Assembly: GCA_902593475.1 (NCBI GenBank) | Contig: CACJIM010000003.1 | Span: 10,718 to 74,717 of the forward strand | DNA length: 64,000 bases | From: an uncultured Candidatus Actinomarina sp. | GTDB taxonomy: Bacteria; Actinomycetota; Acidimicrobiia; Actinomarinales; Actinomarinaceae | Direction: 5' to 3' | Part shown: positions 1-64,000 of the stretch, piece by piece | Position numbering within the stretch: position 1 is the first letter of the stretch | Layout: the number at the start of each line of letters is the position of its first letter | The notes under the pieces: model-generated | Databases searched by the model: none | Told to the model about the DNA's origin: nothing | What the model saw: the letters and a program-made list of their open reading frames with translations, nothing else | Program-made: the position numbers and the translations under genes

Positions 1-689
1 AATACCTTCAAAGTATTCCTGTTAGAAATTGGAATACTAAAACTACATACAAAAATTGGGATATCACAGCTCATGTTAGTTACCTTGCAGCTCTTGAAGA
101 TCTTGCTCACAATGCACTAAAGAAAAAAGGTACTGACTTTAATAAATATAAAGGGCCTAAGGGTTTAGAAAAATTTGAAAAAGAAGCAATCAAAAAAGGA
201 AATGACATGAGACCACAAGATGTTATTGAATGGTGGAGAATGTCTAGAGCATCCGTCATTGAAACATTAGCTAAATCATCTCCAGGAAAAAAATTAATTT
301 GGTGGAAAAATGAAATTGATTGTAGAACATTCGCAGTCACAAAGTTAGCGGAAACATGGGCGCACAGCTTAGATGTTTACGATGCCATGAAAAAAGATTA
401 CGAAGACACTGTTCGCGTTGAGCACGTTGCACTTTTTGGATGGCTAAATGCAGAACAAGCAAGTAAGGTTAATAAAACTAAATATCAAGATTTAAGAATA
501 GAGCTAATCGGACCAGAATATAAGGCTTGGCAATTTGGTGACGAGGAAAGTGATAATAGTATAAAAGGAAATGCTAGTGACTGGTGTAGAGTAGTTACTG
601 GTAGAGTCCCCAAAGGTCATAAACTTACACTTTCTACTGAAGGTGATTTTGCCAAAAAATTCGTTAAATTTAATCACGTAAAAATATAA
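1..689 (+). CDS. hypothetical protein, 5' end outside window (possibly DinB/MDMPI-like superfamily)
   Basis: Frame open from position 3 with no stop back to the window edge, so the gene starts upstream. No confident motif match; family guess is weak. Confidence 0.5.
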   Translation, partial: YLQSIPVRNWNTKTTYKNWDITAHVSYLAALEDLAHNALKKKGTDFNKYKGPKGLEKFEKEAIKKGNDMRPQDVIEWWRMSRASVIETLAKSSPGKKLIWWKNEIDCRTFAVTKLAETWAHSLDVYDAMKKDYEDTVRVEHVALFGWLNAEQASKVNKTKYQDLRIELIGPEYKAWQFGDEESDNSIKGNASDWCRVVTGRVPKGHKLTLSTEGDFAKKFVKFNHVKI

Positions 690-1450
690 TGCAAGTCTAC
701 GGCGTAGTTCACTTAAAAAGCCTCCCTGGCTCCCCTTCTAACAGGTTATCTATTGATGAAATTATAGATTCAGCACAAGAAGATGTTAATAGCTTAATTT
801 ATGGTGGTGTTGATGGAATCATAATTGAAAATTTTGGAGACACTCCTTTTGTGAAAGATGATATTTCGAAACGTACTCTTGCTAGCTTTACTACAGTTGT
901 AGAAAATTTATCAATTGAAAGAGATATTAAAGTTGGAATAAATGTTCTAAGAAATGATGGTATTGCAGCTCTTGCAATTGCCGAGGCTACTAAATCACAG
1001 TTTGTAAGAATCAATGTTTTAAATAACACTATGTTTACCGATCAGGGTGCTATAGAAGGTGATGCTCATGGAGTTAATCAGTTTAAATCAAGCCTCAATA
1101 GTTATGTAGAAATCTATGCTGATGTATTTGTTAAACATGCTGTACCACCTCCCGGTTCAAAAATTGAAAACCATGCAGAAGAATTGATTCATAGAGCTGG
1201 TGCAGATGTGGTGATTGTTACAGGAGATGGTACTGGACATGAAATAAATATTGAAGATTTACAAAAAGTAAGAAACATTGTTCCAAATGGTAAACTCGCT
1301 ATTGGATCGGGAGTAACTTCAACAAATGTCGATGCATATCAAGATTTGGCAGACATACTAATTGTAGGAACTAGTTTTAAATTTGATAATGATGTTGCTA
1401 AAAGGGTTGACATCAATAGAGTTGAAGAGTTAGTAAGAAAAATAAAATAA
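689..1450 (+). CDS. BtpA/SgcQ family TIM-barrel protein
   Basis: Family-typical HLxxLPGSP, GxDGxIIENFGD and IVTGxGTG motifs. ATG overlaps the upstream stop (TAATG). Confidence 0.7.
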   Translation: MQVYGVVHLKSLPGSPSNRLSIDEIIDSAQEDVNSLIYGGVDGIIIENFGDTPFVKDDISKRTLASFTTVVENLSIERDIKVGINVLRNDGIAALAIAEATKSQFVRINVLNNTMFTDQGAIEGDAHGVNQFKSSLNSYVEIYADVFVKHAVPPPGSKIENHAEELIHRAGADVVIVTGDGTGHEINIEDLQKVRNIVPNGKLAIGSGVTSTNVDAYQDLADILIVGTSFKFDNDVAKRVDINRVEELVRKIK

Positions 1451-1500
1451 TTTTTATTACTACAATACAAATCTGTTACTTAACTATCATTTTTATTTGA

Positions 1501-2439
1501 ATGGAAGCCATACTTAATCCAGCACTACTATTGTTCCTTTCAGGAATTCTGATTGGAACTCTGTTTAAATTAATCCTTCACAACTCTATTTCTAAATACT
1601 TGGGATATTATTTGTTGCTTTCACTGGGGCTTAAAGGTGGTGCGAGCCTTCAAGAAAATGGATTTATAAATGAAGTTATAAGTGCATTAACACTTGGAGT
1701 AGTGTTTGCTCTTTTAATTCCAATTATTGCATATCTTTATCTTAAAAATTTACTTAATAGCGACGATGCAGCCGCACTCTCTGGAACTTACGGATCAGTA
1801 AGTGCTGTTACATTTGTTACAGCTATTGCATATCTTACAACTACTAATCAAAACTTTGATAACTATATGTCTGCTGTTTTAGTTGTAATGGAGTTCCCAG
1901 CAATATTTATGGCACTCTATTTAGTTACGCATAATAAGCAAAATAAAGGCAATAATTTAGAAACTATTAAGACTGCATTTTTAGAAGTTCCCAATATTAT
2001 TTTGATCTCATCGTTGTTTATAGGATATTTTGTCAATCAAACACTTTTATCTAATTTAGATTTCATAATTGTTGAAATATTTGATTACGTTTTATATGTG
2101 TTTTTATTTGTTATGGGAACTAGGGTCGCTAAGAGAATTGGAGAACTAAAAGGCAAAGGAGCTAGCCTAATTGCTTTTGCTTTATGTACTCCATTGATTG
2201 GTTCTATTATTGCTTTACTGGCATCTCTAAACTTTAATTTTTCTGTCGGCAACACAACTTTACTTATGGTGTTAACAGCAAGTGCAAGCTATATTGCAGT
2301 ACCAGCAGTTGTAAAAGACGCTATACCAAATGCAAATCCTGCTATCTACCTTGGACTTAGTTTGGGTGTCACATTTCCATTCAATATCATTGTTGGAATA
2401 CCTTTATATAACGAACTAGCTAAATACTTTATTGGCTAA
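1501..2439 (+). CDS. SbtA-like (DUF897) sodium-dependent bicarbonate-transporter-family permease
   Basis: Polytopic membrane protein with internal repeat. Motifs LSLGLKGGASL and AALSGTYGSVSAVTF resemble SbtA LTKIGLTGG and ATGGLFGAVSGSTMAA. Confidence 0.55.
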   Translation: MEAILNPALLLFLSGILIGTLFKLILHNSISKYLGYYLLLSLGLKGGASLQENGFINEVISALTLGVVFALLIPIIAYLYLKNLLNSDDAAALSGTYGSVSAVTFVTAIAYLTTTNQNFDNYMSAVLVVMEFPAIFMALYLVTHNKQNKGNNLETIKTAFLEVPNIILISSLFIGYFVNQTLLSNLDFIIVEIFDYVLYVFLFVMGTRVAKRIGELKGKGASLIAFALCTPLIGSIIALLASLNFNFSVGNTTLLMVLTASASYIAVPAVVKDAIPNANPAIYLGLSLGVTFPFNIIVGIPLYNELAKYFIG

Positions 2440-3147
2440 TTAGAGAAGAAATCCTCCATCAATGGTTACAACTTCGCCTGTAATCCATGATGCATCATCA
2501 CTTGAAAGAAAGTAAATCAAACTAGCTATATCTTCTGGTTCTCCTAGTTTTTTAAGTGCATGAAGGTCCGCACTTCCCTGCTCATCATCTGCCCAAAGCA
2601 TTTCTGAAAGCTTAGTTTTAACCACCGCTGGAGCAATACCATTCACTCTAATATCAGGGGCAAGTTCCATTGCTAATTGTTTTGTCATATAAATTAATCC
2701 GGCTTTTGAAATATTGTAAGCCCCCATGTAATGTGATGGCTTAATTCCACCAACAGAACAAACATTCAGAACAGATTCTTTTAAACCAGCTTTTACAGCT
2801 TCTCTTGTCCACATTAAAGGACCCATTAAATTTACATCCCATGTTTTCTGTACTGCAGATAAATCAACATCCAACAAGCTTCCACCAGAAGGGTTTGTGC
2901 CAGCATTGTTAATTAAAACATCTAAAGAACCTGTTTCATCGACAATTTTTTTACAGGTCTCAGTTGCAGCAGCAAGATCATCCGCTCTTGCAACGAAACC
3001 CTTTAACTGCGAATTTTCAGAAAGTACCGCTTTTAGATTCTCCTCTTTTCTAGAAGTGATGTATACATTCCAACCTTGATCAATAAATTTTTGAGCACTG
3101 GAAAGACCTATACCTCTTGTTCCACCGGTTACAAGTGCAGTTTTCAT
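2440..3147 (-). CDS. SDR family NAD(P)-dependent oxidoreductase
   Basis: TGGTRGIG Rossmann motif, NNAG, and YxxxK (YNISK) catalytic motif. The track start is an upstream TTG; the ATG at MKTALVTGG is preferred. Confidence 0.85.
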   Translation of the reverse strand: MKTALVTGGTRGIGLSSAQKFIDQGWNVYITSRKEENLKAVLSENSQLKGFVARADDLAAATETCKKIVDETGSLDVLINNAGTNPSGGSLLDVDLSAVQKTWDVNLMGPLMWTREAVKAGLKESVLNVCSVGGIKPSHYMGAYNISKAGLIYMTKQLAMELAPDIRVNGIAPAVVKTKLSEMLWADDEQGSADLHALKKLGEPEDIASLIYFLSSDDASWITGEVVTIDGGFLL

Positions 3148-3193
3148 TATTGTTAAAGTATAGTAGTTATTTCCCAATTCAGTTACAGTTGAA

Positions 3194-4432
3194 ATGCAAA
3201 TGGAAAATTTTCAAAAATATAGAGTATTACTTACGCAAAACCAAAACTTTCGAAAACTATTTGCTGCTCGTTTAATCACACTAGGTGGAGATTGGCTATT
3301 AACTGTGCCTCTCTTAGGTATAATTTACGAGTTAACTGAAAATCCATTTATCACCTCTCTTGTGTTAGTGGTTCAGAGTGCGCCATTATTTATGCTTGGA
3401 AGCTTTGGTGGTTACTTGGCAGATAGATTCGATAGAAAAAAAATAATCGCAATTTCAGAGTTCTTATCAGGAATGACGGTGTTGTTAATTCTTTACGCAG
3501 TAACAACTGAAAATGTAGTATTTATTTTGTTTTCATTTGGATTGCTGTCCGTTGTTGGTTCTCCATACATGCCTACTTCTGATGCAGCTTTGCCAAACGT
3601 TGTAAAAAAGGAAAATTTAGCTGAAGCAAATGTTATATTTTTTTCAAGCTGGGGTGTGATGGCCGGTCTAGGAGCTGGTCTAGGAGGATATTTAACAACA
3701 GTAATCAGTAGAAATATGTTATTTGCAATCGATAGTTTAACCTTTGTGCTTTCAGCTTTTATAGTCTTCTCGATAAAGAAAAATTTAAGTGAGAAATCTC
3801 AAGATAAAGATGAAGAAGAGGATATAAGTTATAAAGAAGGTCTTAAATATGCTGCATCAAAGAAAGAAATTTTTTCTTTAATTATTACAAAAGCAACATT
3901 TAGTATCTCAGCTAGCGGTTTACTCTCTTTATTTACTGTTCTTTCATATGATATATATAAAACTGGTGACTTTGGCACAGGCCTTATGTTTGGTGCAAGA
4001 GGCGTTGGTGCGCTGATTGGTCCTATTGCGATTAGATATTATTTTGGAAGCACTGATGGAAAATTACTCAACACAATCGGCATAACCATCATGGCCTGGG
4101 GTTTATTTTATTTCTTTATACCGTTTTCGATATCACTGTACCTAACAGTGTTGTTATTAATCCTTGGACATTCTGGTGGTGGTTCACAGTGGGCGTTTTC
4201 TACATATGGATTACAAGTACTGACACCAGATAGGCTTAGGGGAAGAATTGCTGGAATTGATTATTCACTTTATTTTTTTATGAATACAATTTCAACCCTT
4301 ATGATTGGATACCTTGCAACTGTATATGGTGTGCTTTTTGTCTTTAAGCTATTTCCTGTACTGGGATTTATATTCGGATTTGTCTGGTATTTATCTACTA
4401 GAAATATCTGGAAGAGTTTAGATAAATCCTAA
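3194..4432 (+). CDS. MFS transporter
   Basis: About 12 predicted TM helices and a typical MFS N-terminus. DRFDRKK motif in loop 2-3. Confidence 0.8.
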   Translation: MQMENFQKYRVLLTQNQNFRKLFAARLITLGGDWLLTVPLLGIIYELTENPFITSLVLVVQSAPLFMLGSFGGYLADRFDRKKIIAISEFLSGMTVLLILYAVTTENVVFILFSFGLLSVVGSPYMPTSDAALPNVVKKENLAEANVIFFSSWGVMAGLGAGLGGYLTTVISRNMLFAIDSLTFVLSAFIVFSIKKNLSEKSQDKDEEEDISYKEGLKYAASKKEIFSLIITKATFSISASGLLSLFTVLSYDIYKTGDFGTGLMFGARGVGALIGPIAIRYYFGSTDGKLLNTIGITIMAWGLFYFFIPFSISLYLTVLLLILGHSGGGSQWAFSTYGLQVLTPDRLRGRIAGIDYSLYFFMNTISTLMIGYLATVYGVLFVFKLFPVLGFIFGFVWYLSTRNIWKSLDKS

Positions 4433-4441
4433 AAAAGTGCA

Positions 4442-5305
4442 TCACATTGAAAAAAGATTTTTTCCTTCAAATTTTTTTGTACCATTAACATAGCTAAAGT
4501 ACTTTCTGCATTCACAAGATTGATACTCTATGTCAATAGGGTAAAACTCTCTTTTAGCTTCAGGCCAATACTCTTTTTGAAGTTCTATCATTTTAAGGCC
4601 TACATCTTGGTGGCTATTTAAATTAAGAAAATTTTGTAGCCTGTCTAAATATGGTTCTGCACCAATACCAGTTGGAACATTAGTGGTGATTGGTATAACA
4701 TCTTCCCTAAACCAGGCAATATCTATCAATGCCATAAATATTGGGAAGTCATTATTCATTCTAAATTGCCTATTTACATTGTTTGTTGCAGTAATAACAT
4801 CTTTATTAGAATTTAAAACTATTTCAGCTAACTCTTCTTTTATTTCATAAAATTTGTATGTAGCTGCATCTATTCGACTATATAAATTTTCACTCCAATA
4901 AGAATCTTCTACCGGGTATGCTGTGTAGTTCTCCCATTGCTCTAAACCAAGAAGTTTCTCTTTTAAAGTTTCTGGATTACCTAAATCATTTATTGTTAAG
5001 TGATCAATTGTTAAATCTCTGTTGCACCACCTACTAAAAAATAAAGCTTGGATCAACAAAGGTAAGTCCTTTTTTACTGGTTCAGCAAATTTAATAATGG
5101 ATTTACTTACTTTGTCATCTTCTCTAAAAACATTTAAAAAACGCCCTTTTTGTAAAATCGGGTCATCACTCCAAGGATATGCTTCTCCAGACTCTCTTTT
5201 TACACGCACGGCTTCACGTTTCTTGCAGTAATCAAAAAAGCTTTGTACTGGGTCCTCTATTGCAAGGCCATCTAGTGAGTGTGTATATGGATTCTCTAAA
5301 ACCAT
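4442..5305 (-). CDS. hypothetical protein (287 aa), family not recognised
   Basis: Long clean ORF with a convergent stop region. No motif I can assign with confidence. Confidence 0.6.
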   Translation of the reverse strand: MVLENPYTHSLDGLAIEDPVQSFFDYCKKREAVRVKRESGEAYPWSDDPILQKGRFLNVFREDDKVSKSIIKFAEPVKKDLPLLIQALFFSRWCNRDLTIDHLTINDLGNPETLKEKLLGLEQWENYTAYPVEDSYWSENLYSRIDAATYKFYEIKEELAEIVLNSNKDVITATNNVNRQFRMNNDFPIFMALIDIAWFREDVIPITTNVPTGIGAEPYLDRLQNFLNLNSHQDVGLKMIELQKEYWPEAKREFYPIDIEYQSCECRKYFSYVNGTKKFEGKNLFSM

Positions 5306-5339
5306 AACTTTAATTTAAACAGATTACTTCACACTTTTC

Positions 5340-6605
5340 TTACTTCACAACTGGTATTTGAAGCATATTTGTTGTGTAAGCAGCAGACTTTCTTTCCGAC
5401 TTCATTCTCCAGTCTTTTTTTATACCCTGTGCTCCCAGTGTCAATGTGCTTGATCCATACCTGCTATTAACACCATCTAGTACCTCCATAACACGGTCTG
5501 ATTGATCGTAGTTCTCATATTCATAAAAACTATACTGTTCGTTCTCTGCGTCAGTAATATCTAACAGCATTACACCAATTTTCTGGTATTCATATCCGTA
5601 GACAAAGAGTTTTTGTGTTAGATGTTTTGCTTCTTTGACAATCTTTGACGTATTGCTTGTTGGTATTGAAAAAAATGTACTCATACCGTTGCTGTATCTT
5701 TTCTCTGGATCAACAAATGGACTGGTTCTTAAGAATACATACAAGCCTTGGGTTCTAGAACCCTGTGCTCTAAGCTTCTCACATGCTCTAGCAACATAGT
5801 TAGAAACAGCTTCCTCTAACTCACTTACTAGCATTACTTTTCTACCAAATGACTTAGAGGATATGATGTTTTTCTTATTCTTCACCTCTTCTATACCAAT
5901 ACAGGAAATCCCATTTAGCTCATGATGTATCCTCTCCCCTACAATGCTGATCGTTTTTCTAACATGACGAGCATTTGCCTGCGTTAAATCATAAGCAGTG
6001 TCTACTCCAATTTTTCGAAGCCTTCTTCCCCATCTTGTCGAGATTCCCCATATCTCTTCAAGTGGTAGATCTTTTAAAATCTCATCTCTTACGCTCTGAT
6101 CTCGTATGTCGAAGACATTAGATGTTGTGTATTTTTTAGCTTGTCTGTTTGCTACTTTTGCCAATGTCTTTGTTGGGCCTATACCTATAGAAACTGGAAT
6201 CCCTGTCCACTGTTTGATTAATCTTCGTATCTCTTGAGCCGTCTCTTCTAAATCACAGTAGTAAAAGCTACTGATATCGAGAAACGCTTCATCAATAGAG
6301 TAAATCTCTATATCGCTGACAAGAGATTTCAGTGAGGTCATCACTCTGGCCGACATATCACCATAAAAGGTATAATTTGATGAAAATACATGAACTTTGT
6401 TTCTATTGATAAGTTGTTTGTATTTAAAGTACGGGGCTCCCATCGGTATGCCTAAAGCTTTTGCTTCGTTTGATCTAGCAACCACGCATCCATCATTGTT
6501 AGACAAAACAACAATAGGCTTTCCTTCTAGCTTTGGATTGAATACTCTCTCACAAGACGCATAGAAGTTATTACAGTCCACTAGGGCAAAAATTTTATTA
6601 TTCAC
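5340..6605 (-). CDS. umuC: Y-family translesion DNA polymerase UmuC
   Basis: Near-colinear with E. coli UmuC: [44 protein letters not shown], and a C-terminal RYTT-like motif. Confidence 0.9.
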
Positions 6606-6660
6606 TTACTTACTCCTTTGAATACTGTACACTATTCTAAGAAAAAAGAAAGACATTTTT

Positions 6661-7176
6661 ATGCCACGAGGTGGAGCAAGAAAAGGAGCCGGTAGACCAA
6701 AAGGTCAAGGCAAGTATGGAGAGCAGACAAAAGCTGTCCGTATTCCTGTAAGTAAGGTTAAGTATATCTCTGAGGTCATCAACAAAGGGCTGTATGAAGT
6801 ACCAATGTATAGTAATAAAGTTGCAGCTGGATTCCCATCCCCTGCAGACGACTATTTAGAAGACAAAATAGATTTAAATCAATATTTAGTAAAGCATCCT
6901 GCATCAACATTTTTAGTAAGAGCTTCTGGAGAATCAATGATCAATGCTGGAATATTTCCAGACGATATCTTAGTTGTAGATAGAAGCTTAAAAGCTGAAG
7001 ATGGAAAAGTAGTTATTGCTGTTGTAGATAATGAACTGACTGTAAAAAGATATCGTAAAAAAGGCAAGAACATAATTTTAGAGCCAGAAAATGAAGCGTT
7101 TGATCCAATTGTCATTCCCCATGAGAGCGAAGCTTTCGTTTGGGGAGTCGTTACAAATGTTATCCATAACTTATAA
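6661..7176 (+). CDS. umuD: UmuD-like S24 peptidase (LexA/UmuD family) with basic N-terminal extension
   Basis: GFPSPADDY...IDLNQYLV...ASGESM...KRY matches UmuD, including the Ser/Lys dyad region and an A-G self-cleavage site (VAAG). N-terminal GAGRPKGQGK resembles an AT-hook. Confidence 0.85.
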   Translation: MPRGGARKGAGRPKGQGKYGEQTKAVRIPVSKVKYISEVINKGLYEVPMYSNKVAAGFPSPADDYLEDKIDLNQYLVKHPASTFLVRASGESMINAGIFPDDILVVDRSLKAEDGKVVIAVVDNELTVKRYRKKGKNIILEPENEAFDPIVIPHESEAFVWGVVTNVIHNL

Positions 7177-7227
7177 ACTTCAAAATAAAGCTGAATGGAC
7201 CAACGATAAATTGTAAAATAATGGTAG

Positions 7228-8124
7228 ATGGAAATATTAAAAACAAATTTAGAAAATTTTAAAGATATTGAAAACTGGGAGTATAAAGAGAACTTTCATA
7301 CTATTAACTCACGTCACGGTGACATAAATATTCACTATGTAGATGAAAATTCAGATAAGGGTGAAACGATACTTTTAATGCACGGTAATCCTACCTGGGG
7401 TTATTTGTATAGAAATATGATTGACCCACTCAAAGATGAGGGATATAGGGTTGTTGTACCAGACTTACCAGGATTTGGGAAATCGGATAAATTTACTTCA
7501 AGGTATCACTATACGTATGAAGAATTTGTTGATTGGATGTCCCAATGGATTGAGGGAGTTAATCTAGAAAACATCACATTATTTTGTCAAGACTGGGGCG
7601 GTTTGATTGGGTTAAGGCTGGCAGCAAAATACGATGATAGATTTAATCGTATAGTTGTAGCCAATACAGGTTTACCGACTGGTAAAGCACCATTAAATAC
7701 TGGATTTTTAGTCTTCAAAGAATTTATGAATATTAAAGAAGACCTTCACGTTGCAGGTCAAGTTAGAAATGGCACTAATGGACTGGATCAGTCTGCTCTG
7801 GATGCATATAACGCACCATTTCCAGATGAAACTTACAAACAAGGCGTTAGACAATTTCCAAATATTGTTCCCTCATCCCCCATGTCTCCTAGTAGAAAAT
7901 TTAATGAGGAAGCATGGGAAAAATTAAAGAAATGGCAAAAACCTTTTTTATGTGCTTTTAGCGATAACGATCCAATATTTGCAGGTGTAGAAAATTCATT
8001 TCTTAAACATATTCCAGGATGTGAAAATATGCCTCATGTAACAATAGAGAATGCAGGACATTTTTTACAGGAAGATAATCCTGATGCATGTGTAAAAGCA
8101 ATTTTGTCAATAATGGAGTATTAG
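7228..8124 (+). CDS. haloalkane dehalogenase-family alpha/beta hydrolase
   Basis: HGNPTWGYLYRN motif and DWGG nucleophile elbow. Conserved C-terminal His region (NAGHF). Confidence 0.8.
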   Translation: MEILKTNLENFKDIENWEYKENFHTINSRHGDINIHYVDENSDKGETILLMHGNPTWGYLYRNMIDPLKDEGYRVVVPDLPGFGKSDKFTSRYHYTYEEFVDWMSQWIEGVNLENITLFCQDWGGLIGLRLAAKYDDRFNRIVVANTGLPTGKAPLNTGFLVFKEFMNIKEDLHVAGQVRNGTNGLDQSALDAYNAPFPDETYKQGVRQFPNIVPSSPMSPSRKFNEEAWEKLKKWQKPFLCAFSDNDPIFAGVENSFLKHIPGCENMPHVTIENAGHFLQEDNPDACVKAILSIMEY

Positions 8125-8813
8125 ACTGTAGCTTTTCCCCAATAATTGTAACCTAGAAATTTTTGTGTACCTGGCAAATAAATATTGTTCATTTCTAATA
8201 AGTTAAATCCATTATTAATCAGTAGTTCTCTAATGTTTCTATTTGTATGGCATCCACCAGCAATTTTAGGATAGAAGAAATCAGTAGAATTTTGTATAAA
8301 TGAAACAGATTTATCCGGTGACAAACCATGTTCACTAAAAATAAAAACACCATTCTTTTTTAAAACTCTTTTTATTTCCTGTAAAGTTTTGTTGGGTTCA
8401 GGAATTGAGCATAAAGCATACGTACTAACGACAGTATCAATTGATTCAGAATCTACTGATAAATTACTTGCAGATTCTATTAAAAATTCAATATCTAAAT
8501 CTTTTGAATCAGCTCTTTTCTTTGCAATAGTGTTAAGTTCCTTTGATGGATCAACTCCAATAATTTTTGAAACTTTTTCATTGTCATAATGTTTTAAATT
8601 CGAACCAGGTCCAATACCTATCTCAAGAACTTTACCTGAAGCGTCAGGAATTACTTTTTTTCTTTGGTAATCGATTGGCCTTGAATTGCATGTAAAGTTT
8701 ATTAATTTAGGAAGAATATTTTTTTCGTAAAATGATTTATTGAAAAGTCGAATTATTGGAAAAATAAAAAAAAGAAGTAAATTAGAAACAAATAGGTAAA
8801 TATATTTCTTCAA
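8121..8813 (-). CDS. class I SAM-dependent methyltransferase
   Basis: Motif I VLEIGIGPGSN with downstream acidic residue. Hydrophobic N-terminus. Confidence 0.75.
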   Translation of the reverse strand: MKKYIYLFVSNLLLFFIFPIIRLFNKSFYEKNILPKLINFTCNSRPIDYQRKKVIPDASGKVLEIGIGPGSNLKHYDNEKVSKIIGVDPSKELNTIAKKRADSKDLDIEFLIESASNLSVDSESIDTVVSTYALCSIPEPNKTLQEIKRVLKKNGVFIFSEHGLSPDKSVSFIQNSTDFFYPKIAGGCHTNRNIRELLINNGFNLLEMNNIYLPGTQKFLGYNYWGKATV

Positions 8814-8817
8814 TTTA

Positions 8818-9357
8818 TTAATCCTTTGAGAATGAAATTACCTCGGTCATTGAAATATGGTCAATGGTAGTTTTTCCATATTTTACATCTTGCACTACAC
8901 CATTTTCATCTATTAGTACATCAACTGGTAAACCTGTAAATGCACCACTCATGCTTGTTAACGGGTTGAAACCTTTTATGAATATTGCTTTCATGAATCT
9001 AAAAAAACCAATTATCGAGCCGAGAAAAACACCGAAAGCACTTTTTTCAACATTATATTTATCAAAATAAAACCTGTTTTCATCAGCAAGTATAAAAATA
9101 GAGGAATCATGTTTACTAGATGCTTTTTGCAAACTTTCTATTGAGCAATTAAATATAGCAATAGTCTCAAAATTATCACCAAAATTATCCTTATTGTTGA
9201 TAGTCTCATTTATTCTTAGATGACAAAATGGACAAGACGAATATCTATAAAAAGATATGAGTGCTTTCTTACCTTTTATATTTTCTAAGTCGAATACAGA
9301 GCCATCAATAGAAGGTAAGGAAAGTTCGTTAATTAGGTCACCTTTTTTAATTCTCAT
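8818..9357 (-). CDS. redoxin / AhpC-TSA-like thioredoxin-fold protein
   Basis: GKKALISFYRYSSCPFCHLR: a thioredoxin-fold CxxC preceded by the typical strand. About 180 aa. Confidence 0.6.
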   Translation of the reverse strand: MRIKKGDLINELSLPSIDGSVFDLENIKGKKALISFYRYSSCPFCHLRINETINNKDNFGDNFETIAIFNCSIESLQKASSKHDSSIFILADENRFYFDKYNVEKSAFGVFLGSIIGFFRFMKAIFIKGFNPLTSMSGAFTGLPVDVLIDENGVVQDVKYGKTTIDHISMTEVISFSKD

Positions 9358-9418
9358 TTTTTTAATTTTAAAGAGTAGAAATCAAAAGTACTACCTCTAA
9401 TTATTAAATATTTGTAAA

Positions 9419-9925
9419 TTAGTGTCCTCCTCTTGGAACACCACCATATTTCATACGAGTATCACCCATATAGGCAACTCTATCTTCAGGATTCAATGTT
9501 TTGCAATCAATTATTTCTCCCAAAAAAAATGTATGAGTGCCAAAGTCAATTTTTTGTGTTGTTTTTAACTCAAACCATACTGTTGCATTTTGAAAGATAG
9601 GTACATTATTTTTAGTTAAAAAAATAGGTTCTTTATTAAGAAAGCCTTCCGTGTATTCAGCAGGTTTAGAAAATTTTACAAATACTTTTGTGTAATCAGG
9701 CGAAAACATATTTAAAGTAAAATATTCGCTTTGATTCATAAGCTTGAAAGTTACGCTCTTATTATCAATACCTACACCGATTAAAGCTGGCTCCATACTA
9801 ACTTGAGTTATCCAACTTGCTGTCATACCATTAAATTCACCATCAGCATGACTTCCAATTATTCCAAGAGGACTTGGTATTTTCCATGTAGAAACATTTA
9901 TATCTTCAGGGTTTAAATCACTCAT
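9419..9925 (-). CDS. flavin reductase-like FMN-binding protein
   Basis: Split-barrel flavin reductase domain signature (GMTASWITQVSMEPALIGVGI). Confidence 0.7.
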   Translation of the reverse strand: MSDLNPEDINVSTWKIPSPLGIIGSHADGEFNGMTASWITQVSMEPALIGVGIDNKSVTFKLMNQSEYFTLNMFSPDYTKVFVKFSKPAEYTEGFLNKEPIFLTKNNVPIFQNATVWFELKTTQKIDFGTHTFFLGEIIDCKTLNPEDRVAYMGDTRMKYGGVPRGGH

Positions 9926-10966
9926 TTACAAACAACTTTTTATAAATTTTATAGTTTCAATATCTAGTGGTATTGCTACAGAAAGTTCAGTAACATTACA
10001 TTTTTTCCAGTCTTCAAGCTTTTCTTTTATTCGTTCTTTAGAGCCAACAAGTGTTAGATCATCTATCAATTCATTAGGAAAAATTGATTCTGCTTCTGCT
10101 TTTTCTCCTTTTAGATATAATTCCTGAATCTGAGTAGCAATTTCTTCATAGCCGTATTCACACATCAAGTTAAAATAAAAGTTTTTATCTTTAGCTCCCA
10201 TACCACCTACATATAGAGTGTAATTATTTCTTGCAGGAGCTAGATATGCATCTCTTTCAGATTCGTCGCACACCTTCGCAAAAACAGGGGCAGATATATT
10301 AAATTTTTCTTTTTTGTTTGGGTCACCAGATTTTTCAAAACCTTTTTCTAAAAATTGATTGAAAAATTTGTCTCCAAGAGTTGGTGAATACATAAAAGGA
10401 AGCCATCCATCTGCAATTTCAGCAGTTAATTCAATATTTTTTGGTCCAATAGCTGCAAGATATATTGGTATATCAGTTCTAAGAGGTTGTTCAATTAGTT
10501 TTAATGGCTTTCCTAGACCAGATGCATCATCACCATTGTATGGTAAGTTGTAATACTCCCCTTCAAAAGAAGTTTTTCCTTCTCTTCGTAATATATCTTT
10601 AACGATCTGAACATACTCTCTCGTCTTTCTTAATGGCTTTCCATAAGCAACCCCATGCCAACCCTCAACAACTTGAGGTCCAGAAACACCAATCCCTAAC
10701 CTAAACCTACCACCTGAAAGTTTATCAATAGTAACAGCTGTCATTGCAGTCATAGCAGGAGATCTCCCGGGAATTTGCATGATGCCAGAGCCTAAATTTA
10801 TATTATCTGTCAATGCAGCGAAATATGAAAGTGGAGTAACCGCATCATATCCATATGCTTCCGCTGTCCAAATACAAGATATCCCTATTTCGTCTAATTC
10901 TTTAATTAGGTTTTTTTCACTTGAAATATGTGGACCAAAATAACCGACATTTACACTTACATCCAT
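9926..10966 (-). CDS. LLM-class (luciferase-like) F420/flavin-dependent oxidoreductase
   Basis: Luciferase-like TIM barrel: GISCIWTAEAYGYDAVTPLSYFAA, RFRLGIGVSG and related motifs. Confidence 0.8.
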   Translation of the reverse strand: MDVSVNVGYFGPHISSEKNLIKELDEIGISCIWTAEAYGYDAVTPLSYFAALTDNINLGSGIMQIPGRSPAMTAMTAVTIDKLSGGRFRLGIGVSGPQVVEGWHGVAYGKPLRKTREYVQIVKDILRREGKTSFEGEYYNLPYNGDDASGLGKPLKLIEQPLRTDIPIYLAAIGPKNIELTAEIADGWLPFMYSPTLGDKFFNQFLEKGFEKSGDPNKKEKFNISAPVFAKVCDESERDAYLAPARNNYTLYVGGMGAKDKNFYFNLMCEYGYEEIATQIQELYLKGEKAEAESIFPNELIDDLTLVGSKERIKEKLEDWKKCNVTELSVAIPLDIETIKFIKSCL

Positions 10967-10978
10967 ATGTAAAGGATA

Positions 10979-11491
10979 CTATAAATTTATATCAATAAAA
11001 TCATCATGTATTAACAAACCATGCATTTGAATATCATGATTTTCAAAAGGAATATGATCTACTATATGATTTTTATCTGTTACACCGATAAATGTTGAGT
11101 TTAAATAGTTAGAAAGTAGCTTATCGTAAATACCACTACCCTTGCCAAGCCTAGTACCTTTTTTATCAAATCCAACACCAGGTACTAAAAATATATCAAC
11201 ATGATCAATAATTTTTAAATTAACTGGTTGAAAAACATTAAAACTATTTTTTTCAAATGGTTCTTCATAAATGCAAATTTTTATTTCTTTATCTTGAAGA
11301 CAAGTAGTAGACAATAATGCATGTCCCTTTAAATACATATTGATGTTTATTTCACTTTCTAGTGGTACATATGTGCAAACAATTTTACCTCTGATAATAT
11401 TTTGTAATTTTTCAATAACAGTCTGAGTGTGTTCAACATCGACCAATGAAATATTTTTTAGTTTCTTCCTTAATTCTATTTTTTCTAACAT
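10979..11491 (-). CDS. 5-formyltetrahydrofolate cyclo-ligase
   Basis: VPGVGFDKKGTRLGKGSGIYDKLL signature. Confidence 0.8.
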   Translation of the reverse strand: MLEKIELRKKLKNISLVDVEHTQTVIEKLQNIIRGKIVCTYVPLESEININMYLKGHALLSTTCLQDKEIKICIYEEPFEKNSFNVFQPVNLKIIDHVDIFLVPGVGFDKKGTRLGKGSGIYDKLLSNYLNSTFIGVTDKNHIVDHIPFENHDIQMHGLLIHDDFIDINL

Positions 11492-11529
11492 AATTTATTA
11501 TCTAGATAGTTCTACATTACACTGACAAC

Positions 11530-12261
11530 ATGCTGAAGAACAAATTACTTACATGGTTCAACCTATTGATCATGGGTATATACACAATCCCAGTTACATA
11601 CTCTATTTGGTTTGTTGGTTTGTTTAATAGATTCACGAAATTAAAGTACTACATTGCTCAAAGCTGGACAATTCCCTGGATGTGGGCTGCTAGATCAAAA
11701 GTAACTTTGATTAAAAACTTTGATTATAAAAAAAATCAGCCTTATGTTGTTATTTCAAATCACTTATCAAATTTAGATCCCATGATGCAATTTAGATATC
11801 TTAAAATTAAATGGGTATTTATGGCTAAAAAAGAAGTGTATAAACTTCCTGTCTTTAGAACAGCAGCAAGGTCATTTAATTTTATAAAAGTTGATAGATC
11901 AGATAAAAACGATCGAAAAAGTATTAATGAACAGGCAAAAACCCTTTTTAGAAACGGATGGTCACTTATGGTTTACCCTCAGGGAACAAGAGCAAAAAAA
12001 GATAATTTTCTGCCTTTTAAAAGCGGAGCATTTCATATTGCATTAGAAAATAATATTCCAATTCTTCCGGTTGTGATAGCAGGCACTGGAGACATATGGC
12101 CTAGAGGTAAAAAATTTATGACCAGTGGTAAGGCAATCATTAATACATTAGAACCAATTGACATGTCAAATTATACAAAAGAAACAATTGATCAACTTGT
12201 TGATGAAACATATGAGAAAATGTCAAAAGTGTATAAAGAATTAACTGCTTCCATAAAATAA
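11530..12261 (+). CDS. plsC: 1-acyl-sn-glycerol-3-phosphate acyltransferase
   Basis: HxxxxD motif (NHLSNLD) and PEGTR-like block (PQGTRAK). Confidence 0.85.
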   Translation: MLKNKLLTWFNLLIMGIYTIPVTYSIWFVGLFNRFTKLKYYIAQSWTIPWMWAARSKVTLIKNFDYKKNQPYVVISNHLSNLDPMMQFRYLKIKWVFMAKKEVYKLPVFRTAARSFNFIKVDRSDKNDRKSINEQAKTLFRNGWSLMVYPQGTRAKKDNFLPFKSGAFHIALENNIPILPVVIAGTGDIWPRGKKFMTSGKAIINTLEPIDMSNYTKETIDQLVDETYEKMSKVYKELTASIK

Positions 12262-12282
12262 AATAAATCTTACAATACGAAT

Positions 12283-12798
12283 ATGAATATCTTATTGGCA
12301 GCGCTTTCTATTTTTGTATTGAGATTACTTGACCAAACACTTGGAACCTTAAGGATACTTTATGTGAACAAAGGAAAACCAGTATTTGGTGCTGTTTTAG
12401 GATTTATAGAGTCAGCAATCTGGGTTGTTGCTATATCTCAAGTTATTCAGGATTTAAATGATCCATTTCTAATATTTGGATACGCGCTTGGATTTGCTGC
12501 AGGAACAATAATGGGATCCTATATTGAAAATACAATCGCTATTGGTGATATTGTTGTGAGAATCTTTGCACCAAAAGATAGCGATAGTACGCAAGTGGCT
12601 GAAGCATTAAGAAATAATGGATTTGGTGTAACAATCATTAATGGAGAAGGCATGCAGGGAGAAGTTAGCATTGCTTGGTGCGTAACACCAAGGAAAAGGG
12701 TTAAACAAGTTTTGAGGATTGTATCAGAAATTAATCCTGATGCTTACGTTACTACTGAACCTACAAATCCAACAAAGCTAACTGGAAACCGAAAATAG
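12283..12798 (+). CDS. UPF0316/DUF2179-family membrane protein
   Basis: N-terminal TM helices plus a C-terminal DUF2179-like domain (GVTIINGEGMQG). Confidence 0.6.
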   Translation: MNILLAALSIFVLRLLDQTLGTLRILYVNKGKPVFGAVLGFIESAIWVVAISQVIQDLNDPFLIFGYALGFAAGTIMGSYIENTIAIGDIVVRIFAPKDSDSTQVAEALRNNGFGVTIINGEGMQGEVSIAWCVTPRKRVKQVLRIVSEINPDAYVTTEPTNPTKLTGNRK

Positions 12799-12799
12799 A

Positions 12800-15103
12800 C
12801 TAAAGACCTTTTTCAAAATCGTCTTCAAAAGAAACTCTTTTTCTGTTTGAAGATTTTCCACGATTGTCGGACTTTTTGTCACTTCTATTTCTGTTACCAT
12901 TTCTAGATCTTGAAGGTTTTCTATCACGAGAATTATTTGATTCCCCACCTTCTGCTTCTTCTGGTATTTCTAAATCTTCAACTGGAGAAAGACTTACCTT
13001 TCCATTTTCAATTGAATCTACATTGACTTTAATTTTGTCTCCAACTGATACAACTGCTTCAGTATTGTTTACTCTTTTAGATGAGTGAAATTTTGATACA
13101 TGTAATAAACCATCTCTACCTGGAAGAATATTTATGAAAGCTCCATACGTAGCAACACTTACAACTTCTCCATCATATTGTGCCCCAACTTCAGCTTCAG
13201 GTGGATCGATTATTAACATAACCATTTCTTTACCAGCTGCTATTGCTTCTTCTTCAGTTGATCCAAGTGTTAAAATGCCATCATCATCAATTTCGACAGA
13301 ACATCCAGTTTCTTCCTCGATTTTCTTGATATTTTTACCTTTTGGACCAATGACTTCACCAATTTTATCTTTAGGTAATTCGATAGTTTCAAGTCTAGGT
13401 GCATTGCCAGAAAGACTTTCCGCTGGTTCAGCAATAGTGTCTTCCATAATATCTAATATGTGATGTCTTGCATCCATAGCTTGATTTAATGCTTTTCTTA
13501 ATACATCAGCTGGCAGACCTTCTATTTTCATATCTAGTTGTAATGCAGTAATCACATTTCTTGTTCCAGCAACTTTAAAATCCATATCGCCAAGAGCATC
13601 TTCAGCACCCAAGATATCTGTGAGAGTAACATAGGTATCGTCTTTAGAAATTAGCCCCATAGCGATACCTGCAACATGTTCTCTAATAGGAACACCCGCA
13701 GCCATCAATGACAAACTAGATGCACATACTGAAGCCTGAGAAGTAGATCCGTTTGAAGAAATTGCTTCACTTACGACTCTGATAGTGTATGGAAAGTCAA
13801 CTTTTGGAGGAATAACAGGTACCAATGCCTTTTCAGCCAAAGCACCGTGACCAATTTCTCTTCTCTTTGGGCCTCTCATTGGATAGGCTTCTCCTGTTGA
13901 ATATGGAGGGAAATTATAATGATGCATATATCTTTTTGATGTGACTGTATCAATAGTATCTAACATCTGTTCAAGCCTTGACATACCTAAGGTTGTAACA
14001 TTTAAAACCTGTGTTTCTCCTCTTAAAAATAATGAAGAACCATGAACAGTTGGAAGTAAGTTTATCTCAGCAGATATATTTCTAATATCAGTTGGTGTTC
14101 GTCCATCTAATCTAGCACCACCACTTAAAACTCTATCTCTGACTGTGTTCTTAACAATAGACTTGAAAGCTAATTTAATTGCTTTAGTATTGTCATCTTC
14201 TTCATCTAAGAATTTCTCAACAGCTTGCTCTTCAAGCTCACTTTGCTTTTCACTTCTTTCAGATCTGTCTGTTATAGCCATTGCTGTTTCAATATCTGAA
14301 CCAAATACTTCACTAATTTGTGACTTTAGCTCTTCTGAGTAGTCTTCAATAATAGGCCAGTCAATCTCAGGAACATCTCTTTTAGCAACTAATTCTTTTT
14401 GAGCTTCTATTAATTTTGAAATAAATTCTTTGGACATATCAATTCCATCAGCAACAATATTTTCAGATGGTGCAGCACTGCCTTCATCAATTTTATTAAA
14501 AGCATTGTCTGTCGCTCCAGCCTCAACCATTACAATATCTATTTCACCTTTAGGATTTAGGCTTCCTGCAACAACCATATCAAAAACTGATTCTTCTAAT
14601 TCAGTATTTGTAGCTTGAACTACCCAGTTGTCATTAATTAAAGACATTCTCACAGCACCTACAGCTGACTCAAGTGGAACCCCTGCTAATTGAAGACCTA
14701 ATGATGCAGCATTGAGAGCTAAAATATCATATTCATTTTCATTATCAACACTTAAAACCGTTGCAATTATTTGTGTTTCACATCTAAAACCATCTTTAAA
14801 AGAAGGTCTCAAAGGTCTATCTATTAATCGACAAGCTAATATAGCTTTTTCCGTTTGCCTACCTTCTCTTCTGAAAAATCCTCCAGGAATTTTTCCAGCG
14901 GAATACATTCTTTCTTCTACATCCACTGTTAAAGGGAAAAAATCAATACCATCCCTTACACTTTTGTTAGCAACTGTTGTCACTAAAACTGTGGTATCAC
15001 CTGACGTAACAACTACAGAACCAGGTGCTTGCAGAGCTAATTTACCTGTTTCAAATCCAATTTCTGCATTACCAATATTTACTTTTACATTATCGATCGA
15101 CAT
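12800..15103 (-). CDS. pnp: polynucleotide phosphorylase with Arg/Ser-rich C-terminal tail
   Basis: Two RNase PH domains, KH and S1 domains. Conserved position downstream of rpsO. Confidence 0.95.
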   Translation of the reverse strand: MSIDNVKVNIGNAEIGFETGKLALQAPGSVVVTSGDTTVLVTTVANKSVRDGIDFFPLTVDVEERMYSAGKIPGGFFRREGRQTEKAILACRLIDRPLRPSFKDGFRCETQIIATVLSVDNENEYDILALNAASLGLQLAGVPLESAVGAVRMSLINDNWVVQATNTELEESVFDMVVAGSLNPKGEIDIVMVEAGATDNAFNKIDEGSAAPSENIVADGIDMSKEFISKLIEAQKELVAKRDVPEIDWPIIEDYSEELKSQISEVFGSDIETAMAITDRSERSEKQSELEEQAVEKFLDEEDDNTKAIKLAFKSIVKNTVRDRVLSGGARLDGRTPTDIRNISAEINLLPTVHGSSLFLRGETQVLNVTTLGMSRLEQMLDTIDTVTSKRYMHHYNFPPYSTGEAYPMRGPKRREIGHGALAEKALVPVIPPKVDFPYTIRVVSEAISSNGSTSQASVCASSLSLMAAGVPIREHVAGIAMGLISKDDTYVTLTDILGAEDALGDMDFKVAGTRNVITALQLDMKIEGLPADVLRKALNQAMDARHHILDIMEDTIAEPAESLSGNAPRLETIELPKDKIGEVIGPKGKNIKKIEEETGCSVEIDDDGILTLGSTEEEAIAAGKEMVMLIIDPPEAEVGAQYDGEVVSVATYGAFINILPGRDGLLHVSKFHSSKRVNNTEAVVSVGDKIKVNVDSIENGKVSLSPVEDLEIPEEAEGGESNNSRDRKPSRSRNGNRNRSDKKSDNRGKSSNRKRVSFEDDFEKGL

Positions 15104-15128
15104 ATAACCTCTTTCGTGACCAAGGTTA

Positions 15129-15163
15129 TTAATTGTCAGCTTTCAACAAAAGCTCTCAATTAA
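15129..15163 (-). promoter_or_regulatory. long imperfect hairpin in rpsO-pnp intergenic leader (candidate RNase III processing / pnp autoregulation site)
   Basis: Stems TTAATTG/CAATTAA and AGCTTT/AAAGCT around loop TGTTG, read directly from the sequence. No following U-run, so not a terminator. Coordinates approximate to 2 nt. Confidence 0.4.
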
Positions 15164-15182
15164 CAACGCAAGGTCAAATTTA

Positions 15183-15440
15183 TTATCTTCTTAAGCCAAG
15201 CTTATCTATAAGATCACGATATCTTTGTACATCTTGATTCTGAAGGTACTGAAGTAATCTCTTTCTTTTACCAACAAGCATTAATAATCCTCTTCTTGTG
15301 TGGTGGTCTTTTTTATGTGTTTTCAAATGATCTGTTAAATGATCGATTCTATTACTCAATAAAGCAACCTGAACTTCAGCAGAACCAGTATCTGTATCGG
15401 ATTTACCGTATTCTTTTATAATTTCTTGGTTTGTTTTCAT
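15183..15440 (-). CDS. rpsO: 30S ribosomal protein S15
   Basis: Full-length S15 signature. Confidence 0.95.
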
Positions 15441-15482
15441 TCGTGATAATAATAGTAGCTGCTATATCTAATGTGAGATTAT

Positions 15483-16376
15483 TTAATTTTTATTAATATC
15501 TTCAATATCTTTAGATATTTGTTGAATTAATTCATCAATACTTGAGAATTTTATTTCATCTCTTATAAATTTTTTAAAATGTACTGTTAAATCAGCATCG
15601 TAAATATCTTCATTAAAATCAAAAATATGTACTTCTAAACTTTGCTTGGTCCCTTCAGATACCGTAGGTTTATATCCGATATTCATAATTCCTTGATAAA
15701 GATTTCCATTTAAGAGCACGTCTACTTTGTATACTCCATTTTTGGGTATTTGAATACTCTTATCAATGTTCAAATTTGCAGTTGGAAATCCTATCTGAGA
15801 ACCTCTTTGATCACCTTTGATAACAGTTCCTGTTAAAGAATACTCATAACCCAAAGCTTCATTAGCCTGTTCAACAAAACCTTCACTCAAAAATGACTTA
15901 ATTAATGTTGAAGATATTTTTTCATTGTTGTGTTCGTAATCAGGAATAGTATGTACTGAATCTTCACCAAAATATTTAATTAAGTAATCTACGTCACCCT
16001 CACGGTTTGCACCAAATTTAAAATCATTACCTACATAAATATTTTTAGCTTTCATATTGTTTTTTAACATCTCACAAAAAGTTTTAGGTGAATACTTCAT
16101 TACATGTTCAAAATTAATAAATACTAAATTACTAGGTTCAAATTTTTTGAATAATTCAATCTTCTCATTATTAGTTGTTAGTAACATATGTTCATTATTG
16201 AAGTATTTTTTTGGAAGTATATCAAAAGTAACTATTTGAAATAAATTACTTGATTCTTTTGTATATTTTAATAGTTCCTGATGGCCTAAATGTACTCCAT
16301 CAAATCCACCGATACACACAGCTGCAATATCATCATGAATATAATTGTCGGAAGTAAAATTTTCATATATTCTCAT
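15483..16376 (-). CDS. ribF: bifunctional riboflavin kinase / FMN adenylyltransferase
   Basis: N-terminal GxFDGxHxGH nucleotidyltransferase motif and C-terminal riboflavin kinase domain (PTANL). Confidence 0.92.
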   Translation of the reverse strand: MRIYENFTSDNYIHDDIAAVCIGGFDGVHLGHQELLKYTKESSNLFQIVTFDILPKKYFNNEHMLLTTNNEKIELFKKFEPSNLVFINFEHVMKYSPKTFCEMLKNNMKAKNIYVGNDFKFGANREGDVDYLIKYFGEDSVHTIPDYEHNNEKISSTLIKSFLSEGFVEQANEALGYEYSLTGTVIKGDQRGSQIGFPTANLNIDKSIQIPKNGVYKVDVLLNGNLYQGIMNIGYKPTVSEGTKQSLEVHIFDFNEDIYDADLTVHFKKFIRDEIKFSSIDELIQQISKDIEDINKN

Positions 16377-17254
16377 AAGAGTACTTTTTCTGGTTTGTAA
16401 TATTTTTCATTAAAAGGTTTATAAATTGCCACAATATTGCTCTCGATAGATATTATATATTTTTCTTCATTTGAAAACATATTTCTAGGTAGAAGTTGAC
16501 CATTCTTAATTGTTCCATGCATTTCCACATCTAGTTCAATTTTTGGCAGATTAATAACTTCTGCCCAATCTAATGACATTATTTTTGAGTTGTGATTTAT
16601 AGCTTCGACATTTGTATTTAGACTTTTATGATCAATATTTAAATTACCAACGGCTGTCCTTGTAAGAGTATCTACTATTGCATAAGTATTCAGATAATCA
16701 CCTAATTGTTGAACAATGCTTCTTATATAAGTTCCCTTGCTAACAGTTATCTCAAAAGTGACTTTATTATCTAATACTTCTAAAAATTCTGTTCTTTCTA
16801 CAAATATTTTTCTATCAGGAATCTCTACATCTTGATTTTGACGTGCATATTTATATAATCGTTTTCCTTTTACTTTAATTGCTGAATAAATTGGTGGAGT
16901 CTGGATAGACTCGCCAACCAAATTAGTAAGAAATTCTTGTATTTGAGGTTTCAACTGTTCTGCACTTATATCATCATGTTTTGTAATTTCTGAGTCAATA
17001 TCAAGAGTTGGAGAAGAGTAACCTAATATTGCGATTACTTTATAAGTTTTATTAGTGTTGTATATGTAATCAAATAATTTTGTATAACCATTAGTAGCAA
17101 GAAGCATTAAACCATCTGCGTTTGGATCTAAGGTGCCTGAGTGACCTACTTTTTTAAATTTAAAATTTTTTTTTAATTTAGTACATAGATCTTGAGAGGT
17201 CCATGTTTTTGGTTTGTCTAATAGATAAAAGTTAGATTTGTGACTTAATTGCAT
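16373..17254 (-). CDS. truB: tRNA pseudouridine(55) synthase
   Basis: GHSGTLDP catalytic Asp motif. Overlaps ribF by 4 nt. Confidence 0.92.
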   Translation of the reverse strand: MQLSHKSNFYLLDKPKTWTSQDLCTKLKKNFKFKKVGHSGTLDPNADGLMLLATNGYTKLFDYIYNTNKTYKVIAILGYSSPTLDIDSEITKHDDISAEQLKPQIQEFLTNLVGESIQTPPIYSAIKVKGKRLYKYARQNQDVEIPDRKIFVERTEFLEVLDNKVTFEITVSKGTYIRSIVQQLGDYLNTYAIVDTLTRTAVGNLNIDHKSLNTNVEAINHNSKIMSLDWAEVINLPKIELDVEMHGTIKNGQLLPRNMFSNEEKYIISIESNIVAIYKPFNEKYYKPEKVLL

Positions 17255-18173
17255 TCTTAACTTTAATTTTTATTTCTTCCATACTTAAATTTGTAGAAAA
17301 TCCAGAAGCTGCTTTATGCCCACCGCCACCAAATAGCGAAGCAATCTGTTGAACATCTAATTCATTGCGAGACCTTAAGCTTCCTTTAAATGATTTATCT
17401 TGCTGCTCTTTTAACAATAAAGCCACACTTGATTCTTTCACCAATCTAATAGAATCAATTAAAAAATCTGTTTCAGAAGATTCAATGTTGTAATTGAGAT
17501 AATCTTCTTGTAAAACATACGAAACAATTAATTCTTCTTCATCGTGTAATTCAATTCTGTTCAACACTTCACTTTGTAGCTTGATTGCATTCATAGGAAT
17601 AGACCCATAAATGTTATCACTAATACTTGTAAGTTCAGCACCACTTAACATTAGTTTTGATGCAATTTCAAATACTTCATTATCTGTATTTGAATATTGA
17701 AATCTACCTGTATCGGTGATTAATCCTGTCATAAGGCAATTGGCGATATTTTTATCGATGTCAATATTTGCAGAAAGAATTTCTCTGAATAGCACTTGTG
17801 TAGTACTAGCCGCTTTTGAATCAATTACCTGAATATCGCCAAAAGAAGGATTAATATGGTGATCTACAACAATGACTCTTTTAGCATTTAATGCTAAATC
17901 TTCTAAATCACCAAGTCTTTCTGAGTTTCCACAATCAAAAACATATATATTGTCATAATTTTCTTTTGGCTTATCCATAATTAATTCAATGGGTAAGTGA
18001 TTTAAATTAGAGGGAACGTTACCTTTAATATCAAAAGAGACATCGGAATCTATGCCTTTGCTGTCCAGTATTAATTTAAATGCTAAGGCAGAACCCAAAG
18101 CATCGCCGTCAGGGTTTATATGGCCTGTAATTAAATTAGAAGAATCTTTAATATCTTCAAAAAGTTTACTCAT
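17232..18173 (-). CDS. nrnA: DHH-family phosphoesterase NrnA (oligoribonuclease / pAp phosphatase)
   Basis: DHH motif (VVDHH) and GGGH in the DHHA1 domain. ATG overlaps the rbfA stop (ATGAGTAA); the track start is an upstream TTG. Confidence 0.85.
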   Translation of the reverse strand: MSKLFEDIKDSSNLITGHINPDGDALGSALAFKLILDSKGIDSDVSFDIKGNVPSNLNHLPIELIMDKPKENYDNIYVFDCGNSERLGDLEDLALNAKRVIVVDHHINPSFGDIQVIDSKAASTTQVLFREILSANIDIDKNIANCLMTGLITDTGRFQYSNTDNEVFEIASKLMLSGAELTSISDNIYGSIPMNAIKLQSEVLNRIELHDEEELIVSYVLQEDYLNYNIESSETDFLIDSIRLVKESSVALLLKEQQDKSFKGSLRSRNELDVQQIASLFGGGGHKAASGFSTNLSMEEIKIKVKNAIKSQI

Positions 18174-18516
18174 TCTCAATAGTCCTATCTAACAGTTCGT
18201 TGATTCTTAGAACATTATTAAATGTACTATCAACTTCAAAAATGATTTTGGGTACATTTTTTGTTGTCATTTCTCTTGCTAATACTTTTTGAATCTTTGT
18301 TCTATTTTTCTCAAGTGCAGTTTTTAAAGAGCCTTCATTACCATCAAGTGTTGAAACAAATACCATTGATTTCTTTAGATCTGGTGAAGTAGAAACATGA
18401 GTAATAGTTGCTTTGTTTAGGACTGGATCAGAATTTCTTAAAAGTGCGCTTGAAATAATTTTTTGAATGAGGGGGTTTATTCGATTTATTCTTCCACCAC
18501 GTGTTTGATTACTCAT
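18166..18516 (-). CDS. rbfA: ribosome-binding factor A
   Basis: RbfA length and KH-like core. Conserved position after infB. Confidence 0.9.
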   Translation of the reverse strand: MSNQTRGGRINRINPLIQKIISSALLRNSDPVLNKATITHVSTSPDLKKSMVFVSTLDGNEGSLKTALEKNRTKIQKVLAREMTTKNVPKIIFEVDSTFNNVLRINELLDRTIENE

Positions 18517-18525
18517 CGTTTTTTT

Positions 18526-20535
18526 CTAAACTTCTACTTCTCCAAGTATCTCTATTGTGTCGCCTTCTTTAATATCTTTATAATCTGAAAGACCAATACC
18601 GCACTCAAGACCTTCGTTAACGACTTCAACATTGTCTTTAAATCTTCTTAGTGAAACAATGGTGCCTTCATAGATTACTACACCGTCTCTTAGCAGTCGT
18701 GCCTTTGCGTCGAGTTCTACTTTACCTTCAGAAACTACAGAACCAGCAACTACACCAACTTTTGGTGCACGGAATGTAGTTTTAACTTCAACCATTCCAA
18801 TAATTGCTTCTTCAGTTTTTATAGTCATTTGTCCAAGTACCGCTTCAGAAATATCGTCTAGCAATTCATAAATAATGTTGTATGTTCTTACGTCAATACC
18901 CTTGCTTTGAGCCATGTTTCTTGCCTGGCTATCAGGTCTTACATTAAAACCAATAATAAGTGACTCTGTAGCACTGGCTAAATCAACATCAGATAATACA
19001 ATTCCCCCTACTGCTGAGTGAACAACTTGGATATTTACATCATCTGTTGCTAGTTTGTTTATACCATCTTTAATTGCTTCAACTGAGCCATTGGTGTCAG
19101 CTTTTAAAATTACATTTACTGTATTTAACTCACCTTCTTGTAAAAGTTTCATCATGTCACTAACTCGTGACTCAACTGAAAATGATGAGTTGTCATGCTC
19201 TTTTAATTTAGTTTTATTTTCTTCAGCTTTTGCCTTAGCCTCTTTTTGATTTTTAACAGCAACGAATTGATCGCCTGCAGTTGGTGATTCATCCCAGCCT
19301 ATAATATCTATCGGAGAACCTGGTTCTACAGACTTTACTGTTTTATTATTATGATCAAACATTGACTTCACTCTACAAAATGCCTGACCAGCATAAAGAA
19401 AATCACCTTGTTTTAGAGTACCTCTTGTAACTATTACTGTAGCAACATTACCTCTACCAACTTCCATACGTGACTCAACAATATACCCAGAAGCATTTGT
19501 ATTATAATTTGCTTTTAGTTCTTCTATTTCTGCTACGAGTGCAAGTGTTTCAAGCAAATCATCAACTCCATCACCTTTAAGTGCGGAAACTTCAACTACA
19601 GGTGTATCTCCACCTAAGTCTTCAGAAATTACTTCATATTTTGTGAGCTCAGCTTTAATCATAGATGGATTAGCTTCAGGTAGATCACACTTATTTATGG
19701 CGACAACTATAGGTACATCTGCAGCTTTTGAGTGGTTGATCGCTTCAATTGTTTGAGGCATTACTCCATCATCAGCAGCTACTACTAAGACAACTATATC
19801 AGTGACATTTGCACCTCTTGCTCTCATTTGTGTAAATGCTTCGTGACCAGGGGTATCAATAAAAGTAATTCCTGACTCCCCAGTATCTACTTTATAAGCT
19901 CCAACGTGTTGTGTTATACCACCAGCCTCACCATCTGCAACTTTTTCATTTCTTATATAATCCAACAAGCTAGTTTTACCATGGTCCACATGACCCATAA
20001 CTGTAATTATTGGTGCTCTTAAATTTAATTTATCTGGATCGTCTTCAAAATCTTGAAATTCGATAATATCTTCTCTTGAAATTGTTACTTCATCTATCAA
20101 ATCAGGAATTAGATTGTACTTTTCAAACAGCTTTTCTATATCACTATCATCTAATGGTGTATCCATAGCTTTCATTATTCCTAGACCCATTAAATCACCA
20201 ACAATTTGTGTGGCTTCAACTTCTATAAGTGAGCTAATTTTTTCTGGAGATGAATTCCTGGAAACTTCAATAATCTGTACATCATCTTCGACAACTTCTT
20301 CAGATTCAGCTTCTGGTTCATCCTGAATAGCTTCTTCTTGCTCAGAGACCTCCTCAGTTTCAACTTCAGGTTGATCTTCTGGCATCAAAGCTAATTTAAC
20401 TAATTCTTCTTCCTCTTCAGTTAAACCAGATGATGCAGTTTTTACTTCTATACCAAGCTCTTTTGCTTGATGTAAAATGTCAGCTGATGCTAAATCAAGT
20501 TCCTTTGCGATTTGATGAATTCGCTTTTTAGCCAT
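18526..20535 (-). CDS. infB: translation initiation factor IF-2 (short N-terminal region)
   Basis: GHVDHGKTSLLD, DTPGH and NKCD G-domain motifs. Confidence 0.95.
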   Translation of the reverse strand: MAKKRIHQIAKELDLASADILHQAKELGIEVKTASSGLTEEEEELVKLALMPEDQPEVETEEVSEQEEAIQDEPEAESEEVVEDDVQIIEVSRNSSPEKISSLIEVEATQIVGDLMGLGIMKAMDTPLDDSDIEKLFEKYNLIPDLIDEVTISREDIIEFQDFEDDPDKLNLRAPIITVMGHVDHGKTSLLDYIRNEKVADGEAGGITQHVGAYKVDTGESGITFIDTPGHEAFTQMRARGANVTDIVVLVVAADDGVMPQTIEAINHSKAADVPIVVAINKCDLPEANPSMIKAELTKYEVISEDLGGDTPVVEVSALKGDGVDDLLETLALVAEIEELKANYNTNASGYIVESRMEVGRGNVATVIVTRGTLKQGDFLYAGQAFCRVKSMFDHNNKTVKSVEPGSPIDIIGWDESPTAGDQFVAVKNQKEAKAKAEENKTKLKEHDNSSFSVESRVSDMMKLLQEGELNTVNVILKADTNGSVEAIKDGINKLATDDVNIQVVHSAVGGIVLSDVDLASATESLIIGFNVRPDSQARNMAQSKGIDVRTYNIIYELLDDISEAVLGQMTIKTEEAIIGMVEVKTTFRAPKVGVVAGSVVSEGKVELDAKARLLRDGVVIYEGTIVSLRRFKDNVEVVNEGLECGIGLSDYKDIKEGDTIEILGEVEV

Positions 20536-21570
20536 TTACTCTTCCTCTTTTGACGCACTCTCTTCTTCGTCAGATTCCTCTATTTGTGGAGAGTCTCCAA
20601 GTCCTTCTATATCTATTTTATATCCAGTTAACTTTGCAGCTAATCGAGCATTTTGGCCTTCTTTTCCTATTGCTAAGGAAAGTTGACTATCTTTTACAAC
20701 TACTCTTGCTGTTTTTAAATCTTCATCAATTTCAACTTCGTCAATATCAGCAGGCCCAAGAGCTTCTTTAATAAACCTTACTTTGTCTTCTCTCCATTCA
20801 ACAACATCGAGTTTTTCTCCTCGTAGTTCATTGACTATCTGCCTTACACGATTACCTCTAGAACCAACACATGCACCCTTTGGATCAACATTAGGATCAT
20901 TAGAAAAAACTGCAATCTTTGTTCTACTCCCAGCTTCTCTTGCTATTGCTCTAAGTTCAACAGTACCATCAGTTAGTTCTGGAACCTCTAATTCGAGCAT
21001 TCTTTGGACAAATTCAGCTTTACTTCTGCTTACGATAATTGGAATACCTTTAGCATCTTCCCTTACTTCAGTAATTAAAGCTTTGACTCTATTTCCTCTT
21101 TCGAGACGCTCGAATGGTACTCTTTCACCAGATGGAATAACAGCTTCTGCATCTTGTAGGTCCAAAATTGTTTGATTAAATCTAGGATCAAATTGAGTTA
21201 CAATTCCAGTAATAAGTTCACCCTCTCTGCCAATATACGCATCTAAAACAGTAGCTCTTTTTGCATCACGAATTTTTGTAGTCATCATTTGCTTGAAGGA
21301 TTGTGCAGCTATTCTTCCAAATTCATCTTCATCAAGCTCTACTTTCCACTCTTCAATAACGTTTCCTTCATTATCTAATTCTTGGGCGTAAATTAATACT
21401 TCACCACTATCTGGATTTAATGTTACTCTTGCTTCTTCTGCCGCCCCAGGAATCCTCATATATGCAGATCTAAAAGCAGACACTAAAGCTTCATACATGC
21501 TTTCTACAGCGACACCCTTATCGAGTGCTAAAGATTCAATTGCTTGTTTGCTATCACTTCCTAATTTCAT
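20536..21570 (-). CDS. nusA: transcription termination/antitermination factor NusA
   Basis: S1 and KH domains, acidic C-terminus. Conserved rimP-nusA-infB order. Confidence 0.93.
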   Translation of the reverse strand: MKLGSDSKQAIESLALDKGVAVESMYEALVSAFRSAYMRIPGAAEEARVTLNPDSGEVLIYAQELDNEGNVIEEWKVELDEDEFGRIAAQSFKQMMTTKIRDAKRATVLDAYIGREGELITGIVTQFDPRFNQTILDLQDAEAVIPSGERVPFERLERGNRVKALITEVREDAKGIPIIVSRSKAEFVQRMLELEVPELTDGTVELRAIAREAGSRTKIAVFSNDPNVDPKGACVGSRGNRVRQIVNELRGEKLDVVEWREDKVRFIKEALGPADIDEVEIDEDLKTARVVVKDSQLSLAIGKEGQNARLAAKLTGYKIDIEGLGDSPQIEESDEEESASKEEE

Positions 21571-21572
21571 AA

Positions 21573-22046
21573 TTATCCCTTAACTCTTTCTTTAAATTGT
21601 TTAAATTCTATTTTTGCGTTCTTAATGTTTGAAAAACTTATTTCAATTTCAGTTATCTCTGTTTTTAAAACTATATTTTCTTCGCCAACTGAAACAAGGT
21701 CGCCTTCAAATGTATATACATCATTAATCGGATCAAATAATTTAACTTTTATTAACTCTCCTATTGAAAGTTCAAAATGTCTAAAGGATTTAAGTTTTCT
21801 TTCAATTCCTGGACTTGAAACAATCATGTCGAATGAGCCTTTTTCGAACCCCAGATCTTCGACTAATCTATTTAATTGCCTATTTAATCTTGTAGTGATG
21901 TTGATATTTACATCTTCAACGGAATATATAAATACTTCAATTTTTGAAATATTTGGAAAATTGACAATGTTTAGATCATAAAGCTCTAAATTTTCATCTT
22001 TTAGATATGAGTCAATTTGTTGTTGGATTTCGTTTTCAGAAACCAT
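21573..22046 (-). CDS. rimP: ribosome maturation factor RimP
   Basis: RimP family. The ATG at MVSEN is preceded by GAGGAGG at -6. The track start at 22085 is an upstream GTG. Confidence 0.85.
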   Translation of the reverse strand: MVSENEIQQQIDSYLKDENLELYDLNIVNFPNISKIEVFIYSVEDVNINITTRLNRQLNRLVEDLGFEKGSFDMIVSSPGIERKLKSFRHFELSIGELIKVKLFDPINDVYTFEGDLVSVGEENIVLKTEITEIEISFSNIKNAKIEFKQFKERVKG

Positions 22047-22058
22047 AAAAACCTCCTC

Positions 22059-22088
22059 ATAAAAAAAAGCGGGTTTGACACCCACTTT
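22059..22088 (-). terminator. candidate intrinsic terminator/attenuator between proS and rimP
   Basis: On the minus strand, GUGGGUG-UCAA-ACCCGC stem-loop (one G-U pair) followed by U8. It sits immediately 5' of the rimP Shine-Dalgarno. Confidence 0.4.
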
Positions 22089-22147
22089 ACGTAGCTAAAT
22101 TGTCAATTTTAATTATATCAAATATAGAAAGTTATTAAAAGGGATTT

Positions 22148-23578
22148 TTAATAAGCTTTTGAGAAAATAGCTAATTTTCCTTGAGTATTTTCATTATTTA
22201 CAGCTTTTTCTGTTTTTTCTTCATCTAAAACGTAACACCTGAGCGTAGCTTTGGTTTCTGCTTTAACTTTATCTTCGTCATCACTATTTTCATCCCAAAA
22301 ACATGTAACAAAACCTGGATCTCCATTAAGTGCACTTATAAGGTCTTCATATGAATCAACATGTACTGTATTTTCTTTACGAAAATTTTTCGACGATTCA
22401 AGTAAATTATTATGAATATTATCTAAAGTTTCAGAGACTTTAGTACCAACATCATCGAAATTAATATTGAATTTTCCATCAACACCATCTCTTCTTGAGA
22501 AAACAACTGTTTTATTTTCAACATCTCTTGGACCAATTTCAATTCTTAATGGTACGCCCTTTAATTCCCATTCATTAAATTTAAATCCTGGAGATATATT
22601 ATCCCTATCATCTACATAGACTCTGAAACTTTTTCCTAATTCTTCGTTGATTTTCTTCGTTGCGTCTAAAACTGATCCTTTGGAATCCTCGGAAGGTGTA
22701 ATAGGAATAATTACAACCTGGTGTGGTGCTAACTTAGGTGGCAAATTTAAACCTTTATCATCACCATGAGCCATTATTATCATACCAATCAATCTAGTAC
22801 TCACTCCCCAGCTAGTTTGATAAGGATATTGTAAATTATTTTCCTCATCTGAAAATTGAATTTCAAAAGCTTTTGAAAAATTTTGGCCTAATTCGTGTGA
22901 AGTTCCCGCTTGTAAAGCTTTCATGTCTTTCATCATTGCTTCAATAGAATATGTTCTGGTAGCTCCTGCGAATCTTTCATTTGCTGACTTTATACCTTTT
23001 ACAACTGATACTGCAGCTGCATTTTCTGCAAATTCAGAATAAATTTCTAACATCCTAAGAGCTTCTTCGGTTGCTTCAGATTCTAATGCATGAGCTGTAT
23101 GGCCTTCTTGCCATAAAAATTCTGATGTTCTTAAAAATAATCTAGTCCTCATTTCCCAACGAACAACATTTGCCCACTGATTTATCAACATTGGTAAATC
23201 TCTATGGCTTTTGATCCATTTTGCAAACATATGATTAATAATTGTTTCTGACGTAGGTCTTACTACTAATGGTTCCTCCAGCTCTTTTCCACCTGCATGG
23301 GTTACCATTGCTAGCTCGGGAGAAAAACCTTCTACATGTTCAGCTTCTTTTTGGATAAATGAATTCGGAATAAATAGCGGAAAATAAGCATTTTGGTGCC
23401 CTGTTTCTTTAAACTTTTTATCCAGATATGATTGCACACTCTCCCATATAGAATATCCGTATGGTCTAATGACCATGGTTCCTTTTACGGGTGAATAATC
23501 TGCCAATTGAGCTTGTTGAATTATATCTGTATACCATTCATTAAAGTCTTCAGACATTGGAGTAAGCTTTTCAACCAT
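22148..23578 (-). CDS. proS: prolyl-tRNA synthetase, archaeal/eukaryote-like (Thermus-type) form
   Basis: Nearly colinear with T. thermophilus ProRS (VIRPYGY, FKETGHQNAYFPLFIP, HVEGFSPELAxVTHAGG, NVVRWEMRTRxFLRTSEFLWQEGHTAH). 476 aa, no bacterial editing insertion, C-terminal Tyr. Confidence 0.92.
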   Translation of the reverse strand: MVEKLTPMSEDFNEWYTDIIQQAQLADYSPVKGTMVIRPYGYSIWESVQSYLDKKFKETGHQNAYFPLFIPNSFIQKEAEHVEGFSPELAMVTHAGGKELEEPLVVRPTSETIINHMFAKWIKSHRDLPMLINQWANVVRWEMRTRLFLRTSEFLWQEGHTAHALESEATEEALRMLEIYSEFAENAAAVSVVKGIKSANERFAGATRTYSIEAMMKDMKALQAGTSHELGQNFSKAFEIQFSDEENNLQYPYQTSWGVSTRLIGMIIMAHGDDKGLNLPPKLAPHQVVIIPITPSEDSKGSVLDATKKINEELGKSFRVYVDDRDNISPGFKFNEWELKGVPLRIEIGPRDVENKTVVFSRRDGVDGKFNINFDDVGTKVSETLDNIHNNLLESSKNFRKENTVHVDSYEDLISALNGDPGFVTCFWDENSDDEDKVKAETKATLRCYVLDEEKTEKAVNNENTQGKLAIFSKAY

Positions 23579-23596
23579 GTTTATATATTAAAGGTT

Positions 23597-24817
23597 TTAA
23601 TTTTCAATATCTTTATTTGTTGTAATCTCTAGTACGGACTTTGTTTTTTGTTCAAAATTATTAATATCTCCTTGGACATTTAGTAATGCTTGAACATCTT
23701 CTTCAGCAATTTGAGCAGCGTTTGTATCAGCAGCAGCAAGTCTTGCATCAACACCTTCCTCTGCAATCAATCTTCCCTCTTTAACTAATGCGTCAACCAT
23801 GTCTTTCTCATCAACAACCTTTACAACCTGTCCTTTGATAAATAAATGTCCTCTTTTTTTACCTGCAGCAATACCAAGATCTGCTGACCTTGCTTCGCCT
23901 GGACCATTAACAACGCACCCCATAACAGCTACTTGAATTGGAAAACCCTCTTTTTCAAGAACTTCTTGAGCTTCTCCTGCAATTTTTATAACATCGACTT
24001 CGGCTCTACCGCAACTTGGGCAAGCTATCAAGTCAAGTGACTTTCTTTCCCTTAAATTTAAGTACTCTAGTAATTGTCTGCCGTATTTGGCTTCTTCTAC
24101 TGGATCTGTTGTAAGTGAGAGTCTTATGGTATCCCCAATACCTTCAGAAAGAAGCGTAGAAATTCCAGCGATAGATTTAATTAAACCACCAGGTAGAGGA
24201 CCTGCTTCAGTAACACCTAAATGTAATGGGTATTCAACTGATTCCGCAAGAAGTCTGTAAGACTTGATCATTAAAGGGACATTAGAATGTTTTACGGAAA
24301 TCTTAATATCGTGAAAATCAACATCTTCAAGATATCTTGCTTCTAATAATGCTGATTCAACAAGTGCTTCAGGAACAGCGTCACCATATTTTTCTAAAAT
24401 ATCTTTATCTAATGAACCTGCATTAACTCCTATTCGTATAGGGATATTTGCATTTAAGCATTCTCTAGCTACTTCTTTAATTTGTTTTTCATTTCTAATA
24501 TTTCCTGGATTTAGCCTCAAACCATGTACACCTGCTTCAACAGCTGCAAGAGCTAATTTATATTGAAAATGAATATCTGCAACAATTGGTACAGGACTTC
24601 TTGCACAAATCTTTACAAGAGATTCTGCAGCTTCTATTTCATTGCATGTAACTCTAACAATATCTGCACCATTATTAGCTAGTTCATAAACTTGTCCTAA
24701 AGTCTCATCAGTATCTCTAGTTTTTGTAGTTGTCATTGACTGAACAGATACTGGATAGTCAGAACCTACTCCTACTTTTCCAACTTGGATTTGCGATGTT
24801 TGTCTTCTTTCAGTCAT
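23597..24817 (-). CDS. ispG: 4-hydroxy-3-methylbut-2-enyl diphosphate synthase IspG (GcpE)
   Basis: TIM-barrel domain plus a C-terminal Cys triad (CPSCGR...GCVVNGPGE) for the 4Fe-4S cluster. Confidence 0.93.
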   Translation of the reverse strand: MTERRQTSQIQVGKVGVGSDYPVSVQSMTTTKTRDTDETLGQVYELANNGADIVRVTCNEIEAAESLVKICARSPVPIVADIHFQYKLALAAVEAGVHGLRLNPGNIRNEKQIKEVARECLNANIPIRIGVNAGSLDKDILEKYGDAVPEALVESALLEARYLEDVDFHDIKISVKHSNVPLMIKSYRLLAESVEYPLHLGVTEAGPLPGGLIKSIAGISTLLSEGIGDTIRLSLTTDPVEEAKYGRQLLEYLNLRERKSLDLIACPSCGRAEVDVIKIAGEAQEVLEKEGFPIQVAVMGCVVNGPGEARSADLGIAAGKKRGHLFIKGQVVKVVDEKDMVDALVKEGRLIAEEGVDARLAAADTNAAQIAEEDVQALLNVQGDINNFEQKTKSVLEITTNKDIEN

Positions 24818-25917
24818 AATCTAATTGGTTGTGTGATATCTAAGTAAAAAGCTGTAATCCCTAAAAATACAAAAATGACAATTACAACAGCAGCAAGAGG
24901 ATAAAGTTTCTTATCAGGTATTTTTTTACCAGTAATCCCTTCATAAAGTGCAAGTACGACTCTACCTCCATCTAAGGGTACAAGTGGAATAGAGTTGAAA
25001 ACTGCAAGAAAAATATTTACAAATGCTAAGAGGGTAAATAAATTTACATATCCACCTTCAGCAATTTGGTTGCCTGCTTGAGCTAATCCTATTGGACTAA
25101 GAGGCCTAGCTTCATCTGGAACAACTTCTCCACTGTAAGTTCCTAAAAGTGTTTGTAAATTTTGTGGACTAAATAATGTAAAAATTCCTTCAACTGCTGC
25201 TTTAGTCATATCAATTTCAACTAATGTTGTTGCAGATATTGAATCAATAATGCCCATCTTTTGATTTTCAATTGTTGGAGAAACACCAAGATAACCAGAT
25301 TCATTATTTGCAATTAATCTTGATTCTAAAACAGTAGTTGTAACATAGCTCTGACCATTTCTTGTATATCCAATAGTGACCTGAGAGTTAGGATTTTCCT
25401 CTATATAACCAACTAGTTCTCTCCAGGTTGTAACTTGATTGCCGTTAAAACTTGTGATTATATCACCTTCTTTAAGACCAGCTACAGAAGATGGTGCCTC
25501 TAAAGATGGATCAGTTGAAGATACTCCAATAGTTTCGATTTGGAGTGTTGGTTGCTCAACGCCATAAAAGGTAAAAATTGAGAAAAGAATTAACCAAGCT
25601 AATACAAAATTTACAATTATTCCTGATGAAGCAATATAAAGTTTTTTTGTCCAAGAAGCAGTATGGAATAGTTCATCTGAATCATAACCCTCAACAGACT
25701 CATTTTCATCCATACCAGGAATTTTTACATAACCACCAAGTAAAAGGGCTTTAAGTCCGTACTCTGTATTGTTTCTTTTAAACGAAAATAATCTTGGTCC
25801 AAAACCAACAAAAAATTCAGAAACTGCTATTTTTGATCGTTTTGCTGATATATAGTGACCTAATTCATGCAAAACTACAAAAAGCGTTAATAAAGCAATT
25901 GTTAAAAATGCGTTCAT
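24814..25917 (-). CDS. rseP: site-2 protease, M50-family zinc metalloprotease (RseP/Rip1-like)
   Basis: HELGHY zinc motif in a TM helix, PDZ domain, and LDGG motif near the C-terminus. Confidence 0.9.
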   Translation of the reverse strand: MNAFLTIALLTLFVVLHELGHYISAKRSKIAVSEFFVGFGPRLFSFKRNNTEYGLKALLLGGYVKIPGMDENESVEGYDSDELFHTASWTKKLYIASSGIIVNFVLAWLILFSIFTFYGVEQPTLQIETIGVSSTDPSLEAPSSVAGLKEGDIITSFNGNQVTTWRELVGYIEENPNSQVTIGYTRNGQSYVTTTVLESRLIANNESGYLGVSPTIENQKMGIIDSISATTLVEIDMTKAAVEGIFTLFSPQNLQTLLGTYSGEVVPDEARPLSPIGLAQAGNQIAEGGYVNLFTLLAFVNIFLAVFNSIPLVPLDGGRVVLALYEGITGKKIPDKKLYPLAAVVIVIFVFLGITAFYLDITQPIRL

Positions 25918-25936
25918 ATATTAATTATTACACTTA

Positions 25937-26857
25937 TTAAATTAAATCTAAAAACTGTATAAAAAGAACTAAAACAGGAAAACTTAGTATTTGAGAATCA
26001 ACCCTGTCTAAGACGCCCCCATGACCTGGCAAGAAATCACTCGAATCTTTTACGTCTAATGACCTTTTAATTCTTGATTCAAATAAGTCACCCAATACAC
26101 CAAATAAAATAAAGATAAATGAAATCAGTAAAGTTGGGATAGTTTCTATTTCAAAGTTGTTACTTAAAACAATATACATAGCTAATGAACCGGTAATTAA
26201 ACCTGCAAAGAATCCCTCTACTGTTTTATTTGGTGAAATTTCTTCATATAGTTTTCTTTTACCATATCGTCTACCGAATTCATATGCAGCAATATCAGAA
26301 ACGGATATAGAAATAAGAGCCAAAAAGGTAAATAAAGCTCCAACGTTTTGAAGCACATAACCTATGCAAGCTAAACCTGTACCAAACCATATCAAAAATA
26401 AGAATGAACTTCCAAATTTTTCATATATCCCATAAGTCACAAAAGTTCCTGTATAGACAATCACACCTATCGGGAAAATAAAAAGTGGTACATGAATATT
26501 TTCTAGACCATAAAAGTATGCAATTACAAGTGGTGCAAGAGAAGCATAGAGCAGTAATGGATAAGGAATAATTACTCCATAATCAAAAATATCAAACCAT
26601 TCTTTCGTTGAAATTAAAGCAACAAGTATTAATAAAATAAAAGCTGAAGTTTTATTTAAGAATAGAAGGGAAACAACTAATAGTAATCCTAATCCAGTAA
26701 ACACCCTTGGATTTGATGTAAACCTATTCCCTTTATCTTCATTGTCTATATCATTTTCACTTGGCAAGCCTTCGTCATCGGGGATTTCAATATAACCAGG
26801 CCAAAATGTTCCATCATTGTCAGACTGTAAATACTTATTAAACTTCAAGAAGTTCAT
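25937..26857 (-). CDS. cdsA: phosphatidate cytidylyltransferase
   Basis: CDP-diglyceride synthetase signature (DxxAYxxGRxxGK, HGGVLDRVDS). Confidence 0.9.
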   Translation of the reverse strand: MNFLKFNKYLQSDNDGTFWPGYIEIPDDEGLPSENDIDNEDKGNRFTSNPRVFTGLGLLLVVSLLFLNKTSAFILLILVALISTKEWFDIFDYGVIIPYPLLLYASLAPLVIAYFYGLENIHVPLFIFPIGVIVYTGTFVTYGIYEKFGSSFLFLIWFGTGLACIGYVLQNVGALFTFLALISISVSDIAAYEFGRRYGKRKLYEEISPNKTVEGFFAGLITGSLAMYIVLSNNFEIETIPTLLISFIFILFGVLGDLFESRIKRSLDVKDSSDFLPGHGGVLDRVDSQILSFPVLVLFIQFLDLI

Positions 26858-27389
26858 TTTGCTTTACCGTAAGCAACTCATCAATTTTATTTACAAAATT
26901 GTCAGTGATGTCTTGTACTTGAGTTTCCAAACGTTTTATTTCATCAGCAGAATGATCATCTTTTAATTTAGATATTTCATCAATCCCAAATCTTCTATGA
27001 GTTCTAATTGATACTTTTGCATCTTCTGAAGCTTTTGATGCAACCTTTCCTAATTCTTTTCTTCTTTCTTCTGAAAGAGCCGGAATAGGTATACGCACTA
27101 CTTCGCCGTCATTTGTTGGATTAAGGCCTATGTCAGCATTTAATATTGACTTTTCAATTTCATCTAATGAATTTTTGTCAAAAGGTTGTATAACTAAAAG
27201 CTTTGGATCTGGAACTGATATAGTTGCAAGTTGTTGAAGAGGTGTTTTTGTTCCATAATATTCAACTGTAAGCTTGTCTACTAATGCTGGGTTTGCTCTT
27301 CCAGTTCTTATTGTTGCAAACTCGTCCACTAGATGATTTATAGTAGTGAGCATTTTGTTCTCAACTTCTTTGATTAATGTTTCAGACAT
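26838..27389 (-). CDS. frr: ribosome recycling factor
   Basis: RRF family, about 183 aa. Conserved order pyrH-frr-cdsA. Confidence 0.93.
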   Translation of the reverse strand: MSETLIKEVENKMLTTINHLVDEFATIRTGRANPALVDKLTVEYYGTKTPLQQLATISVPDPKLLVIQPFDKNSLDEIEKSILNADIGLNPTNDGEVVRIPIPALSEERRKELGKVASKASEDAKVSIRTHRRFGIDEISKLKDDHSADEIKRLETQVQDITDNFVNKIDELLTVKQNELLEV

Positions 27390-27393
27390 AAAT

Positions 27394-28095
27394 CTATTTT
27401 ATTAATGTTCCTAAAGATTCACCAGTTAAAGCTTTGTATATATTTCCAGCTGTTGTGCCATCAAATACTCTTATAGGCATTTTGTTTTCTTCGCATAATG
27501 TAATAGCCGTAAGATCCATCACTTTAAGTTTGCTAGAAACAACTTCTTTATAAGATATCTCATCGAATTTTTTTGCATCCGTATCTTTTTCAGGATCTTT
27601 ATCAAACACACCATCCACTCTTGTGGATTTAAGCATTAAGGATGCTTCTATCTCAGCTGCTCTTAAAGATGCTGCTGTATCAGTTGTAAAATAAGGATTA
27701 CCAGTACCTGCTGCAAAAATCACTACTCTTCCTTTTTCTAAGTGCCTAATAGCTCTTAATCTTATGTACGGTTCAGCAACTGCTGTCATTGTGATTGCAG
27801 ACTGAACTCTTGTTTGAGTTCCATTTTTGTCTAAAGCATCTTTTAAAGCTACAGCATTGATTACTGTTGCTAACATCCCCATATAATCAGCATTAGCTTG
27901 TGCCATATTTTTGGCAGATTCTTGTACTCCTCTGAAGAAGTTTCCTCCACCTACAACAACACCAATTTCAATACCTTTGTTGTTAGCTTCTGTTATTTCA
28001 GAAGCGATGCTTTCAATAGTTCCTGGTTGTATACCAAAGTTTGATACCGGATCTGCAAAAGATTCTCCGGAAAGTTTGAGAAGAATCCTGCTCAT
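27394..28095 (-). CDS. pyrH: UMP kinase
   Basis: Amino-acid kinase fold (KLSGE, VVGGGN). Confidence 0.95.
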
Positions 28096-28098
28096 AAT

Positions 28099-28707
28099 TT
28101 AGGCTCCTACTTCTATTCGAGAGAATTTCTTAATATAAATTTTTTCACCTAATCTGCCAGAAAGTTCTTCAATCATGGTACCAACTTGACCTTCGTAAAA
28201 ATCCGGATTACAGAAAGTTTGTTCATTTAAAACATAATCTTTATAAAAAGATGAAATTTTACCTTCAACAATTTTTTCAATCACTTCTGCAGGTTTACCT
28301 TCATTTTCTGATTGTTTTTGAATTATTTCTTTTTCTTCATCTATTCTTGAATCAGGTACTTCGTCAATATTTACAAATTCTGGTTTTAATGCTGCAATAT
28401 GCATAGCAATTTGTTTTGCGACATCTTTAAACTCTTCCGATTTGGCTACAAAATCAGTTTCACATGCGAGTTCAACTAACACTCCTGATACAGCTCTATC
28501 TTGTTGGTAATGTATATAATCACCAATTGTTCCTTGATTAGCTTCCTTATCAGCTCTCTTCTTTGAATCTGCTAATCCTTTTTCTCTTAAAAATTTAACC
28601 GCTTTATCAAAATCACCAGAACTTTCTGAAAGAGCCTTTTTAGCATCCATCATTCCTGCACCTGTCATATCACGTAATTTTTTTACGTCTGAAGCTGAGA
28701 TTGTCAT
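28099..28707 (-). CDS. tsf: elongation factor Ts (short form)
   Basis: UBA-like N-terminus (LRxxTGAGMMDxKKAL) and a single dimerisation-core repeat. Confidence 0.92.
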   Translation of the reverse strand: MTISASDVKKLRDMTGAGMMDAKKALSESSGDFDKAVKFLREKGLADSKKRADKEANQGTIGDYIHYQQDRAVSGVLVELACETDFVAKSEEFKDVAKQIAMHIAALKPEFVNIDEVPDSRIDEEKEIIQKQSENEGKPAEVIEKIVEGKISSFYKDYVLNEQTFCNPDFYEGQVGTMIEELSGRLGEKIYIKKFSRIEVGA

Positions 28708-29417
28708 TACTCACTCTCCTTATTTTCGACTTGGTCTCTTTTACCCGAACCTTTTAAGCAAGCATCTGCTATTGCTGAAGCTATAAGTTCAATTGACCTA
28801 ATTGCATCGTCATTTCCTGGAATTAAGAAATCTATTCCTTCTGGATTTACATTAGAGTCTGCTAATCCAATAACAGGTATGCCTAATTTCTGAGCTTCTG
28901 TAATAGCTGTAGTTTCATTTGCAAGATCTACAACAAATAAAGCATCTGGAAGTTTGTTTAGATTGACAATTCCACCGATTGATTTGTTTAATTTTTCAAT
29001 TTCTCTTTTTATTTTAAGTCTCTCAGATTTTGTATATGCATTAATCTCACCTGAAGACTCTAAAGAAACTAATTCTTTCAAATAAACAACTCTTTTAATA
29101 ATTGTTTTAAAATTTGTAAGCATTCCACCAAGCCATCGAAAATTTACGTACGGCATTCCTGCTCTATTTGCTTGATCTTCTATAACTTGTTGAGCTTGAG
29201 GTTTAGTTCCAACAAAAAGAACTTTTCCACTGTTAGCTACTAATTTTTGAACATAATCTTGAGCTTGTTCTATAGCTTCATATGTAATTCTTAAGTCAAG
29301 AATGTGAATGCCGCTTTTCGCGCCATAAATATATTTGTCCATTTTCGGATTCCATCTTTGAGTTTGATGGCCGAAATGCACACCTGCTTCAAGCAGATCT
29401 TTCATTGATGTAGACAT
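28707..29417 (-). CDS. rpsB: 30S ribosomal protein S2
   Basis: Full-length S2. Strong SD (AAAGGAGAAAT) upstream of the ATG. Confidence 0.95.
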   Translation of the reverse strand: MSTSMKDLLEAGVHFGHQTQRWNPKMDKYIYGAKSGIHILDLRITYEAIEQAQDYVQKLVANSGKVLFVGTKPQAQQVIEDQANRAGMPYVNFRWLGGMLTNFKTIIKRVVYLKELVSLESSGEINAYTKSERLKIKREIEKLNKSIGGIVNLNKLPDALFVVDLANETTAITEAQKLGIPVIGLADSNVNPEGIDFLIPGNDDAIRSIELIASAIADACLKGSGKRDQVENKESE

Positions 29418-29546
29418 CTAATTTCTCCTTTGGTTAATTCATCCCACATTCCTTGCCTAAGCGGTTTCCAAACTTTCGTTCACCAAGGAAACTTGTAAAT
29501 GTGGTGTCTATTTTCTTTAAAAATTCTAATATTAATGCTGTATTAA

Positions 29547-30416
29547 TCAACCCCTTGGGTGAGATTGTTTGTATTTTTTCTTCAATTGCTTTTTTGATAC
29601 ATGTGTATATATTTGAGTAGTATTTGGATCATTGTGACCAAGAAGCTCCTGTACTATACGTAAATCTGCTCCCCCGTCTAAAAGATGTGTTGCAAAAGTG
29701 TGTCTTAAGCTGTGTGGAAAAGTTCCAACTCTAAGTTTTACAATTCTTCTTATTTCCCTATCACTTAATTTTCCGCCCCTTATGCCTAAAAATAAAAATT
29801 GTCCAGATTTTTCATTGGCAAATATTTCTCTAGCAATCTTTAAATAGTTATTAATACTATTAAATGCACGTTCAGTTATTGGTAAAACTCTCTCCTTACT
29901 ACCTTTCCCCAAAACTTTAATAGATTTATTACTTCTAATATCTTTAATCACGAGATTGCTAACTTCACTTACTCGAAGGCCAGATGAATACATTAGTTCT
30001 AATATGGCTTTATCTCTAATCTCTTTATTGTTACTTATAGGTAAAGAATCAAGAAGTTCATTAATGTAATTTGCGGTTAATACATTTGGAAGTTTTTTAT
30101 CTGTTTTTAAACTTGTAACTCGTTTAATTTGGTCTTTTTCAAAATAATCATTTTCTGCACTCCAAAACAAAAAAGATCTAATAGATGTAATTTTTCTGTT
30201 GATTGTAGATTTTGAGTAATTTTTTTTAGAACAGATTTTTAAAAAATTTGAAAATTCTCCTACATTGTTCTCTTCATTCAAATACTGAGCAATATCATTT
30301 TTGTAAGACTTTATAGTATTTGGCGAATAATTATTAATTTTTTCAAGTGTATTTAAATATTGATTTAAAATTTCTTCTTGATTGCTTTTATTATCTAGCT
30401 TCAAGTCTTTTCTCAA
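29547..30416 (-). CDS. xerC: tyrosine recombinase XerC
   Basis: Catalytic R...HxxRH...Y residues (HSLRHTFATHLL, LLGHNDPNTTQIYTHV). xerC-rpsB adjacency is conserved in actinobacteria. TTG start. Confidence 0.85.
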   Translation of the reverse strand: MRKDLKLDNKSNQEEILNQYLNTLEKINNYSPNTIKSYKNDIAQYLNEENNVGEFSNFLKICSKKNYSKSTINRKITSIRSFLFWSAENDYFEKDQIKRVTSLKTDKKLPNVLTANYINELLDSLPISNNKEIRDKAILELMYSSGLRVSEVSNLVIKDIRSNKSIKVLGKGSKERVLPITERAFNSINNYLKIAREIFANEKSGQFLFLGIRGGKLSDREIRRIVKLRVGTFPHSLRHTFATHLLDGGADLRIVQELLGHNDPNTTQIYTHVSKKQLKKKYKQSHPRG

Positions 30417-31173
30417 GTCTTCTTTGTAATCCAGAAAGGATGAGTGTAATAATTAAATACATCACAGTAAGAACGAGATAAGTTTCTGCAAATCTAAATG
30501 TACTTCCAGAATATAACCTTCCTCTATACGTTAGATCTTCTACTGCTAATACTGATAACAATGAGGAGTCTTTCATCATAGAAATAAAATCATTTCCTAG
30601 TGCAGGAAGCATATTTCGAAAAGCTTGAGGCAAAACTATATGTCTCATTACTTGTCTTTCAGATAGACCTAGCGATGCTCCACCCTCTCTTTGACCTACA
30701 GGTACAGATTCAATTCCAGCTCGAAATACTTCAGCAATATATGCTCCGTAGAATACTGAAAGTGCAATTATTGCTCTAACCAACATTGGGACGTTACCAT
30801 TATTAATGTTGAAAAATTCTGCAGCTCTAACGACTACTACGAAGGCAATTGTAAAAATAAGTATAAGCACGGGAACCCCACGAATAAATTCAATGTATGT
30901 TCTTGAGATTGTTCGTGCAAATTTATTCTTGGAAATCCTTCCTATTCCAGAAATCAATCCAAGAAATAATGCAATTATGAATGATATAAAAGTTGAAAAA
31001 AAAGTAATTGTAAGTCCGGGAAGTATAAAATTAAAAGCTTTGTTGTATTCAGGCTCTGAATAGATCATAAATAGCATATAAGCTATAACTCCACTTAAAA
31101 TAAGAATCCACCAATTATCTGGTTTAAGAAGATTTTTTATTTTCATTTGTATCCATAATAAAGCAATAGGCAC
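30391..31173 (-). CDS. polar amino-acid ABC transporter permease
   Basis: Five TM helices and the EAA-like loop of His/Gln permease-family transmembrane domains. Confidence 0.8.
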   Translation of the reverse strand: MPIALLWIQMKIKNLLKPDNWWILILSGVIAYMLFMIYSEPEYNKAFNFILPGLTITFFSTFISFIIALFLGLISGIGRISKNKFARTISRTYIEFIRGVPVLILIFTIAFVVVVRAAEFFNINNGNVPMLVRAIIALSVFYGAYIAEVFRAGIESVPVGQREGGASLGLSERQVMRHIVLPQAFRNMLPALGNDFISMMKDSSLLSVLAVEDLTYRGRLYSGSTFRFAETYLVLTVMYLIITLILSGLQRRLEKRLEAR

Positions 31174-31218
31174 GGATATCCGTGCCTATTACAAATTTAA
31201 ATATAAGTAAACTTTTAC

Positions 31219-32106
31219 TTATACTTCGCAGTCCTCTGGAAGATATTCTTCTGGAATGTTTTCATCACATTCTGCGATATCATCATAAGTTACTGAGAAG
31301 TCAGGTGAGAAGAACTTAGCATTTATTTCAGCAAGTTTTCCACTATCCTTCATTGCTGCTAACCCTTGATTAACTACATCCACTAATGGACTTCCATTAG
31401 GAAATGCAAAACCGAGTTGTTCAGAAGTTAAGTCGCCACCAACCAATTTAACTTGGTCTTTGTTGGCTCCCATGTAACCTAAACCAGCTGTTTCATCAAT
31501 GATTGATGCATCTGCATCACCAGAAATAACAGCTTGGATTGCAAAGTTAAAATCATCAAAAGCTTGAACTTTATCTTCTCCAAGTTCTGAAACTGCAAAC
31601 TCATAGTTTGTAGTACCTTTTTGAGTAGCTACTGTGTAATCTCCATTTTTGAGATCATCGATACTTGTAATTTCTGTGTTTCCAACTGCTACAAGTACTC
31701 TTTGGGCTAAATTAATATATCCATCTGAAAAGTCGATAATTTCATCTCTTTCAGCTGTAATAGTAATTCCATCACCTGCGACCATGAATTGGCCATCAGC
31801 TACTGCTTGTATCATTCCATCCCATGCTGCTGGTATGTAAACTGGTGTAAAGTTCATTAACTCACCCATGTGGTTAAAGACATCATAGTCCCAACCTTTT
31901 GCTTCACCATCAGCGGCATCAATGTAGTTAAATGGAAGATACGCATTTTCTACAGCAAATGTAAATTCACATCCACCTAGATCAGGTAATCCATTTTCTC
32001 CTGTTGTAATTTCTACCTCATCACAAGGTGTAGCGTCAGCGCCTCCACACGCAGCTGCAACCAATGCGAGAACAAAAATTAAAAGGAGTGATTTCTTAGT
32101 TTTCAC
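31219..32106 (-). CDS. amino-acid ABC transporter substrate-binding lipoprotein
   Basis: Signal peptide with lipobox (LVAAACGG) and a type-II periplasmic binding fold. Confidence 0.8.
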   Translation of the reverse strand: MKTKKSLLLIFVLALVAAACGGADATPCDEVEITTGENGLPDLGGCEFTFAVENAYLPFNYIDAADGEAKGWDYDVFNHMGELMNFTPVYIPAAWDGMIQAVADGQFMVAGDGITITAERDEIIDFSDGYINLAQRVLVAVGNTEITSIDDLKNGDYTVATQKGTTNYEFAVSELGEDKVQAFDDFNFAIQAVISGDADASIIDETAGLGYMGANKDQVKLVGGDLTSEQLGFAFPNGSPLVDVVNQGLAAMKDSGKLAEINAKFFSPDFSVTYDDIAECDENIPEEYLPEDCEV

Positions 32107-32180
32107 TTAGTAAACCTCCGTTTTCTTAAGTAATGATTATTGCATAAAAATGCATATACATGAATAATTATACATATTTT

Positions 32181-32936
32181 TTATTCATCTAATGTATTTT
32201 TATATACTGGTGGTCTTTTTTCTAAAAATGCTGACATTCCTTCAGCTGCATCTGAATGAAGAAATCGTTTATTCTGGTTTTCTGTCTCTAAATCTAACGA
32301 TTCACTGAATGTTTTGTCCAAACCTTCTCTTATTTGTTGTTTAATCATGCATATAGATATGAAACTTTGTTTGTTTAAACTTTCAATTAATGATTCGAAT
32401 TCTTTATCCATATCTTCCAAAGAACATAACTTATATAAAACACCAAGATTATTTAGTTCAGCACCATTAATTTCATTTGATGTCATCATTAAAGATTTTG
32501 CTTTTTGAATTCCAATAATTCGTGGTAGAACCCACGATCCACCAAAATCAACAACTAACCCTCTCCTAATAAAAACTTCAATAAATCTTGTCTCTGGTGT
32601 AGCAATTATAAAATCACTTAATAGCATCATGTTTGAACCGGCTCCTGCAGCTATACCGTTAACAAGAGAGATTACTGGTTTTTTACAATTCCATAGAGCT
32701 TCTGCAGCATTTGAAACATCTTCCATTAAGGAGTTAATATTTTCACCTAGCTGTGCTCCAGCAGAATAATTACCATTAATATGTTTAATTACTAAGTACT
32801 TCTGATCACTTTTTTCAAAAGATTCAATTTCAGATTTTAATGACTTCCAATCTCCTGAACTTATCGCATTAAGAGAAGCTTCATCATTAAAATATAGATA
32901 CTTAATATCGTTTTCAATTTTTGATTCAAGAACCAT
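32181..32936 (-). CDS. enoyl-CoA hydratase/isomerase (crotonase) family protein
   Basis: Crotonase-fold oxyanion-hole region (GIAAGAGSNMML). Confidence 0.8.
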   Translation of the reverse strand: MVLESKIENDIKYLYFNDEASLNAISSGDWKSLKSEIESFEKSDQKYLVIKHINGNYSAGAQLGENINSLMEDVSNAAEALWNCKKPVISLVNGIAAGAGSNMMLLSDFIIATPETRFIEVFIRRGLVVDFGGSWVLPRIIGIQKAKSLMMTSNEINGAELNNLGVLYKLCSLEDMDKEFESLIESLNKQSFISICMIKQQIREGLDKTFSESLDLETENQNKRFLHSDAAEGMSAFLEKRPPVYKNTLDE

Positions 32937-33061
32937 ATTTCAAGTTTAATATATTTTAATTTAGAATGTAGTTATGGGATTTGATCCAAATAGGCCTTAT
33001 AAAGCTAATAAGACTGATTATATAAATATTATTTTTGCTTTCATACTTACGGCAATTGTTG

Positions 33062-33649
33062 TTATATGGGCTTTAAGCTAAAAGATTTTCTGTGAATATT
33101 AGATAAACCATATTTTGAGATAGCTTCTCTGTGCTCTTTTGTTCCATAGCCTTTATTCTTTTCAAATGAATATTCAGGATATTTTTCTGAAAATTTAATC
33201 ATTAAATTGTCTCTGAGAACTTTTGCGACAATACTTGCTAAAGCTATTGCTCTACAATTATCTTCTCCTCGTACAACAGAGATAGATTTGAAGTCATTAA
33301 TTTTAAAATGATCAACATATACTATTTCATTGTTTGTGTAGATATCAGAGATTGAGTCAGTTAATACTTTTTCATTAGCGTTCTTGATTCCAAATTGATC
33401 AATAAAAGTATTTGATGATTCATTAAATGAATACTCAATATTGTTTTCTTCGACCATTGAAAATATTTCTTCCCTTTTTTTTGGACTAAGTTTTTTTGAG
33501 TCTTTTACATTAGTTAGTAGTTCTAAATGTGAATAATTAATCTTTACTGCTGCAGCACATATTGGACCAGCAAAAGAGCCTCTGCCTACTTCATCTGCTC
33601 CTATTATGTATTTAGTTGGATCTTCTGACCAAATTTTATCTTCAATCAT
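33062..33649 (-). CDS. rnhB: ribonuclease HII
   Basis: DEVGRG active-site motif. Conserved lepB-rnhB order. Confidence 0.9.
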   Translation of the reverse strand: MIEDKIWSEDPTKYIIGADEVGRGSFAGPICAAAVKINYSHLELLTNVKDSKKLSPKKREEIFSMVEENNIEYSFNESSNTFIDQFGIKNANEKVLTDSISDIYTNNEIVYVDHFKINDFKSISVVRGEDNCRAIALASIVAKVLRDNLMIKFSEKYPEYSFEKNKGYGTKEHREAISKYGLSNIHRKSFSLKPI

Positions 33650-34121
33650 TTATATTTTTAAAATTTTCAAATGGGAAGATTACATAATAAGCTTTCCCAA
33701 CAATATTATTGTAAGGTATTGTTCCAATGTATCTCGAGTCTTGACTGTTTATTCTGTTATCACCTAAAACAAATATCTCACCATCAGGGACAATGTATGT
33801 TTGGTCTTTGAAGTATCTACCTTCTTCAATATTCAGCACTACAAATTTGTTGTTATTTACAAATACTTCTCCTGATTTCTTAATAACTACTTCATCGCCA
33901 CTAGAACCAACAACTCGTTTAATTAGTGCAGTATTTAAATAAGTCTGATCATTGGTTAGTTTCCAAATCTGTAAAGACTCTATAAATTGGTCATAATAAT
34001 TTTCATCAAACTGTGTTTGCGGACCATAAAAGACAACAATATCACCTGTAGATATATCTGTCTCTATGAAAGTATTTTTTACTACTAAAACTCTGTCATT
34101 AACTTGTAAGGTTGGTTCCAT
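33642..34121 (-). CDS. lepB: signal peptidase I (LepB). True start lies upstream of the first ATG; coding sequence likely extends to about 34238.
   Basis: SSSMEPTL box B and later SPase I boxes. A hydrophobic TM segment is encoded in-frame upstream of the only ATG, with no ATG/GTG/TTG anywhere in it. Confidence 0.85.
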   Translation of the reverse strand: MEPTLQVNDRVLVVKNTFIETDISTGDIVVFYGPQTQFDENYYDQFIESLQIWKLTNDQTYLNTALIKRVVGSSGDEVVIKKSGEVFVNNNKFVVLNIEEGRYFKDQTYIVPDGEIFVLGDNRINSQDSRYIGTIPYNNIVGKAYYVIFPFENFKNIND

Positions 34122-34238
34122 AGAAGATGATGGAATGAAATAAATTTGTATAAAAAAAGTTCTAACTAATGTAGCTGCAACAATAGCTAAAACGATTATT
34201 AGTGATGACTTAAATAACTTCTTTATAATAATAAAAGT

Positions 34239-34583
34239 TTAATTACGATCTTCTTTTATTTTGGCTGATTTACCAACACGATCTCTAAGGTAATATAGTT
34301 TAGATCTTCTTACTTTACCTTTTCTAATAACTTCAATAGAGTCAACAATTGGGGCATGAACTGGAAAAATTCTTTCGACACCAACACCAAAAGAAAGTTT
34401 TCTAACTGTAATAGTTTTATTCACTCCTACACCATTAATAGCAATAATTACACCTTCGAATGTCTGAATTCTTTCTCTGTTTCCTTCGGATACTTTTACG
34501 TTGACTTTTACAGTATCTCCAGAACCAAAGGAAGGTAGTTCTTCCTTTAAGAATTCATTTTCAATGCTTTTTATTAAGTCCAT
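34239..34583 (-). CDS. rplS: 50S ribosomal protein L19
   Basis: Full-length L19. Confidence 0.95.
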
Positions 34584-34620
34584 AGTTGCTCCAGATGAGA
34601 ATTATATAATTAAATTAAGT

Positions 34621-35256
34621 TTATATGTCTTTTAAATTATTCTTTTTCCATTCATCTATTTTTTGATGATTTCCGGACAGAAGTACCTCTGGAACTTCCT
34701 TATTTTTAAAGATTTCAGGTCTTGTATAGACTGGATAATCAATTTTGTTATCTGTGAAAGTTTCACTTATTAATGATTCAGGATTTCCTAACACATCTGG
34801 GATTTTCCTAATCAACGCTTCTAACAAATACAAAGCTGGTACTTCTCCCCCAGAAACAACAGATTGACCAATTGAAATTTCGTAATCAGAATGAATTTCC
34901 AAGATTCTTTGATCAAATCCCTCGTATCTTCCACACACCATATTAATTGACTTGTATTCAAGTAATTCACTTATAAGATTTTCATTTAAATGTTGTCCTG
35001 ATGGGGTTAGGAAAACATTAATATCTGCTTTGCAGGAAGTTATAGCTTTGTCTAATGGTTCTGGCATCAAAACCATTCCTGGTCCACCGCCATATGGAGC
35101 GTCATCAACCTGTTTATATGTACCTATGCCAAAATCTCTTAGGTTTGTTGAATTTATAGCTACTAAATTATTTTTTAATGCCTGATTAATAATCCCGGTA
35201 TTTTTCCATTCTTCAATTAGATTAGGAAATAATGTTATTACATTGTAAGAATTCAT
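34621..35256 (-). CDS. trmD: tRNA (guanine37-N1)-methyltransferase
   Basis: SPOUT-fold TrmD motifs. ATGA overlap with the upstream cofH stop. Confidence 0.92.
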   Translation of the reverse strand: MNSYNVITLFPNLIEEWKNTGIINQALKNNLVAINSTNLRDFGIGTYKQVDDAPYGGGPGMVLMPEPLDKAITSCKADINVFLTPSGQHLNENLISELLEYKSINMVCGRYEGFDQRILEIHSDYEISIGQSVVSGGEVPALYLLEALIRKIPDVLGNPESLISETFTDNKIDYPVYTRPEIFKNKEVPEVLLSGNHQKIDEWKKNNLKDI

Positions 35257-37088
35257 CTTTTTTCTAAAGTATTTTTTGTTTCAGTGAATTCTGTATATAG
35301 CGTATTTCTTAAAATTGGATTTTTATTTTCAGACTCAATTATTTGAATAAATTGATCTACAGTAGTTTCTTGCCCATGATCTGCTCCTGAAGCTCTGCTA
35401 ATGTTTTCGTTGATCAAAGTACCGCCTAAATCATTAACTCCAGCATGAAGGAGTTTGCCTGCTCCATCATGACCCAATTTCACCCAGCTTGCTTGAATGT
35501 TGTCTATTGAATTTAAAAAGAAGATTCGTGCTAGTGAGTGAATAAGAACGACCTCATCCCAAGTAGGTCCTGGCATACTTTTACCTTGCAAGAAAATAGG
35601 AGAACCCATATGCACAAAAGGAAGTGGTACAACTTCAGTAAATCCATTTGTTTTTCTTTGAACATTTTTAATCAATGAAAAATGATTGACCCATGAATCT
35701 ATATCATCAATATGACCAAACATAATTGTTGCAGTAGATTTAATACCTAAGTTATGTGCTACTTCCATTACATATGCCCATTGTGAAGAAGTTATTTTAT
35801 CAGGGCAAAGATATTTTCTAACTCTATCATCTAGTATTTCAGCCGCAGTACCGGGGAGTGTGTTTAGTCCAGCTTTTTTTAACTGACTTAAGTACTCTTC
35901 AACACTCAAACCAATAGTCTCTGCACCCTGCCAAATTTCTAAAGGAGTGAAACCGTGAATATGCATTTCCGGAACAGAAGCTTTTATATCTTCGACCATT
36001 TTTAAATAAAACTCTCCTGTATAGTCAGGATGAATGCCTCCTTGTAAACACACTTCTGATGCACCCATTTCATATGCTTCGACTGTTCTTTCAACTACTT
36101 CTTGTATATCAATGGTGTATGGTTTTTCTTTTAAATTTAAACTATTAGGACCTTTAGAAAAACCACAGAAACCACATTTGTAATAGCATTGATTCGTATA
36201 ATTAATATTTCTATTCTTTACATAAGAAACATTATTTCCGTTTTTTAAAAAATTTAACTCGTTAGCAACGTTAGCAATATCATTTATTTTTTCTCCTGCA
36301 GTATTAAACAATACTCTCAGATCATCATTATTAATTTGATATCCATCTAATACCCTTTTCAATATTGAGTCAATTTCAGAATGGTTAATTTGACTTTTAT
36401 TGTTAAAGACAAAATTATTTAAATTTGGAATTTTTTTTCCACTTCCAGGAGACCAATTTGTCTCTTCTCTTCTAAAACCTCTGACATTTCTAGTTTTTAA
36501 GAATCTAAAAAATCTTTCTTTATCAAATTCTTCTCTTGCCTCATCAATAGAAAATATAGGAGAAAGTAAAGTTCGTTCATAGAAGTTTAAACCTTCTAGA
36601 TTTTGTAGTTCTAGTATCTGTTCGGAACTCCAGTCTCTGAGGAGTAAATCTGAAACCCCTGCATTTGCAAATTCAATTGCTTCCTCAATTGTTTCAACAT
36701 ATGTCGATGTTATAAAACTAGTTTTTGAGTTGATAGATTTAAGGAATTTCAGATCTGAATTGGTAGAAATTAATATAGTATGTGGCTTTAGCCTATCGAT
36801 AACTTCTAATGTGGTTTCAATATTATTTTTAAAAATGTAAATCAATCTTTTTGGATGAACAGATTTAAATTCCTTCCAGTTTTCATCAGTAACCATCCAC
36901 ACGTCTGAGTTTATGGTGATATCTTTTGATACTGTTTGAAATTCCTTATTATGTAAATTATCTGTATTTACTGATACATTACTTTTTATTAAGAATGTAG
37001 AAGTCCCCTCTTTTTTTCTTGAATTTAAATATATTTCATTGTCGCTATCACATGGTCTGATTCGAAGAAAAGAAATGTTATTGCTCAT
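35253..37088 (-). CDS. cofH: FO synthase subunit 2 (CofH) with uncharacterised ~250-aa N-terminal domain
   Basis: C-terminal 360 aa are radical-SAM CofH (CYYKCGFC, HIHGFTP, GxNDLGGT). The canonical CofH N-terminus begins near residue 250 of the ORF. Preferred ATG overlaps the cofG stop by 11 nt in a different frame. Confidence 0.85.
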   Translation of the reverse strand: MSNNISFLRIRPCDSDNEIYLNSRKKEGTSTFLIKSNVSVNTDNLHNKEFQTVSKDITINSDVWMVTDENWKEFKSVHPKRLIYIFKNNIETTLEVIDRLKPHTILISTNSDLKFLKSINSKTSFITSTYVETIEEAIEFANAGVSDLLLRDWSSEQILELQNLEGLNFYERTLLSPIFSIDEAREEFDKERFFRFLKTRNVRGFRREETNWSPGSGKKIPNLNNFVFNNKSQINHSEIDSILKRVLDGYQINNDDLRVLFNTAGEKINDIANVANELNFLKNGNNVSYVKNRNINYTNQCYYKCGFCGFSKGPNSLNLKEKPYTIDIQEVVERTVEAYEMGASEVCLQGGIHPDYTGEFYLKMVEDIKASVPEMHIHGFTPLEIWQGAETIGLSVEEYLSQLKKAGLNTLPGTAAEILDDRVRKYLCPDKITSSQWAYVMEVAHNLGIKSTATIMFGHIDDIDSWVNHFSLIKNVQRKTNGFTEVVPLPFVHMGSPIFLQGKSMPGPTWDEVVLIHSLARIFFLNSIDNIQASWVKLGHDGAGKLLHAGVNDLGGTLINENISRASGADHGQETTVDQFIQIIESENKNPILRNTLYTEFTETKNTLEKR

Positions 37089-38199
37089 TGTGTTCTTTTG
37101 GATATCCATCTGTATCAATAATATTATTAACTTTTTCAAAAATTTTACTGTTTAACCATTCTTTTTTTATAAATTCGGGATAAACGGGTAATCTCTTTTT
37201 AAGGACTTGACCTGTACTTGAAATATCTAATTTTAATTTATTTATATTTGGCCACAAATGATCTGGATTTACCCAATCAATAGTTAATGGAGATATTCCA
37301 CCTAAATCATTAATGCCACTTTTTAAAAATATTGTTATATCTGGTGAAAGATTTGGTGGGACTTGAAGAGATATATGTGAAGGGGCATAAATTCTAGTTG
37401 TTGCAATGATTCTTAAAAATAAATCATTTGTTATTTCAGAACTATTCTTCATTAATGTATTTTTCTTTGCTCTGAAGTTTTGTAGTATTACTTCCTGAAT
37501 TGCAGGGTTCTTTTTTACATAATCAATTAAATTAGATATATCATTTACAATTTCTTCTTTTGTTGAGGTTAAACCAAGAAGTAATCCAGTTGTAACTGGA
37601 TATTTTTCTTCTAATGCATTGTTAAGGGTATCCAACCTTAAATCAATATATTTAGTATCTGTTTTGTAATGAGCTTTTCCCTTATCGTATATATTTTTTG
37701 AAAATGACTCAATCATAATCCCACCAGATGGTGAGTGATTTTTTAACTCCTTTATCTCTTGTTTGCTCATTAAACCAGGGTTGGCGTGAGGAAAAAGATT
37801 AAATTTCTCATTTACAACTTTCATCGAACTAATTAAATAATCATGAGTTGAGGAATGGCCTAATTCTTTAAGTTGGTTTAAAGCAAAGTCCCATTTAAGC
37901 TCTGGCTTATCTCCTAAAGTAAACAAAGCTTCATAGCAACCAGCTTCATCACCAGCTTCTGCTATCGAGAGAACCTCATCTTGATTTAAATAAGTTCCAC
38001 CCTCTTTGGGAGATTTTACAAATGTACAATATCCACAATTGTCTCTACACATTGTTGTTAGTGGAATAAAAACTTTAGGACTATATGTTATGTTGTTGCC
38101 AAAGTAATCTATTTTCTTTTCAAAAGCATTAGCTAACAGTTCTTCAGTTGAAACTGATCCAAAAATGGAATCATTTATTTTTCTTGTTAATTCTGTCAT
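37078..38199 (-). CDS. cofG: FO synthase subunit 1 (CofG)
   Basis: Radical-SAM CRDNCGYC and a CofG-type C-terminal domain. 373 aa. Confidence 0.88.
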   Translation of the reverse strand: MTELTRKINDSIFGSVSTEELLANAFEKKIDYFGNNITYSPKVFIPLTTMCRDNCGYCTFVKSPKEGGTYLNQDEVLSIAEAGDEAGCYEALFTLGDKPELKWDFALNQLKELGHSSTHDYLISSMKVVNEKFNLFPHANPGLMSKQEIKELKNHSPSGGIMIESFSKNIYDKGKAHYKTDTKYIDLRLDTLNNALEEKYPVTTGLLLGLTSTKEEIVNDISNLIDYVKKNPAIQEVILQNFRAKKNTLMKNSSEITNDLFLRIIATTRIYAPSHISLQVPPNLSPDITIFLKSGINDLGGISPLTIDWVNPDHLWPNINKLKLDISSTGQVLKKRLPVYPEFIKKEWLNSKIFEKVNNIIDTDGYPKEHNEQ

Positions 38200-38268
38200 A
38201 AATAATGGTTTTAAGGTATATTATTAGTTGATTGTAACAACAATTAATCAATAATCTTGTGAGGGTTA

Positions 38269-39273
38269 ATGGCAAATGTATCTTTAGTTGGCTTTGGAAG
38301 AATAGGTAGAGATCTATTTAGGCAAACATTGGGTGATACTGATATAAACATTGTATCTATTTCTGACACCGCTGATAAAGCTAACTTAATTTATTTATTA
38401 AAGTACGACTCAATTTACGGAAAGCTAGATGCAGAAATTGAGGAATCTGAAACTGGTATTGTTGTTAATGGTAAAGAAATCATATTTAATTCTTGGAAAA
38501 ATGGTGACGAAGCAAATTGGGATGAACTAAACACTGACATTGTAGTTCTTGCAACTGGTAGACCAAAGACTAAAGATGAAGTTGATAAACATTTATCAAA
38601 AGGTTGCAAAAAAGTAATCGTTGCCTCAACTCCCGAAAATTTTAAAGATATACAAATATATGTTCCTGGTGCAAACGATGAAGATATAGATTTAAACTCT
38701 AGTGTATTTTCCTTAGGTTCCAATACAGCAAATGCAGTTGCACCTATTCTTAAAGCTTTAGATAGTAAAGTTGGGGTTGAAAGAGCATTTCTCACGACTG
38801 TTCATGGATATTCAAATTCAAACCGTTTAGCAGATGTAGCAGGTGAAGGTTTTAGACTTAACAGAGCAGCTGGTGAAAATATTATCCCAAGTATTACTAA
38901 GTCTTCTGAGGTAATATCAAATGTTCTTCCATTCATTGAAGGTAAGATAGCCTCATCATCTATGACAGTACCAATTCCTGACGGAAGTACAGTTGATTTG
39001 ACAATTGATATTAAAACCGAAACAAGTATTGAAGATATTAATAAAATAATTGAAGATGCTTCCAATTCTAATTTAAAAAACATTATTGGATTAACATATG
39101 ATCCAATTGTTTCATCTGATGTTGTAAGAAGCACACTCTCTGGTTTAGTAGACGGATTAGCAACAATGGGCATTAATAATAAAAAAATTAAACTAATTAT
39201 TTGGTTTGATAATGGTTGGGGTTATGCAGCTAGAATTGTCGATACAGTGAAAAAGCTTGGTCAGGTGTTATAA
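38269..39273 (+). CDS. GAPDH paralog lacking the catalytic cysteine (probable pseudo-enzyme)
   Basis: Full GAPDH fold (GFGRIGR NAD motif, TTVHGYS, NIIP). The active-site SCTTNC is replaced by SNTANA. Confidence 0.85.
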   Translation: MANVSLVGFGRIGRDLFRQTLGDTDINIVSISDTADKANLIYLLKYDSIYGKLDAEIEESETGIVVNGKEIIFNSWKNGDEANWDELNTDIVVLATGRPKTKDEVDKHLSKGCKKVIVASTPENFKDIQIYVPGANDEDIDLNSSVFSLGSNTANAVAPILKALDSKVGVERAFLTTVHGYSNSNRLADVAGEGFRLNRAAGENIIPSITKSSEVISNVLPFIEGKIASSSMTVPIPDGSTVDLTIDIKTETSIEDINKIIEDASNSNLKNIIGLTYDPIVSSDVVRSTLSGLVDGLATMGINNKKIKLIIWFDNGWGYAARIVDTVKKLGQVL

Positions 39274-40278
39274 ATGGGTAATGTAGCAATAAACGGTTTT
39301 GGAAGAATTGGACGTTCTATATTAAGAATAATTGTTGAAAATAATTCTGATTTAAATGTTGTTGCAATTAATGACCTCGGTAATTATGAAAATCTTGCAT
39401 ATCTTTTAAAACATGACTCTGTAATGGGCATTTTGGATAGTGATGTAAAAGTTGATGGAGACAATCTTTTAGTTGGAGATAGAGTTATTAAACTTACCTC
39501 AATAAAAGATCCTGCTGAACTTCCATGGAGCGAATTAGATGTAGATGTTGTAATTGAGTCAACTGGAATTTTTAGAGATAATGAATCCCTTAATAAACAC
39601 ATATCTGCTGGTGCTAAAAAAGTATTACTTACTGTACCACCCAAAGATGAAATTGACGCAACAATAGTGTTAGGTGTAAATGATAACGACTTGAAGCCAG
39701 ATGATAAAATTGTCTCTAATGCATCATGTACTACAAACTGTTTAGCACCGATAGCTAAAGTACTGGATGATAATTTTGGAATCAAATCTGGTCTTATGAC
39801 CACAGTACATGCATACACTAATGATCAAGCACTAGCTGAAACAACACATAGTGACTTTAGGAGAGGCAGAAGTGCTACCCAAAATATAATTCCTACTTCA
39901 ACAGGCGCAGCTAAAGCAGTTGGTATGGTTTTACCTGATTTAAACGGTAAATTAGATGGTATGGCAATGAGAGTTCCAGTGCCAGATGGAAGTGTAGTTG
40001 ATTTAGTAGTGGAGTTAGAAAAAGCTGTTTCTATAGACGATGTAAATAAAGCTGTCAAAGAAGCTGCAGATAACGAACTGAAAGGAATTTTAGAGTACTC
40101 TGAAGTGCCTCTTGTCTCTACCGATATATTAAATAATCCACATTCAAGTATTTATGATGCATCTTCTACACAATTAATAGACGAAAATCACGTCAAAGTT
40201 GTATGTTGGTACGACAACGAATGGGGTTACTCAAATAGAGTTGTAGATCTTATTGGAAATCTATTAAACAATGGATAA
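39274..40278 (+). CDS. gap: type I glyceraldehyde-3-phosphate dehydrogenase
   Basis: INGFGRIGR, SNASCTTNCLAP and TTVHAYT all intact. Starts 1 nt after the paralog's stop. Confidence 0.93.
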   Translation: MGNVAINGFGRIGRSILRIIVENNSDLNVVAINDLGNYENLAYLLKHDSVMGILDSDVKVDGDNLLVGDRVIKLTSIKDPAELPWSELDVDVVIESTGIFRDNESLNKHISAGAKKVLLTVPPKDEIDATIVLGVNDNDLKPDDKIVSNASCTTNCLAPIAKVLDDNFGIKSGLMTTVHAYTNDQALAETTHSDFRRGRSATQNIIPTSTGAAKAVGMVLPDLNGKLDGMAMRVPVPDGSVVDLVVELEKAVSIDDVNKAVKEAADNELKGILEYSEVPLVSTDILNNPHSSIYDASSTQLIDENHVKVVCWYDNEWGYSNRVVDLIGNLLNNG

Positions 40279-40687
40279 CAATCTTCCAATCGCTCCGGAA
40301 GCAATTGGAAATTATGTAACATATAAAAAAATTGGAAACTATGTTTACACATCTGGCCATGTACCTATTACAGAACAAAAAAAATATATAGGAAAGGTAC
40401 CGACAGAAATCTCAATAGATGAAGCCTATAAAGCCGCAAAGTTGTGTGCTGAACTTACTATTGCAACAATTAAAAAACATGGGTCTATTGAAAATTTGCA
40501 ACCTGTAAATGTTATTGGTTTTGTAAATGCCAATGAAGGTTTTGAAGACCACGCAAAAGTCCTCAATGGATTTACAGATAAACTTTCAGAATACTTTAGT
40601 GAAAAGTCGACACGATCAGCTGTAGGTGTTGCTAGTTTACCATTAAATGTATGTGTAGAAGTACAGTGTGTTTTTATCCATGGGTAA
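40271..40687 (+). CDS. RidA/YjgF family reactive-intermediate deaminase
   Basis: YjgF/chorismate-mutase-like fold signature. 8-nt overlap with the gap stop. Confidence 0.8.
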   Translation: MDNNLPIAPEAIGNYVTYKKIGNYVYTSGHVPITEQKKYIGKVPTEISIDEAYKAAKLCAELTIATIKKHGSIENLQPVNVIGFVNANEGFEDHAKVLNGFTDKLSEYFSEKSTRSAVGVASLPLNVCVEVQCVFIHG

Positions 40688-41384
40688 ATTAATAGGAATA
40701 TCCACTGGTCTTAAAAATGTAGACATGGCACCTGGTAATATTCCATGCGTTGTTATTAATAGTGATTTTGTTAAAGCATGTAATAACTTCGGAAATACTG
40801 CTGTTATTTTTGGGCCACAAGAAAATTTAGAAATGATAGACATATCAAAATTTGATGCAATAGTAATTTCTGGTGGTGGTGATATTAACCCAAATATCTA
40901 TGGAGAAGAAAAACTCGAAAAAACAATAAGAATTTCGGATAATAGGGATAGCACTGAATTGGCAATGTTTAAATCTGCAGAAGAAAATAATATAAAAACT
41001 CTTGCTATATGTAGAGGACATCAATTATTAAATGTTTATAAAGGTGGGACACTTTATCAAGATCTCAAAGATTGTGGATTTAGTCAAATCGACCACGATA
41101 AACCATTTGATGACGCACGTTCGCATGTTCATGATGTAAATATAGAAAGTAACTCAAAGTTATATAAAATAATTCAAGAAAATGAGATACAAGTAAATTC
41201 AATTCATCATCAGGCAATAAACAAAATTGGTAATGACTTACAAATAACTGCTAAATCATCTGATGGTGTTATTGAGGGTGTAGAGGTCACAAATGGTTGG
41301 AATGCTATAGGAGTGCAATGGCATCCTGAAAACATGCTTGAAGACAATGTAAGCATTAAATTGTTTGAATGGTTAAATAGTTAA
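40668..41384 (+). CDS. class I glutamine amidotransferase-like (C26 gamma-glutamyl hydrolase family)
   Basis: Cys nucleophile elbow (AICRGHQLLN) and the HH catalytic pair near the C-terminus. Confidence 0.8.
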   Translation: MFLSMGKLIGISTGLKNVDMAPGNIPCVVINSDFVKACNNFGNTAVIFGPQENLEMIDISKFDAIVISGGGDINPNIYGEEKLEKTIRISDNRDSTELAMFKSAEENNIKTLAICRGHQLLNVYKGGTLYQDLKDCGFSQIDHDKPFDDARSHVHDVNIESNSKLYKIIQENEIQVNSIHHQAINKIGNDLQITAKSSDGVIEGVEVTNGWNAIGVQWHPENMLEDNVSIKLFEWLNS

Positions 41385-41852
41385 GCTACTGTCCAATAAA
41401 GTTAAGTTATCGTTTTCATAAATAAAGAAATTACTGTTGTAAGGGACACTCATTTCTACACCACTAATTTTGAAAAAATATATATTATTTAACACCTCGT
41501 AACTTAACAACTTGTAATCATTACCTTTTAATTCTTGCCCTATAAAAAAACCAGGCCAAGGTAATTTATTTTCATTAAGAAATGTATCAAGTAAGTTTCT
41601 ATTAATTTTTACATCCATATTTCTTAAATTACTAATTGATTCAATCGTGTCATAAGATTTGAATTTTATTAAATTTCGATTTTTTAAATGTTTTTTAAAT
41701 TCCTCAACAACAAAATTTACACCTTCAATTTGTAATGTAATTTCTTTTAAATCGAAATTGCGAAAAAAATATTCAATATTTATATATTGAAAACCTTTTA
41801 AGGAATGTGGTTTACCTAACTTACCTACAATAAAATAGTTTTGATTAGTCAA
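41373..41852 (-). CDS. rimM: 16S rRNA processing protein RimM
   Basis: N-terminal GKxxKPHGLKG-like motif. Conserved rpsP-KH-rimM order. Confidence 0.8.
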   Translation of the reverse strand: MTNQNYFIVGKLGKPHSLKGFQYINIEYFFRNFDLKEITLQIEGVNFVVEEFKKHLKNRNLIKFKSYDTIESISNLRNMDVKINRNLLDTFLNENKLPWPGFFIGQELKGNDYKLLSYEVLNNIYFFKISGVEMSVPYNSNFFIYENDNLTLLDSSLTI

Positions 41853-42096
41853 TAAATTCTACAGAAGATTGTAAGCCTTCTTCATCCGCTGCAGCTTGTG
41901 CAACAGTTCTGATTGCTCTTGCGACTCTTCCTCTTTTACCAATGACTCTTCCCATATCATCAGGTGAAGTTCTAACCTCTATAGTTACATTTTCATCATC
42001 AGAGTCTGCAACATCAACTTTTACAGATTTAGTATCTTCTACAATCTGATTAACGATGTACTCAACAACATTTTTAACAATTGTACCTGAAGCCAT
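41845..42096 (-). CDS. KH-domain RNA-binding protein (UPF0109)
   Basis: GxxG KH loop (IGKRGRVARAI). Conserved position after rpsP. Confidence 0.88.
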   Translation of the reverse strand: MASGTIVKNVVEYIVNQIVEDTKSVKVDVADSDDENVTIEVRTSPDDMGRVIGKRGRVARAIRTVAQAAADEEGLQSSVEFID

Positions 42097-42500
42097 TATT
42101 CTTCTTCCTTATCAGAGGATTCATCAGAAGATTCATTATTATTTTCTTCGTCTAAATTTTCTTCTTGTTGTTTTTTATTAGCTTTTGAACTGCTTTTAAT
42201 TTTTTCTTCAGGAGCTTGTGGTATGGAAACAACCTCTCCTTTAGTCGAACGCCATTGTGCCCATGCACCTGAAATTTCTAATATTTTTTGTGCCCTTTCA
42301 GAAGGTTGTGCTCCTTTATCTAACCAAGCAACAGCTTTGTCTACATCAATTTCAACCATAGAAGGGTTGTGATGTGGATCGTAATAACCTAAATCTTCTA
42401 TAAATTTGCCATCTCTTGGTGAACGAGAGTCAGCAACTATCACACGGAAAGTTCTATTTTTTTTCTTACCTCTTTGAGCAAGTCTTATTCTTACAGGCAT
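42096..42500 (-). CDS. rpsP: 30S ribosomal protein S16 with acidic C-terminal tail
   Basis: N-terminal S16 fold (MPVRIRLAQRGKKKNRTFRVIVADSRSPRDG). Confidence 0.93.
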   Translation of the reverse strand: MPVRIRLAQRGKKKNRTFRVIVADSRSPRDGKFIEDLGYYDPHHNPSMVEIDVDKAVAWLDKGAQPSERAQKILEISGAWAQWRSTKGEVVSIPQAPEEKIKSSSKANKKQQEENLDEENNNESSDESSDKEEE

Positions 42501-42627
42501 TAATTTCCTTTATTTAAATTGCAATACATTATCTTACATGAAGTTAGACATAAAATGTACATTAAATAGATTAACTTCTTAATAAAAATAACTAGAAAAG
42601 ATTTAATGTTTTGCTAACCTAATTTTG

Positions 42628-43248
42628 ATGCAAGTAATTGAAATTTCACATCCTTTAAAAGATCACTATCTTACAATAATTCGAGACAAGGAAACAGATT
42701 TCGAAAATTTTAGAGAATACTCTTCTAAATTGTCATATCTGCTTTTTATTGAAGGTACAAAAAATATATCAACAAAAGTAAAATCTATAGAGACTCCTTT
42801 AACCAGTATTGATGGTTTAGAAATTGAAAATGAGAATGTTGCCATAGCAGTTTTAAGAGCAGGTTTAGGTCTTGTTGATGGTGTTAAGAACCTACTACCT
42901 AGTACATCATTTGGATACATCGGAGTTCAAAGAAATGAAGAGACCGCTACGCCTGAGTATTATTACGAGAATTTACCAAACTTAGAAAATAAAAATGTTT
43001 TTATTCTAGAACCTATGCTTGCTACTGGCGGTTCTCTTTCATTTGCAATAGACAAGGTCAAAGAACACAATCCTAAAAGCATAATTGCTTTAACAGTTAT
43101 CTCTGCTCCAGAAGGTATTGAAAGATTGAAAAAGGAGCACAGTGATATTACCTTAGTAACTGCAAAAATAGATGAAAAACTTAATGAGAATTGGTACATA
43201 GTTCCTGGACTAGGTGATATGGGAGACAGGCTTTTCGGAACAACCTAA
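42628..43248 (+). CDS. upp: uracil phosphoribosyltransferase
   Basis: PRPP-binding motif (ILEPMLATGGS) and UPRT C-terminus (YIVPGLGDxGDRLFG). Confidence 0.92.
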   Translation: MQVIEISHPLKDHYLTIIRDKETDFENFREYSSKLSYLLFIEGTKNISTKVKSIETPLTSIDGLEIENENVAIAVLRAGLGLVDGVKNLLPSTSFGYIGVQRNEETATPEYYYENLPNLENKNVFILEPMLATGGSLSFAIDKVKEHNPKSIIALTVISAPEGIERLKKEHSDITLVTAKIDEKLNENWYIVPGLGDMGDRLFGTT

Positions 43249-44399
43249 TGAAAAGGTGTTTTCTTGTTGTAATAGATTCTTTAGGTGTTGGTGAAGCACC
43301 GGATGCAAAACAATATGGAGACGAAGGTGTAAATACACTTGGTAATGTCGCAAAGCATGTTCAAGGTGTAGATTTACCCACTTTTGATAAATTAGGATTT
43401 GGGAAGATTACTAATGTTTTAGGACTAGGTACTGAGCACAATGCAACTGTTGGTAGGCTTTCTGAAGTATCTATAGGAAACGACTCAACCACGGGGCATT
43501 GGGAAATTGCAGGTTTAATTACAACACAGGAGTTTGAAATATTTCCAGATGGATTTCCTCATGAACTTATAAGCAAGATAGAAGATGAAATTGGTTATAA
43601 ATTTATTGGGAATATTCATGCTTCAGGTACTGAAATTATTAAAGACCTTGGTGAACAACACATTCAAACCAAAGAACTTATTTTATACACATCTGGTGAC
43701 TCAGTTTTTCAAATAGCTGCCCATGAAGAAATATGCAGTCTTGAAGAGCTTTATAGAATTTGTGAGATCTCTAGAAAGCACTGTAATCAATACAATATAG
43801 GAAGAGTCATCGCTAGACCATTTAGAGGTCCTATTAACGCTTTTGAACGAACTTATGATAGGAAAGATTTTGGAATGAATCCTCCTGGAGAAACACTTCT
43901 AAGTTATGTATCAAAAAATAATTTAAAAACTTACGGAATAGGAAAGATTACTGATTTGTTTGGTACTGAATTTCTTAGTAGTTATGTCCACACTGAAGGA
44001 GATCAAAATGGTATTGACTTTTTGTTAAAAGAAGTTGAATCCGGAGATAATGATTTTACTTTTGTTAATTTAGTTGACCTAGATATGTTGTATGGTCACA
44101 GAGAAGATCCTGATGGTTATTACAAAGGTTTACAAATAATCGATAAAGGTATAGAAAAAGTTATTGAATTATTAAACGAAAATGACTTGCTTATTTTAAC
44201 TGGAGATCATGGTACAGATCCAACAGATGGAAAAACTGACCATTCAAGGGAATATGTTCCATTTGTTGCGTATAAAAATAACGGTAAAGCAAGTTATATT
44301 GGGGATGTTGAAAGCTTTGCAAATATAGCCTCTACTGTTTCAGAATTTTTTAATTTAGAAAATATATTCCCTGGTAAAAGCTTTTTAAATCAAATATAG
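43248..44399 (+). CDS. deoB: phosphopentomutase
   Basis: Alkaline-phosphatase-superfamily DeoB (VIDSLGVGEAPDA, TGDHG). Confidence 0.9.
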   Translation: MKRCFLVVIDSLGVGEAPDAKQYGDEGVNTLGNVAKHVQGVDLPTFDKLGFGKITNVLGLGTEHNATVGRLSEVSIGNDSTTGHWEIAGLITTQEFEIFPDGFPHELISKIEDEIGYKFIGNIHASGTEIIKDLGEQHIQTKELILYTSGDSVFQIAAHEEICSLEELYRICEISRKHCNQYNIGRVIARPFRGPINAFERTYDRKDFGMNPPGETLLSYVSKNNLKTYGIGKITDLFGTEFLSSYVHTEGDQNGIDFLLKEVESGDNDFTFVNLVDLDMLYGHREDPDGYYKGLQIIDKGIEKVIELLNENDLLILTGDHGTDPTDGKTDHSREYVPFVAYKNNGKASYIGDVESFANIASTVSEFFNLENIFPGKSFLNQI

Positions 44400-44418
44400 A
44401 TTATTAATCTGTAAACAT

Positions 44419-45243
44419 ATGATTGAAAAAATAAACGAAGCTAAAGACTTTATAAGTACATTTACCAATAATAAAAACATAGATACGATGATTGTTTTAG
44501 GTTCAGGGATGGGTGGCTTTGAGGATAACTATGAACCATTAAGCCAAGTAGATTACTCAGATATTCCTAATTTTTTAACTCCATCAATTGAAGGACATGC
44601 CGGTAAGTTATCTTTAGTGTCTATTAATAATAAATTAACTGCAATTTTGTCAGGAAGAGCACATTATTATGAAGGATACCCTATTCAAGAACTCGTAATT
44701 CCTATTAGAGCTTTTTCATTGCTTGGTGTAAAAAACCTTGTACTAACAAATGCAGCTGGTGGTATATCAGATAATTATGTTCCTGGAGATATAATTTCAA
44801 TCACGGACCATATAAATTTAACCGGAGATAATCCATTAATTGGCAAGAACCTTGATACATTTGGTCCAAGATTTCCAGATATGTCTGAAGTTTATAGTAG
44901 AAATTTCTTAAAACTTGCCGAGAAGGTATCAGAAAATCATTTTCAATTTAAGACAGGAATTTATGCATGGTTCACGGGACCATCGTACGAAACGCCAGCA
45001 GAAGTTCAATATGCAAAAAATATTGGAGCTGACTTAGTTGGAATGTCAACTGTTCCTGAAGCAATAGTTGCCAAACATGCTGGTATGGAAATCAGTGCTT
45101 TTTCTCTTGTTACAAATCTTGCAGCAGGAATAAGTAAAGATCCACTAAACCATGAAGAAGTTGTTGAAATTGCTGATAAGTCAAAACAAAAACTACAAGG
45201 GTTTATGAAGGAATTTTTATCTGAATTAAATTCAGATAATTAA
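44419..45243 (+). CDS. purine nucleoside phosphorylase (PNP-I / PunA type)
   Basis: GSGMG phosphate loop, HYYEGY, and the conserved GMSTVPE. Confidence 0.88.
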   Translation: MIEKINEAKDFISTFTNNKNIDTMIVLGSGMGGFEDNYEPLSQVDYSDIPNFLTPSIEGHAGKLSLVSINNKLTAILSGRAHYYEGYPIQELVIPIRAFSLLGVKNLVLTNAAGGISDNYVPGDIISITDHINLTGDNPLIGKNLDTFGPRFPDMSEVYSRNFLKLAEKVSENHFQFKTGIYAWFTGPSYETPAEVQYAKNIGADLVGMSTVPEAIVAKHAGMEISAFSLVTNLAAGISKDPLNHEEVVEIADKSKQKLQGFMKEFLSELNSDN

Positions 45244-45265
45244 AAACATAAATTAAAATATAGAT

Positions 45266-46015
45266 ATGAAAATTGCAGTTTGTGCCAAACAAATCCCTGA
45301 TCCAGCAAATGAAGTTACCTACAGTAATGGAACAATTGAAAGACCTGAAGAACAAGTCTTAGATGATACCGACAGATATGGAATTGAAGTTGCTCTTCAG
45401 TTAAAAGAAAAATTTGATGCAGAAGTCACAATAATCTCAATGGGACCATCTGGAACACAGAAGGGTCTTCAACAAGCACTTCAAATGGGCGCAGACAAAG
45501 CTGTATTTGTTGATGACGAATCCTTAAAAGGTGCGAACTCATTAATGACTGCAAATGTTCTTAGTGAATTAGCTAAATCCTTGTCAGCAGATATTGTAAT
45601 ATTTGGCACTGAGTCTACAGATGGTTATTCTGGCACTGTTCCACAGCAAGTTTCAAGATATCTTGACTTAGAATGTATTTCATATGTAAAAGCAGTTGAA
45701 ATTAATGATAACGTTACATTAACTAGACAAACTGTAGAAGGATCTGAAAAATTAAATATGCCAGAAAAATGCGTTATATCTGTAACTGCAGGTGGGGTTG
45801 AACCAAGATACCCAAACTTTAAAGATATTATGGCAGCTAAGTCCAAACCAATAGAACAGGTTTCAATCAGTGACTTAACCATTAACACAACTCAGAATCT
45901 TGAATTCATAGATATTGAAACAGTCGAAAATTCTAAATCCGGTGAGAAAATTACTGATGAAGGTGAAGCCTATCAAGAAATTGTAAATAAATTGAAAGAG
46001 TTAAAAGTAATATGA
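45266..46015 (+). CDS. etfB: electron transfer flavoprotein beta subunit
   Basis: ETF-beta fold. N-terminal MKIAVCAKQIPD is typical of ETF beta. Confidence 0.85.
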   Translation: MKIAVCAKQIPDPANEVTYSNGTIERPEEQVLDDTDRYGIEVALQLKEKFDAEVTIISMGPSGTQKGLQQALQMGADKAVFVDDESLKGANSLMTANVLSELAKSLSADIVIFGTESTDGYSGTVPQQVSRYLDLECISYVKAVEINDNVTLTRQTVEGSEKLNMPEKCVISVTAGGVEPRYPNFKDIMAAKSKPIEQVSISDLTINTTQNLEFIDIETVENSKSGEKITDEGEAYQEIVNKLKELKVI

Positions 46016-46929
46016 AAACTTTAATAATTGGTGAAATTATAAATAACAACCTAAGTTCTGGAACTTTGGAAATATTAGGTAAAGCAAAGTCATTAGATTT
46101 AGATGTTCAAGTTGTAACTGTCGGCAGTGATGAAAATCCATCAATCGGTGTTGATCTATGTAAACAAACCTATCTCAAAAGGCAAAACAATTCATTAAAT
46201 TTATCAAAAGCTGCAACAAAAATTTCTGAAATAATTAAAAATGAGGAAATCAATTTAATTCTAGGATCTTCAACATACATGTGCAGGGATTTAATTTCAT
46301 TTTTATCTGTAGATTTAAACAGTAGTCCAGTATCAAATGTTGTTGATTTTGATGTTGCATCAGGAAATGTATCTACAGTGAATTCTATAAATGGTGGGGA
46401 AAGTTTATACAAAACAAAAATTAATTCAGATCAAGCATTATTACTAATAAGACCAAAAGCATTTGACCCTGTTGAGGTAAATTTTAATGACGATTTTGAA
46501 ACTATTGATTTAGACGGCAGTGATTTAGAAGTTTTTGATATATTTATTGAAGAAAAATCTGGTCCACAGCTTGAAGATTCTAAAGTTGTTATATCAGCTG
46601 GTAGAGGCATGGTTGACAAAGAGAATTTGGAATTAATTGAAACACTAGCTTCAAAATTGAATGCAGCTATTGGTGGTACTAGAGCAATAGTTGATGCTGG
46701 TTGGATGCCTTATTCACAACAAGTAGGACAAACAGGAAAAACTGTAAAGCCAGATGTATATATTGCATGTGGGATTTCTGGAGCAACCCAGCATCAAGTT
46801 GGTATGAAAGATTCAAAATTTGTGATAGCTATTAATAAGGATGAGGAAGCCCCTATTTTTCAATTAGCAGATTTAGGCATAGTCGGTGACACGCTAAGTG
46901 TTATACCTAAATTGAACGACAATATTTAA
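46012..46929 (+). CDS. etfA: electron transfer flavoprotein alpha subunit
   Basis: C-terminal FAD-binding motif (GISGATQHQVGMKDSKFVIAINKDEEAPIF). Confidence 0.88.
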   Translation: MKTLIIGEIINNNLSSGTLEILGKAKSLDLDVQVVTVGSDENPSIGVDLCKQTYLKRQNNSLNLSKAATKISEIIKNEEINLILGSSTYMCRDLISFLSVDLNSSPVSNVVDFDVASGNVSTVNSINGGESLYKTKINSDQALLLIRPKAFDPVEVNFNDDFETIDLDGSDLEVFDIFIEEKSGPQLEDSKVVISAGRGMVDKENLELIETLASKLNAAIGGTRAIVDAGWMPYSQQVGQTGKTVKPDVYIACGISGATQHQVGMKDSKFVIAINKDEEAPIFQLADLGIVGDTLSVIPKLNDNI

Positions 46930-47318
46930 TCTTTAAACTGAATTTTATTATTGTACGGGAGCACATCGTCGAATTTATATTTTTCAAAACTATCCTTGTG
47001 AACAACAATTACATCCTCAACACCAAACTCTGACATTCGCTGCCTAGAAACACCGCAAGGAAATATGGCTTCTTCATCTGCATCAATACATGCCACAGCT
47101 AATATATCAATTTTTGTTTCACCTTCTGAAATGGCTTTGAGTACAGCTACATCCTCTCCACAAACAGTTGCCGGATAAGATACATTTTCTATATTGCAAC
47201 CTGTATATACATTTCCTGAATCTGCAATAAGTGCTGCTCCAACTCTAAAATTTGAATATGGTGCATAAGCTTTTTTTGCAGTATCTCTAGCTAATTGTGC
47301 TAATTCTTGATCATTCAT
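46926..47318 (-). CDS. cdd: cytidine deaminase
   Basis: Zinc ligands C/HxE and PCGxCRQ (CGEDVAV, PCGVSRQ). About 130 aa, homotetramer type. Confidence 0.88.
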   Translation of the reverse strand: MNDQELAQLARDTAKKAYAPYSNFRVGAALIADSGNVYTGCNIENVSYPATVCGEDVAVLKAISEGETKIDILAVACIDADEEAIFPCGVSRQRMSEFGVEDVIVVHKDSFEKYKFDDVLPYNNKIQFKD

Positions 47319-49960
47319 GATTTGTTTATCAACTCTTCAAAATCTGCTTTAGTTTTTGTAAACACTCTTGATCCAGAACCTGGCTCCATAGTAACCCCAT
47401 ATAAAACATCTCCAGCATGCATAGTCTGCTGTTGGTGTGTAACAATAATATATTGAGCATCTCCCTTTACATGCTTTAATAAGTTAATCATTCTATGTAA
47501 ATTAGCATCATCGAGTGCAGCTTCAACTTCATCAAGTATATAAAAAGGGCTTGGGAATGACTTAAATATAGAAAATAAGAATGCTATTGCAGCTAAAGAT
47601 CTTTCTCCTCCAGATAATAAACTTAATTTCTTAACCTTTTTACCTTTAGGTTGTACCGAAATATCAATTCCAGTTTCTAAAATATTTTCTTTATCTGTGA
47701 ATGACAAAGATCCTTTTCCTCCAGGGAACAAAGTTTCAAATATTTCAGAAAAATGCACTGAAATTGAATTAAATGAAGATTCAATTCTAAATGATATTTC
47801 ATTTTCAATTTCTTTAATGTGTGAATTCAATTCTTTTTTGGCTAAATTTAAGTCTTCTATGTTTCCTGTTATTTCTTCATGTCTTGAATTTAAGGTTTCA
47901 AAATCTTCTTTAGCTAAATAATTTACTGTACCTATATTTTCTAATTGAGTCTCATAATTTATTATTTCATTTTCTAAAGTATGTTGAATCAATCCATCAG
48001 TTTGTACATGAACAAGACTTTCGTCATTCAAACCATAAATATTTTTTAATGTAGAAAAATGAGATGAAGTAGAAACTTGATTTTCAGATAGATTAATTAC
48101 TACTGCGGTTTTTTCCTCTTTTATATCAAAATAATTTTTATTTAACTGTTCAATTTCTGAATCAATTTTCTGAATTTTTTTATTAGTATTTCCATACTTA
48201 TCATCAAACTCTTCAGATTTTTGAGCTAATAAATTACTCGTTTTATTTGTAAATGTAATAAAGTCTTTTATTTCAGAAACAAGCTTTTCTAAATCTGATT
48301 TTGAAATGGTATTTTTAGTAGATGAGATTTTTTCTTTTTCATTAAGAAATTCATTATTTTGTTCCGTAAGATTTTTGATTCTTTCTTGAGAAGTGACTAA
48401 TTGGTTAGAAATTGAAGTTATTTGATTTTCTAAATTTTCAATCTGTTTTTCTAAATCAATCTTTTGATTATTTATGTCAATTTTGAACTCTTCATTTTGA
48501 TTAATTCCAGAAAGCAATACTTCTTTTTGACTTAATTCTCTTTCCATAGTTTCATTCTTAGAAGTTATTTGATCTATTTTTTCTTTTGATGAGTTAAATT
48601 CCCTATTCAAGATATTTTGATGAAAAGTAACATATTCATCTTTTGAAGAAATATTAAATTCAGTGCTTTTAATATCATTATTAAATTTCTGTAAAAGGTC
48701 TTCTGAATTTTTAACATCGCTCTCCCACTTACTAAGTTCAAGATTTAGTACTCCTAAATCTTGTGATGTTTCAGATATGTTCTTTTGTAATGACTTAATT
48801 TCATTTTCTAGCAATGCTTCATTTACTTCTTTTGATGCAGAAGACTTCTTAATAACAGACTCGAGTTGTGTTTTTAAATCATCATAAGTTGATTGAAGAT
48901 TCTTTAAAGAATATTGTTTAGACACCAACTGATTAGAAAGCATATTTATCTGATCTGAATTTTGATCTATTTTTTTTGAAATTTTATTAATTTGCTCTAT
49001 ATTCCTAAAATCTTCACGTTCTAAATTATCTTTTCTTTCATTTGCCACTTGAGCAATTGATCTTAATTGTTCAGTAACATTGTTAATTTTTGAGGAATAT
49101 TCTTTGAATGTAGAGCCAATCGAAACTCCATCGCCAAGTTCATTATTTATTTTTAGTTTTTCTTTTTTCAAATTTTCAACTTTTAACTCAATAGAATCAA
49201 TTGAATTTGAAAGTTCATTTTCTTTGATTTTTAAATCTTCATATTCATTTTGAAATTTTCTATAAAGCAAAGTGTGTAGTTTTATATTTCTATCTTTTAG
49301 TTGATTTGTTACATCTTCATGAAGCCTTGCCTGCTCAGCTTGTTCCTGTAGAGGCTTCAGTTGTTTTCTAATCTCACGTAAAACATCTTTAGCTCTTTTG
49401 ATTTCTTTATCACCAGATTCAATTCTCTTTAGCGCTTTTTCTTTTTTCGATCTTAAAGGTAAAATTCCTGAAGCTTCTTCAATTGTTAATCTGTGATCCT
49501 CAGGCTTTGAATTCAATATTTCAGCGATTTGACCTTGTGAAATTATGATATGTTGCTGTTTGCCTATACCTACGTCACTTAAAAACTCTTGAATATCTAA
49601 CAATCTGCAATTTAAGCCATTCATAAAGTATTCAGAAGTACCATCTCTAAACAGTTTTCTTCCTATGGAAATTTCACTATTTCCATTAAATTTTTGTTCA
49701 TCAACTTCGAAATTTAAATAGACTTCAGCAAATCCTTTTTCTGATAATTTTTCAGTACCGGCAAATATCACATCTTCCATCTTGTTAGTTCTAAGAGTGG
49801 CGGGGCTTTGGGTTCCCAATACCCAAGATATTGCATCTACTACATTTGACTTGCCTGAACCATTAGGTCCAACAATAACATTTACTTCGTCTGATAATTG
49901 AATATTTGTCTTTTCTGCAAAAGACTTGAACCCATTAATATCTAATGATTTTAAATACAT
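47315..49960 (-). CDS. smc: SMC-family chromosome condensation ATPase, unusually short (881 aa), hinge not recognisable
   Basis: N-terminal FKSF + GPNGSGKSN Walker A, and C-terminal LSGGE signature + Walker B (ILDEVEAALD). Very long coiled coil between. Confidence 0.85.
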   Translation of the reverse strand: MYLKSLDINGFKSFAEKTNIQLSDEVNVIVGPNGSGKSNVVDAISWVLGTQSPATLRTNKMEDVIFAGTEKLSEKGFAEVYLNFEVDEQKFNGNSEISIGRKLFRDGTSEYFMNGLNCRLLDIQEFLSDVGIGKQQHIIISQGQIAEILNSKPEDHRLTIEEASGILPLRSKKEKALKRIESGDKEIKRAKDVLREIRKQLKPLQEQAEQARLHEDVTNQLKDRNIKLHTLLYRKFQNEYEDLKIKENELSNSIDSIELKVENLKKEKLKINNELGDGVSIGSTFKEYSSKINNVTEQLRSIAQVANERKDNLEREDFRNIEQINKISKKIDQNSDQINMLSNQLVSKQYSLKNLQSTYDDLKTQLESVIKKSSASKEVNEALLENEIKSLQKNISETSQDLGVLNLELSKWESDVKNSEDLLQKFNNDIKSTEFNISSKDEYVTFHQNILNREFNSSKEKIDQITSKNETMERELSQKEVLLSGINQNEEFKIDINNQKIDLEKQIENLENQITSISNQLVTSQERIKNLTEQNNEFLNEKEKISSTKNTISKSDLEKLVSEIKDFITFTNKTSNLLAQKSEEFDDKYGNTNKKIQKIDSEIEQLNKNYFDIKEEKTAVVINLSENQVSTSSHFSTLKNIYGLNDESLVHVQTDGLIQHTLENEIINYETQLENIGTVNYLAKEDFETLNSRHEEITGNIEDLNLAKKELNSHIKEIENEISFRIESSFNSISVHFSEIFETLFPGGKGSLSFTDKENILETGIDISVQPKGKKVKKLSLLSGGERSLAAIAFLFSIFKSFPSPFYILDEVEAALDDANLHRMINLLKHVKGDAQYIIVTHQQQTMHAGDVLYGVTMEPGSGSRVFTKTKADFEELINKS

Positions 49961-50026
49961 TTATTACCCTGTTGTTACTTATATATTAGTAATAATTGGA
50001 TTAAATTTCTTATTTTTGAATTTTTT

Positions 50027-50962
50027 TTAAACTACTTCTATTTCTACAGCACGCGTATTTTGCCTGTTAGAAGTGTACATATTATCAAGATATTCAAAAG
50101 GCTTTTTATTTATCCAGCCATTTGAATATAAAAAGTAAGACGCAGCCAAATCTACTCCTCTTTTGCTACCGTCTGTACAGTTAAATATAAAGGATTCGCT
50201 ATTATCAGTAACAAACAATACTCCTTCTGCACCTGATTTTGCTAAAAGTTTTCGTTCTGAATTTATTATTATATTTGTATCTGTTCTATTTTCGCCACCT
50301 ATTATTTCTGGATGAGCTAAATAAGCTTGAAATACTTTATTCCAAGATTCAGCACTTCGAGTTTTTTGCATAAATTTTATAGAGTTTAAAAAATTTGTTA
50401 CATTTAAATTAATTGCTGGCAGACCACATCCATCAATACCAAATCCAATATCTTCATTTTCAAATATTTCGATAAAGTACTGCTTTGTGATTTTTTGGGT
50501 TTTATGAATTAAATCATAGTAATTACTGCTATCAACAGATAACAATTTAGAAAATATCAACATTGATAAATGCTTGCCAGAACAATTGTTGTGCAATTTA
50601 GTATATTTCTCACCTAAAATTAGCAAATTATCTGCAGTTTCATCATGGAAAGGTCGCTGTGGCCCACAAATTATGTTATCTAAATCAACTTTAAATTTTT
50701 TTGCTGTTTCTCTTAATAGTTCTATATGCTCCACTTGACCAGAATGTGATGCTGCAAACAATGCTATCTCTTCAGAAGTAAATTCAATATCTTGATTTGA
50801 TGCCTCCAGCAATAAAGGAATCACTTGCATTGGTTTGACTGAAGACCTAGGAAAAAAATAATCGTCATATTGTTTTTTGTTTGAGTAAAGATTTACTTCA
50901 TGAGAAGACTCTATAGAACCATCCCTATATAAATTAACTGTTAGTTTATTATCTTCTGACAT
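50027..50962 (-). CDS. asparaginase II-family (Rhizobium-type L-asparaginase) protein
   Basis: HSGQxEH and NNCSGKH family motifs. Confidence 0.7.
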   Translation of the reverse strand: MSEDNKLTVNLYRDGSIESSHEVNLYSNKKQYDDYFFPRSSVKPMQVIPLLLEASNQDIEFTSEEIALFAASHSGQVEHIELLRETAKKFKVDLDNIICGPQRPFHDETADNLLILGEKYTKLHNNCSGKHLSMLIFSKLLSVDSSNYYDLIHKTQKITKQYFIEIFENEDIGFGIDGCGLPAINLNVTNFLNSIKFMQKTRSAESWNKVFQAYLAHPEIIGGENRTDTNIIINSERKLLAKSGAEGVLFVTDNSESFIFNCTDGSKRGVDLAASYFLYSNGWINKKPFEYLDNMYTSNRQNTRAVEIEVV

Positions 50963-51744
50963 TTTTTACACACATAAGTAGCTCTAGAATCTATAAATAT
51001 CTTATCAATTTTATTTGAACATGAAAAACACTTATCTTTTGAATAAATATACAAATTATTTTGGTTGTTACCATATACACCTTGTGGTAGAACATAAGTC
51101 ATATCACTTAAGGTTGTTCCATTATTTTTAATAGCCTTTTTTAAAACTTTCTTTGTATATAAAAATATATCATTCCAACTTGTGTCTTTTAATTTAAAAG
51201 ATACTGTGTGTGGATGAATGCCAGCAAGAAATAAAATTTCATTAACATAAATATTTCCTAGTCCGCTTATATTTTTTTGATTTAGTAAGAATTTTTTAAT
51301 ACTCGTCGAACTTTTTTTTGCTTTATTAATTACAAAGAATTTATCTATTTTTGACAATGAAAGTGCGTCTGGACCTAGAGCGGAAAATTGTTTATTTGCT
51401 AGATCATTTTTAAGAATCTTTATATATCCAAACTTTCGAATATCATCATAAAGTAAAATGTCTTTATCAAAAAAAAATATACCGTGTGTATGTTTATTTT
51501 TTATACCATTTAGATCTAATCTTCCACTCATTCCTAAATGAAAAAATATTGAATTGTTTTTAAAGTTAAATTGTAAAATCTTTCCTTTTCTATTTATCTC
51601 AATTAAAACACCTAAGTTTCTAGGATTAACAATGTTAAATCTATTTATTCGTTGATCAAATATTTTATATTTTTGTAATTTCTGATTTATTAAAGAATTT
51701 TTTAAAACCCTTCGTATAGATTCAACTTCGGGTAATTCAGGCAT
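50941..51744 (-). CDS. mutM: formamidopyrimidine/endonuclease VIII-type DNA glycosylase
   Basis: N-terminal MPELPEVE (catalytic Pro2/Glu3), H2TH region, and a C-terminal zinc finger (CxxC...CxxC). Confidence 0.9.
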   Translation of the reverse strand: MPELPEVESIRRVLKNSLINQKLQKYKIFDQRINRFNIVNPRNLGVLIEINRKGKILQFNFKNNSIFFHLGMSGRLDLNGIKNKHTHGIFFFDKDILLYDDIRKFGYIKILKNDLANKQFSALGPDALSLSKIDKFFVINKAKKSSTSIKKFLLNQKNISGLGNIYVNEILFLAGIHPHTVSFKLKDTSWNDIFLYTKKVLKKAIKNNGTTLSDMTYVLPQGVYGNNQNNLYIYSKDKCFSCSNKIDKIFIDSRATYVCKKCQKIIN

Positions 51745-52414
51745 CTAATTTAGCTAAAGCATCTTTTGCAGCAGATTGCTGAGCACTTTTTTTAGATTTT
51801 CCATCTCCAGCGCCAATTATCTCATCATTTAATAAAACTTCAGATGAAAAATTTTTATTATGGTCAGGACCATGTGAACTATCTTGATAAATTACTTTTA
51901 ACCCCTTTTTAGCAAAGTATTCTTGTAATCTTGTTTTGTAATCTTTTTGTCCAGGATTTAGAGATAGATTCTTTATGCTTGGATAAATAAATTTTGAAAC
52001 AAAATCATTTACAGCTTTTAGACCACCATCAAAATATAATGCAGCAATTAAAGCTTCCAGAGCATCTTCAATAATTGAATCTTTATGTCTTCCTCCGGTT
52101 GAATCTTCTGCTGAGCCTAAATAAAGATACTTACCAATGTTTATTTTTTTTCCAAGTTCAACAAGATAAAACTGATTAACAGCACTCGATCTAATTTTTG
52201 TTAGACTTCCTTCGTCCAATTCTGGATAATTTTCAAATAAATATTCAGTTAGATCAAAATCTAGTATTGCATCACCAAAAAACTCATACCTTTGATTTGA
52301 TTGTAAGTCCGGGTACTCATCTAAATATGATTTATGGGTTAAAGCAATCTTTAAAAAAGTTATATTTTTAAATTTGTATCCAATATTCTTTTCTAAATCT
52401 TTTAAATTACTCAT
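51737..52414 (-). CDS. rnc: ribonuclease III
   Basis: RNase III signature (ERxEFxGDA as QRYEFFGDA) plus a C-terminal dsRBD. Confidence 0.92.
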   Translation of the reverse strand: MSNLKDLEKNIGYKFKNITFLKIALTHKSYLDEYPDLQSNQRYEFFGDAILDFDLTEYLFENYPELDEGSLTKIRSSAVNQFYLVELGKKINIGKYLYLGSAEDSTGGRHKDSIIEDALEALIAALYFDGGLKAVNDFVSKFIYPSIKNLSLNPGQKDYKTRLQEYFAKKGLKVIYQDSSHGPDHNKNFSSEVLLNDEIIGAGDGKSKKSAQQSAAKDALAKLDA

Positions 52415-53382
52415 AACTCTTTAATGGCGTCAGAAAACTTACCAATAAAATCTTTCTTGATGGATTCATTTGTATATTGAATACCATTCATAATTGCCTC
52501 CTGCTTAGACGAACCGTGTCCAATTGTTACTAAACCATCGACGCCTAATAAGTAAGAAGCATTTGTTTTATCAGGGTTTAATTGATCCTTCACAGGTTTT
52601 AAAGCTTTCTTGACTGATGGTAGTAAAGGTTTAAATAGATTTTGTTTTAGAGAAGCAGATATTAGGTTTTGCTGAAGTTTTGCAGTTCCTTCTAAAGTTT
52701 TTAATACTACATTACCTGTAAATCCATCAGTAACAAATACATCAACCTTATTAGTTGCAAAATCTCTACCTTCTACATTTCCAACGAAATTTAAAGAACT
52801 TGAATTTAAAAGTTTAAAGGCAGATTTTTCAAGTTCTCTACCCTTAGACTCTTCTTCTCCGTTATTTAAAAGTCCTATTTTCGGAGATTCAATGTCAAAA
52901 AGAGCTTCAGCAAGCTTTGATCCCATGACTGCAAATTGATAAAGGACTTTAGGTTTAACATCTAAACTTGCACCTGAGTCAAGTAATATCACACTTCTTT
53001 CAATAGTTGGCAAGACTGAAGCAATTGCAGGTCTAATTACACCTCTTTGCTTTCCCAAAATTGTAATTGCACTTATTAGGGTTGCACCGGTAGATCCTGC
53101 AGAAAATACTGCCTCAACCTTTTTTTCTTTTAATAATTGCATACATCCATTTATTGATGCTTCTTTTTTGGAACGTACAGCTTTAAGTGGATCTTCGTCC
53201 ATTGAAATTACCTGAGGAAAATGGTAGACAGGTATTTCTGTTGATCCTAGATAGGGTTTGATTAAATTTTCATCACCACACAATACGACGTTGACACCAT
53301 TTTCTTTTGCTTTTATTGCACCTTTAACAATTTCTACAGGTGCTGAATCACCACCCATTGCATCTACGGCAATAGTATTCAT
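52411..53382 (-). CDS. plsX: phosphate:acyl-ACP acyltransferase PlsX
   Basis: PlsX family throughout. Conserved rpmF-plsX order. Confidence 0.9.
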   Translation of the reverse strand: MNTIAVDAMGGDSAPVEIVKGAIKAKENGVNVVLCGDENLIKPYLGSTEIPVYHFPQVISMDEDPLKAVRSKKEASINGCMQLLKEKKVEAVFSAGSTGATLISAITILGKQRGVIRPAIASVLPTIERSVILLDSGASLDVKPKVLYQFAVMGSKLAEALFDIESPKIGLLNNGEEESKGRELEKSAFKLLNSSSLNFVGNVEGRDFATNKVDVFVTDGFTGNVVLKTLEGTAKLQQNLISASLKQNLFKPLLPSVKKALKPVKDQLNPDKTNASYLLGVDGLVTIGHGSSKQEAIMNGIQYTNESIKKDFIGKFSDAIKEL

Positions 53383-53389
53383 AATTTTT

Positions 53390-53572
53390 TTAGCTTACTT
53401 CAGGTTCTTTGACTTGTCGACCGTTATAAGTTCCATCTGTAGGATTAACCCTATGTGACTGTTTTGCAACACCAGTCTCTGGGTCAACTACAAAATGCGG
53501 TTTTGAAACTTTATGAGTAGCTTTTCTACGTCTAGTTCTAGATTTAGACATTTTTTTCTTTGGCACTGCCAT
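53390..53572 (-). CDS. rpmF: 50S ribosomal protein L32
   Basis: MAVPKKKxSKSRTRRR N-terminus. Confidence 0.93.
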   Translation of the reverse strand: MAVPKKKMSKSRTRRRKATHKVSKPHFVVDPETGVAKQSHRVNPTDGTYNGRQVKEPEVS

Positions 53573-53590
53573 GGTTATATTCCTTTCAAA

Positions 53591-54088
53591 CTACAAATCT
53601 AGCTGACTTAGAGAAGAAAATGGACTTTCTTTTGAATTTTTTTCATTGTGATTACAGCTTAAATTATTTTTATTTATACCACAAAATGAGCAAAGTCCCT
53701 TACATTTCTGTGAACATACAAAATTTATGTCCATTTTTTCAATAATTATTTCAGAAATAAAAGGTGATAAGTCAAAATATTCATCATCATAATTTACTTC
53801 ATAGTCGTTATCATCTTTTACATTCAAAGTTGTTGAAAAGGAACTTCTATCTTCATTATGTGAAGCCGTTAAACATCTCCCGCAATTGCTTTGATATCTG
53901 AAATTAACTTCAATTGAAAAAGAAAGCCTATCTTCAATTAGTTCAATTTCTGATTGGAATTTAATTTGTTCATTATCATCAATAAAATTATTACCAAAAT
54001 TTATTGGAAATGTACCTTCATTGTCGAACTGTATTTTATCTTTTGAAGAGATTACGTCAATTGACTTAATTTTGGTATTTAATTTCAT
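53591..54088 (-). CDS. YceD/DUF177 family protein
   Basis: C-terminal CxxC...CxxC and the conserved position upstream of rpmF. Confidence 0.8.
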   Translation of the reverse strand: MKLNTKIKSIDVISSKDKIQFDNEGTFPINFGNNFIDDNEQIKFQSEIELIEDRLSFSIEVNFRYQSNCGRCLTASHNEDRSSFSTTLNVKDDNDYEVNYDDEYFDLSPFISEIIIEKMDINFVCSQKCKGLCSFCGINKNNLSCNHNEKNSKESPFSSLSQLDL

Positions 54089-54089
54089 T

Positions 54090-54587
54090 TTATGGTTTTT
54101 CTACATCGCGTGGTTGTCTAAGTTTCGTTCTCTCTTGATCTAAAAAATCTTTCAACTGATCAATTTTGCTTTGAATTTCTTCCATTTTTAGGTCTACTGA
54201 ATCTTCAATATTTGCTCTATAAGATTGAGCTTCAAGTTCAGTTTGTTTAATTATTGCATTGGCTTCAATAACTGCTTCTTGTAAAACATATGATTCTTGA
54301 ATAAGTTTTTCAGATTCACGCCTAGCTTCTTCAACAATCTCTTTTGATTCATCTTTGGCCTTGGTAATAAACGATTCTTGTTCTCTTACGATCCATCTTG
54401 CGGTTCGAAGTTCTACAGGAATTGTATCAATTATTTCATCTATATTGTTTATAATTTCTTTTTTATTGACTCTTCCAGTAAGTGAATTCGATTCGAGACT
54501 TGCCCTTAAGTTTTCTAGTTTATCAACTATGTCAATTCTGACATTTCCTTTTGCAATATCTTCAAAATTAATTTCTGCTTCAGGCAT
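54090..54587 (-). CDS. coiled-coil protein (possibly DivIVA-domain, SepIVA-like by position)
   Basis: Heptad-rich, charged sequence. It lies between coaD and DUF177, where mycobacteria encode a DivIVA-domain septation protein. No direct motif match. Confidence 0.5.
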   Translation of the reverse strand: MPEAEINFEDIAKGNVRIDIVDKLENLRASLESNSLTGRVNKKEIINNIDEIIDTIPVELRTARWIVREQESFITKAKDESKEIVEEARRESEKLIQESYVLQEAVIEANAIIKQTELEAQSYRANIEDSVDLKMEEIQSKIDQLKDFLDQERTKLRQPRDVEKP

Positions 54588-55044
54588 TGTTCATTCTCTC
54601 TAAAACATAATCAGGAACCAAAGACTTAATGTCTCCACCGTATGAATGAATTTCTTTCACCATGGAGCTTGATAGGTATCCATATTCAGGAGAAGAGGGT
54701 ATGAATATTGTTTCAAATCCTTTTAAAGTTGAGTTAGCTTGTGCCATTTGAAATTCATAGTCAAAATCTGTCATAGCTCTTAATCCTTTGACAATAGCAT
54801 CAACTGACTCTGATGAGGCAAAATCAACTAATAAACCTTCAAAACTTTTTACTTTTACATTCACTTTTTCATTACAAACTTTTTCAAGCATTTCTGATCT
54901 TTCCTCTGGTGTAAATAAAGATTCCTTTGAGGGGTTAACAACGACTCCAACAATAATCTCACTAAATATTTCAGAACATCTATTTATAACATCAATATGT
55001 CCATTAGTAGGTGGGTCAAATGAACCAGGAATTAAAATTTTCAT
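54580..55044 (-). CDS. coaD: phosphopantetheine adenylyltransferase
   Basis: GSFDPPTNGH nucleotidyltransferase motif. Confidence 0.93.
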   Translation of the reverse strand: MKILIPGSFDPPTNGHIDVINRCSEIFSEIIVGVVVNPSKESLFTPEERSEMLEKVCNEKVNVKVKSFEGLLVDFASSESVDAIVKGLRAMTDFDYEFQMAQANSTLKGFETIFIPSSPEYGYLSSSMVKEIHSYGGDIKSLVPDYVLERMNNA

Positions 55045-55577
55045 ATTCTCCTCAATATAAGAATTTTACTTTGCCCATAGTTTTTTTCCCTATGTAATTC
55101 ATAATTTTTTGAAAACTTTACAACCTCAGAAGCTTTGTGTCTATGAATAATTAAAAGCCCACTATCATTTAAAATATTCTCTATGATTAAAACTTCTTCA
55201 TCTACTTGATTTGCATCAAGTTCAAAAGGAGGATCATAAAAAATTACATCATATTTATTAATAGAATTTTGAATAAAAGAATTAACTGGCGAATTTACGA
55301 TATTTAGGTTACTTGACATTTTTTCTACGTTTTTCTTAAGTATTAAAATGCATTCTTTAGAGAGCTCAACAAATGTAACATAATTTGCTCCCCTACTTAA
55401 TGCTTCAATGCCTAAACTTCCAGAACCAGAATATAAATCAAGAACATCTTTGTCTTCAACAATGAACTGAATTGAGTTAAAAATTGCTTCCCTAACTTTA
55501 CTCATCATTGGTCTTGTATCAGCGTTATTAATTGTTTCAATCTTTTTAGACTTGTAAATACCTGCCAAAACTCTCAT
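55041..55577 (-). CDS. rsmD: 16S rRNA (guanine966-N2)-methyltransferase RsmD
   Basis: DLYSGSGSLGIEALSRGA and DPPF motifs. Confidence 0.88.
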   Translation of the reverse strand: MRVLAGIYKSKKIETINNADTRPMMSKVREAIFNSIQFIVEDKDVLDLYSGSGSLGIEALSRGANYVTFVELSKECILILKKNVEKMSSNLNIVNSPVNSFIQNSINKYDVIFYDPPFELDANQVDEEVLIIENILNDSGLLIIHRHKASEVVKFSKNYELHREKNYGQSKILILRRI

Positions 55578-57700
55578 GTAGTACCATCTGCTTGAAAATA
55601 ATTCGGAAATAATAATTTTGCTTCTTCAAATACTTTATTCGAAGAATTTAAACTATTGATATCATCATAAATTTCTTTGGATTGAATAAGTAAACCATAA
55701 TCAAAACGTAAATCAGCAATTTTTAAATCAGACCTACCTGATTGGTTTTTACCAGTTACCTTTCCTTCACCGCGAATTTCTAAATCTATCTCTGATAATT
55801 TAAATCCATCACTCATTGTTGATATAGCCTCTAATCTTTTCACACCTTCTTCACTGATAGTGCTGAGAGATTTTTTATTCGTAATGTGAAAAATACACTC
55901 TGATTGTTTTTCTCCTCTACCTACTCTTCCTCTGAGCTGGTGCAGTTGATTAAGACCAAATCTTTCTGCGCTTTCAATAATCATTAGAGAGGCATTTGGA
56001 ATGTCTATACCAACCTCTATAACTACAGTGGAGACAAGTATGTCTATAGAGCCATCCTGCATTGATCGCATTATATTTTCTTTTTCCTCGTAAGACATCT
56101 TTCCATGTAGAAGAACAACCTTGTAATCCGAAAATTTTTTAGAATATTCTAAAAAAACTTTTTCTGCTGCCTGTATATCAGAAGACTCACTCTCTTCTAT
56201 ATAGGGACAAACTACAAATATTTGCGAATTATCATCTAAATGTTTATAACACTTTTCAAAAACTTTCTCATTGTCTTTTTTTAAACCACTATATAAATGT
56301 GAAACAATTGGCTTTCTGCCCGGAGGTAATTCATTTATTGAAGATATCTCTAAGTCACCATATATAGATAGAGCAGTAGTTCTTGGTATTGGAGTTGCAG
56401 TCATAACAAGTTGGTCGGGAGTTATTTCTGAATCTGATATTAATTTTTTTCTTTGATCAACACCAAATCTCTGTTGCTCGTCGATAATTACGAGACCTAA
56501 ATTACTAAAGAATACTTTGTCTTGAATTAAGGCATGAGTACCTATATATAATCCAGGCTTACCATCAGATATATTATTCATTACTTCGCTTCTATCTTTG
56601 ACAGAGGAAGTAAGAAAATTAACCTCAACATCTGAATTTTTTAAAAATGCATTTAATGAATTTAAATGTTGTTCAGCCAATACTTCCGTTGGAGCCATTA
56701 GTGCCACTTGGTAACCGGAATTTATTACAGCATATATAGAAATTGCAGCCACAACTGTCTTTCCTGAGCCAACATCGCCTTGAAGTAGTCTTTTCATGGG
56801 ATAATCATTTTTTAAATCTTCTAGAATCTCTTTATAGGCTTTTGTTTGAGATTCTGTGAGTTGAAATGGTAAGTCTGCAACAAAAGTGTCTATTAATGAA
56901 TTTTTAAAAATATATTTTGGCCCTTTGTTTTTATTTTTAAATTCAGATTTTAAATTTTCAAATATAGAACGTAAATATATAAATTCATCAAGAGCAAGCC
57001 TTTCTCTTGCTTTTTGGAATTCTTCAATGGTTTTAGGGAAATGAATTGATTTAAAACTTTCAGTTCTAGAAAAAATTGAATTTTTATCTACAACCTCACT
57101 AGTAAGCATGTCTTCAATTCCAGGTTCAAACTCTTCTTTAGGTGTATCAATGATTGACAATGCGTCTTTTATTGCTTTTCTTATTACTCCACTAGATACA
57201 CCATCAACTTTTGGATATATAGGAATTAAAGATCCCGTCTCGCTCAGTTCATCTATATCAGCAAATTTTTCAATTGTGGGATTTTTAAATTCTATTGATC
57301 CAGTTTTTTTAATTTCAGGCTTTCCAGAAAGAGCAACATCTTCACCCTCTTTAAATCTGGATTCTATATATTGAGGTCCAAACCACTTTGCTTTTACCAA
57401 GCCTGTGCTGTCTTTTATTGAAAGCGTCGTTATCCTTAATCTTGATTTAGTTGTAAATACTGAAACATTACTGATCGTACCAATCATTGTTACTTCTTTT
57501 TCAATATCTGATTGATCAATTTGATTTATTGTTTTTATTTTTGATCTATCAATGTGTTTTCTTGGATAAAATCTAATTAAATCGGTAATGGATGATAAAT
57601 TACTCTTTTTAAGATTTGAATATCTTTTCTCACCAAATCCTTTTAAAGAATCTAACTTTATATTATCTAAGTAACTTAAACTTCTTTCAACCACAATCAA
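55574..57700 (-). CDS. recG: ATP-dependent DNA helicase RecG
   Basis: Wedge/OB N-terminal domain, Walker A GDVGSGKT, DEQQRFGV, and helicase motif VI QLRGRVGRG. Confidence 0.93.
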   Translation of the reverse strand: MIVVERSLSYLDNIKLDSLKGFGEKRYSNLKKSNLSSITDLIRFYPRKHIDRSKIKTINQIDQSDIEKEVTMIGTISNVSVFTTKSRLRITTLSIKDSTGLVKAKWFGPQYIESRFKEGEDVALSGKPEIKKTGSIEFKNPTIEKFADIDELSETGSLIPIYPKVDGVSSGVIRKAIKDALSIIDTPKEEFEPGIEDMLTSEVVDKNSIFSRTESFKSIHFPKTIEEFQKARERLALDEFIYLRSIFENLKSEFKNKNKGPKYIFKNSLIDTFVADLPFQLTESQTKAYKEILEDLKNDYPMKRLLQGDVGSGKTVVAAISIYAVINSGYQVALMAPTEVLAEQHLNSLNAFLKNSDVEVNFLTSSVKDRSEVMNNISDGKPGLYIGTHALIQDKVFFSNLGLVIIDEQQRFGVDQRKKLISDSEITPDQLVMTATPIPRTTALSIYGDLEISSINELPPGRKPIVSHLYSGLKKDNEKVFEKCYKHLDDNSQIFVVCPYIEESESSDIQAAEKVFLEYSKKFSDYKVVLLHGKMSYEEKENIMRSMQDGSIDILVSTVVIEVGIDIPNASLMIIESAERFGLNQLHQLRGRVGRGEKQSECIFHITNKKSLSTISEEGVKRLEAISTMSDGFKLSEIDLEIRGEGKVTGKNQSGRSDLKIADLRFDYGLLIQSKEIYDDINSLNSSNKVFEEAKLLFPNYFQADGTT

Positions 57701-57785
57701 ACATTACCTAAAAAGTTTTAAAATGAAAGTACCTACAAATTAATAAATTAGTTATAGTTATAAATGTAATTTAGAGGAAAATATT

Positions 57786-58022
57786 ATGTCAAATAGATGT
57801 CAAGTAACTGGAAGAGAGCCAAGATCAGGTAAGCATGTATCTTTTTCTCATAAAAGAAACAATCGATGGTTCAAACCAAATATTCAAACTAAAAAATACT
57901 GGCTTGAAAGTGAAAACCGCTGGGTAAAGCTTAAAGTTAGTACAAAAGGCAATAAAGTTATAGACAAGCGCGGAATTGAGTCTGTTGTTAAAGAAATAAG
58001 AAGTAGAGGCGAAAAAGTCTAA
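57786..58022 (+). CDS. rpmB: 50S ribosomal protein L28 (zinc-independent type)
   Basis: L28 family with a single Cys. GAGGAAA Shine-Dalgarno. Confidence 0.9.
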   Translation: MSNRCQVTGREPRSGKHVSFSHKRNNRWFKPNIQTKKYWLESENRWVKLKVSTKGNKVIDKRGIESVVKEIRSRGEKV

Positions 58023-58237
58023 TGGCTCAGGGTGTTGTAAAATCTTATGACCCAAATACAGGTAATGGAATTATCTTACTAGACACAGACAAATCAGAAG
58101 TCTTTCTTGCACCCGGATCCTTAAAGGGATCTATTTTTAGAACTCTAAGGCAGGGACAAAGAGTAAATTTCGATATAGAAAATAGAGAAGAAGTTTTAAC
58201 TGTTGTGAATATACGAATCGGACAAGATAAATACTAA
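58022..58237 (+). CDS. cold-shock-domain-like protein with degenerate RNA-binding motifs
   Basis: Colinear with CspA (GxVKxxxxxxGxGxI...VFxxx...GQxVxFxIE). The aromatic RNP1/RNP2 residues are replaced (GNGIIL, VFLAP). TAATG overlap with rpmB. Confidence 0.6.
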   Translation: MAQGVVKSYDPNTGNGIILLDTDKSEVFLAPGSLKGSIFRTLRQGQRVNFDIENREEVLTVVNIRIGQDKY

Positions 58238-58246
58238 TTGCATTTA

Positions 58247-59446
58247 ATGTCTTTAATAGATTTACAACTTGATAATAAAGAAATAATACAAAAACATTTT
58301 AGTGGCCTTTGTTGTGATGATTTCACTTATCCATTTTTGTCTGGTGGGCAGTCAAATGCAGATAATGCATTAAATCAATTAAACATTGATAAATATGCTA
58401 CAAAAAGAAACAATGTTTACCCAAAAGATTCAAGAGGTTCATCTTATTTATCCCCCTATATACGACATGGTTTACTTAGTCTTTCTGATGTATGGAAAGC
58501 AGTTGAAAAATTTGAATACAAAGATAGAACTAAATTCCAAGATGAGTTGCTCTGGCAAGAGTTTTCAAGACATTTATATGCAATAGTTGGTAAAAAATCA
58601 AGAAAATATCTAAATTACAAAATAGAAAAACCTCAATCGAATGCAAATATTTATAAAAATATGAATTGTGTATCTACTATTGAAGAAGAACTGGAAAAAA
58701 CAGGTTATATGGTTAACCAAACAAGAATGTGGTATGCATCTCATAATTCTTTAAGGGTGGGTAACGACTGGAATCAATATGAAGACTATATGTTTCAACA
58801 TTTATTAGATGGGTCTCGTTTTGCAAACAGGTTAGGATGGCATTGGGTCATGGGATCACAAACAGGAAAGCCATATGGATTTTCCAAATTCCAAGTTGAA
58901 AATAGGGCACCAAAGTTATGTAATAATTGTGAATTAAAATATGACTGCCCTATTCAAGAATGGCCACAAACAAATATTTCTAAAAAATTAAGTAATGATT
59001 TTAAAGTAGATGAAGAAAAAGTTTTCGGTCCAAAAAACATAAGAGAAAATAATAGTACTAAACCATCCTTTGTATGGATTACAGGTGAATCTATCGGAGA
59101 CAATGATCCAGCAATGATTCAATATCACGAACTACCAGTAATTTTTATATTTGATATAGAGCTGTTAAGTAAATTGCAATTATCAACAAAGAGAATTAAT
59201 TTTTTACTTGATTGCCTTAAAGAAATTAATAACAAAAGGGAGCTGCAAGTACATTTAACCAATCCAGATGATTATTTACAAAATAAAAATTTTGCATCAA
59301 CATTTGCACCAGTACCAAAATACAAAAAAATTACAGAAAGAAATATTCCATCTGTAGAATTCCCTGCATTACGACTTGCAGATCCCATTAATTTTTACCC
59401 TACAAGTTTCAGTTCATGGAGAAAAAAGATAAAGTTAAATATATGA
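58247..59446 (+). CDS. photolyase/cryptochrome-family flavoprotein with swapped domain order (FAD-binding helical domain first, alpha/beta domain last)
   Basis: Residues 1-250 align with the FAD_binding_7 domain (GGxxxAxxxL, SRxSSYLSPYIRHGLLS, ELLWQEFSRHL, EKTGY, NRLGWHWVMGSQTG). Residues 275-399 align with the photolyase N-terminal alpha/beta domain (FVWITGESIGDNDPAM, LPVIFIFD, RINFLLDCLKEIN, YPTSFSSWRK). Confidence 0.75.
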   Translation: MSLIDLQLDNKEIIQKHFSGLCCDDFTYPFLSGGQSNADNALNQLNIDKYATKRNNVYPKDSRGSSYLSPYIRHGLLSLSDVWKAVEKFEYKDRTKFQDELLWQEFSRHLYAIVGKKSRKYLNYKIEKPQSNANIYKNMNCVSTIEEELEKTGYMVNQTRMWYASHNSLRVGNDWNQYEDYMFQHLLDGSRFANRLGWHWVMGSQTGKPYGFSKFQVENRAPKLCNNCELKYDCPIQEWPQTNISKKLSNDFKVDEEKVFGPKNIRENNSTKPSFVWITGESIGDNDPAMIQYHELPVIFIFDIELLSKLQLSTKRINFLLDCLKEINNKRELQVHLTNPDDYLQNKNFASTFAPVPKYKKITERNIPSVEFPALRLADPINFYPTSFSSWRKKIKLNI

Positions 59447-59865
59447 GAAGATATTTAATTTTTACATTCTTGTTTTTTCACAATTATATTTATATCTATT
59501 CAAATGGCAGAATAGGAAAATTTCTACAAGGAAGACCGTGTTTAATTCTTTTTTCAACTGGTGCCAAGACCAATTTGTTAAGAAAAAATGTACTTGTTTT
59601 CATGAAAGAAGGTAATGAAATTTGTTTAGTAGCATCTAAAGGTGGAAGTCCTACTAATCCAGGCTGGTATCATAATTTAAAAGCTAACCCTAAATGTGAA
59701 ATTCAAATTGGAAGAAAGAAATACAATGCAGTCGCTAAAGAAGTATTTGATGAAGAGCGTGAAGACTGGTGGTCAAAAATGGATTACATGAATAAAGGTG
59801 GATATTCCAATTACCAACAAAGAACAAAACGAAAAATACCTGTATTAATTTTAAATTTGTCTTAG
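59443..59865 (+). CDS. Ddn-family deazaflavin (F420H2)-dependent nitroreductase / quinone reductase
   Basis: Near-colinear with M. tuberculosis Ddn (ASKGGSPTNPGWYHNLKANPKCEIQIG, TKRKIPVLIL). ATGA overlap with the upstream stop. Track start at 59416 is also possible. Confidence 0.85.
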   Translation: MRRYLIFTFLFFHNYIYIYSNGRIGKFLQGRPCLILFSTGAKTNLLRKNVLVFMKEGNEICLVASKGGSPTNPGWYHNLKANPKCEIQIGRKKYNAVAKEVFDEEREDWWSKMDYMNKGGYSNYQQRTKRKIPVLILNLS

Positions 59866-59918
59866 TCTATTTTTGCGCCTAAGTCAGTTTTGTAATTTAT
59901 TTTAAATTTCATCAATGT

Positions 59919-60554
59919 TTAAAGGCTATTAAAAACTGTTTCTATAATATCTATAGATAAATTATCAACAATTAAGTCAGCTTTATTTAATTCATCTTTT
60001 GAAAATATACCTCTATCAATTGCAACTACAAAAGAACCGGATGCCTTCCCAGATGATATTCCAGGAGGACTGTCTTCAATAACTATATTCTTACTAGTTT
60101 GAAGTTCACTGATCGCTTTATTGTAAATATCTGGATATGGTTTATTTCTTTCAACTTGATCACCTCCTATAACATATGAGAAATAATCAAAAATATTTGC
60201 TTTTATTAATTTATTTTTTAATAACTCATAAGGGCTTGCTGAGGCACATGCTGACGTCCATCCCCTGTTGTTTGTCTCCTCGAGTAATATTTTTGCATCT
60301 TGAAACATTAGTTTTTCGTTCAACGTCCCTTCTATAATTTTTCCAAGAGATGCCATGGTTTTCTCAAAATTTTCTAAATCTACATTTTTTGCATAAAAGC
60401 TGTGAACCAATCTATCGTCAATACCCACCCATTGTCTAGTTTCCTCTTCAGATATCTCAAGTCCAAAATCACTCAGATGTTCTTTCCATGCTAATCCATA
60501 TGATGTTTCGGTATCCATTAAAGTGCCATCACAGTCCCAATAAATACCGTTCAT
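59919..60554 (-). CDS. HAD-superfamily hydrolase (beta-phosphoglucomutase-like subfamily)
   Basis: Motif I DCDGTLMDTE and C-terminal motifs III/IV (IEDSPPG). Confidence 0.8.
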   Translation of the reverse strand: MNGIYWDCDGTLMDTETSYGLAWKEHLSDFGLEISEEETRQWVGIDDRLVHSFYAKNVDLENFEKTMASLGKIIEGTLNEKLMFQDAKILLEETNNRGWTSACASASPYELLKNKLIKANIFDYFSYVIGGDQVERNKPYPDIYNKAISELQTSKNIVIEDSPPGISSGKASGSFVVAIDRGIFSKDELNKADLIVDNLSIDIIETVFNSL

Positions 60555-60560
60555 AAATTT

Positions 60561-61643
60561 TTAACCTAATTTGCTTTGTATGTCTTTAGCGCTTTTTAAA
60601 GCTATTCCGTCTGATCCCTCTGTACTCCAATGGGTAACACTATTTTTTGCCTCTTCTATCATGTCATTTAAAAGTTCAAACTTACTTTTACCAATATTTT
60701 GCCAAAGATATAATGCATGGCTTCCAGGAATTGTATTAACTTCATTTAAATATAAATTTTCACTGTGAAGTAAAAAATCTACTCTTGATATTCCTCTTAT
60801 TTCAATTTTTTCAACGAATAATGTAAGTATTGTTTTAATTTGAGATTCAATTTCTGTATTAATAGTTGCAGGTAATTCCCTTTTAGATCCTTCTAATCCT
60901 CCGTTATCAAGATATTTATCATTGTATGAAAACAATTCAAAACTACTTGTCCTAATTGGTTTTTCAATTTCTGAGAAATCTAAGTTTGGGTATGTCCTAA
61001 TTCCAATAAGAAGATCGTTAGAGTTTTCAAGAAATTTTTCTACAGTTGCTCCTTGACTGTAAATTTTTGAATTTCTAGAGAGTTTTAAAGCTGTTTCGTA
61101 GTCTTCAACAACCTCTACCCCGATAGAGGACCCTCCAAATCTAGGTTTTAAAATATAAGGTCCAGAAAAATTAGGTTTAGTATTTTTGCTAACTAAGTGT
61201 TTATCTAAAACAGGTATTCCAATTTCTTTAATTAATGTAAAGAAAACGTACTTATCCATACCTATCTGTGAAGTAGTCAACGAGGGTCCTGTATAATTAA
61301 TATTTAGTAAACTTAATAAACTTTGAAGTGTTCCATCTTCCCCTGGCCCACCATGACAAGCATTCACTGCTACTTCAAATGATATTTTTTTCTTTTTTAA
61401 ATAAAATCCTGGCTCTGAATCATATTTTATCGTTAATTCTTTCTTGAAAATATCGTCATTATCAACAAAATCTATTGATTCTAAGGCATTATTTACCAAA
61501 TACCATTTATTGTCTTTTGACCAATAAATATTATTAACATCATATTTATTAGATAAAATCCTGGAAGACTGCAAACCAGTCAATATAGATATATCATGCT
61601 CGTCAGATGGGCCACCAAATATTACGGCAATTGATTCTGTCAT
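60561..61643 (-). CDS. ddl: D-alanine--D-alanine ligase
   Basis: VIFGGPSDEHDIS, HGGPGEDGTLQ and EVNTIPG ATP-grasp motifs. Confidence 0.9.
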   Translation of the reverse strand: MTESIAVIFGGPSDEHDISILTGLQSSRILSNKYDVNNIYWSKDNKWYLVNNALESIDFVDNDDIFKKELTIKYDSEPGFYLKKKKISFEVAVNACHGGPGEDGTLQSLLSLLNINYTGPSLTTSQIGMDKYVFFTLIKEIGIPVLDKHLVSKNTKPNFSGPYILKPRFGGSSIGVEVVEDYETALKLSRNSKIYSQGATVEKFLENSNDLLIGIRTYPNLDFSEIEKPIRTSSFELFSYNDKYLDNGGLEGSKRELPATINTEIESQIKTILTLFVEKIEIRGISRVDFLLHSENLYLNEVNTIPGSHALYLWQNIGKSKFELLNDMIEEAKNSVTHWSTEGSDGIALKSAKDIQSKLG

Positions 61644-61646
61644 ATT

Positions 61647-63170
61647 TTAAGGATGATGATCAGGTAAATCGTTTTCAAATAATACAATATCATTTTCATT
61701 CACAACAGAGTTTAGATAAGAAACAGCTAAATCTCTATTTTTAAAATATTTTACTGGAATATTATTTTCTTCAAATGCAAGCATTAACGGTCCCTTGTTG
61801 GTGTAACCAACGATAAGGGCTTCATCAATAACTTCACTTGCATAATGAGCAAATTCATAATTATAACTAAATTGTTCAGAACCTAGCTCGACCATTCCAG
61901 GAGTTATAAGATACTTTTTACCAGCACCATTAAAATCTTCTAATGTTTCAAGCGAAGAAATAAATGAAATAGGATTCGAATTAAATGAATTATCTATAAT
62001 TGTTTGACCCATATTTCCCTGAAGAATAGTTTGACGATGATCAGTTTTTTCTAACTCACCAAGACTTTCAAGATAAGATTTAACATTTAGTTCTAATGCA
62101 ACCATAACTCCAACTGATAAGGATATAGATAATTGTAGGATTTTGGGGCCTTCAACATTACCTATAAATTCTCCTCCAATGTAAACACTATGTAATTTAT
62201 TTTTGTAGTCTACAAAAACTGCAGCTCTTTCAGAAGTCGTAGAGCAATCTATAACCATCTTCTGGGCGGTCCAAAGTCTTGCTTGATTCAACAAAAGTGG
62301 ATCATCACCATTGATAACTACAGAACCAGTTAAGTCGACTATTTCAGACTTTGCATCAAGTATATTTTCCAAAGTTTTCATTCTTTCAAGGTGAACTGGT
62401 GCTATTCCTGTTATTACTGATATGTGAGGTCTGACCCATGAACACATTTCTCTGATCTCTCCAAAACCATAAGTACCCATTTCAATAATTGAAATTTCGT
62501 CATCTTTTTTTAGATTTTCATTGATTGCTTTTGCTATACCTAAACGATTATTAAAACTTTCTGGTGTTACAAAAGTTTTATTTTTTTGAGAAAGAATCTG
62601 AGACAATATATTTTTAGTTGTAGTTTTTGAGTATGAACCAGTGATTGCAATTATTGGGCCATCAAACATTTTTAATTCATTTTCTGCATCAATAATAAAT
62701 TTTTCGGATTTATTTTTTTCATAACCCTTTGTAAACCTTAGAGCTTGGTCATAGACATAAAAAGAAAATAAATTAGCAACTAATGCAATAAAGTAACCTA
62801 AATCCATTGTTAAAGATACAATAGAAATCAAAACTATAAGAATGCAATATATTATATTCAGTCTTTTAAGCCTTTCGGTTAGGTTCACTTTGGTTGTTCT
62901 GTATTTAAAATCTAATCCAAGCGGTGTTACTAGAGTTAAGACTGATAGTAATAATGCTGGGTATGGTGACCATAAACTCAATAAAGCCAGGATGATAGCA
63001 AGAAAAAAATAAAGATTATTAAATGGGACTAACCTAACCCATCTGAAATAAAATTTAGTGACATATCCCGAGATATAATGTTCTCTTTGAGCAATTCTGC
63101 CCCACCTTACTGAATTCAAGCATGAACTCAAAGTAAGCAAAATTAAAACAAATATATAAAGTAAATTCAT
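61647..63170 (-). CDS. MurF-type Mur ligase paralog with N-terminal ~170-aa four-helix membrane domain
   Basis: Central Mur ligase ATPase domain (ITGSYSKTT P-loop, EMGTYGFGEI) and a MurF-type C-terminal DNSFNSNPIS. The N-terminal substrate domain is replaced by TM helices. Confidence 0.75.
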   Translation of the reverse strand: MNLLYIFVLILLTLSSCLNSVRWGRIAQREHYISGYVTKFYFRWVRLVPFNNLYFFLAIILALLSLWSPYPALLLSVLTLVTPLGLDFKYRTTKVNLTERLKRLNIIYCILIVLISIVSLTMDLGYFIALVANLFSFYVYDQALRFTKGYEKNKSEKFIIDAENELKMFDGPIIAITGSYSKTTTKNILSQILSQKNKTFVTPESFNNRLGIAKAINENLKKDDEISIIEMGTYGFGEIREMCSWVRPHISVITGIAPVHLERMKTLENILDAKSEIVDLTGSVVINGDDPLLLNQARLWTAQKMVIDCSTTSERAAVFVDYKNKLHSVYIGGEFIGNVEGPKILQLSISLSVGVMVALELNVKSYLESLGELEKTDHRQTILQGNMGQTIIDNSFNSNPISFISSLETLEDFNGAGKKYLITPGMVELGSEQFSYNYEFAHYASEVIDEALIVGYTNKGPLMLAFEENNIPVKYFKNRDLAVSYLNSVVNENDIVLFENDLPDHHP

Positions 63171-63874
63171 CTTTTTATAATTTCCACAATTTTTTCTGCA
63201 CTGCTTCTAAGCATATTGTGACCTTCGTCAGGAATTATCGTTAATTCAGAATCACAAATTATACTGCTTGAGTCGATACCAACTTTTACTGGTACCACCA
63301 AATCATCTTGTCCATAAATAAGTTCAACTTTTGTAGAGATTTTAGGAAGAATTTCAGTCAAATCATCATTCACTGCCATTACTAATGTATCTTTTAAAAC
63401 TTTATTAGCATTTCTATAATCATCAGAACCATATTTATTTTTTAATTCATCAAGCCTGCGGTCACTAATAATATTTAATTTATTCATAAATTTATATAAT
63501 TTAAAAACAGAAAAACCACTGTTCGGTTTTAATTTTCTAATAAGTGGTGATGCAATAATCACTATTTTTCTGTAATTTCGCAGTTGTGAAAGGTGTACTG
63601 CTATTCTTCCTCCAAAAGAATGGCCAACAATAACATCAACTGATTCTGGTATTAATTTAATAAGGTACTCAGCATAACTTTTTGGTGAAAAACTTTTTGT
63701 AAATGGTACAGACTTCCCAAATCCAGGTATATCAATAGTTATAAAATCAAAATGCGTTTCAATCTTGTTAAAATCTTTACCACTTGTACCCCACCCATGT
63801 AAGAAACACACTTTAGGATTCTCTGAATTTACATTGGCAAATGTTAAGTCATCATTCAATATTTTATACGCCAT
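63167..63874 (-). CDS. alpha/beta hydrolase
   Basis: GHSFGG nucleophile elbow and CFLHGWG oxyanion region. 4-nt overlap with the downstream ligase. Confidence 0.8.
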   Translation of the reverse strand: MAYKILNDDLTFANVNSENPKVCFLHGWGTSGKDFNKIETHFDFITIDIPGFGKSVPFTKSFSPKSYAEYLIKLIPESVDVIVGHSFGGRIAVHLSQLRNYRKIVIIASPLIRKLKPNSGFSVFKLYKFMNKLNIISDRRLDELKNKYGSDDYRNANKVLKDTLVMAVNDDLTEILPKISTKVELIYGQDDLVVPVKVGIDSSSIICDSELTIIPDEGHNMLRSSAEKIVEIIKR

Positions 63875-63877
63875 TAG

Positions 63878-64000
63878 TTAAGTCCTAGCCCTATTGTCTG
63901 AATTGCTCTGATTTCCATACCCATCAAAAAGAGTAATGCAAATGACCAATAAAGATGATAATTCACTTTCATTTCGTTTCTGTAAATATATAGAAATGTC
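63878..64000 (-). CDS. partial CDS (C-terminal 40 codons; start outside window), unknown function
   Basis: Open frame running to the window edge. Its stop is 3 nt from the next start on the same strand. Not in the supplied ORF track. Confidence 0.35.
   Translation of the reverse strand, partial: DISIYLQKRNESELSSLLVICITLFDGYGNQSNSDNRART

Follow-up and report, generated by a model that had tools for sequence, protein, structure and literature searches.

The window, the whole 64,000-nt stretch of DNA analysed here, comes from a genome of low-GC, 'Candidatus Actinomarinales' type and carries on its minus strand a tightly packed block of genes in the order cofG-cofH-trmD-rplS-lepB-rnhB, the synteny of which is kept in three relative loci (L001–L003). 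CofH and its partner CofG together synthesise the deazaflavin FO, which forms the core of cofactor F420. The block contains the following features:

37078..38199, minus strand: cofG, 373 aa (TIGR03550, 357.5 bits against a cutoff of 213.35)
38026-38049, minus strand: cofG CxxxCxxC motif, CRDNCGYC (CofG residues 51-58)
37078..37088, minus strand: cofG/cofH overlap, ATGAGCAATAA, 11 nt, in differing frames
35253..37139, minus strand: mechanical cofH ORF, 628 aa from the first start, TTG
35253..37088, minus strand: long cofH, 611 aa plus stop, from the homology-supported ATG
36600..37088, minus strand: predicted cluster-less beta/alpha barrel (CofH residues 1-163; the predicted barrel runs to about residue 171)
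36411..36599, minus strand: CofG-tail/FbiC-linker-like segment, LEGLNFYERT...RREETNWSPGSGKKIP (CofH residues 164-226)
35256..36410, minus strand: remainder of the linker, CofH radical-SAM core and CofH_C region (residues 227-611)
36165-36188, minus strand: cofH CxxxCxxC motif, CYYKCGFC (CofH residues 301-308)
35253..35256, minus strand: ATGA overlap of the cofH stop and the trmD start

The cofG-cofH pair and its junction

The upstream gene qualifies as cofG by its TIGR03550 score and its CxxxCxxC motif. The downstream ORF exceeds the TIGR03551 (CofH) cutoff over ORF residues 247-623 (458.2 bits against 374.1), and carries a CxxxCxxC motif and a CofH/MqnC C-terminal region, with Pfam matches to Radical_SAM (312-488, 65 bits) and CofH_C (498-618, 57 bits). 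The radical-SAM core begins near residue 230 of the 611-aa protein. Neither product reaches the cutoff of 1018 set for FbiC/CofGH in NF006687 (486 bits for cofH, 368 bits for cofG), and the CofH polypeptide contains no second radical-SAM domain or cluster motif. The CofH core is complete and apparently functional, and homology together with the adjoining cofG suggests that FO would be made by CofG and the long CofH. Rfam and tRNA scans of the whole window returned no matches.

The junction, which reads ...GAACACAATGAGCAATAACATT, sets the cofH ATG at 37088 (MSNNISF...) inside the end of cofG, whose TAA stop codon occupies 37078-37080, exactly as described in an earlier, sequence-only reading of this DNA, which had cofH beginning 11 nt before the cofG stop in another frame. 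Homology places the true start of cofH at this ATG, and two other candidate starts lying inside cofG, the TTG at 37139 and the ATG at 37109, are probably not used. In more than 80 loci cofG is set apart from cofH by a stop codon and a change of frame. Of 80 related loci, about 65 have a 4-nt ATGA, GTGA or TTGA overlap between the genes, behind a GGAGG-like site; the window has an overlap of 11 nt, compared with 8 nt for L001 and 4 nt for L002, and relative frame and spacing differ among lineages, with spacers of 90-230 nt in some loci. The prevalence of the short overlap and the variability of the junction bear out the earlier proposal, and indicate that cofG and cofH are separate, translationally coupled genes and not a frameshifted fusion. 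The split pair is not peculiar to this genome, being the usual arrangement in the class Acidimicrobiia and present also in a Thermoleophilia isolate.

The overlap of the two ORFs and the frequency of fused FbiC in other Actinomycetota (PMC8498797) could be taken to suggest that cofG and cofH are made as one FbiC-like polypeptide through programmed frameshifting, or that their separation is a sequencing error. Either is extremely improbable, because the split recurs in more than 80 independent assemblies with overlaps of 4, 8 and 11 nt in differing frames, and the cofH start codon sits at a conserved position with a GGAGG-like site upstream. Furthermore, such a fusion would be expected to measure about 980 aa, and none was found: the longest match to a profile of the N-terminal extension, searched exhaustively against 1.84 billion representatives, was 624 aa. 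Variation of the junction on this scale leaves no possibility of slippery-site conservation; a conserved programmed frameshift is ruled out by the changes in frame and spacing across lineages, and programmed frameshifting was rejected on these grounds.

A conserved N-terminal extension of CofH

The extra N-terminal domain that had been attributed to CofH is real, but it comprises about 230 aa counted from the ATG at 37088, and not the approximately 250 aa first estimated. The inner Met near residue 250 that had been considered as a possible start does not exist, there being no Met codon from residue 65 to residue 341, and a 235-codon open frame would arise by chance in DNA of such composition with a probability of ~2.5e-9. 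The profile scan that had been recommended for this region left the first ~245 ORF residues without a match, even when they were searched alone at E<=1. Likewise, neither the single sequence of the extension nor a profile built from 12 diverse members gave a significant match in Pfam, NCBIfam or PDB sequences, the weak PDB profile matches being to an NtrC receiver (E=0.0077) and a de novo TIM barrel (E=0.0025).

The extension is under strong constraint across the Acidimicrobiia and some Thermoleophilia. A comparison spanning lineages with only 23-29% identity reveals a set of invariant or nearly invariant residues (R9, R11, P12, R24, E27, G28, W80, R81, D147, R151, W153, E171, R172). No column of the extension exceeds 30% Cys and a single column exceeds 30% His. 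With no conserved Cys or His, the N-domain cannot be a radical-SAM domain, and it has neither a Pfam match nor significant profile comparisons that would assign it to that superfamily. No recognisable phosphate-binding motif was identified in it, and there is no more than a weak hint of an internal half-barrel repeat (23 columns, P=0.015).

At least 292 species genomes, mostly from the Acidimicrobiia, encode a long CofH with a relative of this N-domain, in a scan built from high-GC members only. Throughout a set of 80 loci (GC 59-73%) the N-domain and the core share one frame, except in two that are apparent frameshifts, and cofG lies just upstream wherever the contig extends that far. The fusion of extension and core is also kept in Actinomarina-type relatives (48-96% identity), and the only architectures found are N-domain fragments and N-domain plus Radical_SAM. 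In the Thermoleophilia, the cultured Miltoncostaea oceani encodes a cofG of 406 aa and a cofH of 616 aa adjoining cofC/cofD/cofE, and the N-domain HMM scores 253 bits on its CofH. A long CofH with a separate cofG is the class-wide layout in the Acidimicrobiia. No description of the extension domain was found in literature on CofH in the Acidimicrobiia or on CofH N-terminal extensions; its ~230 conserved residues have been overlooked by current family models and annotation, which name these proteins just 'CofH'.

Gene callers do list 'stand-alone' proteins of 267-291 aa (P0012, P0021) and CofH proteins of 438 aa (P0036, P0037), which would fit an N-domain that is a separate protein in nature and is fused in the window through an assembly artefact. 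This reading has next to no probability, since the contigs that carry P0012 and P0021 are long JGI contigs in which many nearby genes (gap, lepB, rnhB, cofH itself) are frame-broken as well, P0036 is truncated at a run of N, and a single open frame joins N-domain and core in 78 of the 80 other loci. The database 'stand-alone N-domain' and 'short CofH' proteins were thus traced to frameshift-rich long-read contigs and a scaffold gap.

Fold, origin and possible role of the extension

Modelled with AF2 on a deep mixed-GC alignment, the extension reaches a pLDDT of 90.4 and a pTM of 0.87, with all five models in agreement; this result replaced an earlier model from Actinomarina-only sequences (pLDDT 75.8, and 53-59 in the other four models). 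The 8-9 strands of the model favour a barrel over a flavodoxin-like or CheY-like fold, and the best Foldseek matches are TIM barrels (TMq 0.41-0.51, rmsd 5-8 A, identity 7-15%), with ordinary TIM barrels and no radical-SAM enzymes among the top 50. The predicted structure is accordingly compact, a TIM-barrel-like beta/alpha fold without a close structural relative, and some of the barrel strands fall within the CofG-tail-like segment. The initial suggestion of a small phosphate-binding TIM-barrel or flavodoxin-like unit is supported by AF2 and Foldseek as regards the TIM-barrel-like fold, but not as regards phosphate binding, since the matches are at fold level only (TM <=0.51). An N-terminal cofactor-binding domain of the B12-binding/flavodoxin type was also considered and rejected, such domains having no Pfam match in the extension and being absent from the top 50 fold matches.

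An FbiC-type CofG tail and linker motif is present upstream of the CofH core. Alignment of the N-extension with a profile of the FbiC junction by hhalign (Prob 93.1, P=3.1e-7, score 46.9) is collinear with the domain order, and pairs residues ~164-226 with the CofG C-terminal tail and the linker motif D..G..R...W.PG...P; 100 column shuffles scored 24.7 at most and a reversed profile 12.4. A separate comparison with CofG and FbiC N-terminal halves aligned residues 144-214 of the extension with CofG 314-393 in the same register (P=0.03). At the level of sequence profiles, these alignments show residues 164-226 to be homologous to the CofG C-terminal tail and the FbiC inter-domain linker. By the same method, residues 1-138 resembled neither the CofG barrel (P=0.13) nor the CofH barrel (E=0.28) to a significant degree, and the same held for the whole extension against the CofG barrel and CofH core, so that the equation of the entire barrel with a CofG barrel can only be inferred.

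The homology of residues 164-226 is what would be expected if the extension were a long, diverged FbiC linker, left on CofH after a split of fbiC and forming no independent domain, an outcome that the sequence-only reading had named as fatal to its proposed domain. This explanation is very unlikely for the extension as a whole: it describes residues ~164-226, but is already contradicted for residues 1-163. FbiC linkers take up only about 60 profile positions (NF006687 412-469) against 230 residues here, and residues 1-170 are confidently predicted to be a folded barrel. Rhodococcus FbiC gave no match to an HMM of the extension even when every filter was switched off, and the exhaustive search of representatives retrieved no FbiC-length protein. 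Furthermore, stand-alone CofG retains a tail of its own, and a simple split therefore fails to explain the second copy.

A reading that we consider fairly probable is that the long CofH derives from an FbiC-like protein whose CofG half has decayed into a cluster-less pseudo-domain, with a separate CofG doing the chemistry. On the most parsimonious history the ancestor would have been an FbiC-like CofG-CofH fusion. Once a stand-alone cofG had made its CofG half superfluous, that half would have lost the cluster motif and dwindled to a pseudo-enzyme domain, leaving residues ~164-226 as a relic of the CofG C-terminal tail and FbiC linker. The pseudo-domain would have been kept, probably for structure or docking, and the stand-alone CofG would perform the chemistry. 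On this model the CofG barrel may be the source of residues 1-163 too, and the N-domain may now be non-catalytic, serving to stabilise the CofH core, to dock CofG or to hold a ligand. Against descent from the CofG barrel stand the size of the N-terminal barrel, only about half that of CofG, the lack of significant similarity in residues 1-138 and the ordinary TIM barrels that fill the top 50 fold matches. It is accordingly conceivable that an unrelated barrel was joined to a captured CofG tail. The need for docking is weakened by the report that the two FbiC domains work independently, the intermediate diffusing between them (PMC8498797).

The N-module could be a new domain family, a CofG barrel minus its Fe-S cluster, shrunk to ~165 residues and given a new role in FO synthesis, for instance by holding CofG and CofH together for handover of a labile intermediate, or alternatively by binding either the substrate, diaminouracil, or the product, FO. 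We regard this as doubtful; if true, the FO synthase of the Acidimicrobiia would work by a mechanism of its own and stand as a third form alongside CofG+CofH and FbiC. The many invariant Arg, Asp, Glu and Trp residues could mark a ligand site instead of a structural or docking role.

TIM-like barrels usually bind ligands at the C-terminal ends of their strands. This general tendency, the invariant or nearly invariant polar residues seen across lineages at 23-29% identity, the presence of ribulose-phosphate-binding barrels (IGPS, HisA/PriA, GGGPS/PcrB) among the closest folds and the lack of detectable CofG similarity in residues 1-138 would all suit a functional ligand-binding or catalytic domain of an origin unrelated to CofG, fused before the CofG-tail/linker remnant. 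Such a domain might serve to capture or hand over 5-amino-6-ribitylaminouracil, tyrosine or the CofH product; other conceivable tasks are to keep hold of FO or to act as a sensor of F420. It is nonetheless rather unlikely, given that the extension has no sequence match in Pfam, NCBIfam or the PDB, that its structural matches are generic (TM <=0.51, 7-15% identity), that neither conserved Cys or His residues nor a phosphate-binding motif could be recognised in it, and that it never occurs alone or with another partner in profile searches. The predicted barrel, moreover, draws on strands within the CofG-tail-like segment.

The arrangement represents a third, class-wide form of FO synthase in the Acidimicrobiia, a class that includes the abundant marine Actinomarinales, and provides a concrete marker for the history of FbiC fusion, fission and decay. 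If the proposed origin by decay of a CofG half holds, it would also be a natural radical-SAM-derived pseudo-domain, and M. oceani, as a cultured carrier, makes the role of the N-domain testable.

Relation to known FO synthases and barrels

FO synthase has been described in two forms, as separate CofG and CofH or as fused FbiC, with no solved structure for either (PMC8498797). The long CofH shares features with both. On the one hand, its core aligns to positions 470-842 of the FbiC profile (NF006687, ~850 aa), the order of barrel, tail, linker and CofH core is that of FbiC, and residues 164-226 share with FbiC the tail and the linker motif D..G..R.D.W.PG...P. It differs from FbiC in having one CxxxCxxC only, with CofG encoded by its own gene, and in the cluster-less barrel of ~165 residues that precedes the tail in place of a CofG domain of ~320 residues. 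On the other hand, it has in common with the stand-alone CofH of archaea and cyanobacteria (TIGR03551/NF005609, ~370-400 aa) the core, the CxxxCxxC motif, the CofH_C region and a separate CofG partner, but possesses ~230 additional N-terminal residues that are missing from the family models, the NF005609 match starting at profile position 4, which corresponds to ORF residue 252.

The fold of residues 1-~175 resembles that of small (beta/alpha)8 barrels such as IGPS, HisA/PriA, GGGPS/PcrB, the HpcH aldolases and the de novo sTIM11, with alternating strands and helices over ~200 aligned columns. The likeness is at fold level only: the sequence profiles do not match, and no catalytic or phosphate-binding motif was identified as common to both. 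The same three-part layout as in the window is found in the plasmid-encoded CofH of M. oceani (WP_217925219.1, annotated 'CofH'), which measures 616 aa and overlaps its cofG by 4 nt; it differs in being a high-GC, plasmid-borne protein of the Thermoleophilia, with ~21% identity to the N-domain of the window.

Gene structure at the cofG-cofH junction

The gene upstream of cofH encodes CofG (TIGR03550, 357.5 bits against a cutoff of 213, in scans with NCBIfam and Pfam), and CofH occupies the last ~380 residues of the second ORF (TIGR03551, 458 bits against a cutoff of 374; Radical_SAM; CofH_C). The model for the fused CofG-CofH protein, FbiC (NF006687, cutoff 1018), stays below cutoff for both genes (486 bits for cofH, 368 for cofG), which leave its linker positions 412-469 without a match. 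The first ~230 residues after the cofH ATG (hereafter the extension, or N-domain) return no matches in Pfam, NCBIfam or PDB sequences. The ORFs, the junction and the family scans confirm the central observation of the sequence-only reading, namely that cofG and cofH are separate, overlapping genes and that CofH is extended.

Features of the cofG-cofH region
37078-38199, minus strand: cofG ORF, 373 aa
35253-37139, minus strand: cofH ORF, 628 aa counted from the earliest possible start (TTG)
35253-35256, minus strand: cofH/trmD overlap, ATGA
33062-38199, minus strand: cofG-cofH-trmD-rplS-lepB-rnhB, a single tightly packed block, order conserved in the related Actinomarina-type contigs L001-L003
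38269-39273, plus strand: GAPDH paralog 1, 334 aa, active site reading SLGSNTAN
39274-40278, plus strand: GAPDH paralog 2, 334 aa, canonical SNASCTTN active site

The junction reads GAACACAATGAGCAATAACATT, and the cofH ATG at 37088, encoding MSNNISFLRIRP..., overlaps the cofG TAA by 11 nt in a different frame, as had been read before. A conserved first strand (I-[TS]-F-x-R-x-R-P), which across family loci sets in 1-8 codons downstream of the cofH start, fixes this ATG as the start in the window. Met codons are absent between residues 65 and 341 of the window CofH, and a separate ATG start of the CofH core is therefore impossible; given the base composition of the window (32% GC), an open frame as long as the extension has a chance probability of ~2.5e-9. 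About 65 of 80 related loci, and the cultured Miltoncostaea oceani, have a GGAGG-like site followed by a 4-nt overlap of the cofG stop with the cofH start (ATGA, GTGA or TTGA). The overlaps in Actinomarina-type loci are 4, 8 and 11 nt, a few loci have a spacer of 90-230 nt between the genes, and the relative frame is variable. The junction is ordinary translational coupling. A conserved programmed frameshift is irreconcilable with such variable overlaps, spacers and frames, and the earlier view of separate, coupled genes rather than a frameshifted fusion stands.

The conserved block is an unusual operon setting for a cofactor-biosynthesis pair. The two GAPDH paralogs lie back-to-back with zero intergenic gap, are 37% identical and differ at the catalytic Cys, which is Asn in the first; L001 and L002 also carry two adjacent Gp_dh genes at the equivalent place. 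No tRNA genes, and no Rfam families at the gathering threshold, were found across the 64-kb window (1-64000).

Distribution of the long CofH

Searches with the extension matched solely marine metagenome proteins (48-96% identity), one of them named Candidatus Actinomarina sp., a name consistent with the 32% GC of the window, and in the database proteins P0002, P0003, P0008, P0017 and P0019 it continues directly into the CofH core. A profile search run exhaustively over 1.84 billion representative proteins yielded 56 matches in all, among them high-GC proteins of the same architecture (e.g., full-length P0101, 624 aa) and no protein of FbiC length; a further profile search turned up no additional domain partners of the N-domain. 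A relative of the N-domain is encoded in 292 genomes (pattern scan, one genome per species). The best 80 of these loci come nearly all from Acidimicrobiia MAGs (GC 59-73%), and the N-domain is read in a single frame with the CofH core, as one ORF of 617-648 aa, at every locus except two, which are apparent frameshifts; cofG lies directly upstream at every one of the 80 where the contig reaches far enough. Furthermore, M. oceani (Thermoleophilia) carries a plasmid-borne pair (cofG 406 aa, cofH 616 aa) adjoining cofC, cofD and cofE, and its 616-aa protein, annotated plainly as CofH, scores 253 bits with the N-domain HMM. A cofG gene followed by a long cofH is the norm for the class Acidimicrobiia, a point that the sequence-only reading had missed.

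Apparent exceptions proved to be assembly artefacts. The stand-alone N-domain proteins P0012 and P0021 derive from two long JGI contigs with frame-broken genes, and a 438-aa "short CofH" (P0036) is truncated by a run of N. In L001 (609 kb) and L002 (961 kb), from JGI 3300046170, frame changes split gap, cofH, lepB, rnhB, upp and other genes, which suggests uncorrected long-read indel errors that put false "hypothetical proteins", P0012 and P0021 among them, into the protein databases. Several metagenome-derived proteins (the C-termini of P0001, P0004, P0020 and P0034; P0075) close in CLLYTSPSPRD... or LSLIHI, which we take to be translated Illumina Nextera adapter; the ends of these contigs would then be contaminated with adapter.

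Predicted fold and conservation of the extension

An initial AF2 model, built from a shallow set of Actinomarina sequences alone, was of middling quality. With 49 low- and high-GC sequences, residues 1-210 reach a pLDDT of 90.4 and a pTM of 0.87, and the five models agree. The model shows 8-9 strands alternating with helices to residue ~171 and two helices after that. The 50 best Foldseek matches in the PDB are all (beta/alpha)8 barrels, at TM-scores of 0.41-0.51 and 7-15% identity (IGPS and designed derivatives, GGGPS/PcrB, HisA/PriA, HpcH aldolases and the de novo sTIM11), and the N-domain is accordingly predicted to be a generic small TIM-like barrel without a close relative. The sequence-only reading was largely right on the fold class; the label "phosphate-binding" was overstated and has no supporting evidence. 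In the family alignment no column exceeds 30% Cys and only one exceeds 30% His, so the N-domain cannot hold a radical-SAM cluster.

Scored across lineages sharing just 23-29% identity, R9, R11, P12, R24, E27, G28, W80, R81, D147, R151, W153, E171, R172, R207, W212, P214 and G215 are invariant or nearly so; the module is under selection. All high-GC relatives contain a 5-residue segment (consensus LRT.RS, Arg and Ser nearly invariant) that Actinomarina-type N-domains lack (CofH residues ~100-107, window 36770-36790), a lineage-specific deletion within the barrel.

Relationship to CofG and FbiC

The Rhodococcus FbiC gives no match to the extension HMM even with all filters off, and neither CofG nor the CofH core aligns significantly with the full extension in profile-profile comparisons, against 97.8% probability for the control comparison of CofG with the CofH core. 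By eye, the last part of the extension (LVERTA.P...F.AYL.QVDGSGAARPRY.WAPG...P) looks like a CofG C-terminus followed by the FbiC linker. Genuine plasmid FbiC genes and 38 FbiC junction fragments share the motif L.ERLaiYP.y....W.dp.l....l...D..G.aR.D.W.PG....P, and when both alignments were cut ahead of the CofH core helix, hhalign matched extension positions 168-226 to CofG tail plus linker (93% probability, P=3.1e-7, score 46.9; 100 column shuffles, maximum 24.7, median 13.1; reversed profile, 12.4). An independent comparison with full CofG and FbiC N-halves recovers this register (P=0.03). The final third of the extension is a relic of the CofG tail and FbiC linker, which the sequence-only reading had missed. 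Relaxed or global alignment stretches the match, with low confidence, back to GA.DLLLRDW against AGINDWGG, the last CofG barrel strand; residues 1-138 are unmatched to CofG (P=0.13). Because some strands of the predicted barrel fall inside the tail-like segment, we infer that the whole barrel may descend from CofG.

A simple split of fbiC cannot yield two CofG-tail copies. The most economical scenario starts from a fused CofG-CofH ancestor: a stand-alone cofG would have made its CofG half redundant, and that half would then have decayed. We favor a non-catalytic, structural or docking role for the N-domain, the CofH core having come to depend on the domain that was once its partner; a ligand-binding function, to which its invariant charged and aromatic residues point, is a serious rival.

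In a review of F420 biology, FO synthase comes in just two forms, CofG and CofH as separate proteins or FbiC as their fusion; the review assigns the fusion to Actinobacteria and states that no structures of either form exist (PMC8498797). The Actinomarinales genome paper reports merely the presence of the F420 pathway (PMC7771536); literature text searches found no description of the N-domain. The long CofH is a newly seen variant of the known FO-synthase enzyme system. Like FbiC, it runs in the order barrel, CofG tail, linker motif and CofH core; it differs from FbiC in having a barrel of half the size that lacks the cluster, and in the presence of a whole CofG, tail included, as a separate gene directly upstream.
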